Under the pieces are notes generated by a model. That model made no database searches, was not told the origin of the DNA, and saw nothing but the letters and a program-made list of their open reading frames with translations. Position numbers and translations under genes: made by a program. A stretch of DNA of 64,000 nt, taken from the NCBI GenBank assembly GCA_048013815.1, contig CM106585.1:8122001-8186000 (forward strand), read 5' to 3'. Positions 1-64,000 of the stretch are shown one piece after another; within the stretch, counting starts at the first letter, position 1; each line of letters begins with the position of its first letter. Source of the stretch: Setoptus koraiensis (taxonomy: Eukaryota; Animalia; Arthropoda).

Positions 1-964
1 GACGAGCGGACATCTCTAGTGTGTCGAATGACAAGGTTAAATAGTTAACAATGATATTTTTGGGTTTGATGAAACAAACATCGTAGCGATAATTCAATTG
101 TTTTGGTTGTAAACTTCTAACGGGGCCATTTCGGGATTGTTCGCCACCAAAGCTTTGCAGGCAACCTGTAGGGGCACTATAAGGGTCGCCTTGCTCCAAT
201 TGTGTTACTCTCAATGACCAGTATCTTGAATACTCGAGCGCCGAAGTCTTTATTGATAAAATCAAATTTTTCTCCTTGAAATCTAAGTAGAGGTGTTGAT
301 TAGTGTTATTGCCGCATAATTTGGGTGAAAGCGGTTCATTTAGATCATTATAGACTCTAAAATGATCATGAAGGCATTCACCCATAACTGTTGGTTTGTA
401 CAATTCAAGTTTGTCAAATTCAATTAGTAGTTGATTCACGCTTGGGCTGGACCTTTCAATGACTATTTCACAAATGGTCACCTTCTTCACTGGCTTGGGA
501 TAAGCATCATTTTGGAGATAGATTGTTGCGCCTAGAGATCCTTGTTCTTTCGAAATGATACTACCACATGTTGTTTGTTTTACACAACAGACCAAGCTGT
601 CGTTGGAGGGTAGTGAACGTCTGGCCGGGTCCGGAAAATGAGATTCGCCGCAAAATCCTTCAATATATCCATTGTTTTTGATACACGCTTTGCCAGTAGA
701 GCAAACACCCAATCTTGATGAAATATAACTTGTGCAGACAGATTTTGGAAGGGCGATCTTGTTAAATTGGCTTGATTGTTTGTCGGTGAAATGAAGTATT
801 TGTTGTTGTTGTTGGTGGTTGTTGATAGTTACTAGATTGTCACTACAGTCGCCGGAGTTGTTCAACGCGGTGAATACAATAACCAATAAGATGATAATAT
901 TGTTAAAACGATATCTAGATGAAAGACATGAATTCTTGAGCATATCTCCCCTCATTTTTTCCAT
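1..964 (-). CDS. Secreted CUB-domain protein of the arthropod Cys-rich+CUB type; 3' end lies outside the window
   Basis: Manual minus-strand translation, absent from the ORF track. Exon 1 runs 964 (or ATG 943) to 833 and encodes a signal-like stretch (NIIILLVIVFTALN). Predicted phase-0 intron 832..758 (GTAACT...AACAAG, 75 nt) removes an in-frame stop. Exon 2 is open from 757 to base 1: VCTSYISSRLGVCSTGKACIKNNGYIEGFCG..LVCCVKQTTCG..YLQNDAYP..ICEIVI..QLLIEFDKLEL..GECLHDHF..PKLCGNNTNQHLYL..WSLRVTQL..APTGCLQ, a CUB-like pattern. Confidence 0.85.
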   Translation of the reverse strand, partial: MEKMRGDMLKNSCLSSRYRFNNIIILLVIVFTALNNSGDCSDNLVTINNHQQQQQILHFTDKQSSQFNKIALPKSVCTSYISSRLGVCSTGKACIKNNGYIEGFCGESHFPDPARRSLPSNDSLVCCVKQTTCGSIISKEQGSLGATIYLQNDAYPKPVKKVTICEIVIERSSPSVNQLLIEFDKLELYKPTVMGECLHDHFRVYNDLNEPLSPKLCGNNTNQHLYLDFKEKNLILSIKTSALEYSRYWSLRVTQLEQGDPYSAPTGCLQSFGGEQSRNGPVRSLQPKQLNYRYDVCFIKPKNIIVNYLTLSFDTLEMSAR

Positions 965-2941
965 ATGTATTGAGACTACTGCTGATTGTGCCGTTAATAT
1001 TGCCTGTATTACTCCATTCTCGATTACGCTGTTATGGCTAATTAACTGTCTTTCTTTCTCTCTCTCCCTCTCTCTATCTCTTTCCGATCGATATTTACTC
1101 CAATTATTTCAATTAGGCATTTCTAAATGCCAAAGAAAGAGTAACCCTCTAGTACTTTTTCTTTCATGGAGCTGATAATGTCCAAAAATAGACAAGCAGT
1201 TGGACAAACTTGATGAGCGTATCGTGTTGCCATTTGAAAAGTGAGTCAATCGACAATTAGCGTTTGTCATTATGAGTTTTTCAGCTGTCATCAATGATTC
1301 CTAATTATCTTCGCAAACAATGATGAGACATTCGAAATAGACGATCCGAAGCTAGGCATTAATGAAATGGAAATAGTCTAAACTTAGGTCCACATCAACC
1401 ATAAATCATCTTTTGATCTATTGATAGATTTACTAGATTTGAGCATTCATGATCTAAAATGCAAACATAGGAAGAAAATTAAAAATTTCAAAACAAAAAC
1501 TGACATTTATATGTCTATATGTTTTGATGACACCTAACATATCATATTAAGCACACATCATACAACCATTACGAGAATACATCAATTTTTATTTTTGATT
1601 CTCATCATGGATCCATGAACTTTAATAACCATGTACGAATATTAGATTGTCTGATGCAAGATGAGCAGGCATTGTTCTGCTAATACAACTACAGTAGTAT
1701 GTTTTTTTCATAGTATATTAGTCGCCTTGAAACTCTGCATCTTCCAGTGAAATTCTCGCTCAATCGTTTCACGTGTAGTTTTTGATCCGATTATTTTCAT
1801 ATGTTACAGCTAAAACTACAAAAACTTCATCTATAAAAACTTCAGAAAAGTGCGCGAAAGTCATCCCTGGGAGATTTTTCCTTGGATTCCCTGTTGTGCT
1901 ATATATAACTCTGTTTACGCTATGCCCATATGTATGAATATTTTCTGAGAACTCCAACTAAATCGAACTGAGTAACTGTAGAACTTTATACTAATATTAA
2001 AGAGTAGCCATTACAGACAGAGAATAGTTGCATCAGAAAAGTTGTCCCTTCAGGATCTAATTAGCTCAAACTGAGAAAAAATAAAATGAATGTCAAGTTT
2101 TTGAAGTCGACTAACACGTTGTTCATGTTGATTTCTTTCTCGTGTTGTGCTTCCTCTTTCGGTAGTAGTTCTACTCCAATTTAGACGGGCCGCAAGGAAA
2201 CTTTCTATTAATAGATTGCATATCTTGCTCTAATAGATGAAATGTATAACCTTTATGAACAAAGATGAGAAACAATTAGTCTATCAAAATATTTTTTTAC
2301 GATCAGCGTGTCTTGTGCTCTATGAACCCAATTAGAAGAAGCAGATATAGCTCGCCGATATTCTTCACGGTTGGATGCTCTTTTTTTCTCAACTTTTCGT
2401 TGTTATCCTTCAAGTCCCATATTTCCTCGCACCTGCTTATACTGATGTTTTTATTCAATGACAAGCCAGCATCCGATGATCTATAATAAAGACTTTTTGT
2501 TAGATAACTCCCCCGGCTCATCTAGACTGTTTTCAGCAAAGAATCCTGGGCTGTGGATCGAAAAGGTGTTGAATACACAAAGCATGGTTGCAATAAATGG
2601 GAGGCAACATAGTGCAATCATTTGCTCACAATCTTGATAGTCTCTTTAAAAAATATTGAGGGTAGCAAGTAACTCGAAGAGCCGTCTGCTTTAGTGTGAC
2701 AGATTTATACAAGTTATTTTTTGTGTTATAGCGACTGACGATGCAAAAAAAACACCTTCAACGTAAATAGGAAAAAGACCACCGATCCACATCTAACTTT
2801 GTGACAGTTAGGAATCTCGATCATTTTGCTGTTTATGCTCTTTGATAAATTAATTTTCAGACAAGGAATGTCAGTCTTGTGTGTCACAACTATGACACTT
2901 GCTAGTAGGTTTTATTGAAAGTCGTCATCAGATTACACGTA

Positions 2942-4660
2942 CTATACAATCACAAACGGCTCGCATCGATAACGTCCTAATAGATTCAGGGAGAAACAAG
3001 TAATAGTCTAATATCAGCAATGGATTCTAGTAAAGAGTAGATGATGGGTCGATGAATTTCTGATATTTACTTATTTCATAGTAGCAATGCTCTTACCTGA
3101 TCTTATTTCGCGTTTCAATAGTGTCATTTTGTAGCCTGTGGAATCAACACTGAAGCCAACTTTTGAAAGAGTAGAATCTGCGACTAAAAATTTGACATCG
3201 ATAGGACTTGGATATGGCACTGAGTTCTTCGAGGAGATATTTTGACTTCCAAGGCACTTGTGAGAAAATTTGGCAAATAATGAACCAAAACCTTCTGTGT
3301 TCTGATAACATTCTAACGAGTCAAATTTCCAAGTCAGTTGATTAATACAATTATTCCAATGAGCCTGAGGTTTAGTTATAACATTTTCTCCTAACTTGAG
3401 GCTTATGACTGGACTCGGTCTCGCAAAGTTATGGCTAGATTGGTAGGCGGAGGAAAGAGTGCCATCTTTATCGGTAGAATTTCTTTCGTTCATATTCTTG
3501 GTATCATTGCTATTATTATTCTTGCATTTGAGCGGAGAGTTGTTATCACCATTTGAATGTCTAGTACTGGATAATAAATCATTTAAATTCACAGAGATCG
3601 CAATCTCTCTCAGTCGATCAAGAGGTATACCACTATCATCAGAGTGTTTGAGATCGATACGTAACTTAATTATCTCCGGTTCAAATTTCCAATAAGCACA
3701 CACTTGAATAGGGCAGCAACTCATCAAAGTGATCGGGGCGATTTTGTATCGTAGCACGTCCACATTATAATAACTTGAAGTGGGAGATTGTTCGCTCATT
3801 TTCCTCAAATGTGCCATGAGGAGATCCGTATCAATTTCGAAAACTCTAGAGGTTAGATTATTCTGATTGAATTTAGATTGAGTGCTCTCATTGTGTATCA
3901 ATCGACTTGCATAGTATTTTGTTATGTTCTCAGCTGAGTTTAAACGAAACCTCAGAGGTAGTGCTGGTCTGCCATAAGCCCCTTTAGCAAACGCATTGGG
4001 AAAGGCGAGTTTCAAGTTTCCCATAGATCTCTCAGTGAATTCCGGTACAAAATCCGGATCATACTCTTCTTGGTTTTCTGTGCCAAGATTGAGGCTTTGA
4101 GTATCAGTTGATGGAACACAGTAACTGTTCGATGTCGAAGTTATTGCCTTTGAGTCTCCTTGCGTTGATGATGTAGCATTTTGTAGCATCAGTGGGCACT
4201 CGTTGCTAATATTTTGGTCTCTACCTGTACTACTCCTTTTTTCGTGTCTTATTGTACCTTTTATTAGCAGCTCAATCGATTCTTGTATGGCTACGGCAAT
4301 CGGTATTGTATCACCATGATTGACAGCGGTTAGTGGAGATGATGTGCGTGAAGGTGATATGACATTGGAGAAAGCTGATCTGTTGTTAAATTCATTGACT
4401 AGACTTGAACAACTTGGACTTGAGTGTAGCCCATACATCGACGTAGATGATACAGAAGACAAAGAAGACTGTCTCCTCGATAATGACGGATGGGGTGTCG
4501 GACCCAACGGACGCCATGACTCTACAGACGCCTTGAGCTCTTGAATGGTAGCCGCAGCTGATCTAGAGTTATCTATACTAGATTTAGGTTTAATATTAAT
4601 CCTGATGCGACGGATAGGTTCATAGTCATCGGAGTCCGAATCTGAGCTTGAGCTGCTCAT
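2942..4660 (-). CDS. FCHO2: FCHo/SGIP1 (muniscin) family endocytic protein with an AP2-activator-like block and C-terminal mu-homology domain; no F-BAR seen
   Basis: ORF 3071..4717 contains SSSSSDSDSDD..IRINIKP and TIQELKASV (FCHo linker blocks), IPIAVAIQESI, GNLKLAFP, YYNVDVLRYKI, CCPIQVCAYWK, KPQAHWN, GSLFAKF and DSTLSKVGF (muHD). Predicted terminal intron 3096..2977 (TCAG|GTAAGA...CTATTAG|GA) yields the ending KREIRSGRYRCEPFVIV* (stop 2944..2942). First ATG is at 4660; the 5' end is uncertain. Confidence 0.85.
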
Positions 4661-4761
4661 TTTATTTTGAATGTCATTCCGGATTGAGATGATAATCAAT
4701 TTATTTCCTCGCGCCAATATATCGCCATCAGCTTATAATACAATAATGTTGATAGATAACC

Positions 4762-4769
4762 AATCGATA
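4762..4769. promoter_or_regulatory. DRE-like element (TATCGATT on minus strand, 7/8 match to TATCGATA) upstream of the FCHo-like ATG
   Basis: AATCGATA at 4762-4769, about 100 nt upstream of ATG 4660. DRE function is established in Drosophila and only inferred here. Confidence 0.25.
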
Positions 4770-6029
4770 AATGTTACAGCTGTCCCCTAGAATTTTTCTG
4801 AATTGACACTCTAATAGATATAAATGTATAATGTTAACATGACAATATATACATATAAATATAGCTGTAATAAATCTGTATATTTAGCACGATCGAAAGA
4901 TACAAGATGTTTTAGCATAAGCCTGATATCATACCGCATGGGATCAAATTTTAAACGGTTATGAGAGAAATTGAGATGGGCGTGTATTTGATTGAATAAA
5001 ATAAATGAATACAAAATCTGTCGTATTATAGATCCGCTGTCGCTTGATTTTTAAATGTGATAATATTTTAATATATTAGTAGTTGCACAATAGTTGAGCC
5101 TTTGTTAGTGAAGAGCGCTGAAACCACCTTTGAGCTATTATCAGCATGCTTCTGTGTATCACACCGGGAAATATGATGATGATATAGAATGTTTAAAAAA
5201 TATCGTTATTGTTGACATTGATGGTCGTCGATTACATTTGATGTGTTTGTCGTTTCAGTCGCGCATCGTTTTGTGCTAGAGAGGAAGCGTCCTCCGTAAT
5301 CATACTAGATTACGATATCCATTTAAAATTATAAAATAAAATATAATAAATTGATGATGATATTGGTGATGAAATCAAGCGTTTGATATGGACTCCTAGG
5401 CTATCACAATGTGTATTATGCAATGTTGATACATCATCACACTGGTTACATTGTCCATCATCAGCCCACTGTTATGCACCTGTCATGTCCGCCCAGCGAT
5501 ACCCAACCGCACACACCCACTCTCACTCGTACCCAGAATGCGCACCATATGAGCGTATGCATGTGTAGCTGCGGAAATAATCTTCTCACTCTTGATTGAT
5601 GCGCAAGTTGAAAATAAATAGAACAATGAAAATGAACCTCTACATTAGGAAATCATAAAAGAATTAGAAAATAATAGAGTTGCAGAATCTATTAATTAGT
5701 ATAAGAGAAAAATAATTGGTCGTTTTGCTGCCCATTGGCGAAATTATTTTATAAAATCGTACCCGACCAACTCTGCTGCTCGGCACGACACACCTAATCA
5801 GATGATCTAGTGATACTGAGCATGCCCAATGCGCACTGCGCAACAGTGTTTCAAAATTGTGCCGTCATCCCGGGTTACCCGTACCGATACAGAAGAACTG
5901 GCTGTATTGGTAGAATTTACATGGGTCTTCTGGGTCCAAATCATCAGGTGCACTAGCCTGACAAGCACTGTTGACCCAGCTATGATGGAATAAATGAAGC
6001 AATAATAGGATAACAATGCTGCGAAATAT

Positions 6030-6560
6030 CGAACGCTTGGGTCATGCTCTCAAGCAATTATTTATATTTTTTTGGGGGGAACTTGGCCTACTCCTCAGTG
6101 AGGCACATTTTGAGGCCTTGTGTTGTCCTCGGGTTTCTGGCCCTTTCTCTTTTGAAAAGAGCGGACCAGATTCCGTAGTCCAATGGACATGTGTCCGGAC
6201 TGTCGGTCAACCGTTTTGATGGGTGCAATTAGTTAATTTTTTTTTCACACCACCATCTCAGGGAGGCTTTTGCTCTATGCGCTGAGGCCGAGTCTTGATG
6301 AAAAATATAGTCATTGTTGGGGTATATGGAGGGCAACTCTATCTATCAGTATCTATTTGTTTCCAATAAAACAATACCAAATGGATGATAGAATTGCCAA
6401 GCCAAGAATGCACATACACACTTGTGACATGAGCTGCTTCATACTCGAATCTTGCATCCCTATAACGACAAATTCAAATCAATGACTTGATTGTATTGGT
6501 GATATAAGCTTCTTCATGCTTTGATACAAATTTCATCCGTTTTATAATTATAGGCGAATT
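6030..6560 (-). mobile_element. Degenerate Tc1/mariner-superfamily transposase relic, DD37D (maT-like)
   Basis: Minus strand reads YPNNDYIFHQDSASAHRAKASLRWWCEKKIN*LHPSKRLTDSPDTCPLDYGIWSALFKRERARNPRTTQGLKMCLTEE*AKFPQKNINNCLRA*PKR. The Asp codons at 6294-6292 (QD) and 6180-6178 (PLDY) are separated by 111 nt, i.e. 37 codons. A probable first Asp is in TDE at 6537-6535. Several stops and frameshifts are present; no TIRs were found. Confidence 0.75.
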
Positions 6561-6899
6561 CTTCCAGACACTAGTACCGCGGTGGACATGCTGATGATCT
6601 TGTTTAATTTTGATTAAACATTCGCTAAATTCTCTAGTGTCTATACCCAATATATGACAACTATCCTTTATGCTTATTCCGAATGCAAACTTCTTTGCTA
6701 TCAAATATATACAACAGGCCACAATAGTTGTCTTTTGTGCTGGCTTGAACTTTCAGTGGATCTCATCATTCTAGCATCTATCAATTGCAATATCTGGGCG
6801 CGTGTCTTGACATCCTTAATTAATAATTTGTCTAAGCCAACTTCAGTCTCTTGTGTTAATTCGGCCAATGTGACCTGTTGTTTTTGAAAATATCAATAG

Positions 6900-7433
6900 T
6901 TTATTGATTCTACTGTGCCAAGTAGAGATGTTTTCTACGGAGATCTAGATGATCGTATGTATAATGTAAACAATTTCTGCCTAATGAGAAATGAAGCAAA
7001 TAGAAACTATGGTAGGTGGATACGCGGTAAAGTTGAGATGGCAGTGGAAATACAGTTAGACGCACGAGCGTTGGCCACCTGATGTGATGATGATTCCTTA
7101 GAAGAATCATCGAAGGCAATATCATTAGTATTCGATCAATGTATTGATACAATCAAAGAGCCCAGATTAGAAGGCGTGGTGTATAAAGTCCGATCTATAG
7201 ATTGTGGATTTGTTTGTCTACGCATTCAATTAACTATGCGGTCTCTAGAAGATGCCTTGAGAAAAGTTGGAAGTTTATCCATGAGGTGTTCATTATTTGT
7301 CATACATCCAACAGGTATTTGTGTTAATGATTTTAAAGATAGAGTATGGACATCTACAGCCTCAGGTACAGTGGACCAGCGGATGAACGACCGACGTTTG
7401 AAAATTGTTGTACATCATGATGAGAGAGGATGA
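6900..7433 (+). pseudogene. Unidentified near-open frame (178 codons, one internal TGA) next to the transposase relic
   Basis: The frame is open from 6900 to the TGA ending at 7433 except for a TGA at 7080-7082. No family motif was recognised. Confidence 0.2.
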
Positions 7434-10400
7434 AGAGAGGAGAACTTATTTGTTTTACAACTATGTTAATCCATTACTTACCGAAAGTGTTGTAATAAAT
7501 CTATTCTGCTTAGAATCGTCGAGCATCCGCAAGTCAAAAACAGGTCGATCAAACAAGAAATTCGAAAGTTTATCCTCGGAACTCATTAAATCAGGCTCAG
7601 CAAGTCGCTAATAGCGACAGGTTATTGTGAAGCGACTAAGACATTATCCAGGATCTTTATTGACGAAGAATCACTAAATACAACTGAACCCAGAAAAATT
7701 GTTCCTATCGGTCTGCATTTAAGTACTAACTTCAGGGGGCTCTACAGAAGGGGGGAATCCTCGGCAGGTTTGGTAATTTTTTAGCGCTCAATTTTAATTA
7801 TTAGCGACAGCTATCTGGGCTACGCATAGTCCGCTCCAACATCCGAATTGTTCTTTTGCTACAATTCAAAACAATTTATCTGGACTTCTTTTGTATTTCT
7901 ATCTCGAGTTAAGTTGGAAGTTGATGCGGTTGAATGCATCATAAATGTTCATTAGTATGTTGTCACGACTTTTGAGAAGAAGAACAAACTATAGCAGCAA
8001 ACAGGTTCAATAGCAACAAGTAGCTTGTGAGATGATTACATTCTTTATATTTCTCATGTATGTCTCACCTCACATCATCACAACGCAACACTAATGCTAC
8101 TGTGATTAGTACTAGAACGAAATCACGCAACTTGTGACCATAATTTTTATTGTTGTTGCCCATAACTATGAATAGCCATAATTAGCTCTCAAGGGACAAG
8201 ACTATCTGTTTAAAGTGCAAGGCTCGAATGTCACATCTACTTCTACTCATTCTATCTGGGCTAATCTTTAATCTCTTTCTAGCCTCAGGTTCAGAAAGTA
8301 GATATTCAATGTAGCTGCGCTCCACAAAAAGACTAATCATCGTCTAGCTAGTTCGCATGGTTTTGTTGTTGATTAGGTCCACAAATGTAGATCTCTATCA
8401 TGTGAAGTGTGAATTAATCACATCTTAAGCGTCAGTGTCGATGTGCCTTGAGAGCACAAACGCCTCTACAATTACATGTAGTAGATGCATATAGTTGCGA
8501 CTGACCAGAGAATACATTTTACCATCATACAATTAAATGATTATATATAATAATTGTGGTAATTTGACAGGATAGAATTTTGATTATATGAGTGGTTGGG
8601 CAACATAGAGAGACAACCGAAGCAATTGTAGACTCTTTGTTCATATTCGTGATGCTACAAATTCAATTAGCAAGCGCAAGACTTGTCTTTTAACTTTATC
8701 ACACGATAAAGGGTATGAGAGTGTTGAATCAAGAAATATATCACTCCATATTTATTGCATGCACACATTTACTAACCGCATTTACATCTTTGTATGGCCG
8801 ACCATAAGGAATTCGAGATGCGCCATTCAGATGTCCATCTGAAAGAAAAAGGCGCTCTTTGTGCCTTTATAATCATTGCCTTCATTCAACATTTTTGTTC
8901 AAGCTGGCATGATGAAAATAATGATGATGGTATTGGTGATTATGGTGATTGAATTCAGTGACCTGATGAGCAGCATTATTCGAGCGAAACTTCGGGAATA
9001 TTTTATCTCTTGGCTTTGATCTTTCTTTAATGATCTAATGTACACAGAATTGTTGCGCATAGACGTGGAGCAGCAATGTTCAACCGCATTGTTGATTATG
9101 AGGGCCCGTCGTCTTTAATCGTACAAGTAACGCCAAATCAACGAATACATTACAGGTAGAGGAGAGAGAGAGAGAGACGAATTAGATAATAGTAATAAAT
9201 TCTCGTCTCTTTCATATTTAGCTGGACTCTGAAGTTAGGCCAAGTCCGACGCACACACACACGAAGGTTGGAACAACCGAGCGCGAGAAGCTCAAATTAT
9301 TGATTCACTAAACTTCTCCATCATCTTCGAGTTTATTCTGTGAAAAGACTCAAAGGCAACGCAAAAGATCAATCAGTGTAGACAGACGTAAGAGGAATAT
9401 ATCAATGTATTCATGTTGCTCAGACTTGGCTAGTGAGCCTGGTGTATAATTAAGTGTGATTTGTGTAGAGTTGTCTGCCATCATTGGCCTCGCCGTTGAT
9501 GAGGCAAGCAAAGAGATGTCTGGCGAGAAAAATATTGTCGAGTTATAAATAAGCAACATGCTTATGTATCAGACTATTGGTGATGCTCCATTATTTAGTG
9601 TGTTGTTGCATATTATGCAATGAATTGAATATCATTATTATAATTTAATTTTAGATGAAGCATAACTCGAACAACAACATTTCTATTGTTTTATCGCCAT
9701 ATAGTCATGTCGTACAAATCACCAGTGAGCATCAGTGAGCATCAGTGATAGTGGCAGTTGTCGATAATTGCCAGTCATTATTTCTGCTACTAGCATCGTC
9801 GACTCGACATCGTCGTGATGGCCAATCAGTTAACAAGCTAGTTGGCTTGCCATATTATCTAGACCATGACTGCGGTAGACATAGATGGTATAATGATGAT
9901 GATGACGATTCATGCCAATCCAGCTATTTAAAACAATAATAACGATGATAATAATCATGTCACAACATAAATGGAGAAAACGAACAAAAAAGAGATGCAA
10001 AAGGTTAACCACGCGATGTGAGTGAACGTTTGTCGTCCCTCTAGTTAGCCATGAATATCTTTATTAGTTTTGTTAATTATCTACCACTACTCTCACATGG
10101 CACACATCCCGCATATTGTTCGTGTTTGTTTAATTGGCTGGCCAGGCTAAACAAATTAATCTAGTCATGTTAGCTACTATTATTTTCATTATTATGCTTT
10201 TCATAATTAGATTGGTCGCGACTAGTTTGCTTAGATCGACACACCATTGACATACATGCAAATTGCCTACAAAATGGAAGAGCTCAGGGAGAGCTCACTG
10301 ACTACTGAAACTGCCAGTAAAGTACGTCAATTGCGGGCTAATTTGTTGGCAAGCAATCAACTAGCCTGCTTGTGAAAATAACACACATACACACCAGAAT

Positions 10401-11429
10401 ACACTATTGGCGAGCAACCCTTTCGCATTCTTTATGACGCCATGATTCAGACTGACACAATTAAATATGGACTCTCGACATTTGTTATTATTGCCTACTT
10501 CCGATTAATGCAAACTAACCTCAATCTTGATCAGTATAATAAAAATTTGACAGCTATGTGCAAATTGCTTTTTTATATAATTCAATCGCACAGTTTAGGC
10601 GTCGTCTAATTCTCTTCATTAGCTTACACGCGGCTCTCACAAACAGATTAATGGTTGTTGGTTGCAATAATGATTGTTGCAATGCTGCAATATTGTTATT
10701 ACTGTGTGACTCTAGTTGTTGTAGTATTGCGATTTGCAACAAACACGCTAATACAAACACAAACAAATAGCGAAGGACGTTGTTCTGTTGTTTATTTCAA
10801 TCAATAGCCCGCAAGAGTATGCAAGAGTTATTACTTGTGTGTCCATAGTGCCTGCAAGTGTCACGGCAATGATTGCCTTATTTCCGGTACCATGAGCAAT
10901 AAGAATCATATCATAATGAAAAAGAAAAACAAAGAGAATCTCAGTAAGTGAAAAGTCGTGATTCGTCGGCAAAAAATTATTCATTCAACACAATTTGTTG
11001 GGTTCGTGTTATCAGTGTGGCACTACATGTGTATGTGAATGTATGCCTTGCAAGCAATTGTTGTTGCTGAATTCAAATTAGTTTAGCTCGGTGGCACCGT
11101 ACAACCGTAGAATAAACTCTAGGCCATGGATGACTACAAAATACTTGTATGAAGTCGCATAACGTGCTCATTGATTAGGTAACGTTAGCTAGGCGTGATA
11201 TTTTCCAGTCAAGCTGAATCTACTAATACAGCGGCGGTGGCAGCAGCAGCAGCTCTTGTGTAACGACGACAAGGCCCGCTGGTTGTTTGCAACAATAAGA
11301 TTATCATAATAACTTTTGCCTTTTTTATAACGCACGTCAAATATTAAAAATAATATCATGCTCTCTAACTAACTTCACTCTCTTATATATGCCACATGTA
11401 CCATTGCTATACGCTGGCTATTCATGACT

Positions 11430-11430
<1 letters not shown>

Positions 11431-11484
<54 letters not shown>
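11431..11484. repeat. (GT)27 microsatellite
   Basis: Perfect dinucleotide run read directly. Confidence 0.95.
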
Positions 11485-11486
<2 letters not shown>

Positions 11487-12731
11487 TGGCATAAGCAAAC
11501 AGACGCTTACGCAACACGTCTGACAGGTTCAGACGAGAGAGCACTTGTTAGCCACTGCAATCTGGCGTTTGTGTGCTGCCAGCCGAGGCCAGCCCAACAA
11601 CAACAGAATCAATTATAAATTACTTTGAGAGGTGGCAACAAATATTTTTTGTTTTTGTTGCTGAATACTCTAACAGGCTGAATACTCTGACACAATACTC
11701 TCTGTACCTGTAACTAACTTGCTATTTTTGAGTGGCAAAGTTGAGCGGCGAACGCAACCCATGCATTCATGATTAATGATAATTAATGGGCCAATCTCAG
11801 TCTCGAATTGTCATCATCACATTGTTTGCATGTGTGTGTGTTCTTGCATAGGGATCACGACGCATCGCAATATTTACTCATGCATCATCCCTGTTGTTTT
11901 GGCTTGCATAGAGAGCCAAAACAGACTCTGTTCAACAGAGAGAGATAGCTTGTCCTCTGTGTCACGGCACCACGGTAGTAGTACACGGCTCGTAGTGGGC
12001 TACCTGGCTGACAGCCAGCCACCAAGGTGAGCCCATTAGCTTGTTGTTGTGGCTTGTCAATAACTGTGAGCAGCCGCAACAACAACAGCAACAGTCAAGC
12101 GAAACAAAGCAGTCAGCTGGTTGGGTGGCTACTAGTGTGTGTGTGTGTGTCGTGCATGGTCGTTAGTTTGGGTTTGTTTGTCATGATGATGATGATGACG
12201 CCGCTCGCTTGCCAGTGCCAGCCGCTAATCTAGCCGAGCACGAACACATTTGTGCAGGTTTGAATGTGGCGCGCCTATGATTCGCCTGTTGTATTGCGTA
12301 ACTTGTATATTCGTATTTGCATAATTTCACTATTGCCAATTTGCCAATTTTCAGCGAGCCTGTTTTTCAGCAACCTACCAACGATGTTGCGGCAGCGCGT
12401 TGCTGCACTGTGTGTGCGCCACAGTTAGCTGCACACACACTGTGCAGCAGATCTGTGCATCTGCGGCCTCACTTTTGGGCTTTAGTTTGCATGCTTCCGC
12501 ATTGGCGCTGGCGAGCACGAGTTAGTCACTCTAATCCAGGTATCGCAGGCGGAAGAGCGGCGGCGGCGCAATTGCGTGTGTCTCATCACTTATCGCCGGG
12601 CTGGCTTGTTGGCTCGTTCGACGCGCCGTTCATGCGCGCCTGTACGACCTGTACAGACCGCATGATGCCGGCTGCATGTGCGTGTTTGTGACGGTGCGAG
12701 CCCCACTTGTGAGCGCTTCGAATAATTTCGC

Positions 12732-12788
12732 TGCAAGCCCCGAGTTGCAAGCCCCGAGTTGCGAGCTGCGAGCTGCGAGCTGCAACTC
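12732..12788. repeat. Compound tandem repeat (TGCAAGCCCCGAGT)2 (TGCGAGC)3
   Basis: Read directly; the 7-mer block is flanked by the inverted pair GAGTTGC / GCAACTC. Confidence 0.8.
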
Positions 12789-14476
12789 ATCGTCGATACG
12801 ACGATAACAACAACAGCCCGGTGTGATTACGCAGCGCGCACGTAGAGTGTTGGCGGCGAATAAAAACAGCGAAATGTCGCGGAAACATGCGAAAAGTCTG
12901 TTGTCTCCATGGGTTGCCCCACCAATTACGGCCGACAGGCCGTATCACCGGTGGGTGCAATGTTGCCGGCGCACGCACCGGCCGCGCTGCCCGAGGCTGT
13001 GCGCCAAGGTTAACTCGCACACAAGTGCGGTTGTAAATAATGGCCGCAGGTTCAACAAGAGGTCACGAGAAATGGGCTGCGCAGAGCCCTCGCTTCCTGG
13101 TTTGCGCAATCGAATGTGAGCGATCGGGTGAGCGCGATCGAACGAGTGCCGGCTATCCGCTCGCATCTCGCCATCTTGTGCCTCCCATCACACACACACA
13201 CAAGCACTCGTTGTTGCGCATCGTTGGCGCCGCGGTGGGTGCGATTTGGTAATTCATTAAGCGCTCTCGGTCACATGTCCGGCCCACAGGGAGCGGGGCT
13301 GCGAACGCGGCGTTTAGTTCCGGCCGCGCGGAGCTCGCCCAGTCTGGGCAGCAGTGATACGAGAGCCACCGACGCTGTGCGCTTGTGTGTGCTTTGAGCG
13401 AACTTTGCGCCGAAAACCGAGAACAAAAACAACGCTGCTCGTATCATATTTTCGGCGTGTCTTACAATATGCAAATCGGTGGCATGGCGCGCACAAGCGA
13501 GCCGCTCGGCGAGCCTCGCTGCGAATCGGGCCGCCAGCCGGCCGGCCGGCCGGTCGTCGAGCGACAGCTCGGGCGCGCGTTTTGTTGTCGTTATCTCCGC
13601 TCTGTTACACTTAACAACGTTGTAAGCGGCCGTCATTGAATATACGAGCGCTCGCTTACACGCGCCATGTCATGTGTTCTGCAATACGTAGTCGGGTTTT
13701 GTGTGTGTGTGTGTGTTCTCTCGTAGTGTGCGCCCCCTGTGTGATCATCACACACTGTGATGATCGAACTTTTGTCGTGCGAGTCTTACCCGCGGCTCCA
13801 CAGTGATGGATGCGTTGGTGCTACATGTACGCTAATTATACACACATTGCAGTGTGTTGTGCTGCTGCTGCACATTACACTGTGAGTGTGTCGTGAGCGT
13901 GTGTGTATTCAGTGCCCTAGGAGCTCACTTTTTGTGGTGGCTAGCCGACAGAGAGTGTGCGACACAATGGAAAAATGGGACGAGAGGAGAAAAGTTTGTT
14001 GCCAATGTTACCGAAGTTGTTTGTTCGTTGGACGACACTCATCTAGCAACCACTACATCAATGTACAGGTCTCCACTGTGCGCCCCCCCCACACTGCGCG
14101 CTACACACACTCGAAGCCATCGGGGGTGAGAGGCGCGGGGGGAATTGGCTCAGTTCGGCCCACTCACGGCAGGCACATCCGTAACTCATCGCACCCGGCC
14201 CTCAGGCCTAGCGGTGTGTGTGTGTGCGTGCCAGGCGCGCTACTGCCAATGCCATAGTAACAGAGCGACAGGACAGATCGGGACGAACCTTGAGCAATCA
14301 TTGTTAATACGATTATGCCAGGGACGACAGCTGAGCGCGGACTTAACTTTGCAGAATGGATTGTTGCCAATGTTGCGCTGCCTGCAATGCCTGCGTGTGT
14401 TTGCGGTAAATAGCGCCCATGTAGAACTGCATATCATCCATCTATACACTGCGACCCCGTCCCGCTCCCCACTAGC

Positions 14477-14589
14477 GAGTCTCTACTACAAACCCAGAGG
14501 GTCTCTACTGCACACCCAGAGTCTCTACTGCAGACCCAGAGTCGCTACTGCACACCCAGAGTCTCTACTGCAGACCCAGAGAGTCTCTA
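14477..14589. repeat. Minisatellite, about 5.5 copies of a 20-bp unit GAGTCTCTACTGCASACCCA
   Basis: Units start at 14477, 14497 (22 bp), 14519, 14539 and 14559, with a partial unit at 14579. Confidence 0.9.
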
Positions 14590-17500
14590 GGCGACCCCGC
14601 GGTCCGCTCGACACACATGTTATGGTGGAACAGTAAGAACACACACAGACTATAGGCCACTCCACCATTGAGTCGCCCATTGAATTGTCAGAGGCAAGAC
14701 AGTTCGATCTTGAGCTTATAAGCGCACTCGCTATGATTAAACTGCCGGTTACTCGATCGTGGTCGAACTTTTGCTCGCGCTAGATTGTTCCAACTTGGAA
14801 TTAATTTTCTGTCCGCTCTAATATATCTGTGTGTGTGCGTGTGTGTGCGATGTGCGACGGTTACGCCATTTTGTTATTGCGGCCAGCACAACAGGCGCAA
14901 CACTAACTCTCATTTGCGCTGCATGCCGCAAACAAACCGCAACAGCGAATAAACTTCAGGCAAGCGTAAACACAATCAAAGTTGATCACTGTTCCGCGAA
15001 TTAGTCGCAATCGCTATTTCAACGGGATATATCAATCATTTGGATAGGCGCAATTGACAAATCACAAGCGTCATTTCATCATCGCCAACACTGACATTGA
15101 ATTTGGTGTAAACCGAGTGGAACCGCGTCGCTAAGACGCCCACACACACACACACACACTCACTCGCGGCTAACATGGTGCATGGAACATCTACATTTGC
15201 CGATTGCATTTACAACACCATCAACAGCAACAACTACCACCGCTATTACCAATACAATAACAACACAATACGACAATAATAATATGATATAAATGAAGCC
15301 GTAATGCCCTAATGCACTGATCAACTTTTAATAGTGCCTGTGACAGTAAAAATAATAAAAATAACAATAATAATAGTAGTAATGACATCACACACACATA
15401 CTCTGCCACTACTAATACAACAACAGCAACAACAACTACAACAACTCAGCAGCGAATAACTCGTTAGCGATAACGTTGGACACACACACAGGACAACATC
15501 GTCGGCCTCACAACAGCAGCCAGTGCAAACTGGAGCAGGAAAGGACAAGTATACGGTAATGAAATGAAATGAAAGAATATCAAGTCGCCGTAGCATCGTG
15601 TCATCATTAGGCAACCAAGCATCGCCACACATCACCCACCAGACCAAGTTTGGCCAGACGATCAGCCAGCCAAATAGACAGTCAGCGAAACAACAGGACA
15701 GAGCAATAGGCAGCAAGCTGCAAACCTTGCGTAATAGTTCCAATCTAATATAATAATATAGTCAAAGCAATTACTACCAACAACAACAAGCGATAAATGG
15801 CCAGGCTTATAGTGTTGATTTAACATATGGTCCAACCGGCAAGGACAAAAACAGAAATTACATCACACACAGTCACTCTGACACATACATTGGTACAAAC
15901 GTGAGCGTGTATGTGTGTGTGTGTGTGTTTGTGGAACACTGGTCAACGCAGCGCACACACACACTCACACAATAAGTACAACATTCTTTGTTTACACTCA
16001 CATCTAGTCTAACGCTAAAACTAACACCGAAACTCACTAGTTGGACTATTCGGGCTCTCACCGAGACACTGCAAGTTGCTCACTTTTATCCTTTCAAGCA
16101 TCAGAAGAATTATCAGCTCCAAATAGATAAGAGTCTTGCCTAACTGGAGCAGCACCCATAAACGACACTTTGGCTAGATTTGTTCAAACTTGGCCTTTCA
16201 CTCACGCTAAACTTAACAACTAACGCTCGCTAGACAGCATCCTTTCAAGTGTTTATGTGCGGCTTAAGCGTTCTAGCGAGCCAACTCATCATACTCCCAA
16301 GTGTGCTTTGCCTAGACGGTCGACGTACCATTAACTGCCATTAAATCAAAGAAGAACAACAGGACAACAGATTGTGAAGAGCAGCCGCAGCAGCATCAAC
16401 AGAAGAAGAAGCCGAGAAACTTGAGAAGACCAACAAAAGTTTGGGTCTACCAAGATTGAAAATTATTGAATTATCACTGCCGAGGCTGTTGGCGCTCCTC
16501 ATACACAAGGAGGAACTGTCTCCTTCTATTGTATTAACAATAATAACAACTACGTATAAATATAATAACAACACTCTGAACACATCAGCTGCAAGGATAT
16601 ATGAAAATAAAAATAATAATAATACAATTTTTGACGGCAAGGCGGTCGCGCGAGCTGGTTATGATAACAGCACCACAATACTTTATCTCTACTAGGCTAA
16701 CAACAGCGGCGACGTAATTCTTTTCTTGGATAGCAGTTTTTGGCTAGATCACATATGAACACACGAGAAGAAAGTTGAGCAATAAGACAACAATAAACTC
16801 CTGAGCTCGTTATTGGCTCAGCCTCTCGACTTACATAACAACAAGAATAACTGATTCTCAGGCTTTTCTCGTTGTATGCTCGTTGAGACCAACCCACTAA
16901 CTACCGTACTGCATCAGCGACGGCAGCAGCAGCATAAGACAACCACATTAGATGACTCTTGACAACATCAGCAACAACAACTACCGCTACAGAAGAAATT
17001 TCCACTTCTACTCGGAACAATTGCATTCGCAGCCGCTGTTGCTGCTTTAATTCGTACCGCTCGATAGTCCAACAACATTATGCAGAAGCACAACATTTGC
17101 AAAAACAACAAATAGCTAACAACAACAGCAGATTGAAAACAAAATGATGATTATTATGCAACAATTGAACTACTAGACACATAGAGCAAGCATAAGAGAC
17201 ACAGAGAGTATTACACTTCGTCATCGTATCGTCCAATTCATCTTCGTTACTGTGATTGGATTCTAGACGCACACATATAACAGAAACAATCGTGCAACTA
17301 CTACTCTTGCATAACTTTTCTCATTCTTACATTATATTATCTCTCTGACTGAATCGACCTCACAGTGTCGCCGATAAAGCTACCAAGCTCTTGCAAGATT
17401 ATTTGCTGCATAAACATTACATTTGCACTACTGACACGGTCACCGAGGTATGCTAACATATAACAACAACAATAACTGTAGCTAATCCTGACATCTGCAG

Positions 17501-19092
17501 AACCTCTATCACCTTGCTAGATCTCACACGAAGTTACATCATCCATTTCTATATGCGATTATCTTGACATGCGTCATACTTCATGACTATCGTATTATAA
17601 CACAACTGATCAAAAAGACTACAGCAAAAGCAAACAAAAGCAAATAAGTGTGAATGACCAGACGCAAAAACGAATAATAACACATAATATTCACTCAAAG
17701 AATGAATTGATCGACTGTGAGAAATCATTTATGAATTTTAGTACTTTTAACAAATCGTGTTCATGAATGAATATGATTTGCTGTTTTCTATAAAAGTTAC
17801 TACAGCTAATATATTTCTATAACTAGGAGCGAGTGCTTTGTTCAGTTTTATCTGGAGCTATCATACCAGGATTCAGATTGTAGCTAAAAAAACGCACACA
17901 AAGTTGGAGATAAAATATCGTCACACAAAAAACTATTCAAAAAATTTATCGATCAAATGAAAATCAGAAGGCATTCGTCCTCTTTTTATTTCATTTAGCT
18001 TTCAATCCATCATCATATGACATACTCACAGCGACATCGTTCGGCGACACTGAGTCGATACCGAGCTTGAATCATCCCAGTTGTAATTCATGACCAAATG
18101 CTAGGAAGTTAATCTCATACCAATGCCAATACTATTACTGAAACAAGAAATCCTTGTCAGCTTTCTAATCCATTGATTAGATAATTAATCATTTGTCTGT
18201 TATGTGTGCTAACCGTTAGCAAGTGTGCAGGCAGTAAAAAAACTACCAAACAATTGTCATATACCTTGCGTCCGGAATTTAACGAAAACACGGAAAAACT
18301 GCATGCATAGCACAATATACTTATTTATCTGATAATCAGTATCAAGTATCGATTGAGATTATGTAATGCACATACAAGCACAACTTATCTATTTCAAGCA
18401 ATCATCGCGTCCTAAATTATACACGGCTTGTGAGCATTCATATATGTGAGTCTATGTACGTATAGCTCGCCGTTTCTTCACAATAATCAGTTGGCCCTGG
18501 TTAGTTTGTGAGTTGAAGTAGTTCTGAGTGAGTTGATATGTCTAGCATGACCCTGATGGGTAGCGACTACAGCTAGAAGTGTTTATAACAGATAAGGCAA
18601 CTGAACACAAACACAACTAATTATCAATACTTTGCACACATTATCTCTGCTATTTCTTCAAACTTATAGACCAAGAAGCTATATTGTTGATGCAATCAAA
18701 GCTCAATTGTCATGACTAGAACCAGATCTGTTACTGAAAATTAAATGGAACATCAACAACAAATAAACAAATATCATCAATACCTTTCGCTGTGGCAAAC
18801 ACTTCAAGAGAATATAACAAATTGATGAAAACATGTTAGTCATTCAGAAAAATCTTGCAACTTATTATTGTTTACCAACAACTTGGAAAAACTAATAAAG
18901 GAAGCACACAATTAGACCGATACTTATTGATTGAAGCATTGAAGCACATCTGTATCTGGCCCAAACAACTTTAACGAATGCCAAGTTAACCAGACTCATG
19001 GATGCTTGAGTTATATACCAACGAATATAATTTAACAAATTAGCTCGACTCAAACACTACACACATCTTTGTATTGATGTCATGAAAATATC

Positions 19093-20840
19093 ATGAGCTC
19101 ATTAATAGGAACGTCATATTCCATGCAAACAAATACCCCCAAAATGACACGGAGAGACCAAAATGGTAATTTTATTAGAATTCATCGTGACTCTAGTTTG
19201 CCACCGCCGATTAGAAAAAATAAGCAAATTTTGGAATCGCCCTCATCTATGCAACCCACTCCACCAGCACGTAAACATGTGAGCATAAGTCAGTCTGATT
19301 TACAGGGACACAATTCTGCTTACAATAACAGAATTTACAGCAATCAGAACGAAATGAGTATTGATCGTAATCTACCTGTGAGAACAAGCTATAGGCCTAG
19401 TTCCAGACAATCTCATCTCACATCAAATCTACATCAAAGAACTAGTCAATCAAATTACGATGGAAGTCTGCCGTGTCATTATGCAAGTCAACGAGCAAAT
19501 GTCAATTTATCAAGGTAAGAGATTTGTACATCACTGAGAAAACAGTGACGATCGCATCAGTTAATCAATCATACTAGCAATAGTTGAGTTATTCTAACGG
19601 TACTCTTGATCCTCATCTTGTTATTTTACAACAGTCTAGGACAAAATCCTCATAACAATTATTATTATCGAAATTTGCACCAAGGTCAGACTCTGCCAAC
19701 CAAAAAATCTCCATATCAAAACTATGCATTTCATATACCACAAAACTATAATCGTTATGGAAGTAGATCATCGTCAGCGTCATACGATAGATTTGGTTCT
19801 AGTGCCTTTGATAGGCCCTATCTAATCCAGGCTTCACAGCCAATACCCGATATGGTCATAACTGCCGGACGTCAACAATCAGACTACGCCAGGGAGACCC
19901 CTCGGAAGATAATACTGAGGTAAGTAGATGGACATTATTACTAGAATATAAATATTATGTTTCCGAAAATAATGTTTCCAGGACAATAATTACCAAACAT
20001 TAATATTGTATGTTTTTGAATCCAATTATCAGTGAAGGTAATCTATTAACTGCCCACATTGAATCAATCAGGGATGATGGAAGAGATAATCCATTCAAGC
20101 CAGGTACCGAACTTAGTTGGGAAGCAGATCTCATAGTTAGATTATATAAAAAAGGTCATCCTCTATCAGAAGTGCCACTTTTGTTGGAAAGTATAAAAAA
20201 ACAATTAGAACAAAAAAAGAAATTTGTTGACCTTGACGTTGCTAATCCACATAAGAGGTCAGACCATTATCAAAATGAAGTCAATAATAATAGTACTGAT
20301 GAAGCCGCCATATTAGTGAATAAATCCAAAACTGTAAGCAACGATCTATGTAATGTTACAAATTCTAATCTACATAAATCAGATATAACTAGTAGTGAGA
20401 AGAACAGCGGTAAAAAGGAACCTATTGACGAGGAATTAATTGAGAGTATTATCACTAACTTGAACGGAAAGGTTGATTGTGATAATGGGGATAGAGAAGA
20501 TCAAGAAAATAATGTTAACATTCGGCTAGAAGAGAAAAAATCAAACAATTTAAAGAGCATACTTCCTCCAGCTATTGTAAACACACCGAGAAAAAACAAA
20601 AAGAATTCAGAGGACACCAGCAATGCTGATAGTAAAACAAATGAGACTAAAACCAAGCAATTATCTCCGACATTAGATCCTGTAAACAAGAGAAAACCGT
20701 CGAAAACTAAGAAGGGTCGGCCAGTTAGAGATAAGAACAATAGCAATAAAACGGACTCGAATTCGCCTTTAGATAATGATAATCATTATAATAACCAAGC
20801 AGTTGAAGTAAAAAAACACAACTGTTGTTCTATTCAGTAA
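19093..20840 (+). CDS. Uncharacterised, largely disordered protein with a C-terminal CCaaX box (predicted prenylated/palmitoylated); 3 exons
   Basis: Three track ORFs join in frame via canonical phase-2 introns. Exon 1 is 19093-19514, intron 19515-19634 (AG|GTAAGA..ACAACAG|T), exon 2 is 19635-19919, intron 19920-20032 (AG|GTAAGT..TTATCAG|T), exon 3 is 20033-20840. The protein ends VEVKKHNCCSIQ*. Confidence 0.8.
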
Positions 20841-21968
20841 GGAATGAAACTCCAAAGAAGGGCGTATGATAATCGTTGACCAACGCCCTGTATCACTAAT
20901 ACTTTATTTAAACCTGTGGTATGACCATTGGGACTTGGAGAGAACAGAGCGTAATCGCTCAAAGTTTATTGTTGATTATGACTATTACAGATAACATGTC
21001 TTTGTAAAAATGTTTTGTTTGTGACTTACCACCCAGAAATTCTATACAAAATGATTATTATATCTATATGTATATATATGATATATATGTCAAGTCACGT
21101 AACAGGAAGTTTCCTACTTAGAACTATGTATTGAATAACAATAGATAAAAATTGAACATCCGAGCTGCGAGAATGCGCTCGCTAAACACACTAATCACTC
21201 TTGATACATCACTGTAATTAATCTAACATATCTATTACTGAAGTGTAGAAGTCATGCTTTGAGTACCGACAACAATGAGAATAGGACATGTGAGTAATTG
21301 TTTGGAAACAGTAACAACGAATTTCATTGATTAGCGTTAATTAAAGATATCCTTTATGCTTATTTGGAATGAGGTGAGCATGGATACAACATTGACGGGT
21401 AATCGTGAGGATATAGAATAAATTAGCTTCCTAAATCCTTTCGATAGTTCACAGTACGACAATATGTCTTGAATTTGAAAACATAAACGAAAGTAACTGT
21501 CAGAAAGTTGATGATTTGACAGCTTTTCGATATCCCTGCCGTAAATAGTGTATATTTTGTACATTAAATGGACAGTTATTTCGAAGTTGAAATCGCAATA
21601 GCTGATGAAAAAAATAGATAGATGATAGTATCATCACTGGGAGGACAGTTAGTATTTGTCTGCTATCGATGACGTGAACACAGACATTTCCACAATGTCT
21701 GGAGTAACTAGCTGAGATGACGGATGAGTTTTAGTGTACATCGGATGATTCGTGAAAATAACATTTAACGAGATATGATCGCATAAATATGACATGATCG
21801 CTTTATGGTGTCAGAGTTGTAATTTTCAGTTGAAGAGAGAGGGAGAGAGAAAGAAGAAGAGAGAATGCCTACAATTATCAAATGTGAAACATCAACAACA
21901 AGACCCAAATAAAAACAATTGAAATTCGATACAAATTTCTTCTCTCTGAAAATTACCTTACAACAATA

Positions 21969-24244
21969 ATGGCAGGTAGTTTTGGACAGCAAGCCAACAA
22001 GTGCAAAATAACAACAGTTGGTCATTGTAAAAACTTACTCAAAGCAATTCAAGTGTTTATATCTTTATGTTTGATATTATCGCGTGAGTATTTTACAAGT
22101 GTTTCTCACACTTCAAAACTCATAAGCCATCAGGCTTCGGCCACCATCTACTTTGTTTGATATGTTCCACTTATTTCCACGCTCATACTTTTCTACACAC
22201 CTTAACACATTGTCATTTATGATGCAATATACACAACAAACAATTATAATGCATGTTGGCCACAGTCCAAGTGGGTGAAGTTGAATCGCAAGGTTGTGTT
22301 AAGCATACATTTGAAACAAATGAATTTGATATCGCATGTGTCTGTAATTTAACCTATTGCGATAAAATTAGATTCAATTGGCCAGGCGAGAATGAAATAT
22401 TAGCTGTTGAGACGGACAAGAGTGGGGCGCGTTTTGCCACAAAACTCATCGGAATAAATGCAGTTAATGCTCCGACAATTTTAGATGCTAATACAACTAT
22501 TGCCAAATCAAGCACAACTAACAGTAGCAGTGATACGACTAAAGAAACAGCAGTTGTTGTTGTCGGTGTCGACAATAGCACTGTTGACTCTCTCAATGGA
22601 TCAACTAGCGATCCATTGGAAGTGCTAACAATCCGTTTGTACCCCGAGCGAACTAGGCAAAAGATAATTGGTTTCGGGGGTGCATTCACGGATGCCGCCT
22701 CCTATCAGCTTCAGACTATGACGAAAAAGATGAGAAAATTTGCTTTAGAGGACTATTTTGGTCTTGATGGTCTGAGATACACACTAGGTAGAGTGCCCAT
22801 TGCTGGCAGTGACTTTTCGTCACGTCCCTATACCTATTTGGACATTAGAAGTACACAAAGTCTGAAAGAGGACTTCAATTTGACCAGATTCAAGCTTCAA
22901 CCAGAGGATATTGCACTGAAGATACCCATTATTAGACAGGCGCAGTACATTGTTAAAGACTCTAATAATTACAAACAAAAGCTCAATTTGATTTGTTCGG
23001 CTTGGTCAGCTCCTGCTTGGATGAAAGACAATGGTCATCTGGTTAAAGGCAAACTGAAGGGTAATAGTTCGCTAAGTTATTACGATGCCTACGCTAAATA
23101 CCATGTTAGGTTCTTGAAAGAGTACCAGGCGCACGGGGTTGACTTTTGGGCCGTTACCAGTCAAAATGAGCCAATCATGGCTAAAAGCGACAAGATACAC
23201 TTTAATTCAATGATATTCGACGCAAACGAATTGCGTGATTTTGTCAGAGATAATCTAGGGCCCACGTTGGCCAAGAACGGCTTTGGAAAAGATAAACTGC
23301 AACTGTTGATTTATGATGACAACACAGATTTTGTTGAGGCGTACGTAAAATCAATGACAAACGACACAGAGGCCATGAAATATGTTTCTGGTGTTGCAGT
23401 GCACTGGTATAAACGTAAGTTAGCGGGTTACAAACCGTTAGAAAATATCAGAAAGCTACTACCAAAATCAGCGATAATATTATCCACCGAGGCATGCAAC
23501 ATACACGGACCTAAACCGGGTCGATGGCAGAGTGGCGTGGAATACGCGGACGACATAATTGAGGTTAGCATAGATATATCGGCACTACTATTCTACTAAC
23601 TTTGTCTCGTCAGATTGCTAATGATCATTCTGTTGTTGGCCTCATAATGCTTGCAGACCCTCAAAAGGTACGGCGTAGGTTGGATGGACTGGAATCTGGT
23701 TTTGGACATGAAAGGGGGCCCAAATTGGTCCGGAAACTACGGTAAGTTGTGGGGAGCAGTGGCGGGCAGTATTTGTTACACTGTACTGTGTGTATTGATC
23801 AATGTGGTTGTCTTTTTCTATCATCACCACCACTTAGTTGATGCGCCAATTTTGTTCAATGAGGAAAAGAGAATCTATTATAAGAACCCCATGTATTATG
23901 TGTTGGCTCATTTTACACGATTTTTTGAACCAAACGCACAAATCTTTGAGAGTGAAATAATTTATCAAGATGGCTCGCCGATGATCAACAGTTCAAATCA
24001 GACCTCTACTGGCAGCGAGCCAGACAGCGACGACTCTTTGGTTGATGTGATAGCAGCTGAAAGGCCAAATAAATCACATTATTCCGTTGTCATATTGAAC
24101 AAGGCCCCGGAAGCTAAATTGGTGAATGTGTTTTTAAAAGATAAAATGTTGGTGGATAAATTCACAATCAAAGCAAACAGTATCACAACGCTAGCGATAC
24201 CGAACGGGGCAAAATTAGAGGAGAGTGTCGATTTTAAGCATTAG
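21969..24244 (+). CDS. GBA: Lysosomal glucosylceramidase (glycoside hydrolase family 30), 4 exons
   Basis: Motifs CVCNLTYCD, QKIIGFGGAFTDA, RVPIAGSDFS, SAWSAPAWMK, TSQNEP (acid/base Glu), VHWY, STEAC (nucleophile Glu), WMDWNL, GGPNW and KNPMYYVLAHF. Exons are 21969-22083 (signal peptide LLKAIQVFISLCLILS), 22266-23563, 23657-23741 and 23838-24244; introns are GT-AG, 182, 93 and 96 nt. Confidence 0.95.
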
Positions 24245-25009
24245 TTAATTAGTTAGAGCCATTGCAGCTATTGAGCAAATCAAATATATATTTATACATG
24301 GATGGAGCAGGTGTAAATAAAGTCAAGAGTTTTACAGTTGCTTCTCCTCTATCAACAAACATCCGCTTATGGTCAGTTAAGGAAAAGGGTGGTTTTGGGA
24401 CACCACTAGCTTCCCTTTGCTCGCGGATACATGGGGATTGGTCTGCAGGGGGTTGAGTAAGCCACGTATATCAATTATATTAATTAACTTTGTTTGTTTA
24501 TTTCTATTTAGTTTCTTTTCTCTGTATTTACAACTTTTTTATAGACTGCATTTTACATTTGTATCATCGTATTTTTACACACAGCCTCTTGCTCTCTCGT
24601 GGGCAATTGTTTACAAGTGTGTCCATGTTGTATTTACAAGAATATATATGAAAGTGTTTGTATGCGACGACAATTTTTGGTATAACTACGAATACAATTA
24701 GATAACAATAATATAAACATATGCAATTAATTTAATATTTATAGTTCAAATGTCAGAAAAACATAAATGAACTGGTAGTTTCCAAACTGCAAGTGACAAT
24801 AGATACAATGTAATAGTATGACGTTTTTTGAGGTGCATCATATCGGCAAGATCGCTGTAGACTTGTTGTGCCAATCAATCAGCATCTAATTGAGGCTGTC
24901 AGTCATACAGAGTTTCTTGGAAGCAATTTGCAATGAATGTCCACATTGAACGAGTTGCAGTTGCTGGAGAAACTTTTCAATATTCGAACAGTATCGGGAT
25001 AGTATGTAT

Positions 25010-28000
25010 TTAGCCCATTGACATAAATTGCATGACAGTTGCTGCTAGCGCCATGGGCGGCAGGAACAGGACCAATATAGCGAGAAATGTTGTCTTGAGA
25101 ATGGTAAAAACAGTGACAACCGATGTAGCCACACTAACGTTAAATATCTTTGAGAAAAAACCAAACACCCCCGCTGGTTTCTCAAGACTATGGGTGGGTC
25201 TATGTGTGCTGTATGCTCCTGAGTGACTATTCAAATGGGGCGCAATAATTGCATTTAATGCCTCTTGACTGCTTCCATTTGATGGCGAACCAGTTGTATA
25301 GACAGTAGTGTTGGCAGATAATATTTGGACTGGTTTAGCTGTGGTAGGCGGATAGCGATTGGGTGTCTTTGTTGGCTTAAGATGAGACGGTGTCTTGTTT
25401 GTGTGCAATCTAATTATGCCATTATCACTGACAGTGCTAGAACCGGGCGATTGACCAATATGAGTAGTGTCAGATAGGACAATCTTTTCCGGTGGCGGAT
25501 ATCTGGTTATATTGAAGGTGGCATTGTTGTTTGGGTTACCCTCATAGGACAAATGAATATCATTGGGCAACGAATCGCCGCCGTCGGAATGAATAACTAA
25601 ATGTTCGCTGGCCCCATTGGAAATGTTGTATCTGTTTGGATATTGATGATAGGGTCGCTTTGAGGTGCCAGCATCAAATTTAATATTCAACGCACCAAAT
25701 GGCGGATGCTTAGGCGGATAGGGTGTGGTGTTGTTTTGTAGTCCGTAAGATATGGTGACACTATTATCAGAGGGAAAATTTATTGGCATTATTTGCGGGG
25801 GCGGTGTTGATGTTTGTATGGGCCATTTTGTGAAGCCGGCGACAACATTATAAACGGGAAACTGTGTTGTTGGCGTCAGCTTCATGTTTGGCCTGCCAGG
25901 TTTGTAGGGCACCAAAAGTTTATTGTTGTGCATTATGGTTGTGTTGGGCGGCAGGCGCATACTGGCCGCCTTGTCCACCACTGTCAACGGATGCGATTGC
26001 ACATAATCGTCATATTTGTTTTTTAGTTTGTGCACCAGCCTGACGTGAGTGGGCGCCGAGGTTGTTGTGGGTATCCACAAATGTAGCGATTGTGGCGGCC
26101 TCCTCCTGATGGTGTTGTTGTTGGCAAGCCAGTGTTGGCCGGCGTACATTTGTCCGATGTTGCCCGTCTGTTGTGACTGGTGGTTGTCGTGACTTGCATT
26201 GATCATTGAACTGTTGTTGGCCATGTCAGTGTCATGGGCGTTGCCTGAGGCCTGTTGAATGTCGCCATCCAGAATGGACGGTTCCAAGGTAGTGAGGTGA
26301 TTGTAGTTGTGGTGAGCCGATGATGCACTATGGCCGCTGTCGTTGTTAGTAGTATAGTAGATGGTGTAATCATCGGATAAATTTTGATGATTTGCGAACG
26401 TTGATGTGGTTGTGAACGGTTGTTGTTGTTGTTGCTGCTGCTGCTGATGGTGGTGCTGTTGCTGTTGCTGGTGTGGGGGACGATACTGGTCGTTGGTGTT
26501 GGACTGACCATTGTAGTAGTAGGGCGGAGGCGGCGTCATTGGCTGATAGGACAAATTGGGCTGGTGTGTCGTAGAGGTAGTTGGAGTGAAACTGGTGCTG
26601 GGAATGAACGAGGTGCTGCTAGAGGGAGCCATTGTGGTGGCCCATTTTGGCAAAAAGCTACTGCTCGTCGCCATCGGGTTCGGTGTGGATGAGAAAAATT
26701 GCTGGCTGTTGTTGTTGGCGGCGCCTAACACATCGTTGCCGTCCACCATTATCACCTTGCCAGTGTCGTCGATAGTGATGTTGTTCAACATAATGGGGCC
26801 ACGACTGTTTCCGATACTGGCGCTGGCGCTGTTGTTGACGCTGCTGCTAAATATCATTTGTGGTGACGCTGTCGGTGCAATACTGTGGCTAAACAACGCC
26901 GGCAACGGACCATCGTCCACGTCTATATCCTCCAAATCGGCAACGTTGCCTGGCTGCGTCGGGCCCAAAGGGGACCCGGTCAGGTTGTAATTGACAGGAA
27001 CAGAGTAGTTGTAATAGCCTAAATCGGGCTGCTTGTTGTCCGTGCTTGTGCTTTTGTTTCTGCCCCCATTATTCACATTGGCAACCATTGGGTAATTGGG
27101 CCTCAAAAAATGAGCCAATGCATTGTTATTGTTGGTTGGCTGATTGAAATTATTGTGTTCGTTTGGGTCTAGCGCGTCGTAATATTTGTTTGTGTTGCTC
27201 AGATTATTAATTGATTGTTGTTGTTGTTGTTGTTGTTGTTGTGACTCATTATAACGATTTGTGATTCTCTTCTTCAACTGACTAGTTGTGCTCATATAGT
27301 TCAAGTTCAACGCTTCAGGTGAGCCCAGCGACGAACTGTTTTGTTTGTTTACTTTAACGTTGGTGGCGGCCTTTATGAGATTCACTCCGTTTATTGTCAA
27401 TGTCTCAATGGGAATCTGCTGATTAGTGTCCTCAATAAACAACACGGACGGTCCCTTGACGAAAACGCTCGAGCTATTGTTGGCATTAGTGGCGCTATTG
27501 TTGCCATTGTTGATGCCATTATCCAAAATCAACGACGAGCCACTGCTCGTATCCGTATAGTGCGAAATGGGCCCGACAGTGGGCGCATTCAAGCCTCGTA
27601 TCAAGGCCATTGGCTGCTTTCTCGATCTATCGTATTGGTCGTCCATAGGCTCTGATTGAGTCAACAACAAAGGTCGCTGGCTGCTCATGGGGCCCTGATG
27701 CTGCCCGTTATACTGGCTGTACAACTGGTGCTGTTGGGGCCCCTGCAACACTGTGCCACTTCCGTTGCTGTTGTTGTTGTTGTTGTTGTCCAGAGCAACA
27801 GTGAGATTTTTCACCATTATGGGCGCCTCGTCGTAGATTACGTTTGCGTTGGTGTGATCAACGTTGTTGTTGTTGTCAATAAATGAGCTACTGTTGGCTG
27901 TGTTGTTATAGGAATAGAAATTGTTACCATTGGTGACATTGTAATTGCCAATCGTGCCCATTGGACTATTGTTTAGGCTGTTGTTTAGTAGGGACGGATG

Positions 28001-31000
28001 GGAGAATTCATTGATATCATAGTCGATACTATCATTGTGACCCTTATCACCATCGGCGTCGTCTTGGTCGCCGTTGGCGGTGTCGTCATAATAAGTCAAA
28101 CTGTTGTTATTGTGCGACGTATAGTAGCCAGAATCTAGTGAGGGCATCTCATCATAGACGTCGCCAGGTATCGACAAACTGCTACTGTTGTTGTCAGTTG
28201 TTGCATTAGCGTAACTGGGCACCGTCATTGAGCCACTGTTATTCGGGTTAATTGAGCCGCCCAATTGAGCTAATTGGTGGTGATACAATTGTGTGAAATT
28301 GTATTTCGGTTCATGTTGACTCTGTATGATATAATAGATTGTGTCATTAGAGTCGGACATGCCAGTAACCACTTGCTGGTGGCCATAATTGGTAGTTGTA
28401 TAATTAATATTATCCGCTACATAATTTTGTGGAGAATATGAATTGTTTGCATCTATCAATGTATGCTGCTGGCCTGAGTAATCGCTATTAATAATATTAT
28501 TATTATTGTTGTTATTATGAGAATCAATCATGGGTGTAACAGTGCTAGTGGCATCAAACGGCGGCGACAGGTAAGAAGGGGCGCCGTTTCTATTATTATA
28601 CAAGAAGCGAGTATCTGTGTTTGTATTGTTTGTGTCTGCATTAGTTGTAATTGAAGGATTAATTAGCATAACATTTGGCTTATCGTTGTGAATTGGGTAC
28701 TGTGGCAGTCTCGTTGTTTGTTGCCTCCGCTTCATATTCACATGACCCTTTTGATGCAACCTGTTTGCAGCAATCATATTATCACGTGTCTTGTTCTTAT
28801 AATGTGGCGGCCTACCATGTGCACCGTGGGCCCACAAACCGGAAGCGAGCTGTTGTTGCTTGTTTTTAAGTTTGTGATTGTTATTTGTTTGCTTTCGTCT
28901 ATTTGGGGCCGATGATAGCTGTTGTTGGTGCCAGTGATGATGTAGCAAGTGATTGGTTGCGTCTGCAGTTTTGTTAGTCGTTGAGGCTGCTGGCGCTGTT
29001 GTTGTTGGCGAGGGCCTCCTACGAACCAATTGACTGACAACAGCACCGCCGGCCCAATGTTTGTTGTGTGTCTGACTGTGATTATTGAGATTAGAATTAG
29101 CGTGATTGTCCCTAATGAGATTGTAATTATTGTGATTATTATTGATATAATAATCATCCGCTGGAGCATAATTGACCGCTATTAGTCGATTGTTTTCATG
29201 CCCACCCTGACCAATGCCGCTGCTCGTGCCGACGCCCTGCTCCAGATTGTACATTATGGGCGCCTGACTTGATTGCTGGCCAGCGCCACCGGAAGCGCCA
29301 CCGACCGATTGCACGGTTATGGGCGAAGGTAATGGTATTGTGTTATTGGCTGAGATCAATGAATACCTGTTTTGGCTGCTATCACTATTGTTGTTTCTAT
29401 GTGGTCTGCTGTTGTGTCCAATCAATATCATTGCTGGCTGCTGGGACTTGTTTTTGGTTGGCGCCGCTCGCACTAGCTGCAAATATATTGGTTTATTATT
29501 AACCTGTTGTTGTTGTTGCTGCTGCTGTCCCCCTGATAATACACCAATGGCGCCATCTTTCGTCGGCTTCTCGTCGCCATTATAGATCAAATCAAGTAAA
29601 TGATCTGAGGTGTTGTTGCCAATGTTATCATTGTTGCCAATCATTATTTGGTCGGCATACTGTTGTTGTTGCGCGCCAGTTACCTGTACAGCATTATTAT
29701 TATTGCTGTTGCTGTTGTTGTTGTTGTTGTTGTTGTTGTTGTCATTACTATTACTGTAATGCGGTTTACCGTTATAGTTACCGTCACTATGTAGCAACAG
29801 TGTCTGGTTGGCGCCATTCAACTCATACAAGCTTGCCATTGGCCCCCTATCCTGCTTAGTTACCAGCTGCACCACTGTTGGCGGTGGCGTGGTTGTCGCG
29901 GTCAAGTGATTAGCGGCAGCAAGGCCGTTGGTGAAACTGGACCTTAGAGGACTATGATTGTGTAATGTAGTAATGTCATGCTTTTTTACATTATTATTAC
30001 TATAATCGTCATCATCATTGTTCAATGGCTGGTGCTGATGGTGGCCAAAGGTAACATTACTATTATGATGATTGCCGTTACTGTGAGCAGCGTTGCTTGA
30101 GTTGTTGCCGCTGTTGTTGTTGCTGTTGTTGTTGTCGTCAATATCAATTGGATCCAATACAAATAGCTCACTCGTTTGTGTGTCCACACCTGAGTTTGGC
30201 AACGTCAGCTCCGTGTTGTGGCCATTGTTGATTATTTGCGGCTGCCTGTAGTCATTGCTGTTGGTTGCATTGACAGGTGATCTAGTTAGTGTGGGACCAC
30301 TGTCACTTTGTTTGTGCCTGCCACCGCTGCTGCTGCTGCTGCTGTTGGTGTTGCGATTCACCTGTTGCTGTTGTTGTTGTTGTTGCTGCTGTTGCTGCAG
30401 GGTGAGAACTTGGTGCCCTTGATGGGCACTGTTGTTCACTTGCAGTTTTTGCTGCTGTTGGTGCTGCTGTTTGCGCTGATGAGATGAAAGTAGCTTGTGT
30501 GTCACAGGCTTAACATAATTGTATTTGGTGATGAGCAGGTCAGCAGCCAGACTCTTTTTAGCCACTTGACCACTGACTGGCTTGCCATCGTGGCCCGTCG
30601 ATGCGATTCGCGCCTGCGACAATGGCGCCCTCGTCGTCATCGGCTGCTGTTGTTGTTGCGCTGCGGCGGAACTGTCATTGTTGCTGCTGGCCCGCGACGG
30701 GTTGCCGAGCGGCGCCGGCGAGTAGCCAAGTTGCTGCGGTTGGCGAGACGCCGCCGCCGCCGCCGGTCGCCAATCGTGACCTAGTAGCAGCGAGTCACCT
30801 GTAACTGTCGGCGCTGGCCAACTAGGCGCCGTAGTATGCACCAGCGAGCCCGACTGATTTAAGCCATCAGAATCAATAGTGTCACGCTGATCAGATGACA
30901 ATGTCTCATTGGCATCGACTAAACTGCTGCTATTAGCCACTATTACGTAACTGGGCATCGGCGGCTTGCGACGGTGCTGCTGTTGCTGTTGTTGTTGTTG

Positions 31001-34000
31001 CTGCTGCTGTTGCTGCTGCTGTTGTTGCTGCTGCTGTTGTTGCTGCTGCTGTTGTTGCTGCTGCTGCGAATGGCCAATGGATGCACGATTCTCATGGTGA
31101 CGCATTTCAGTGGGGTATTCAGCGTCTGCGGTTTCATTTGCTATCAATTTGCTACCAGCGGCAGTTGTCAGCAGCATCAGTTTAGCCTGCTGCTGATGCT
31201 GCTGACCGTTCGGCTTAACGCTTGAATGATTCGAAGCCGCCGAGGACATGGCATACGGCGGCGAAGAAGCCGCATTCGGCGAGGACGCCGCCACCGCCGC
31301 CGTTGCCGCCGCCGCTGCCGCCGAAGCAGCATCGGCCGACCAATAGTCTTGGCCATTATTAGCGAGCGATAATTTGTTTATGTTTTGTCTTGGCGTCGAT
31401 ATCGCACTGTCGCGCACTGTTGTGGACAGTTTCGGCCAGCCGTTGGCGTCATAGTCAGCGTTAGCGTCGTCCATGTTGCCGTTGTGGGCATGATGCGACT
31501 GCGGATCAAATGTCGCCGATACCAACCTGTCGATGTTGTTGTTGTTGTTGTTACTATTGTGCAACTTTGAGCGATTGTTGTCCAGTGTGTTTGTTGTTGT
31601 TGTTGTTGCGAGCAATTCATTGCCAGCGATCATTTGACTTCCATTAAAAGATATTAGCGCCGGCGCGGATTTGTTGGCCGGCGACGACTCATCGCTGGCC
31701 AACAGGTGAGCGCCGTTGTGGCGCCGTTGCTGTTGTTGCTGTTGTTGTTGTTTGTTGGCCCGGCCGTCATAAAATTGGTAGTTGGACTTGAGCGCCGGCG
31801 AGTCATACGGACCATGCGAATATTGTTTATTATTGCTCGTTATGACCAGCGCCGGTTGTTGCTGGTCGGCCGGCGGCGGTCGCTTGGCAGCGGCTACCTG
31901 TTGCCGGTGGCTTTGTTTTGTCTTTGTCGCTGGTGGCTCAATCATCATCAAATTGTTGCTGTCGTTGTCATTGTTGTTGCTAACAACTGACACCGGGCTA
32001 TTGTGAGAAGAATCATTGCCATTATCGTTGATTGATCCCGAAACAAAACTGTTATTTTGTGTTGTTTTAGTCGGCGCTTGTTGCCGCTGCGACGGCTCGC
32101 CAGCGGTCCTATTGAGCTGTGCACTCGGTGTCGCCGTAAGCCTATTCCTGTTATTGGCCACGGTGGTTCCTTTGTTTGTGAACCTGTTGCTTGTTTTTGC
32201 GATATTAAGCAACGACGACGAGCCGCTGCTATTATTGCCGGCGCGATCAATTTCGCCGCCGCCGCCGCCGCCAGTCGCCGAAGACGACATGTTATGATGA
32301 TGATGACGCTGATAGTGGCCGCCTCTAGTTGCGTAATAATTGCTGCCCAGCTCCTGAGCGGCCATTGTTAGACCGGCCAGAGAGGTGAGCGCTTGCGACA
32401 TTGATTTGTGCGACTCCATGTCAAACATTTGTTTATTGTAATTAGCAATGGAGTCGGCGTTGGTTGGCGTTGTTACGTTGTTTGCGCCGTTTGGCGCGCC
32501 GGCGCCGGCCATCGGCGAGCTCGCTGGCCGCCATTGTTGCTGCAAATGTTTGTTGTGCAAATGGTTGTTGCTGTAATATTGATTGTTCTTTATAAAGTTG
32601 GCAAATTTAGATATAAACGGCGTGCGAGTTGTCGTGGTGGAAGTGGACGTCGTTGTTGTTGTTGTTATCGGTGTTGTTGTTGTAGCATTGTTTGCATCGA
32701 TTGTGTGCCGCGTAATTGTGCCGTTAGAGGAAGTGAGCCAGTCGTTAGATAACGACGACGGCTGTTCCGCCGGCGCCGACGGGCCATCGACCGTGGACAA
32801 CGTCGAGGATATGTGCTCGAAATATGGCATCGACGACGTCTGTATTTGCAGCCTGTCCGCAAACGGCCTGACCGTGCTCACCCTGGCGCCCAATTCAGGC
32901 CCGTGATCGGCCTGTTGCTGCTGCTTGACCCGTTCAACTAGCTCCGCCGGTGTCCGCGTCAAGTGATTGTTTGTCACCTGAAACAACTCACCTGTCGCTG
33001 GCGGCGCGCTTCCGTTTTGGCTCTGGCTAGCAAACGCAACAACCTGTTGTGGCTGTTGTGGCTCCACTTGACTGTACATAATCAAATTGCCTTTGTGATA
33101 ATTGCTGCCATTCTTCTGTCTCAGAGACAGCGCCCATGGGAATGGGGCGCCCGTTTGGGTCGCTTGTTTGTGCTTCAAGCTGGCCACACTGGTCACACTG
33201 GGCACGATCGCTATGGGCAACGACGAGGCTATCAGATTGGTGAAGGTCTCAGGCGGGTCGCCGTGTTTGTTTGCGTTGCTGCCGGCCTTTGTTTTACCCT
33301 CTGTCGTGTTGTTGTGATTGTGCGACACAACTGGCTCGTTTGCGGTCGTCGCCGGCGGTCGGTTTGGCCTTCGGCGGAGCCCTTCCTCGTACAGTTCCCG
33401 ATTTCCGGCCTCATTATTGTAGATATTGTGGTTGCTGGTGGTGCCGCTGCTGGCGTGCTTGTGGTTGTGGTTGTGATTGTAATAGTTGCCACCGGCGTTG
33501 TTGTTTTGCGGCCACGCTCGATGCTGATCGGCAAACACCAATTTGCTGTAATCATCGTCATTGTTGGCCTGTGGTTGCTGTTGTTTCACCTTGTTCGGCT
33601 TGTTCCTTGTCGTTTTATCATTTATCTCGTTGCCGGTGTCCAGCGGCGGCGACCCATCGCCTGCGCTGACCAGTTGATGCGGCTGATGCGGCGGCTGCTG
33701 CTGTTGCTGTTGATCTAAGTGGAACAAGTCGTCCGGAAGTGACATGTTGTATGTGCTGTTCATTGCGTAAGGACTTGACATCACTAATGAGGCTCCGCGT
33801 ACGGAAAAATTGTTGCTTGCTGCTGTTGGTGTTGTTGTCACAAATTCCGCATTGGCCAGATTGTTCCCATTCATGTACTCTTTGTTGTGACCACTTAAAT
33901 CGAGATCGTACGGGGGCAAACCCTGCAGTGTGTTGGCATAATAATTGTCAATGTTGTTTGACAATGTTGTCTTCTTGTTTTGCCACTCGCGACCCACAGA

Positions 34001-35860
34001 CTGACCTTGCTGCTGACCGCTACTAGTAGCGCCACCTTGTTTCTGCTGGTACTGGTGAGGTTGTGCTGTCGTCGTCGTTGTTGTTGTTGTTGTTGTTGTT
34101 GTTGTTAGCTTGTTGTTATTGGCACCGTGGTTGTTGCTAATGAGATGTCGCAATATGCCGGTTGTGCCATTATTGTTGTTGCTAGTTGTCGTCGCTGGCC
34201 TCAATTTGATGCCAGCGTGATTGTTGCTCAACAGTATGGGTAATTGATCATCATTGGCAAAATTGGTTGTGGGTAGAGATGATTTTATTCTGGGAACGTT
34301 GTTTGCTTGATTACTATTGCGCTGTAACCATGACGACGACGACGAGGGTGTCTTATTGACTCTATTTAATGTTGCTGACTTAATCGGCTGACCAGTGTCG
34401 GTGGCGTTATTGTCACTGGCGCTGTCTGTTTGAAATGTTTGCGCAATTAAATAGTTGTAATTGCTCGCCCCAACTATATTTGGAAACGAGTCTGAGGTCA
34501 ACAGATCGCCAACGCCAGTCGATTGGTTATCTAATAATGAATTGGCACCAACAATCACATTGCTACCGGGCAGCGACGCCTGCGAGAGATCTTTGCTAGA
34601 ACCATCAGCGACAACAGCATTTTTTTCTAACTTTTTATCCGTTGTCGTATTGTTATTATCATTTGATATATCTTGTATGTGAGAGTGAGTATCATGATGA
34701 TATTGATAGTTATTGTCATCATGTGTTCTAGTTGACAGTTTGGCATCATTCAACTTATGATAGGTGTGCTGTTGCAAATTATTGCTACTGGCCCCAACTA
34801 GCGGGGGCTCCCTCACCACCGATTGTTCAATTATTGTTGGTATTTGTTTGTGGCGCATCTGTAACGAAAGTGTCATCTGTTGAGCAGGTTTTATTATTGG
34901 TTTAATAGACCGTGATTGATTAGTTTGGTGGTTGCGTTGTTGCGACAACTGTTGCCTAGAGTTGCCGTCAATTGTTGCCTCCAGTATAGGTGTATGGGTC
35001 GAATGGGACGAATGCATCTTCCTTGCAACTTGTCTATCAATGGTGGCCTTGCGATGAAGTTGTTGCTGTTGACCGTTATTGTTGCTATATTGTTGTTGTT
35101 GTTGTTGCTGTAATTTATTCTCATTGTTATAATTATTAACATTACTTACTTTGAGCTTTTTAGTAAAGGCGTCTATCCGTCTACTATTTGAGCTACTGGA
35201 TAATGGCAACAGGTAGGCAGCTAAAGAGCTCAATCTAGATGTGAAACTATTGTGATGCTCTTGGTTGTTGTCTTGCTGATTGTGGTGATTGTGATTATTT
35301 TGGTTATTGTGATGGTTATTATGGTGGCGGTGGTCATCTTGATGGTGTTGTTGGCGGGTGGTTGGTTCTGTTGTCAAGTCAACATGGTCGTTTGTGTGGC
35401 TGGTGGTTGTGATTGATGGCACTAAAATTTTAGATTGGTTAGCTTGATCGCTAGTTTGTCGATACTGATGCTCGTGATTATTGCTATTACTATTATCATT
35501 ATTATATTTAGTATTGTTGGCTGCATAATTATTATTATGAATGGCCACGGAAATTATGGGCCTCTGTACAATAGACAACAATGTATATACAAGTAAATAG
35601 TAATATAAATGATAAATAATGGTCACATGATTAATAAATAACGGGCCCATACTAATGGAGCTGATTAGCTTTTTTAGTTTTGTTCTGCCCTTGCCCTTGA
35701 GCCAGAGCGTGGTCGTTGTTTGTCTTTTGCTTAACGCAGTGGATGTTGTCATTTTTTTTCTATTAATTGCTATACTATTCGTTATACCAATCGTTCGTTG
35801 GAATGTTTGGTGTTGGTGTTGTTGCTGTTGTTGTTGTGGTCGTTTTCGTTGCCGTTGCAT
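25010..35860 (-). CDS. Giant (3616 aa) single-ORF, N/Q/T/S/H-rich, cysteine-free predicted membrane-anchored extracellular (mucin-like) protein
   Basis: 10,851-nt uninterrupted ORF. It has a hydrophobic segment after Met71 (ATG 35650; LFINHVTIIYHLYYYLLVYTLLSIV), many NxS/T sequons, and a hydrophobic C-terminus (VATSVVTVFTILKTTFLAILVLFLPPMALAATVMQFM). I found no Cys on reading the translation. The true start codon is uncertain. Confidence 0.85.
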   Translation of the reverse strand: MQRQRKRPQQQQQQHQHQTFQRTIGITNSIAINRKKMTTSTALSKRQTTTTLWLKGKGRTKLKKLISSISMGPLFINHVTIIYHLYYYLLVYTLLSIVQRPIISVAIHNNNYAANNTKYNNDNSNSNNHEHQYRQTSDQANQSKILVPSITTTSHTNDHVDLTTEPTTRQQHHQDDHRHHNNHHNNQNNHNHHNQQDNNQEHHNSFTSRLSSLAAYLLPLSSSSNSRRIDAFTKKLKVSNVNNYNNENKLQQQQQQQYSNNNGQQQQLHRKATIDRQVARKMHSSHSTHTPILEATIDGNSRQQLSQQRNHQTNQSRSIKPIIKPAQQMTLSLQMRHKQIPTIIEQSVVREPPLVGASSNNLQQHTYHKLNDAKLSTRTHDDNNYQYHHDTHSHIQDISNDNNNTTTDKKLEKNAVVADGSSKDLSQASLPGSNVIVGANSLLDNQSTGVGDLLTSDSFPNIVGASNYNYLIAQTFQTDSASDNNATDTGQPIKSATLNRVNKTPSSSSSWLQRNSNQANNVPRIKSSLPTTNFANDDQLPILLSNNHAGIKLRPATTTSNNNNGTTGILRHLISNNHGANNNKLTTTTTTTTTTTTTAQPHQYQQKQGGATSSGQQQGQSVGREWQNKKTTLSNNIDNYYANTLQGLPPYDLDLSGHNKEYMNGNNLANAEFVTTTPTAASNNFSVRGASLVMSSPYAMNSTYNMSLPDDLFHLDQQQQQQPPHQPHQLVSAGDGSPPLDTGNEINDKTTRNKPNKVKQQQPQANNDDDYSKLVFADQHRAWPQNNNAGGNYYNHNHNHKHASSGTTSNHNIYNNEAGNRELYEEGLRRRPNRPPATTANEPVVSHNHNNTTEGKTKAGSNANKHGDPPETFTNLIASSLPIAIVPSVTSVASLKHKQATQTGAPFPWALSLRQKNGSNYHKGNLIMYSQVEPQQPQQVVAFASQSQNGSAPPATGELFQVTNNHLTRTPAELVERVKQQQQADHGPELGARVSTVRPFADRLQIQTSSMPYFEHISSTLSTVDGPSAPAEQPSSLSNDWLTSSNGTITRHTIDANNATTTTPITTTTTTSTSTTTTRTPFISKFANFIKNNQYYSNNHLHNKHLQQQWRPASSPMAGAGAPNGANNVTTPTNADSIANYNKQMFDMESHKSMSQALTSLAGLTMAAQELGSNYYATRGGHYQRHHHHNMSSSATGGGGGGEIDRAGNNSSGSSSLLNIAKTSNRFTNKGTTVANNRNRLTATPSAQLNRTAGEPSQRQQAPTKTTQNNSFVSGSINDNGNDSSHNSPVSVVSNNNDNDSNNLMMIEPPATKTKQSHRQQVAAAKRPPPADQQQPALVITSNNKQYSHGPYDSPALKSNYQFYDGRANKQQQQQQQQRRHNGAHLLASDESSPANKSAPALISFNGSQMIAGNELLATTTTTNTLDNNRSKLHNSNNNNNNIDRLVSATFDPQSHHAHNGNMDDANADYDANGWPKLSTTVRDSAISTPRQNINKLSLANNGQDYWSADAASAAAAAATAAVAASSPNAASSPPYAMSSAASNHSSVKPNGQQHQQQAKLMLLTTAAGSKLIANETADAEYPTEMRHHENRASIGHSQQQQQQQQQQQQQQQQQQQQQQQQQQQQQQHRRKPPMPSYVIVANSSSLVDANETLSSDQRDTIDSDGLNQSGSLVHTTAPSWPAPTVTGDSLLLGHDWRPAAAAASRQPQQLGYSPAPLGNPSRASSNNDSSAAAQQQQQPMTTRAPLSQARIASTGHDGKPVSGQVAKKSLAADLLITKYNYVKPVTHKLLSSHQRKQQHQQQQKLQVNNSAHQGHQVLTLQQQQQQQQQQQQVNRNTNSSSSSSGGRHKQSDSGPTLTRSPVNATNSNDYRQPQIINNGHNTELTLPNSGVDTQTSELFVLDPIDIDDNNNSNNNSGNNSSNAAHSNGNHHNSNVTFGHHQHQPLNNDDDDYSNNNVKKHDITTLHNHSPLRSSFTNGLAAANHLTATTTPPPTVVQLVTKQDRGPMASLYELNGANQTLLLHSDGNYNGKPHYSNSNDNNNNNNNNNSNSNNNNAVQVTGAQQQQYADQIMIGNNDNIGNNTSDHLLDLIYNGDEKPTKDGAIGVLSGGQQQQQQQQVNNKPIYLQLVRAAPTKNKSQQPAMILIGHNSRPHRNNNSDSSQNRYSLISANNTIPLPSPITVQSVGGASGGAGQQSSQAPIMYNLEQGVGTSSGIGQGGHENNRLIAVNYAPADDYYINNNHNNYNLIRDNHANSNLNNHSQTHNKHWAGGAVVSQLVRRRPSPTTTAPAASTTNKTADATNHLLHHHWHQQQLSSAPNRRKQTNNNHKLKNKQQQLASGLWAHGAHGRPPHYKNKTRDNMIAANRLHQKGHVNMKRRQQTTRLPQYPIHNDKPNVMLINPSITTNADTNNTNTDTRFLYNNRNGAPSYLSPPFDATSTVTPMIDSHNNNNNNNIINSDYSGQQHTLIDANNSYSPQNYVADNINYTTTNYGHQQVVTGMSDSNDTIYYIIQSQHEPKYNFTQLYHHQLAQLGGSINPNNSGSMTVPSYANATTDNNSSSLSIPGDVYDEMPSLDSGYYTSHNNNSLTYYDDTANGDQDDADGDKGHNDSIDYDINEFSHPSLLNNSLNNSPMGTIGNYNVTNGNNFYSYNNTANSSSFIDNNNNVDHTNANVIYDEAPIMVKNLTVALDNNNNNNSNGSGTVLQGPQQHQLYSQYNGQHQGPMSSQRPLLLTQSEPMDDQYDRSRKQPMALIRGLNAPTVGPISHYTDTSSGSSLILDNGINNGNNSATNANNSSSVFVKGPSVLFIEDTNQQIPIETLTINGVNLIKAATNVKVNKQNSSSLGSPEALNLNYMSTTSQLKKRITNRYNESQQQQQQQQQSINNLSNTNKYYDALDPNEHNNFNQPTNNNNALAHFLRPNYPMVANVNNGGRNKSTSTDNKQPDLGYYNYSVPVNYNLTGSPLGPTQPGNVADLEDIDVDDGPLPALFSHSIAPTASPQMIFSSSVNNSASASIGNSRGPIMLNNITIDDTGKVIMVDGNDVLGAANNNSQQFFSSTPNPMATSSSFLPKWATTMAPSSSTSFIPSTSFTPTTSTTHQPNLSYQPMTPPPPYYYNGQSNTNDQYRPPHQQQQQHHHQQQQQQQQQPFTTTSTFANHQNLSDDYTIYYTTNNDSGHSASSAHHNYNHLTTLEPSILDGDIQQASGNAHDTDMANNSSMINASHDNHQSQQTGNIGQMYAGQHWLANNNTIRRRPPQSLHLWIPTTTSAPTHVRLVHKLKNKYDDYVQSHPLTVVDKAASMRLPPNTTIMHNNKLLVPYKPGRPNMKLTPTTQFPVYNVVAGFTKWPIQTSTPPPQIMPINFPSDNSVTISYGLQNNTTPYPPKHPPFGALNIKFDAGTSKRPYHQYPNRYNISNGASEHLVIHSDGGDSLPNDIHLSYEGNPNNNATFNITRYPPPEKIVLSDTTHIGQSPGSSTVSDNGIIRLHTNKTPSHLKPTKTPNRYPPTTAKPVQILSANTTVYTTGSPSNGSSQEALNAIIAPHLNSHSGAYSTHRPTHSLEKPAGVFGFFSKIFNVSVATSVVTVFTILKTTFLAILVLFLPPMALAATVMQFMSMG
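30977..31066 (-). repeat. Coding polyQ30 tract with a higher-order (CAG)3(CAA)2 periodicity
   Basis: 90 nt of CTG/TTG triplets on the plus strand, including several tandem CTGCTGCTGTTGTTG 15-mers. Confidence 0.9.
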
Positions 35861-38059
35861 ACTGTTAGATCACAATTAATAAATCATACTAATTTATAAA
35901 TCATAGTAGATCTTAATTGATAAATCCATGTACATGTAGATTAAGTAGTGTGTGTGTTGTCGTTGCAGTTTCAGCTCTTTTACTAGTTGATTTAGATTGC
36001 GAATGAGTGACTGACTACCTCTGAATAATCTTCAATTCGGTGAGAATGTTTACAGACCTCATCTTGTTGTAATTGTAGTATCGGGTGCTGTTGTTGGCCT
36101 GTCACTCTCGCTAGGTGTGGATCTGGATGACAATTGTTCTATCTGGATTGTTGCTGTATTCACACAAAATTATATCAAATGTATCAAATGTAAGATGATC
36201 GAAAGTCTGTCTGTCTGTCTGTTATAAACTCAATGGTAGCCTCTAGGCTCAAAGGTGGCTCCTGGTGTCGTCTTGGAGCGACCCTTTTGCCAATAACAAT
36301 CTTCTCCTTCGTTTTTCTTTGGTCGTCCTCTTGGTTGTTGCTGCTACTGTGTCCAGTTTGTTCTTGATCATGTTATATTGGCTACAACACAATGATGATA
36401 ATATGATGACGCAATGCAAATTATTATTATCGTTGATACTTTGGCTGGCCATCACCTTCAATTTAGCGTCATCATAACAACAACAGCAATAATAATAATG
36501 ATAATAATTGAATTAAACCAACTGAATTGAAAGTGTGTATCAGGGTCGCTGATAAATTGGCTACGGTGCCAATGGCGTTGTTGTCTATAGTTGCTGGTTG
36601 CAGTTGCTGGATACAGGCGCTGGCTGCAATTGTTGTCTATAGTTGGTGATGGACATGACGGATTTGTTGTTGATAGGTGCTGTGAACTTTTATTAAATTC
36701 AATTGTGTGTTAGCTGCGTGTGGCTGCCGCCGACCAAGACAAATTATTGAAACTTTAAACAACTTTTCAATATTCTTCAAGTTGTTGGCGCATGTTGTAT
36801 TTTCTATTTTTAGTGATGACGATGATTTGTTGATGTAATTACTGGCAATTACTGACTGTCATTTGTGATGAATCTCTTTTTAGACTTGACTTTGGATACT
36901 GGATAGTGAATCAGATATTAGATGGGGCAGATATTAGATGCAGCAGATATTGGAGAGAGAGAGAGAGAGCGCAAACATTTTGTAATTTAATTCGCTTTTG
37001 TGTTGCATAACTAATTGATCATCTAGTGGCGAGCTATTGCGTCGAGCGTTTGGTCGCCATTATGATAGAAGCGTGATGATTATTTGAATTATTGTTGTTG
37101 TTGTTGTTGTTGTTATTGATGATCGCATTGGCGCCTAACTCTCAGTGGGTGTGTGTCATGACATGGTCATGGGGCAATGGCGGTGGCTACGACGACGATT
37201 GTGGTGAGAGTAGGGCGACAACGTATGACTGCTACAAAGCTGCACATATGAACACGACTTGACAGTGCTCTAATTCTTTTTGGTTGTGAGTCTCGACAGA
37301 AGCCGAAGCCGAAGCAGAAGAAGGAGAAGAACTCAATAAGAAGATGCATCAAAATGTGAGATTGCCGCCGGTGACATAATTTTGCTGCTACAACTGGTGC
37401 TGCTGCCGTCGCCGCCGTTGATATGCCAGCATGTAGATAGAAAGGGCTCTCCCTATCTTTTCTTTTTTCTCTTATTATTAGATCCGTCGTCTATTTGTGC
37501 TATCCGTCCACTACTATAGTGCAAGCTCTATAGCTATGCAACAACAATAGATTACGCTCACTACTGATGCAGTGAGCGCCGACATGACCATGACCATCAA
37601 ATCGCCAGAGATGTCATGCACTATGTTATGTAACTGTTCTTGGTTACTGGCTGTTGTTACCGGTGCCACTATAAGCCAGTATAATAGCGATGCAAGAAAA
37701 AGAAAAAAAGTGTTGAATGGAAGAAGAAGAAGAAGAAGAAGCAAACATGTTGAAGGCAAGAAGGAGGTGGCTTGTTGTTGGCCATAAAGAAGTTTCCACC
37801 AACAAGCGAGCAATGTATAGCCAATTGGTGGCTCAACAACCGCCACCAACAACAGCAATGGATAACAACAAATGTGTATGTTATGTAACAATCGATCCCG
37901 CGGCCAGTACTATATCATCCTATGATCAGCGAGCTGACTCACTGATCATATGATACAGACACATATGTAATGCAGAATGACTCTGACACAAGCACCAGTA
38001 CGGTACGTGATCGTCGCTATCATCCGTCAGCTCACATCTCATCGTCTCAGCGTCTCGGC

Positions 38060-38099
38060 GTCTCATCTGGTCTCATCTCGTCTCACCTGGTCTCACCTG
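38060..38099. repeat. Four copies of the 10-mer GTCTCAYCTS
   Basis: GTCTCATCTG GTCTCATCTC GTCTCACCTG GTCTCACCTG. Confidence 0.8.
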
Positions 38100-38507
38100 G
38101 CCGTTTGTTGGTCGCATCCTTGTTGTTCCATATACACACACTTAGTAGAGCTGCCTGACACAACATTTGTCAAAGAAGATCCTGTCTGTCGTCATTGTTG
38201 TTGCCGCTGTTGCTGTTGCTGCCGTTGTCGTCGGCGTTGTTGTTGCGGTCAAGCCAATGACAAAGCCTATAGCCAGAAGAATGCAGCCAACAAAGTGCAG
38301 CCAGAATAGTATGGCCAGCAGCAGCCATTGATACCAACCGCCAATGATCTATTTATTATTGCTGGTCGCTTCTTCTCGCTTGCTCGCCTGGTCAAACTGT
38401 TTCAACTCACTCTAATTGATCGAATTGCTCTAATTAATTGATGCTGACCAATTGAACGACTAACAGGCCGTATCTTAGTGTCGTCGATCATCCGCGCTTG
38501 GTATTGC

Positions 38508-38540
38508 TATTATTTCGGTATTATTTCGGTATTATTTCAG
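38508..38540. repeat. Three copies of the 11-mer TATTATTTCRG
   Basis: Read directly. Confidence 0.75.
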
Positions 38541-40028
38541 CAGTTCAGCGTCATCAGCGTCGGTATTATTTTAGTATAACGAGCATACAACTTGCTGACC
38601 AGACTTGTCTATACATACACATATACACAATCTTGCACATTTACCGTTGTTCCGTCAGTCAAAACCAACGGATGCTTGTGAACGATGTTATAGAAACATT
38701 TTTCTTTCAGTCAACCAACCAACTCTGTTGAGTCTCAGTAACATTGTTCTAATTAAAAAAAACTAAAAAAGCTCGCTTGTTTGTTGTTATTGTCGTTGCC
38801 GGTCCACTGACCATGGTCAGTTGGTGTGAGATTTTACACCAGCCAATTGTTGATTACTATGTATTACTTGTGTGTGTGTGTGTGTGTGCGTGTGTGTGTG
38901 CAACATCAACAATTAGTAGCGGCAACAATATCATCACCAGCAATCCCATTCAATCGGATCCGATCGGATCTGATTCGACCAAATCAAATGGTCGTTTTAA
39001 TTGTTCGCTGGTCCGCTCATGTTGGTCGACGCGAACACAACTAACAGTTGTTTGTTTCCTGTTTTCCTATTCAGTTACCACTAGCTTCGATCCAGTAACT
39101 AGGTGAGACCAATTTTGACAACGATAATCATACCCATACTGACCATCATCGTCATCATCCAATCAGCAGTTAAGCAGCGATGGCCAGTGGCGACACAGCC
39201 ATCGCGTACACTGCCAATGTCACTCAAATCGTGTGACCACTTGTTGTTTTTTGTTGATTACACTGTTGTTTCTGGCGGCCAATTACCACGGCTAGATTAC
39301 GGCAGCAGTCACAGCAAAATAAATCAAATAAAAAACTACACACACACACAACTAACTGTTGTCATCTCCAGGCCAATAGTTTGTGTATGCGATGGCTAGT
39401 GAGAGACAATAAAGATCGGTCCTCTTTCCGCTCTTCATTGTCTTTCTCTCTGGAGGTAGACAGACCTGTCCATGTAGATCTGTTTCGGTCAGCGATAACG
39501 GTGCTGCTCTCATTGGCGACATTTATGAAATGATGAACGACCAACAAAAAAATATGCTTTTTTGGTTGCTAACAGTTGTCGCCGTGGCATAACATTCATT
39601 CATCAACTCGTACCAACATTTGGGACACCCGATCATGATCATCGTCTCTGTCGTCGCTTGATGAGCCCTAAATTTCAGATTTGTTGCTGCACTCTCATAT
39701 GCAACAACAATGTAATGATGCAATCTATTATACACAGTCACGAGGCTCATCGTTTGCTATTGCGTCATCTGCTCGCTTGCCTAGAAACGCTATTAAATTA
39801 ATGAAAAGCGGCGCCAAGTTGTTGTTGTTGTTGCTGCTGCTGCTCCTGTAGCGTCCAAACAAAAACAACACCAACAACAATGGCGAGACAGATCGACGCC
39901 AACGAAAGATGACAGCCGAGACATTACTAAGCTAACCCCAGACGCTGTGAGCAAAGCAATAGACGCATCACACAAACACAACGAAAATGTGCGAATGAAA
40001 TTCAAATTAAATTATCAGCGACAGCAAA

Positions 40029-40031
40029 AGA

Positions 40032-40115
<84 letters not shown>
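40029..40115. repeat. (GA)n microsatellite, about 40 units
   Basis: Long, nearly perfect GA run; the source of the poly-SL ORF at 40007..40213. Confidence 0.95.
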
Positions 40116-40117
<2 letters not shown>

Positions 40118-41094
40118 TAGAGAATGGGAATGAAGGCGAGAAAAAAAGAAGGAGCAGAGAGGAGACAATTTGCAAGAAGATCTATAAAAACTACTATTGG
40201 CTTGGCTATTCACACAGAGTGGAAAGTTGCAGCGGCTACCTGTTTTATGCGCCTGACATAAACATAGTGTTGAGAATGGAGCAAAGAAGAACGCAGCTCA
40301 TTTGTATATTATATTGAATCAAAATCATTTGTATAAATATCTTTCTCTTCGTCCACAAACAGGTACAAACTGAGCACTGTATACTGGCCATTCTTCGCCA
40401 TTCATCATGATGATATTTCATTATTATCAGCATGAATAGATTGACCACTGAAGGTCGCCGAGAGTCTGTCCGCGATAGCAAGGCCACTGTTTGTGGTACT
40501 GGTCAGTTAGGCCTGGTCAACAATAGACAACAACAACGGTAGCAGTTGTGTTGTTTAGGTTGGCAGTAAAAATGGTGCTGAAATCAATCGTTGCCGATGC
40601 CGCTCAATACACAACAACGGCAGCAGCAACAACAACGCCAACAACAACAACGACAACATCAACACTTCATCACCTCGTGATGCAATCGATATTTACAACA
40701 AACATATGCAGCAAACATAATTGACAATACACACTTTTTTCCGCATCGCTCTTTCTCCTTTTATTTTTATTTTTTTGTTATGCAGATGCTAGCTGATCAC
40801 AACAACAACATCAATAACTGATATCTCATAAAACTCGTATCATGTGCAATAGTGATTGTGGTTGCAGCTACAACAAAAGCAACAAACAATAATCGTAATA
40901 ATTTTGCTCTATATTCCATATGGTCTACTATGGCTAACTCAAGCGGTTATTACGTTCTCTTTCTTCGCATGGTCGTCCTCGTCTCGTAGTGGCATCAAAG
41001 TGATCAAGACACCGTATGGTAATTGTTGATATTTAAATTTAACAACTGATGGAAATCAACTCTCTTTCTCTCTGTGTGTACATGTACACTGGCC

Positions 41095-44000
41095 TCATTC
41101 GATCATCCAATTATTGGCCGACCACAAAATGGCTGCATCGCACCCTAATCCCGTCTTATTCGACACTTGTTGCTCAGTATCTAAACTTGTCAAATAACGA
41201 TTGATTACATTTCTGTATTGGCTACCTATGGTGACTATGTATTTAACTGCATTCGTTTGATTACTAATGCTATCTAATAATGTCACGCTACCGCTAATGT
41301 TTCCATCGCGCGACTCTATTCCTGAATCGGCATTACTCAAACTGTCCATCCAGTTATTGTATCTGATTGTGGGCACCAATATGGTAACATCGGCTTCGTA
41401 TGGTCTGAATACAGTGATCGGTTTTAGTGTGTCTGCTTCCACTAGCATGATACATCCGTGACTCGTTCCAACATACAATTGATTGTTTAACTTGGCTATG
41501 CTTGACACTCGACTATGACGCGCCTCATCGTGATGATTCTCTATGCTAATTGAATCTAAACTCTCTGAACATGGCACCAGTTTCCAACAATCCAACTTTC
41601 TCGCAACGCATCTGTCTGAGCGACTCCACAAGTGCACCGTACAACCGGCCGCTGTCCAAAGGTTGTTGCCTGAACCGGCCAATATAAATCTTATGTCTGT
41701 CGGTTGGCTTGGTTCCACTATCCTTTCGCCACTCAAATCAACATTGGGCACATTTCCCGCCAATGGCAAGATGCTCTGACGAGCTATCTCATTATCGACA
41801 ATCTCTAAGCAACTGATGGCATTGTTGTGACCACACCAAATATTGAATGATGAACCTGTTGGTTGCTGTTGGTGTTGTTGATTGCGACTAATTCTAGTTG
41901 CATCACTATTGTTAAGCTCACAACTTGTATTAGTTGTGCCCAGCGATGATTGTTCTTGAATTGTTACGCATAGATAAGTCACGGAGCCATCGTCCAGTCG
42001 GCGCGTATTCATCGTGCTCACATGACATATCCACAATTGGCCATAATTGGTCAACATTATAACACTATTGGCTTGTTTGACGTAATGCATCAATTGAACA
42101 TTAGACATCATTATGTCAGATTTTATCATGTCCAACGAGAAACTGTCAATCAAATTTAAGCTTGGCTTATTGCTGTTGTTTTTCATCGATGACCTGCTAG
42201 TGTCGCTGCTGTTAAAATTGACGATGCCCATACCTAATTCAATATCGGCGGAACTATTCAATTGGATGGAGCTTGTTAAGTGTGTTGAATGAGCTGGCTG
42301 ATGAAATTGATTTAAGTCTATTATGTGTACAGTCATACGAGCATCGCATAACCACAATTGATCTTCAACAACACAGGTGCAAGTAACTAGAGATTGATTT
42401 GATGATGATTTCGTCTTGATTGTACTAAATGATTTATTCAATTGCAATTGTTTGTAATTAAACCATTGCGATTGATTGGCTCTCAGTATGTCGATCTTGT
42501 TTAATTGACGTGTTAGCCACAGCTCCAATTTCATGTCATCGTTCTCCATTATTTGCATGGCCACACCATGCAATATCGATTGACTTTTGCCCTCCAAAGC
42601 TACAACATCTTGCATTTGTACAAACTCTGGACAACTGGCTATCGAGACAATCTGACTAGCTGTAGGCCTGTTAGATGGTTCCTGAGACCAGCAAACGGTC
42701 ATTAGATCTATCAGGTAACTGGGATAAATTAAATCACGAGGAGACAACGATGGCCGTCCGCCATCTATGACGTGTCCTTTGATACTATCTAAATGATGTT
42801 CAAATGGTGGATGCAAAGTGATCAGTTCATAGATGAACATTCCGAATGAGAAACAATCAACTTTTTCTGTATATTCCTCGTCGCCGTTGTGACGTAATAT
42901 TTCCGGTGCTAAAAATCCAATTGTGCCGCCAAAACCCTTGATGCCAGTGGGTAGTGCTAATCGGGATATACCGTAATCGGCCAGTTTGACATTGACATTG
43001 CTTGATGTTGATCTAGTTGCGAATGGTGATGGAAAATCCCATACAAGCACATTTTCGGATTTTAAATCACGATAGATGACACGTTGTTGATGAAGATATT
43101 CCAAAGCTCTGGCCACTTGTAAAATGATCTTTTGCATACAGAAAGCGTTTATTCGCATACCAGCGCGCCTATAACCTTTAAATATATCCTCTAATGAACC
43201 AAATGGGGCCAATTCAAGTATAACAGCTAGTGGCCTAATAGACAATCCGACGAATGGTACAATATGCGGATGATGTAATGTCAATAATATATTTAACTCT
43301 TGTCTAGCTGTACAATAGGCCTTGCAGGCACATTGAAGAGGTTCACGTTGCCAATTGGTCTTTGATGATTTGTAGGCCAGCATGTCAGCTTGATCGGCAT
43401 CTGGTCCAGGGTCAATAGGCTGAAGCATCTTCATTGCTATTTCCGGTGACGATCTCATATGCACTGATGATTCCTCTTGTTTATCGCCACTCATGAGTGT
43501 TGTGAGATTGTTGTTGTGCAAAGTGCCACGAAATACTAGACCATAAGCACCGCGGCCAATTAGTTTGTAACGATGAACGCTTTCGCCATCGATTAGATAC
43601 TGACTACCAACATCACAGAAAACAATATCAGGCGCAATTCTAGTGAGTTGTAGCTCGCCATGATTTGGACATTTCAAACAATGTCTAAAGGACGCCTTCT
43701 TACTACTGCCGATCATTGCTGATTGCCTGATTGTTGCTTGTGATTGAATCGTTTCCATATTGTAGGCACACAAGATGCATTGCTCCACATAAAAACAGTG
43801 TATCATTCTGACAGACGTCAGTCCTGGTACCTCACTGGGATTATCTTTCATCGCAGCAATGCCGGCATCATCGCGACCGCTATTCATGGAGGTAATGTTG
43901 AACTTGATCTGCTGTGTTTGTTTCGATGATGCAGCTATTTTCTGGGGTTGCTGCTGATGTTGTTCATGATTTCTAAATTCATATTCACACTGAGGGCATG

Positions 44001-47000
44001 GCACAATACGAGTAACGAGATACTTGCCCTCAGATGTGTGCACAAACCTTGTGCCCAAGCTTGGATACCAATCTTCTAGAAGATTGTCAATATGATCTAC
44101 AATGGTGGACATTAGTTTTGCTATGCATTGAGAATTCAATTCAATGTAATCGACTGTTGCCGAATCGCCGCCATCTTGTCGGTTTATAGCCAATCGCCAA
44201 CCGGGTAAATGAACCTCTACTATGCTTGTGAACTGTCTAGGATCATACTCACACCAATCTGTTGCGTCTTTAGTGGTGGCTGGCTGGACATGATTTGAGT
44301 AGATCATGTAGCGCGCTCGATTTCCAGAGCCCCAAATGCTTGTGTCACTATTGACACCGTTGTTATAAAAACTAGACTCTCTTATTCGCAAAACAAAATT
44401 ACTAGAATTATTTTGCAAATAAGCTACTTTACCAGTCGAAGATAAAGATTGACAATCTAAATGTAAACATAATCCCGACTGCCAACATGTCCAACTGGAG
44501 CCACTGCTGGTTATACTCGATATGACATGATCCTTGGCCATCTCTTCGGGTATGTCCATGAATAATGAACTCACAATGTCATTGATACCCATGTCGCTTA
44601 GTATACAAGATTGTAAGCGGGAAAAGAAGCCTGCTGGCAAATATCTCAACATGATAAGTCTGTACAAAGATCTATCTGGTTGTTGTTCAACATTGACAAT
44701 AGTTTTGGATAATTGTTGATTCAATTGGTGGTATTTACTGCTATCTATACTAGCGGAACGGTTTTTCTGAGATGGGTGCCAACGACGAATCGCGCTACGT
44801 CCGCGCACTCGACTAGATAATTTAATTTCGCATGGCGAAACTCCATTTTGTAGATCAGTCTCCGTGGGCAACAATGACGGCAACAGAAGATAACGTGAAT
44901 TCCATGTTAGCGCAACCTCGAATTTGTTCAATAAATTAACAATGTAGGATTGGATACCTCCGCTTAAATTAACGTCCACTGATTTAAACAAATAATTTAA
45001 ATCATCTATTTTCATCAATCCATTTTTGGCATAAGGATTTATCTCACGAATGGTCACCACATGGCTTAAAATATCACACAACCATTGTGGATCGAGGAAG
45101 TATAAATCTCTAAGATTAGCATCCTCATAATGCAACAGTATACCATTCTCATGTAGGAATCTTGTTGCTTGTTGTAGTTCACTATTGTAATTTATTTCCC
45201 TAGAGCTGAGCGGCTCTAAATCTCTGAATGATTTTTGGTATTTGTTTCTCATTAGACCAACAACAGTTGTCTTGTATTCGTCATAAAACATGACAGGATC
45301 CTTACGCGACTTGCGACGCTCATTGGCTAACCAAACAACTATTTCTTCTAAATAAAGATAAGTGGCGGGTATTTTCTGTTCTAATAAACGCTCCATACTT
45401 CCGGGGCAGCGTAGCGAAAATACTGTATCATAGATTTTGTTACACAAGTTTCTTATGTTCAATCTGGTCTTGGTGGAAACAACTATACTGTCAACAATCT
45501 TGGGAAAACCACACTTGTCCTGGTCCACTATATTGATAAATCTTTGTTTAATTTGAGACTGTAACTCAGCAACTCTGTCACCTTGCTCACCTCCTATAAT
45601 TAAATCTTCATGTGTGCCGACAATAATAACAGGGGAACCTGGCGCTCTCGATTGAATGTTAACTAGCCATTGTTGAATTCCATCTACGCCACTTTCTCCG
45701 TCTGTAAGTCTCCAAACTACAAGATACATGGATCGCTTACTTAAAAAGTATCTATGAGTAGCATAAAACTCTTGTTGGCCACCAAAGTCCCAGGTAGAGA
45801 ATGTGACAGGGCCGAACGTTGTCTGACCTCTTGCAACTTTCTTGCAGAAAACCCAGTCGTGTATATCAACACCTACCGTGGAAAGTGTTACACCTTTTGG
45901 TGTTTTCATGTTACCTATAGAGCCGTGACCCATTCTTTTCGTCCAATGCTCGGGTGGTGACCTCTTTTTATTTGATATTGTACCTTCATATCGTATCTGT
46001 TCTAACAGAGAGGTCTTACCAATACCTTGTATACCCACTAACATAAGCTTCATTCGCGCATAGGATTTTGCTTCTTCCAATATAGACCTGAGGTAACCCA
46101 CAATATCCATAGTTTTGTAACTCTTTGAATCAATCATTGACTTAAGTGGATGACCGAGATTGCAACCGTGCAAACCTAAATTCCACAATTTGCTTAACAA
46201 ACCCATTTCCGGTGGCAATGTACACACAGATGGATTACCGCTGAGATTTAGTACGGACAAATCTGCCAATTCTGAGATATTACTAGTTATCTTGACTAAA
46301 GAATTGAAGCTCATGTCTAATATTGTGAGATGAGGAAATAGAAGATTATGTTTGGATTCTTTTAGCTGCTGAGACTTAGTAGACTGTTCACTATTCGAAT
46401 GAACGAGATCTGAGCTCGATATGGCAATCACTTTTAAACGATTATGGCTGAGATTTAAAGACTTCAAATTCTCTAAACGTTCGTGGAACTTGTGAATACA
46501 ATATCCTTTGAGATAACTAGACTGATTCAAAACGGAAAATTGAGTTTTGCCAATAGGTGAACTTGATGAATTGAAATCTAGGTAAGCTTCGTTGTTGTAG
46601 CAGTTTGTTTCAAAACTGTTGTCGACAGTGTCCGCAGGAATTGCGAACCATGATGAAATTTGATTGCTGCTGAGATCGAGATTCTTCAAACTAGATGGGT
46701 AATCATGTATATTACCTAATGACTCCATTCTATTATGACTCAGATTCAATCTTACCAGTTCGAAAGCGACGCAGGCTAACACTGGTGGTATGGAAGTAAA
46801 TGAGTTGAAAGATAAATTGATATGATTGAGCTTGCATTCATGCCTATAGGTACTCTTGCTGATATCATTATCTGTGCTATTATGATTTGTTGGACTACCG
46901 ATCGGAATAATAGAACTTACTACGTCGACTTTAGTTGACCAATGATTAAGATGGTTGATATGTACGTCTGATGTAACCAACTTGGATTCCTCACTATTTA

Positions 47001-49548
47001 TTATGGAAAATGCACTCTCACTTTTGATGATACGACTTGTATCTGGATCATAAAATCTGGATATTGAATCATCTCTCGATAGTCTTTTAGTATTATCGAT
47101 AATTGTTCTTGAAAGTCTTGACTGTTGGTAGTCAGTCGGATTCTGTCTTGGAGTGTAACGCTGCGGTAGATCGTGCAAAAGATTTCCTGACGCGTTGAAT
47201 TCCCTCAATAGAGGAGCTGTCCACAAGGTCCATGGTAGTTGCCGAATCTGGTTCGAAGATACATCCAAATCGGAGAGTTTTGGTAACTGAAACAAACACA
47301 ATGGTAGTGATGTTAGTCTATTGTCGTGTAGATCCAATAATTCTAAACATGGCAAATCCCAGGTGTAGGTGCTAGTAGAGGGAAGCGAATTGGCACTTAA
47401 AGTTGATGTCAAGCTTTTAGAACGTTTCATTGCTAAAGATTTAGCGTTATCATTTTGATTTTCATCAGCTTCTTCATTGATATTTAATAGATTAAATTCA
47501 ACTGGTAGAATTTCCAATTTGTTTTGTGATAGGTTAAGTTCTCTGAGAGATGGCAGTTGAAATATCAAAGGATTTATAGATTTTAAATTATTTCCAGATA
47601 GGTCCAACCTTGTTATGGCAGCAATGGAAACATTCTGGTGATTCAAGCTCAATTTCTTGTTATGTGACAAAGCCGCGTCAATCAACCATTGCGAGTCAAT
47701 ATGTCTTAAAAATTTCAGACCATGCCAATCGATCATCACCGGACTAGTCGGAAACATTGAGCTGAAAGTGGTGACAGTGCTGGAGGGTTTACCTGAATGT
47801 GTCGTCTTGTGAAACTCAATGTTACTCCTTCTATTTATCTTATATTCAGGATCCACATAGGCCCCTAATGCAAGCAGCTTAGATAATAACAGTGTGTCAT
47901 CATCTGATGCTGCTGTTTGTAAGGCTAGATTGTCGTCGTCACGAGCACCATACTTGATAAGTAGCTCAACCATTTTCACATCATGGCGACGGCAAGCCTC
48001 CCTCAGACAAGTCGATTTTGCAGACTTAAACCAATTGAGACCGACATCCGATTTTTTTGAACGATTTGGAGGCGCAGATTCATTCAGATTTGGCCCATCA
48101 CCTTTGATATTCTCTTTTGACAAAATAGGTAGATTTGGATTCGCACCGTTCACAAGTAATGTGGAAGCTATAGAGTAGTATTGTTTGCAAACAGCAACAT
48201 GGAGGGCAGATTCGGAATTGTAATTGCAATAAGTGTCGATTTCAAATGGGCATATAAGACAAGTACTCCTGTTAGTATCCTTGCTATTTGTATTTGATTT
48301 CTCATTATCATCAAGTTTGTGCAGACGCCTAATAATTTTGTCCAGTTGCTTGTTGGGCACGAACTGGTTTCTATCATCATTGGCAACTCCATTATTTTGA
48401 ACAATTCTAACATGTCGTAATTTGTTTTGAGAACTAAACTCTTTCACATGATCTTTGGATGTATTATGACTAGTGATCTTTGAATTAGATTGATTTTGCA
48501 ATCTTAATTTAGCTGGTAGACGAAATTGCAGTAGAGTATCTAACATCTTTTGGTTGTTCTTTAAAGCTGCCAAATATATCACAGTTTGTCCCGCCTCATC
48601 TTGCGCGTTTAAGTCAAATGCAAATCTGTATTCGTAGAGGCTAGACCTACTGACAAAGATATTCTTTAGTTTCTCAGGGTATGTATAGTTTAGCAGGAGT
48701 TTAATAGCCTCACAATGGTTTTTGATGCAAGCTATATGAATTGGCATCCATTTTTCAATCGTTGTCTGTTGCACATGAGTAGGAAAATTGTCTATCAATA
48801 ATTGCATTGTTTCAGTAAATCCACCAAAGGTTGCAACATACAAGGGTGAGTAGTTGGTTGTTGGTATGCATTTGGCTGTTGCACCCAATTCTATTAATAG
48901 TTTACATAGTTGCGTATGGCCTAGAGAGGCAGCTTTAAATAATAGAGTTACAGTGTTATTGGGTGCCCAGTTGATTAGATCCTTGATACATGCATCAGCA
49001 ATTATCGGCGCCTCCGATGATTTCGGTTCTTTCTCTAAGAAACTTTTTTTATGATCATCTAAAATTTTCTTGAACTTTGTAAGTTCATTTTTGCTACAAG
49101 CCTCGTCAAGTAGTGAGTACAAGTTTCTTCTACAATCGTAAATTTCCTTTTGTTTCGCTCTTATTAATGTTAAGATTGTCTGGTTATCACAAAATTGAGC
49201 TATTTCCTCTGGCGAAAGATTTCTATCATCACGTATGTTGAGATTGACCTGTGACTGCTCTAAAATCATCTTGACTAGGTCGTAATTGCCCAATTCGGTG
49301 GCCAAATGCATGGGAGTTCTGGCTTTCATTGTATCAAATATATTTGGATTAGCGCCATGCTTAAGTAATATTCCAACACACATGAGATCATTTCTTGCAA
49401 CTGCCAGATGGAGTAGTGTATTTCCATCCCCATCGAATGAATCAATCAACTGTTTGCCATCTCCGCAAAGAAGATCGTCCAAGAGGGATTCATTTTGATG
49501 TTGCACCGCACTGAATAATAAGCTGCCTATCTCTGATTCATCCATCAT
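41095..49548 (-). CDS. Lrrk: Leucine-rich repeat kinase (ROCO family, invertebrate Lrrk/LRK-1 type): ANK-LRR-ROC-COR-kinase-WD40, single exon
   Basis: 2817-aa ORF with ankyrin repeats (GNTLLHLAV, RTPMHLA, SALHVAV), LRRs (LDLSGNNL, LNLSQNKL, LDLHDNRL), ROC (LVGIQGIGKT, STVGVDI, WDFGGQ, IVGTH), COR (FLHENGILLHY, DPQWLCD) and kinase (GRGAYG, IYRDLKSENVL, KLADYGIS, GFLAPE), followed by a beta-rich C-terminus. Confidence 0.97.
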   Translation of the reverse strand: MMDESEIGSLLFSAVQHQNESLLDDLLCGDGKQLIDSFDGDGNTLLHLAVARNDLMCVGILLKHGANPNIFDTMKARTPMHLATELGNYDLVKMILEQSQVNLNIRDDRNLSPEEIAQFCDNQTILTLIRAKQKEIYDCRRNLYSLLDEACSKNELTKFKKILDDHKKSFLEKEPKSSEAPIIADACIKDLINWAPNNTVTLLFKAASLGHTQLCKLLIELGATAKCIPTTNYSPLYVATFGGFTETMQLLIDNFPTHVQQTTIEKWMPIHIACIKNHCEAIKLLLNYTYPEKLKNIFVSRSSLYEYRFAFDLNAQDEAGQTVIYLAALKNNQKMLDTLLQFRLPAKLRLQNQSNSKITSHNTSKDHVKEFSSQNKLRHVRIVQNNGVANDDRNQFVPNKQLDKIIRRLHKLDDNEKSNTNSKDTNRSTCLICPFEIDTYCNYNSESALHVAVCKQYYSIASTLLVNGANPNLPILSKENIKGDGPNLNESAPPNRSKKSDVGLNWFKSAKSTCLREACRRHDVKMVELLIKYGARDDDNLALQTAASDDDTLLLSKLLALGAYVDPEYKINRRSNIEFHKTTHSGKPSSTVTTFSSMFPTSPVMIDWHGLKFLRHIDSQWLIDAALSHNKKLSLNHQNVSIAAITRLDLSGNNLKSINPLIFQLPSLRELNLSQNKLEILPVEFNLLNINEEADENQNDNAKSLAMKRSKSLTSTLSANSLPSTSTYTWDLPCLELLDLHDNRLTSLPLCLFQLPKLSDLDVSSNQIRQLPWTLWTAPLLREFNASGNLLHDLPQRYTPRQNPTDYQQSRLSRTIIDNTKRLSRDDSISRFYDPDTSRIIKSESAFSIINSEESKLVTSDVHINHLNHWSTKVDVVSSIIPIGSPTNHNSTDNDISKSTYRHECKLNHINLSFNSFTSIPPVLACVAFELVRLNLSHNRMESLGNIHDYPSSLKNLDLSSNQISSWFAIPADTVDNSFETNCYNNEAYLDFNSSSSPIGKTQFSVLNQSSYLKGYCIHKFHERLENLKSLNLSHNRLKVIAISSSDLVHSNSEQSTKSQQLKESKHNLLFPHLTILDMSFNSLVKITSNISELADLSVLNLSGNPSVCTLPPEMGLLSKLWNLGLHGCNLGHPLKSMIDSKSYKTMDIVGYLRSILEEAKSYARMKLMLVGIQGIGKTSLLEQIRYEGTISNKKRSPPEHWTKRMGHGSIGNMKTPKGVTLSTVGVDIHDWVFCKKVARGQTTFGPVTFSTWDFGGQQEFYATHRYFLSKRSMYLVVWRLTDGESGVDGIQQWLVNIQSRAPGSPVIIVGTHEDLIIGGEQGDRVAELQSQIKQRFINIVDQDKCGFPKIVDSIVVSTKTRLNIRNLCNKIYDTVFSLRCPGSMERLLEQKIPATYLYLEEIVVWLANERRKSRKDPVMFYDEYKTTVVGLMRNKYQKSFRDLEPLSSREINYNSELQQATRFLHENGILLHYEDANLRDLYFLDPQWLCDILSHVVTIREINPYAKNGLMKIDDLNYLFKSVDVNLSGGIQSYIVNLLNKFEVALTWNSRYLLLPSLLPTETDLQNGVSPCEIKLSSRVRGRSAIRRWHPSQKNRSASIDSSKYHQLNQQLSKTIVNVEQQPDRSLYRLIMLRYLPAGFFSRLQSCILSDMGINDIVSSLFMDIPEEMAKDHVISSITSSGSSWTCWQSGLCLHLDCQSLSSTGKVAYLQNNSSNFVLRIRESSFYNNGVNSDTSIWGSGNRARYMIYSNHVQPATTKDATDWCEYDPRQFTSIVEVHLPGWRLAINRQDGGDSATVDYIELNSQCIAKLMSTIVDHIDNLLEDWYPSLGTRFVHTSEGKYLVTRIVPCPQCEYEFRNHEQHQQQPQKIAASSKQTQQIKFNITSMNSGRDDAGIAAMKDNPSEVPGLTSVRMIHCFYVEQCILCAYNMETIQSQATIRQSAMIGSSKKASFRHCLKCPNHGELQLTRIAPDIVFCDVGSQYLIDGESVHRYKLIGRGAYGLVFRGTLHNNNLTTLMSGDKQEESSVHMRSSPEIAMKMLQPIDPGPDADQADMLAYKSSKTNWQREPLQCACKAYCTARQELNILLTLHHPHIVPFVGLSIRPLAVILELAPFGSLEDIFKGYRRAGMRINAFCMQKIILQVARALEYLHQQRVIYRDLKSENVLVWDFPSPFATRSTSSNVNVKLADYGISRLALPTGIKGFGGTIGFLAPEILRHNGDEEYTEKVDCFSFGMFIYELITLHPPFEHHLDSIKGHVIDGGRPSLSPRDLIYPSYLIDLMTVCWSQEPSNRPTASQIVSIASCPEFVQMQDVVALEGKSQSILHGVAMQIMENDDMKLELWLTRQLNKIDILRANQSQWFNYKQLQLNKSFSTIKTKSSSNQSLVTCTCVVEDQLWLCDARMTVHIIDLNQFHQPAHSTHLTSSIQLNSSADIELGMGIVNFNSSDTSRSSMKNNSNKPSLNLIDSFSLDMIKSDIMMSNVQLMHYVKQANSVIMLTNYGQLWICHVSTMNTRRLDDGSVTYLCVTIQEQSSLGTTNTSCELNNSDATRISRNQQHQQQPTGSSFNIWCGHNNAISCLEIVDNEIARQSILPLAGNVPNVDLSGERIVEPSQPTDIRFILAGSGNNLWTAAGCTVHLWSRSDRCVARKLDCWKLVPCSESLDSISIENHHDEARHSRVSSIAKLNNQLYVGTSHGCIMLVEADTLKPITVFRPYEADVTILVPTIRYNNWMDSLSNADSGIESRDGNISGSVTLLDSISNQTNAVKYIVTIGSQYRNVINRYLTSLDTEQQVSNKTGLGCDAAILWSANNWMIE

Positions 49549-50218
49549 GTGATATATTACTTAGTATATAAACATGGTGGGATTAATTACTAAATGCCGT
49601 AATAATATTACGCAATAAATATTGGAGAACGTCCATTTATCTCCTTTTTAGGTCCGATGCGCTGAATGTGTTTCACAGCTCAAGAAGGGGTAAGATGGTC
49701 GTAAAATCGTTTAGAGGCTGGCGTGCTCATTGCAATGATGGAAATTAGTTTCGGATATACCCAAGTGGCGCACTGAAATGTTTATCGCTTTTGAGTATCA
49801 GCGTGATGTTTCACAAGTAAAGGTAACACAGAATAAAATGAAATACTATCGCTTTGCAAAAAATTTGCGCGCGAGTGCCATTTATTTGTATGGTGATCTA
49901 CTGCACTTGTTTGTAGGTGAGTCACCACCTAGTGGTCATTCAAGCAATCTATTGATTATCTGTCTCAACAGCTGAGTGATCCCATGTTTACAATATTCAT
50001 AGCATTGTCAGACCTGCAGTCTGAACTCACATATAAAATGCTTGTATCCTTTCTACATTTTGTTTTGTTTCGACTATTTTCAATATTGATACCATGAACG
50101 AGAAAAGTTCCCTATTCTGAAAGGAGTTGCGTGTTGATTCTGTTATCCAGAGATAGTATCTTTAACGCGAGAGCGACCAATTTAATTGAAGCTAGATTGA
50201 TATACATCAGTTAGATGA

Positions 50219-51004
50219 TCAATTACGCGTCCTAGCACGTACTATAGTTTTTAGTACTTCGGATGGATCGACTCTCTGTTCAGACGGTAAACACTGTCGG
50301 ATCCGTGACCAATAGGATGGGTGCACTTTCTCGGAGCACTCTTCCCGACTAAGCCATTCATAGTCATGCTGTCCCACAATTTTATCTTGATTTGTGAATG
50401 CTTTCAAGAAAAATACCTTGGCCCCTTTGGCATTTATATCCGACGCAATCTTTTTAGGGTAGTTGAAAACGTAGACGCTAGCAGGAACTGTTCCAAGAAA
50501 GCGACACTGTAACATTGCATCCAAACCTATCGACTCTGTGAGTGCTCGCCTGGCTGTATCTATGAGTAGTTCACCATCTTTAATTTGGGCTTGCGGTAAG
50601 AGCCATTGGTTTTTTGTATCAGATCCAAATTTTTGATTGAGAACGAGAATGAGGTCCTTATCTAAACATCTGTTAAAAGATTTCTTATTGTTTTCGTCTT
50701 TAGTCTTATATGGTCCGAATTTGAACAGTGATCTCTCCGCCTTAGACGCGTCCTCAAAGTCTTGGGCTGTTTGTTTGGCTGAAGCCTCGATATCTTCATT
50801 TGAAGGATTCTCTTCCGATGCCATCCGTTGAGCTAGTTCCCTGTCTCTTTGGTGTCTGATCTCATGTTCCGATAAACAGCTATGTGCGTTCTCATAATTT
50901 TCAAACAAGGATTGCACTCTCTTCTCGATTATGTCAATCTCAGGTAGAACAATTGCGGTGCGCCTCAATATGACAGCACTATAGATATGCCAAATGGCAC
51001 TCAT
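50219..51004 (-). CDS. MRPL46: Mitochondrial ribosomal protein mL46, single exon
   Basis: From ATG 51004: WHIYSAVILRR..LSEHEI..SFNRCLDKDLILV..WLLPQ..DTARRAL..KGAKVFFLKA..DYEWL, the mL46 pattern with a degenerate NUDIX-like region. The upstream TTG start in the track is not needed. Confidence 0.88.
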   Translation of the reverse strand: MSAIWHIYSAVILRRTAIVLPEIDIIEKRVQSLFENYENAHSCLSEHEIRHQRDRELAQRMASEENPSNEDIEASAKQTAQDFEDASKAERSLFKFGPYKTKDENNKKSFNRCLDKDLILVLNQKFGSDTKNQWLLPQAQIKDGELLIDTARRALTESIGLDAMLQCRFLGTVPASVYVFNYPKKIASDINAKGAKVFFLKAFTNQDKIVGQHDYEWLSREECSEKVHPSYWSRIRQCLPSEQRVDPSEVLKTIVRARTRN

Positions 51005-51331
51005 TCTAAAGAATCGTCTATTGACTTGAATCACTAATAACAGGCACAAATGATGACAAGATACAATTCACAAATGAGGTATTGATATTGGCTTCAAATC
51101 AAAGCTGAAGACCGAAAATCATTTCCATCTGTAGTGCATCTGAAAGCATGGTTGATAGTGTAATTTTACTATAATAGAAATTGAATTGCGCGCCTCAATT
51201 CATGTTTACAACAATGTGACCGAGAGATATAGTACGTACATAGAGGCCCAAACTTCATAATTCACTGGCAACGTGTAACCGGCCTCATTTTATCACTTTT
51301 ATTTCAATCTTTTATTACTGAAACCCTCATC
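51005..51331. promoter_or_regulatory. Compact bidirectional promoter region between MRPL46 and RFC1
   Basis: Head-to-head ATGs are 327 nt apart. It contains GAATTGCGCGCCTCAATTC (about 51182-51200), a GCGCGC core between inverted GAATTG/CAATTC arms, loosely E2F-like. Confidence 0.55.
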
Positions 51332-53071
51332 ATGTCTACTTGGGTAGATAAATACCGACCAAAACAATCATTCCAGATTGTTGGTCAGGCCAACAATGTT
51401 AAACATCTGAAAGATTGGCTGATCAACTATGATTCGCCCCGAAATAAATTCAAGGCGGTTTTGATGTCCGGACCTCCAGGCATTGGCAAAACAACAACCG
51501 CACAATTGGTATGCAAGGAGGCTGGTTATGATTACATCGAAATGAATGCCTCGGACCAACGTAACAAGAAAGCTATTGAAGAGCAACTATCTTCCATGGT
51601 GAAAAATTCCCGTTTGAATTTTTTCGGAAAAGCATCCGCCTCGAAGAATGCTCTGATCATGGATGAGGTTGACGGTATGGCGGGTAATGAAGATCGTGGA
51701 GGAGTAGCTCAATTGATACAGATAATCAAACAAACAAAACTACCTATTATATGTATTTGTAATGATGCTTCACACCCAAAAGTGAGATCTCTTTCCAACT
51801 ACTGTGACACTATAACCTTCTACAAGCCCAAGAAGGAGCAAGTTCGTGCCGTCGTTATGTCTATTGCCTGCAAGGAGAATATCAAGATCGACCAAGAGAC
51901 TATATATAGCCTTATCGAATCGGCTAATTTTGATATACGACAAGTGGTCAATTATTTATCGTTGTTCAAGCAATCGCAAACATCCAACAGCAACGATATC
52001 AAAACAGTTCGTTTGAGTACTTTCGATGCGACGAAAAAAGGATTTACTCATGGGGAATGTCATAATATCAACGATAGATTTGAAGTGTTCTTTGCGGATT
52101 ACAACATAATGGCTCTTTTTATGTATGAAAATTATGTGCATGTTAAGCCCCAAAAAGCAAGGAGCGAATTGGATTCCTTGAAAGCAGTTAGCAAATCTAT
52201 AGACAGCATGTGTATCGGAGATCTCGTTGACAGAGAGATCAGATCAAATCAATCATGGTCCATGTTACCAACTCAAGCCTTACTATCAACTGTGATACCT
52301 ACTTTTACCATGTCCGGCAAGATTATGTCACGTTTGAACTTCCCTGCCTTCTTAGGAAAATTGTCTAATGCTAACAAACGATTAAGACTTATGCAAGATC
52401 TGAAATCTCATCTAAGTTTAACTATAAGTGGAGGTCGCCATGCGCTCAATCTAGACTATCTTGAAACTCTACGCGAAAGACTCAGTAAACCTTTGGTTGA
52501 TAAGGGTGCACAAGGAGTGGATGATGTTATCGAATTCATGAGGCAGTATTCTCTCAGGAAAGAAGATATGGACAGCATTTTGGAGTTGTCACTTTGGTCT
52601 AATCAGAGAGACACAATGAATTCTGTTGACTCCAAAACAAAAGCAGCGTTAACGCGTACTTATAACAAAGCTGGCATTGTTTTGCCTTATTCCACCGAAG
52701 AGAAAGGAGCCAAGAAGCGTAAATTCGTATCGCTGGATGTTGAGGAAGATGAAGGCGATGAGGAAGACGAGGAGGAAGACAATAACATAATTAAACCTAA
52801 AAAAATTGTCAAAAAGGCCGCCACAAGCACCAAGGCAAAAGCCGAACCCAAGGAATCGAAGGCAAAAGCTGAGCCCAAAGAATCAAAGGCGAAGGCCGAG
52901 CCCAAAGAACCAAAGGCGAAGGCCGAACCCAAGGCAAAAGCGGAACCCAAAGAACCTAAAGCGAAGGCTGAGCCCAAAACAAAGCCAGAAACGAAAGCAA
53001 AGCCAGAAGCGAAAGCAAATGGTCAACAGGGTACTATACTAGGATTTTTCAAGAAACAAAGAATCGAATGA
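51332..53071 (+). CDS. RFC1: Replication factor C large subunit, lacking the N-terminal BRCT region, single exon
   Basis: MSTWVDKYRP (RFC box II), GPPGIGKTT (Walker A), IEMNASDQR, LIMDEVDGMAGNEDRGG (Walker B), PIICICND, and the RFC1 C-terminal domain FPAFLGKLS..KRLR..LDYL..TKAALTRTYNK. Confidence 0.95.
   Translation: MSTWVDKYRPKQSFQIVGQANNVKHLKDWLINYDSPRNKFKAVLMSGPPGIGKTTTAQLVCKEAGYDYIEMNASDQRNKKAIEEQLSSMVKNSRLNFFGKASASKNALIMDEVDGMAGNEDRGGVAQLIQIIKQTKLPIICICNDASHPKVRSLSNYCDTITFYKPKKEQVRAVVMSIACKENIKIDQETIYSLIESANFDIRQVVNYLSLFKQSQTSNSNDIKTVRLSTFDATKKGFTHGECHNINDRFEVFFADYNIMALFMYENYVHVKPQKARSELDSLKAVSKSIDSMCIGDLVDREIRSNQSWSMLPTQALLSTVIPTFTMSGKIMSRLNFPAFLGKLSNANKRLRLMQDLKSHLSLTISGGRHALNLDYLETLRERLSKPLVDKGAQGVDDVIEFMRQYSLRKEDMDSILELSLWSNQRDTMNSVDSKTKAALTRTYNKAGIVLPYSTEEKGAKKRKFVSLDVEEDEGDEEDEEEDNNIIKPKKIVKKAATSTKAKAEPKESKAKAEPKESKAKAEPKEPKAKAEPKAKAEPKEPKAKAEPKTKPETKAKPEAKANGQQGTILGFFKKQRIE
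52832..52978 (+). repeat. Coding repeat: six AKAEPK(ES/EP) units in the RFC1 tail
   Basis: KAKAEPKES KAKAEPKES KAKAEPKEP KAKAEPK AKAEPKEP KAKAEPK, with synonymous codon differences between copies. Confidence 0.9.
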
Positions 53072-53130
53072 TGAAATGATCTAATGTTGATCGAAATTGA
53101 TGTTGTTGTACTGTGTTCCTGTATTTTTTT

Positions 53131-53136
53131 AATAAA
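53131..53136 (+). terminator. Probable polyadenylation signal of RFC1
   Basis: AATAAA about 60 nt after the RFC1 stop codon. Confidence 0.55.
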
Positions 53137-54307
53137 ACCATAGGTCATGTTGCATTTCGCTAAATCAGTGTGAGTGTTTGGTTGATAGATATGATGACAT
53201 AAAATCGCCCTCGGCCAGCTTATATTCGGCCGACCTACTCTATCTTTTGTCTAGGTGCAACAGCATAGGCAGCTTATCCGTGTTGTTGCTCGTTTCGCGA
53301 AACACCGCTAATATGATCAGTATCAGCTGTAAAATACTACTACCATCACTATACCATATGTACATTTGAACAAACCTAGCTGATGGCCAGAGAGCTAGCC
53401 AGAGACTCTGGCTAGAGAATGAGAGAGTGAGTCAGTCATCAAGTCAATGAACGGTGGCGCAAGTTTTAACGGTCTTCAACTTACTGTGAGCCAGCAAGCT
53501 TCGCATACACAGATAGGGAGGGGGAGGGCACTACAGGTATCGATCGTGGTGAAGCAACTACTGAAGCTAGCTTGCTAACTTGAGCCACTGGCTCTGAATC
53601 AACATGACTACATGTTGATGTTAGTTGCGGGAACGAAGCCGCTTCTCTTCTCTTGCTTGCTGCTGCTGCTGCCATGGTAAGACAAATTTTGGATTAGTAA
53701 GTGGTATGAAGAAAGAATAAACATGATGCTGCTTACTCTTGTAGTTGCGTGTATGTGTGTTCGTTAGAGAAGATTCCTTTAGTTATAACTGGCAGTAAGT
53801 GTTTGAACTTTTGCTTTTATTCTTTTTATCCGCTAAGTCATCGGCGGCGATAAATGAGACGACGAGAAAAAACAACATTCGTTTGCTAGCCTTCACAATA
53901 AGCACCAACCAAATATTCATACATGCATCAGACAAGCAGTCGGCAACAGCAACAAAGTTTTCTCCATCACATCATCGCGATCGCCATATACCATGAATAA
54001 CTGACATCAAACTAACATGCACTTCTTCGCTCGCTGAGGTCATCTCCTCTGTCCACATTGCATACTGGCATAATATTGACATCCAATCAGATACAGAGCA
54101 CCATCCTATTTGATTATCATCATTTATAAGTTCTGGCGAGAGAAAAGAATTTCGAGGGAAAAATCCAACATTCGCCGAACACAACTTAATAACATCAATC
54201 AATTTATATATGAGAGTGGCGAAAAATAACCAGAAAAAAAGCAAGCAGCAAAACCAATCAAGCTCAGCACACTCATTGTCTTCGCACATCATTTGTCTCG
54301 TCTTTGT

Positions 54308-57300
54308 ATGACAACCACCGAAATAAGAAGCACTATGAGTCAACAAAACAATAACATTCATATAAAACAACAAAATGATCCCTATCAACTACACCAGCAT
54401 CTCATTAATCAACAGGTGCAAACAGAGAGAATCGTGGCCGCCAGAGTGGCGGCAGCCACCGAAGCCAGCAACAAATGGCGTATAATTCTTTCAATAGGGC
54501 TCCTATTGCCCGCTTTGGCAGCTATAGTTGGTAAGTAATGCACCATTGATTGATTTTCGACCTTTGTCGCTGCCCGGCGATACGTTGTCTTGCATTGTTT
54601 GTGATTACATAACTCACAGCAACACATAACAAATAAACGGTTCAACTGCATCATTTGCATAAACTGCAAATCAACGCTAATTTATTGAGCCACAATAGGT
54701 GACCTTGTACCGGCACTATACTTTTCGGTGCAATATGTCAACTGTCAAAGATTATGTCAGTCGCTTAGCGTTTATCTGCCTCTCACCGCGGCACCGACAG
54801 TTACTCACGTGTGTCATTGTTCAACAACGATTCAATTATGACAATTGGGCTCATGATATACCGTAGCAAAAGTTATGAAAATAATCTAGGAATATCTCTG
54901 CAAAGAAATAAAAATAAGTACGGGTATTAAGGGATATGAAGTGCCCTAGCGATCGATTAATACTTTCGTCAATGGTGTCGGAGTGAGCCAATTGCGGCTG
55001 GCGCCATAATAATGATAATCATAATAGTGATGGCAACGATAATCATTTATTGTGTTTGAATGTAAGTGTGTTTGTGAGCGCGACCATATGCCAGGTGAAT
55101 TTATCCGAATATCTTGCGATACGTAAGTGCACCCCAATAAGCTATTCGGTCCATTCTATTTGGCGACTAGCTTCGGGATACACACACACATTGAGCGGGC
55201 AATTATATTTGACACCACACTGGTAATAGTTATGCAACAAGTTGGTTAATTTTGGTGATCGAAGTCGGAAGGAAAAGGCTAAAAAGATGCAAGAGAATCG
55301 TGTTTTGGCCGTGCCACCGTCACCAACACACACACCACCGACACAATGTCGAGTCGAGCCGAGTATCTGGTCTGATGAATAGTGGTAATAATAGTATGGT
55401 GGTGGTAATATATTACGCACCACAGCCTTTGTGTGATCACTTTTGCTCACTTTTGTAATCTCCGGTCTTCAGTCCACTAGTCAGCAGCAGCAACAGTGTT
55501 GTATGCCTGGAGTAGAGGCGATATCGCAGCGAAGAGCGAAAGAGAAATTTGTTCAGTACTGGCGAGCATGGGTGAATATGGGCCAATTAAACTATCATTA
55601 TTTTCGTTCTTTCTCTTTGATCAATTCGCCAAGAGCCACCTTCGCCTCTGCCCCAGCGAAGGTGATAGTTGAACGAATAAAGCTGAGATTTCGTCTCAGT
55701 CTGTGAGTGTCTTTGGTGTCTCCCTGTGTTCACGAAATATGAATATCATGAGAAGGAAGAATCATTAACTACATCGGCTACACTTGCCAACAATGATATT
55801 GAACAATCATACTGAAGGTGCAATGTATCCGTCCATGTGTGTCCGTGTTGTTGGTTTCATAATAGCAATTATAATGGAAAGATGAATGGAAAGTATAGGG
55901 AATAGTAGTACCAACGACAGCAACGACCACTACGTAGAGGAAGAGGAACAGTACCATTACTATTGTTATTAGTAGTACTATTTGAATAACGTCACCTGTC
56001 AGGTCTATCAATCTTCATAATGCATGAATTGTAGCGAGACATTCGTTCGCTCTCGCTTTCTCTCAGCTGAAAGAGTCCGAGGCAGAAAGAAACACCATCA
56101 TTGATAGAGGCAAATGTTAACTATCAGTCTATTGGTGTGGAAAAAGAGGAAGAAACTTCCAACGTGATGGAAATATTACAACTAATATTACCGCACCAAC
56201 AACATGCAAACTAACCACGATGCTGATGATCTTGATAACTAGCAACTTCTGGCCACCACTTTCTATTTTTAAATTTCGGCCACTTGTTACCTGTTTATTT
56301 GCAGACATTCCGTTCTGCTAGCGGATTTACAAGTTTATTGCTATATCTAACCGTTGTAATATGTATGTGGCCGTATTTATCCAAATTAAGAATTTGCATG
56401 TGTGTGAAGTAGAGATACTATAAACAAGTTGGTTTCACCATAGAGATGTGTGCAGATAAACGAGTCAAGTAGTAGTAGTCATCATGTTATGAAATCTTTT
56501 CGTTATGTATCTCACCGTCTTATCACTTTGTATGATCATCATCATTATGGTGTTTGTGTTCATAATGACATGGATACGCTTGAAAATTGAATTGCAATTA
56601 TTCAATCAACTGGACTTTTTCGTAACAAACTGCAAACAGATGCATTGAATTGAATCTTCTCATCCTATCCACATTTTTAGTTTGCTCTTTTTTTTGTGAT
56701 GACATTCTTCACACTTTGTCCATGATATTCTTTGTGGGTAATATTCTTTGGACAGTTGCATGCATGATTGGCGTTGTTGTTACGCGTTCGAATTGGCTTC
56801 TCATTGCAGCCATCATCTATACAGCAACACTTTGATGGCCTGCACACTTTCTAATTGTTTCGTGTATCACCTGTAACTGTTATAAATATTGTAATAAATA
56901 TTGTTTATTGTATGCTAGGCATATATAGTTAAATCTATCGCAATGAATTCGTTCGGCCATTGCCATCACAGTCCAGTTGAATATGTATGTCAATGTGTAG
57001 TCTCATCATTTCACTGTTGTTTCTTGTCCAATCTGTCCAATAATCCGGTTGTTGCTGTTGACTGTTATCCAGATAATTATAATGCTTACAACTGTCCGCA
57101 AAAATTATGGTTGAACTTCTCTAGATGAGGAATGTATGAGATGCGATAATGTAAAAGGATAGCTAATCGCTGATTATGATTAATGATAAGACCCCAAGGA
57201 CAGGTTAGTGTTAGATAAATTCATTTATCGTTTAATTATCAAGGTTAAACGTCACAGAATCTGTGCTCTTTCGTGGCTTGGTCAGTGAGCTCAAGTTGGG

Positions 57301-57850
57301 TCAAGTTTTTTTTTTCAGCAACAATCCATATTTTTAATTGCGTCCAGTCAATCTGGCGACAGATTAAACGATTCAATTTGCACTAAATGTACAACTCATA
57401 AATAAGCAAGCAATAATCTGATAACCTACATACATTACCTAACACGTTTCAATTTTCGATTAGATTTGCTTAATTACTAATCAAAGTCCCTTTTCATTAA
57501 TTTCTTTATCATTAATCCATGTAGGTATCGTTGCCTGGGCCATCAGTATTGAGGTTGCTTCCGATCCTAGCCTTCAAGCATCTAGCAGTACCATGTTTAT
57601 TAAACCAGTCAACAAGCAACGTTCGTCAGCAATACCATCCTCTTTGCCTCTTATAGCAGCGGCGCCCAATCACAACAATCATCCTAACAGGCAACAGAAA
57701 ATTGTGTCTAGGGTAGACTCAGCGAATAATAGAATATCCTTCAATAGCAAAAACAATAATCAATATTCAGATGACGGAAATAGCAACGTGCAAGCATTAA
57801 CTTCCACTGTCAATCTCAATATCAGATCCTCTCACTTGACTACAGATGAG
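54308..57850 (+). CDS. First two coding exons of an uncharacterised type II single-pass membrane protein; gene probably continues downstream
   Basis: Exon 54308-54530 ends at the strong donor GTTG|GTAAGT (phase 1). Acceptor CATGTAG|GT at 57524/57525 continues in frame into track ORF 57593 and completes one TM helix, KWRIILSIGLLLPALAAIVG-IVAWAISIE. The exon ends at donor GAG|GTGAGT (57850, phase 0). Confidence 0.65.
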
Positions 57851-60800
57851 GTGAGTATAAAACAAAATGAACCTTGGAATCAAGTTCACAATCGCCTAAA
57901 TTTGTTAAGTTTGGTCTTAATAGCAGTTGCTAAATCGAGATATAAGAATAATCTCATTCTTATGTAAACGAGTTCATAGTTCATTGTGTCCGAGACGGTA
58001 TCACTAAAGAAACACAAAGATACGTGTAGTTCAAGTTGAGCTAAATAGCAAAACAATGTTGTGGGTGGGAAGATAATAAAGAGCATCAGTTAGAGATGAG
58101 AGTTGCACAGCAGAGACGAAGAAGATGCAACAAGATCAAACTAACTTCTCGAACATGTGTTCTAGTTTGTTGCTATCGCAACAAACTATGCGAAAACTTC
58201 GAACCAGATATGTTAATTTAGATGCGAGGAGTTGTTGTATCTGCTTTATACATATTAAATCTTTGTGAGATCCTGACAGTTCTAGTTGCCTACACTACGA
58301 CAATGTGTACATCGATAGCAGACTAATCCAGTCAATAGTTTATCTGAGACAAATTAACTATTCTACTATAATTCTAAATATAAATTCTATAGTTTCGGTT
58401 GTGGATAGCCAAGAATTGTACATGCATTGCGAGCCCAATCAAACGAATGCTGTGATCTCAATGAGTAAGGTGGATGGAGAAATCTGATGACACTTGTTGA
58501 TTGGTGTTTGATTGCTAGGCGACAACTATAAATCTTAGCGCTCATTACTTTCAAAACAAACACCTAAAAACTTCCATGAAGTCTTCAATGTGTACATGTG
58601 TCATTTAATGGTATGTTTATCAAGCCGAATAGAAATCGAACGTAGAAAAAGTGCCGTTGTTTACATGAAATAATATCCACCTAATGGAACATGGTTCGAT
58701 GGACCATTCCTGCTGGGAAGAGATAAAGGGAGAGAGAGCGAGAGAGAGAGGCTTGAGGCAATCACCTGTCCAGTCGCAAGTGCTATTGCGTCCGTATATT
58801 TCTGCAAGGCATTATCTAAATAGCATGTGTGACGTTTATTATTATTTTTACTCTCCCAAAGTTGGTAGTTAGCTTTTTCTTCGTTGCTGCTGTTGCCGTT
58901 GTTCTTGGCTAGCAATCTTGATGAATGAAAGTTAGTGTGAATTGTTTTCTTCATAATCATGATTGTTGTTTGTTTCTTTTTAGTTGTTATCAATGTTGAT
59001 GCTGTTCTGCCGCTGTCGCTGTTGGCCGTTGACGCTGCGGAACAAAGATGAGATTTGAAGTGAAGAGAAGAATGAAAGAAAGAGAAGCGAGAATATCTTC
59101 ACCTATTAATCAAGAGTACGTCTGGCCCGCTGAAAATTAGAATTCTCCACAGCAACCTCTCTAAACATTTGGTGCAAAGGTAGTTGTGAAGTAGAGATTC
59201 TATCTCTCCATGAGTATGTATGCGTGTTTATATTTAGTCAACTCACTGATGACAGTGGCGGCTGTGGCGCCAGACCACTACTTGAACTAAATTTTTCAGC
59301 GAGTCTAAAGTTGATAGAATTTTAGGCCAAATCCAAATTCAAAATCATCATTATCATACTCAAAAACATAATGTTAAATAAATACTTGCACTTGCTTGTG
59401 CTTGTTGTTGTTGTTAGCCTTGTGCCTCGTTGTTGGCGATTTTTGTTCGTTTATTTCTAGAGTTCGTCGCATATAACAATTGTGTGTGTCTCTATGATGG
59501 AGAAAAATAGATGAAAACAGCAGAGGGCTTTTATTCTCTTTACAAGATACATGCCATCTGGTTGTTACAGATGAAACAACAGCGGGTGACCACCGATGAC
59601 GATCGTCTAACGAGTGGCAGTTATAAGCGCATTGTGGGCTGTAGCTTTTACCCGCTGCAACGGCTCTAAAAAGCTTACTTGTTAGGTCCATTAAATCTAG
59701 CTTGCTGTGAGAGTAGTAATTGAATCTCAAATGGAATGAACAAGGGAGCGCTCATGTCCGCCTTGCTCTACCCAATTCCATGGATAGTAGTGGCCAAGAT
59801 AACCATGTTGATTGACCACCAGCATTCAGCGTTCGACAAATTCACTTCATCACACATACACACGGAGCAGTTCTATTCTTTGCTTCTCTCCATTTCTTTT
59901 CCCATTACACAACATACAAAAATTGCGAGTCTGTTCATATATCGATCATAAATAGATATTGTTGCCTCATGGAACATTGTCATGCTGGCTTGCCCTCATA
60001 ATGCAGCTGTAACGACACGCGCTTTTCTCGTTTTGTAAGAGCACGCGAATACAGCAGGAAGTAAGCTGATTATAGCATCAAGATAATCATGGCTAAAAAA
60101 AAAATTCGTATTGACGCTCAACGTTTCATCTAGCAAAGAGTGAAGGTGCTTGTTTGTTGCTGTTGTAAACGACAGAAAATTGTTGTCGCTTAAAATAGCT
60201 CGCTTCTTGGTAGCCTAAGGCCTCATGGCGACTTGACAAAAGTGTGTATTATTCTTGTAAATAAAAACCTCATGTTATGTCATGTTAGTAACAGTTGTAG
60301 TAGCTAGCCTTTGTTTCAGCTCCTTCCTCCCTTGCAGTTGATGCCTATGTATAGTATAAGATAAAGACATTACATAAGCGTTACATCAATTTGATTAGTT
60401 GGATCGACAGGTAGCGAGTCAAGTAGATAGGCAGCCTGCACACAAACATTAGCAGAAGCGTCAATAAAGAAGATGTCGCTAGTGTGAGAATAAGTGTTTG
60501 CCCTGGCACTTAACAGCAAGGCTCAACATGCTTACTGACCATCGCCTATTGTAGTGGTAGTAGCAGTAGCCATCATGATGGGTGAGTTGTAGTGCGATGG
60601 TTTTCCTTCTCCTTGTTTCCTACTGTGGCATGCCTTGTTGTGATTGTACCCACCTGTCACTCCAACGAACACACACATACACACATTTTGTATGTTGTCA
60701 AACAAGCGAAGCTGTAAGCACGAAAATAATAACACCGAATGATAATAATAACAGCAACAACGACAACAACAACAACAACAACAAATCAACATTCATAACA

Positions 60801-61798
60801 GCTTGTCGTCAATGATGCTGGTCATCGCCTTTGACCACCTCTGATCTTTGAGTGTGTTTATTTGTCATCCACATCCTTTACATAATGCTCTCTTTCGTGA
60901 GCTCTTATATTTAGTATGGCATGTAAGTCTCTTGTTTGTGTGTGTGAGTAAGTGCATGGTTTCTACGGCTGGCTGAGTTTCTTGCACTAGCACAGAGTGT
61001 GTCTTAACTTATTAATAGCACATTACATAACATATCGATGGAGTGGTTCTGTCAGAATGATATACATAAGGCCAGCGCATGTTGACTGGCCGATGCTTTG
61101 GTCACGCGACTCGGGGATTACACACAATTTAATACAGGTTAGCAGTGTCCGTTGCTAGCTGGCAGTTGGCTAGTTGTGCAGTTGATCGGAAGGCTATCTC
61201 CTGGCGTTGATACATACGGGTGCCCATGTGCCTGTTTGCAGATGGTTATGTAACATGATAGGTTTTAATTAGATGAATAGGGCAGTGCGCTTATAGAGGT
61301 TTGCAGGCAGCATTGTTAGCGGCTGACCACACCACTTTCGCTCCTTTTCTCTGTCTAGACTTGCCACCGCTGGATTCAATGGAAATTTAGCATATAAATA
61401 TATATTTTGGCCTATTATCCCATGAGTAATGCCCATCGATATGCCATTGCTGGACATCCCGTGTGTGTGTGTGTGTGTGTATAATAATGCTGATAATAAT
61501 AATAATGATGGCGATATTGCCAATAATAATGATAGTGATATTGCTAATTTCACTTTCACAACGAGCCGCTATGCCCATGATTGATTGATGGAGCGTTGCA
61601 TTTGGCAGCTTGTTGTGGCAGCAAAGTAGCACACACCAATTTGTCGGTCGGTGCAATGGCCAGTGGCCGGCCTCAGTCTCATTAGGCGTGACTACTCCTC
61701 ATTGATTATTGGTGGCATTAATCAATTCAATTGGCGGTGATTGGCCAAGAGAGCTTGGTGTGTCTTTTATCAATAATTCATTCGTTTCGACTTTTCAG

Positions 61799-61896
61799 TC
61801 GCCCGATGCGCCGTTCGACGTTGGCATGTTGCAGGCCAGGCACAGAAGTTGCGAGCCAGCAGTTAGCCTGGCCCGCAGTGAGAGTGGCTCTCTCGC
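61799..61896 (+). CDS. Candidate internal exon (SPDAPFDVGMLQARHRSCEPAVSLARSESGSL) of the type II membrane protein gene
   Basis: Flanked by acceptor TTCGACTTTTCAG| and donor GC|GTAAGT. Its phase-0 start is compatible with the exon ending at 57850. Confidence 0.4.
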
Positions 61897-63208
61897 GTAA
61901 GTGTTTGTTCGATTTTATTCGACGCATCGATCGAGCCATCAGCAACTAGACGGCGCAATTTGTGTGGCGAGATTGATTTTTCAAGATGGCGTTCATCGAA
62001 AGCATCTCACAATCAGTGGCCGACGGTGCGCATGTCTGTTGTTTGTAAATCAATAGTTGCTGTTGGCGCTGCATTGATGCATTGGCAGTGAGAGTACAAA
62101 ACGTTGTGGCCTATAGCGTGGTGGTGGCAGCAAAAAATACAGCGTTCATCTCTCACAAGAGCGCACACTCACAATGACGAGCCAGCGAACAATCGTTTAG
62201 ACTCACGCCGAACAAAACACACACAAGTTTGCGTATCGAACTTGAGCATGCTAACTGTTAGCGGCTAACAAGCATTGAGTAAAGTCGTCATCGCGATTCG
62301 CCAATGTGTGTGTGTGTGTGTTTATGGATGAGACCATGGCAACAAACGCTCACTCGATTTAATCGAGTCGATTGAGCGCCATTTTGCACAGACACCGGCC
62401 AGCGCTCACAATGTTGTCAGATGGAACATGGGCGATATTCGCCAACAGCTAACACAGCAGCCGCATGTTCGATATTTCCAATGTTCCACAACTCTTTCTC
62501 ATTGTGTGTTGCTATGCAGAGCGCGAAAAGTGCACAAGATTCTCTCCAACGGCGCTCCACTATAGAACAAATGCCACCAATGTGTACCGCTGCCACTTAT
62601 AACATGTTTATTATTCAAAGACAACTTTTGCCACAGTGGCGTATTGGTGCTGCTTTTAGCAGAGCAACTTCAATTTGGCCGCCGCTTGCATGGCCAGGCC
62701 GAATCGAACGGTAGCAAGTTCAAGTTCTGCTGCAACTTGCAGTGTCTCACAAGCGAGGCAAGAGCAATGAGCGCTGATGAACTAGAATGATCGAACGTAG
62801 GCAACTTTTTCTGCATTTTGCCTGCCCGCTTCATGATCAACATCGCCATCTTGGTGCATTCTAATATTTGGAGCTACTTAAACATTATGTATATATGCAA
62901 CAACTCAAAATGTACGCCGAGACAGAGAGCGAGAGTGGACCGCTTCATTTGTCGTTCGCTGGCTGCACACAGCGAACACTTTCAAGTTGAATTTAAATTA
63001 GAAACATTAGACTTGCAAAGCTCCAGCATCCACTCACACACAATCACTGCTGCAGAGGCAACTGGCGAGCTGGAGCAATTAAAACTACGGCCACTTTCTT
63101 CCAATATCCATGCCCGAGAAACAGCTTAGCCGGTTGTTGCAGCCGATGCACCGTGTTGGTCACAAACAGCAGTTGCAGCAACCACATCACTTGTTGCTGC
63201 TCTTGTTC

Positions 63209-63210
<2 letters not shown>

Positions 63211-63244
<34 letters not shown>
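63211..63244. repeat. (GT)17 microsatellite
   Basis: Perfect dinucleotide run. Confidence 0.95.
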
Positions 63245-63246
<2 letters not shown>

Positions 63247-64000
63247 GCCACTAACACTAAGCCAGCCATCCAATCTGCCAAGACCATCTTTGTGTGCGCT
63301 GGCAAACCTGGCGAATCATCAATATTCACATGAGGAGAAGAAGAAAGCCCGATAAGAACAAAAACATTGGAGGTATATTTATTTGGGTCACTCTGCAGCG
63401 ACAGCAGCAGCGGCGGCGCCACCACCACCACCTGAGCCAGACAGACGCAGCCAGTGTTAGATAAAATAGATATAACTTAATCTAACAGTCCATCTAGTCA
63501 GACGAGCCATTGCCTCACAGCGCCGGGCTCAAGCCGGCTCCAACAAGTTGGTTAGCTCGTTGGCCCACCGAGTGAAATAAAATCAACACTTGATCACACA
63601 GTAATGATCAATGATATGAAAAGGCCCATTTATATGCTCGAGGATAATCATCAATAACAAAAGTGAGAGTAACCACACAAACACACACACACAGTAACGG
63701 GAGTAGTATTAGCACCTAGTTTCGATATCAGCGAAAGTGGCAGTGGCTTTAAAAAAATGTATACCCTGTTCGTCGTTACAGGATCGCATGTTAGCCGAGG
63801 CATCTAATCTGCTCGCTCTCTGTAATACCTAACCACGCCAGGTCTGTGTGATGATGATGCCAAATGATGAATGACGCATGCCAACAAGCGACCCGAGTCA
63901 CAACTATAAGGTGTTGGCTGCTGACCTGTGCCGCTGTTGATGCGCAATGTAACTTCTCCATTTCGATTATAATAATACAAGTATGTATAAGCTATTATCA

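Follow-up and report, generated by a model that had tools for sequence, protein, structure and literature searches.

The roles of the N-terminal arm of RFC1, with its PIP box, its BRCT domain and its 5'-DNA site, are still being worked out. Elsewhere PIP boxes occur at the C-terminus, as in yeast Pol32 (QGTLESFF), human POLD3/p66 (QVSITGFF) and also Cdt2, and the PCNA-binding box of the archaeal RFC large subunit (RFC-L) lies at the C-terminal end. A peptide of the archaeal RFC-L PIP box binds Pyrococcus furiosus PCNA (Matsumiya et al. 2002, as cited in PMC3504372). The N-terminal PIP box of human RFC140 is conserved in nine eukaryotes, and the F6A/F7A change abolishes the PCNA-dependent accumulation of the protein at damage sites (PMC1888830). 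A PIP motif together with a stretch of positive residues makes up the replication-factory targeting sequence (bioRxiv 10.1101/2020.05.26.118224). Yeast Rfc1 274-861 responds normally to UV and hydroxyurea and shows sensitivity to MMS only (PMC1888830). Because engineered truncations function, the RFC1 core alone is a working clamp loader (PMC1888830) and the N-terminal arm can be regarded as an accessory feature.

The window, that is, the whole 64,000-nt stretch of DNA analysed here, contains an RFC1 gene with the following core features.

51332-53071, + strand: single-exon RFC1 gene, 579 aa plus stop (ORF, Pfam, HMMER)
51470-51493, + strand: Walker A P-loop GPPGIGKT, aa 47-54 (columns invariant in the alignment)
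51608-51625, + strand: internal AAA+ loop SRLNFF, aa 93-98 (HMMER alignments to 6vvo_A and 8dqz_A)

The initial annotation had named the gene RFC1, and Pfam, the match to 6vvo_A and the tree all agree with this. The RFC1 collar/A' domain PF08519 matches at 2.2e-54 over profile positions 1-158 of 158, the AAA domain PF00004 at 1.2e-15 and the RFC1 lid domain PF25361 at 5.5e-16 (all Pfam). The best human match in HMMER is the RFC1 chain 6vvo_A (2e-126), against 1.8e-19 for CTF18 and 1.5e-6 for ATAD5. When RFC1 was weighed against Ctf18, Elg1/ATAD5 and Rad17 by matches and tree, the window protein was found to be an RFC1 that nests in acariform RFC1. Its residues 3-508 align with yeast Rfc1 297-850 (HMMER, 8dqz_A), and according to AlphaFold2 and Pfam aa 1-450 are the folded core of AAA+ module, lid, collar and A' domain. 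The SRLNFF loop, around which the pLDDT is low (aa 92-103), is aligned opposite human TSIKGFY and yeast VVGYF, which we take from RFC:PCNA structures to be the PCNA-contacting element of RFC1; SRLNFF was assigned on that basis. This assignment also draws on PMC3201878.

The window RFC1 has no N-terminal arm. It opens straight at the clamp-loader AAA+ module (MSTWVDKYRP), 46 aa ahead of Walker A; the frame upstream of its ATG holds in-frame stops and an mRpL46-like neighbour ends at 51049. The same start point is common to all 37 other short RFC1s of its clade, and an N-terminal PIP box or replication-factory targeting sequence is absent from the window RFC1 and from all 37. Pfam found no BRCT domain in the N-terminal regions of four named acariform species and of the RFC1 P0121 (spider control, 4.9e-16). 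The engineered truncations (yeast Rfc1 274-861 and 295-785, and human RFC1 minus its first 555 residues in 6VVO) start within a few residues of the window RFC1. Those constructs have no added PIP box, whereas the mite RFC1s carry one at the C-terminus. The initial annotation had compared the protein to archaeal RFC-L, and the likeness holds for the layout but not for descent: both are short large subunits that start at the AAA+ module and have a C-terminal PIP box, whereas the tether in the window is a eukaryotic acidic/K-rich tail. Since the window protein has PF08519 and nests inside animal RFC1, it does not descend from the archaeal large-subunit lineage and the resemblance is convergent.

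Beyond the folded core, the tail and the DNA that follows it carry these features.

52682-53068, + strand: C-terminal tail, aa 451-579, predicted disordered (AlphaFold2)
52712-52723, + strand: KKRK basic cluster, aa 461-464, candidate nuclear localisation signal
52736-52780, + strand: acidic patch DVEEDEGDEEDEEED, aa 469-483 (tail comparison)
52787-53026, + strand: tether, aa 486-565, IIKPKKIVKK and then KAKAEPKE-type K/A/E/P repeats
53027-53050, + strand: PIP box QGTILGFF, aa 566-573 (pattern match, alignment, codon identity)
53051-53071, + strand: basic flank KKQR (53051-53062), then IE, stop TGA and a second TGA (TGATGA)
53131-53136, + strand: AATAAA polyadenylation-signal candidate, 60 nt past the stop and at the same relative position in the relative L001

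Across nearly all of the 129-aa tail the pLDDT is below 50, and AlphaFold2 places no secondary structure there. Other RFC1s have a counterpart of KKRK, in the form KK[RK][KR] after LPY, and the cluster may act as a nuclear localisation signal. The tail comparison identified the acidic patch, a DAMIKxKK-type motif and a K-rich end as ordinary parts of animal RFC1 tails; IIKPKKIVKK is the counterpart of the conserved DAMIKxKK motif. The 80-aa tether has a net charge of +14 and is underlain by tandem DNA repeats of 27, 18 and 45 nt at 52832-53019, which differ by indels between the window and an 88%-identical relative. KKRK, acidic patch and K/A/E/P repeats are thus all present as initially annotated, with repeats of 80 aa rather than about 70. 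The long charged tether described there is indeed disordered in the AlphaFold2 prediction, but it is mostly an ordinary RFC1 tail that has been lengthened by repeats. In relatives the IKPKK motif is directly followed by an intron, and this could be taken to mean that the window gene model is an artefact, the mRNA ending or being spliced upstream so that the PIP box is never made. Such an artefact is most improbable, since in the intron-bearing relatives splicing leads to an exon with this same motif at its end, the window frame is unbroken from the core to the double stop with the conserved AATAAA after it, and the 88%-identical relative keeps frame and box despite the repeat indels.

QGTILGFF conforms to the canonical PIP pattern and has basic residues after it, as had been claimed at exactly these coordinates. 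Neither Q-x-x-[ILM]-x-x-[FY]-[FY] nor the bare core [ILMV]xx[FYW][FYW] matches the window protein anywhere else. Shuffled tails contained a strict PIP box at any position with a frequency of 1.5e-4, and shuffled whole proteins contained one among their final 20 aa with a frequency of 1e-4; as an argument against chance, conservation among the related sequences is the stronger one. All eight codons of the box are identical in L001 and the flanking codons carry non-synonymous changes. Because of this identity in L001, the only close relative, the pair gives no synonymous-versus-non-synonymous signal. The box lies in a predicted disordered region with positive flanks (KKQR and the positively charged tether), which is the canonical PIP context (PMC6881253). 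With positive flanks the affinity of a PIP box can rise by as much as four orders of magnitude, and acidic flanks disfavour PCNA binding (PMC6881253). We infer that the predicted box binds PCNA.

Compared with the canonical N-terminal box of RFC1 (human RFC140 MDIRKFF, F6/F7), the window box belongs to the same protein family and has the same PIP-type core, basic residues, position at the extreme terminus and disordered segment. The C-terminal SDIRRFF of Fragariocoptes is almost the same string as the canonical N-terminal consensus. The window box differs in that it lies at the opposite end, is not accompanied by the BRCT region or any other part of the arm, and has a glutamine; the N-terminal RFC1 box is without the canonical glutamine because it starts at Met. 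In Pol32, POLD3/p66 and Cdt2 too, a canonical box at the extreme C-terminus of a long disordered tail, with basic residues after it, forms a flexible PCNA tether, but these proteins are unrelated to RFC1 and have jobs in polymerase processivity and ligase recruitment.

In the tree, the window RFC1 and the 37 short RFC1s, those of Fragariocoptes and Aceria among them, form one eriophyoid clade with 100% SH-aLRT support inside acariform animal RFC1. Judged by its place among these sequences, the window RFC1 is an eriophyoid mite orthologue outside the subclade that contains Aceria. At least 30 of the 38 proteins end in [ILM]xx plus aromatic and then basic residues, typically as GIARFFxAKKQKSS: two aromatics follow [ILM]xx in 23/38 and one in 7/38, and the motif is degenerate in 1/38. 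On average over the clade, 2.2 of the six residues after the box are basic and 0.1 are acidic. MAFFT places QGTILGFF in the same columns as the terminal motifs of 28 other acariform RFC1s, even though it cannot align the tether. A comparison of RFC1 C-termini across mites and other arthropods had been proposed as a check in the initial annotation, and the motif is conserved in close relatives. The accompanying proposal that this lineage evolved the arm independently did not hold, as homologous terminal motifs occur throughout the eriophyoid clade and an oribatid has one as well.

Five gene calls in the clade were too short, the frame having been read through a splice donor (AAG/GTAAGA or AAG/GTGAGA). 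Four of them regain KRP..GGI[AL]RFF..KKQ[KR]SS, directly before the stop, in a second exon, and in the fifth, P0027, the second exon gives only the degenerate NGSIKMLL. The contig of P0025 (L009) reaches only 30 nt past the stop, and a second exon would fall outside the sequence covered. For P0029 (L008), which seems tailless, the search for a second exon with a box gave nothing within 1.5 kb, and 10 nt beyond the stop a convergent gene begins. Given P0029, the C-terminal motif may be dispensable. This protein, the LL version in P0027 and the fast evolution of the tether through repeat indels would all suit an evolutionary leftover of little present function, in a tail that is no more than a low-complexity extension, drifting and expanded by repeats, and that may serve as a nuclear localisation signal. 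We regard a leftover as unlikely, however, because, in a clade with a divergence of more than 1 change per site in the conserved core, the last ~16 residues can be aligned and the adjacent tether cannot, because the aromatic pair is kept amid otherwise aromatic-free K/E/P/A sequence, and because the motif survives on a separate exon in relatives.

Within the motif, position 4 is isoleucine in 22 of the 30 clear cases and I, L or M in all 30. Position 1 is Q in only 6/30, the canonical glutamine being confined to the window, the 88%-identical relative and a few others; weak versions have LW, FM or LL. PIP, RIR and MIP motifs overlap, and FF-type motifs are not PCNA-specific. A promiscuous FF-type motif with the Rev1 C-terminal domain (RIR) or Mlh1 (MIP) as main partner, recruiting translesion or mismatch-repair factors, would account for the missing glutamine in most clade members and for the ends ISKFF in P0015 and ISRYF in Aceria, which both fit the MIP core S-[KR]-[FY]-F. 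The constancy of position 4 is nevertheless a requirement of PIP and not of RIR or MIP, and full canonical PIP boxes occur in the window, its close relative and Oppiella. Moreover, the partner of RFC1 is PCNA and the motif apparently replaced is a proven PCNA binder (PMC1888830), which makes Rev1 or Mlh1 a decidedly unlikely main partner.

The window (KKQR) and the common GIARFFxAKK form share a basic residue at +4, which would also fit a PIP degron, by which RFC1 would be shown on chromatin-bound PCNA to CRL4-Cdt2 and the clamp loader thereby limited in S phase. PIP degrons need a basic residue at +4, and Thr-Asp at box positions 5-6 defines them. These two positions are L-G in the window and A-R in most relatives, so that the R at +4 follows half of the rule only, and RFC1 is, to our knowledge, outside the known substrates of CRL4-Cdt2. 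A degron is therefore very unlikely.

Among 199 full-length non-acariform RFC1s, 154 have the core motif (MDIRxFF type) in the first 20 aa and none has it in the last 25 aa. The latter count agrees with the initial annotation, which knew of no C-terminal PIP box in animal RFC1, and we found nothing relevant in the literature on such a box in RFC1 or on eriophyoid RFC. Given these frequencies at the two termini, it appears that a motif at the far end of the protein has taken the place of the PCNA/replication-factory motif. Leptotrombidium and Halotydeus keep an N-terminal MDIRxYF and have no C-terminal box. The oribatid Oppiella opens with MNSSDIQRKRK, without an aromatic pair, and ends in QLTISSFFTKK, a full canonical PIP box. 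This N-/C-terminal complementarity rests on very few independent evolutionary events. Because the sarcoptiform N-termini (MNSSDIQRKRK, MSSIKKRK) look like decayed boxes, the sequences favour decay at the N-terminus and gain at the C-terminus over a transfer of exon 1 to the 3' end.

Other acariform RFC1s also end in aromatic residues. That of Panonychus (P0073) begins with the AAA+ module and has LNQLIVYF as its last residues; it was not counted as a second swap, being a single gene model of uncertain quality, and a search seeded with it returned no other tetranychid. Among the dust mites (Astigmata), the two Dermatophagoides RFC1s end in GIMDFY and EVMDFY and P0121 in QEEMLNFY. These ends lie in an acidic context at the position of DAMIKxKK and are probably a different element; they were not accepted as the same motif.

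The explanation that we consider likely is that eriophyoid mites have an arm-less RFC1 with a compensating C-terminal PCNA-docking tail. The RFC1 of Eriophyoidea has been cut down to the clamp-loader core, the N-terminal PIP box being lost along with the whole arm, and a PIP-type box with basic residues, which would be functionally equivalent, lies at the extreme C-terminus, on a lengthened disordered tail of net positive charge. This flexible tether of ~115 residues would let the box reach the hydrophobic pocket of a PCNA protomer left free by the AAA+ domains; alternatively, the box may target a PCNA ring that is already on DNA. RFC would thereby be concentrated at PCNA-rich replication and repair sites and clamp capture would be helped, with clamp opening and loading still carried out by the conserved AAA+ contacts. 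We infer both the targeting role and the compensation for the lost N-terminal motif. The initial annotation had suggested that the tail possibly replaces the lost N-terminal extension; the absence of the arm and the complementary distribution are in line with this, and the part replaced can now be narrowed to the N-terminal PIP box or replication-factory targeting sequence, which had not been mentioned. The eriophyoid RFC1 represents an evolutionary variation on known components rather than a new mechanism. We also put forward, as a tentative idea that we hold to be rather doubtful, a single ancient swap common to Eriophyoidea and at least the oribatid Sarcoptiformes, after which deletion of the whole arm in the eriophyoids would have brought the clamp loader back to the archaeal RFC-L layout.

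A whole animal superfamily is without the arm and yet has a predicted PCNA-docking box at the opposite terminus of RFC1. This suggests that docking is the function of the arm which selection has insisted on keeping, and that either terminus can serve for it. Whether an RFC1 has the motif at its N- or its C-terminus may also be usable as a discrete character in the dispute over where the eriophyoids belong. If true, a single ancient swap would be a rare genomic change bearing on the eriophyoid position in the mite tree, and also a natural experiment indicating that the PCNA tether of RFC1 is needed but that its position is not fixed.

The RFC1 open reading frame of the window (51332-53071, forward strand) runs uninterrupted for 579 codons and ends in TGATGA. 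By every sequence test its product is RFC1: Pfam matched the RFC1 C-terminal domain PF08519 over the full profile length (2.2e-54) together with the RFC1 lid and AAA domain, and the top match of solved structure was human RFC1 (6vvo_A, 2e-126). The protein lacks two accessory features of RFC1, the BRCT arm and the N-terminal PIP box (PCNA-binding motif, Q-x-x-[ILM]-x-x-[FY]-[FY]). It starts MSTWVDKYRP, with the Walker A loop 46 residues further on, and the alignment with yeast Rfc1 begins at its residue 3 (yeast residue 297). The gap of about 282-283 nt to the mRpL46-like gene on the opposite strand contains in-frame stops. Given this start and the stops upstream, the window RFC1 has neither a BRCT domain nor an N-terminal arm. 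The internal AAA+ loop is kept (SRLNFF, residues 93-98, aligned to human IKGFY); we take this loop to be the PCNA-contacting element in solved complexes, so clamp opening should be conventional.

Features of the RFC1 locus (nucleotides, window positions; residues, RFC1 protein)
41095-49548, reverse strand: LRRK-type gene, single exon, 2817 aa (ankyrin, LRR, Roc, COR, kinase, beta-propeller)
50219-51049, reverse strand: mRpL46-like ORF (Nudix-fold mitochondrial ribosomal protein), upstream of RFC1
Residues 461-464, forward strand: basic cluster KKRK in the RFC1 tail
Residues 469-483, forward strand: acidic run in the RFC1 tail
Residues 486-565, forward strand: IIKPKKIVKK, then KAKAEPKE-type repeats, with 27-, 18- and 45-nt tandem DNA repeats beneath
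53027-53050, forward strand: PIP box QGTILGFF of the strict pattern, then KKQR-IE

The tail was found as the initial annotation had laid it out, from KKRK through acidic patch and repeats to QGTILGFF. This box is the sole match in the protein to the strict PIP pattern and also to the bare core [ILMV]xx-aromatic-aromatic, and a strict box fell within the last 20 residues in 1e-4 of whole-protein shuffles. AlphaFold2, with an input alignment of 36 sequences, folded residues 1-450 and gave nearly all of 451-579 a pLDDT below 50 and no secondary structure, so that the tail is predicted to be a disordered tether. Most of this charged tether is what the tail of an animal RFC1 ordinarily contains, an acidic patch, a DAMIKxKK-type motif and a K-rich end; the repeats have made it longer.

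The nearest protein, P0001 from a public run, is 88% identical, and its contig is syntenic with the window (order LRRK, mRpL46, RFC1). P0001 has exactly the ending QGTILGFFKKQR; indels distinguish its repeats from those of the window, and there are non-synonymous changes in the flanking codons. Against a reading in which the tail is simply unexpressed, which we hold to be improbable, may be set the AATAAA found 60 nt 3' of the stop in both genes. In a maximum likelihood tree of the conserved RFC1 core, the window protein, P0001, Fragariocoptes setiger, Aceria tosichella and 34 other public-run proteins form one clade (100% SH-aLRT, stem 0.73 changes per site), nested within a well-supported acariform-mite RFC1 clade; a large Aceria-containing subclade excludes the window's species. 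Since this is a single clade and all 38 proteins start at the AAA+ module, the short architecture is, judged from these sequences, a trait of the superfamily Eriophyoidea. The proposal of a tethered PCNA-capture arm holds in outline, for a lineage far broader than first supposed.

The RFC1 and mRpL46-like genes have a short divergent intergenic region in common. The RFC1-LRRK neighbourhood is retained across eriophyoid contigs in varying arrangement: RFC1 and LRRK are divergent with mRpL46 in between in the window and on the P0001 contig (L001), and convergent with LRRK immediately downstream of RFC1 on L002 and L004-L006.

The C-terminal ends of the clade align in register and the tethers preceding them are unalignable. 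The commonest ending is ...KRPPxNGIARFFxAKKQKSS; Fragariocoptes ends in ...LSDIRRFFVK, Aceria has ...SNDISRYFGAAKK..., and one subgroup ends in ...TLDSLWKTK or QPKLSQFWK. A hydrophobic position 4 with two aromatics was present in 23 of the 38, a single aromatic in seven and a degenerate motif in one, the sequence available for the remaining seven showing nothing motif-like. The terminal box is real and conserved, and we rank its being a decaying leftover as unlikely. Position 4 is isoleucine in 22/30 clear cases and position 1 glutamine in only 6/30, and the six positions after the box average 2.2 basic and 0.1 acidic residues. An FF-type box of this kind might instead serve a partner other than PCNA or act as a PIP degron, readings that we rank below PCNA binding.

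The motif was apparently absent from eleven eriophyoid gene calls, several of which end in ...KKVR[TI]S, a translated splice donor (AAG/GTAAGA or AAG/GTGAGA). An in-phase second exon, K-rich and ending GGI[AL]RFF..KKQ[KR]SS, was present in four of the five checkable cases (L002, L004, L005, L007), and the fifth, L006, has the degenerate end NGSIKMLL; contig L009 is too short to show whether a second exon follows. The single eriophyid RFC1 intron, phase 0, lies directly after the IKPK(R/K)V(I/V)K..KK motif (L002, about 4465-4700; L004-L007), and automatic gene calls run through it and so lose the exon with the PIP box. No intron interrupts the gene at this point in the window or in its close relative. 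The eriophyid protein P0029 (L008 272-1726), sister to Aceria, ends directly after IKPKK; its tail seems really absent, because a convergent COA8 gene begins 10 nt past the stop, and it looks as if the entire tail, motif included, had been lost secondarily.

Among 199 non-acariform RFC1s (Met start, at least 800 residues), the core motif lies within the first 20 residues in 154 and within the last 25 in none; in the others the N-terminal model seems to be incomplete or an alternative one. In the trombidiform mites Leptotrombidium and Halotydeus RFC1 begins with MDIRNYF and MMDIRSYF, and no C-terminal box was seen, as in the sampled tick, scorpion, spiders, myriapod, insects, crustaceans, molluscs, echinoderm and vertebrates, all with an N-terminal box. 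The one oribatid RFC1 found, that of Oppiella nova, has a 240-residue tail of the same layout and, after it, the ending ...GKQLTISSFFTKK. It opens MNSSDIQRKRK, and Dermatophagoides MSSIKKRK; isoleucine and basic run are kept and the aromatic pair is missing, and both resemble N-terminal boxes that have decayed. The two motif states are mutually exclusive in all sequences examined, which represent few independent evolutionary events.

The dust-mite endings GIMDFY, EVMDFY and QEEMLNFY were not counted as the same element, given their acidic context and DAMIK position: in P0122, P0125 and P0121 an acidic run, unfavourable to PCNA binding, precedes the PIP-like end of a short tail, which lies where other RFC1s have the conserved DAMIKxKK. 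Pfam (E up to 1) gave no BRCT match in the N-terminal regions of Dermatophagoides, Oppiella, Leptotrombidium and Halotydeus (P0122, P0028, P0030, P0045), and matched the spider RFC1 BRCT domain at 4.9e-16; BRCT may have been lost or heavily diverged across Acariformes before the eriophyoid truncation. In the RFC1 model of the spider mite Panonychus citri (P0073) the AAA+ module comes first and ...LNQLIVYF last. This one doubtful tetranychid model may represent a second, independent N-to-C swap; no other tetranychid RFC1 was found for comparison. Five non-mite RFC1s (P0044, P0052, P0083, P0106, P0079) end in an acidic run and LLPEF, ILLDF, LIPEF, LLLDF or LPFFD, a C-terminal motif different from the PIP box; an N-terminal DIRGFF box is retained in at least P0083.

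In archaeal RFC-L the PIP box is C-terminal, and the window RFC1 has the same layout. A passage of PMC3504372, citing Matsumiya 2002, states that the archaeal RFC-L PIP peptide binds Pyrococcus PCNA. The tree and the PF08519 domain show the likeness to be convergent rather than one of kinship. Our literature search found no published account of a eukaryotic RFC1 with its PIP box at the C-terminus, nor any of eriophyoid RFC; the parts are already known and the variant is new.

Human RFC140 opens with a PIP box, conserved in nine eukaryotes, and F6A/F7A in an N-terminal fragment abolished PCNA-dependent accumulation at damage sites (PMC1888830). A preprint (bioRxiv 10.1101/2020.05.26.118224) calls this element a replication-factory targeting sequence, composed of a PIP motif and a run of positively charged residues. 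According to PMC6881253, positive flanks can alter how tightly a PIP box binds across four orders of magnitude, and acidic ones speak against binding. Yeast Rfc1 274-861, which is without the arm, responds normally to UV and hydroxyurea and is sensitive only to MMS, so that the core is sufficient for loading and the arm matters for some repair. The mite tail module is made of the same parts as the lost targeting sequence, a terminal PIP-type box with basic residues on a predicted disordered, net-positive tether. The idea that it replaces a lost N-terminal extension can be narrowed, the thing replaced being specifically the published N-terminal PIP box. With its ~115 residues the tether would, in our judgement, be long enough to get to every pocket of a PCNA ring that the loader holds or has nearby. 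It is fairly probable that the C-terminal box binds PCNA, serves in targeting and compensates for the loss, and in eriophyoid mites the tail module would then be a functional replacement of the N-terminal targeting sequence at the opposite end of the protein.
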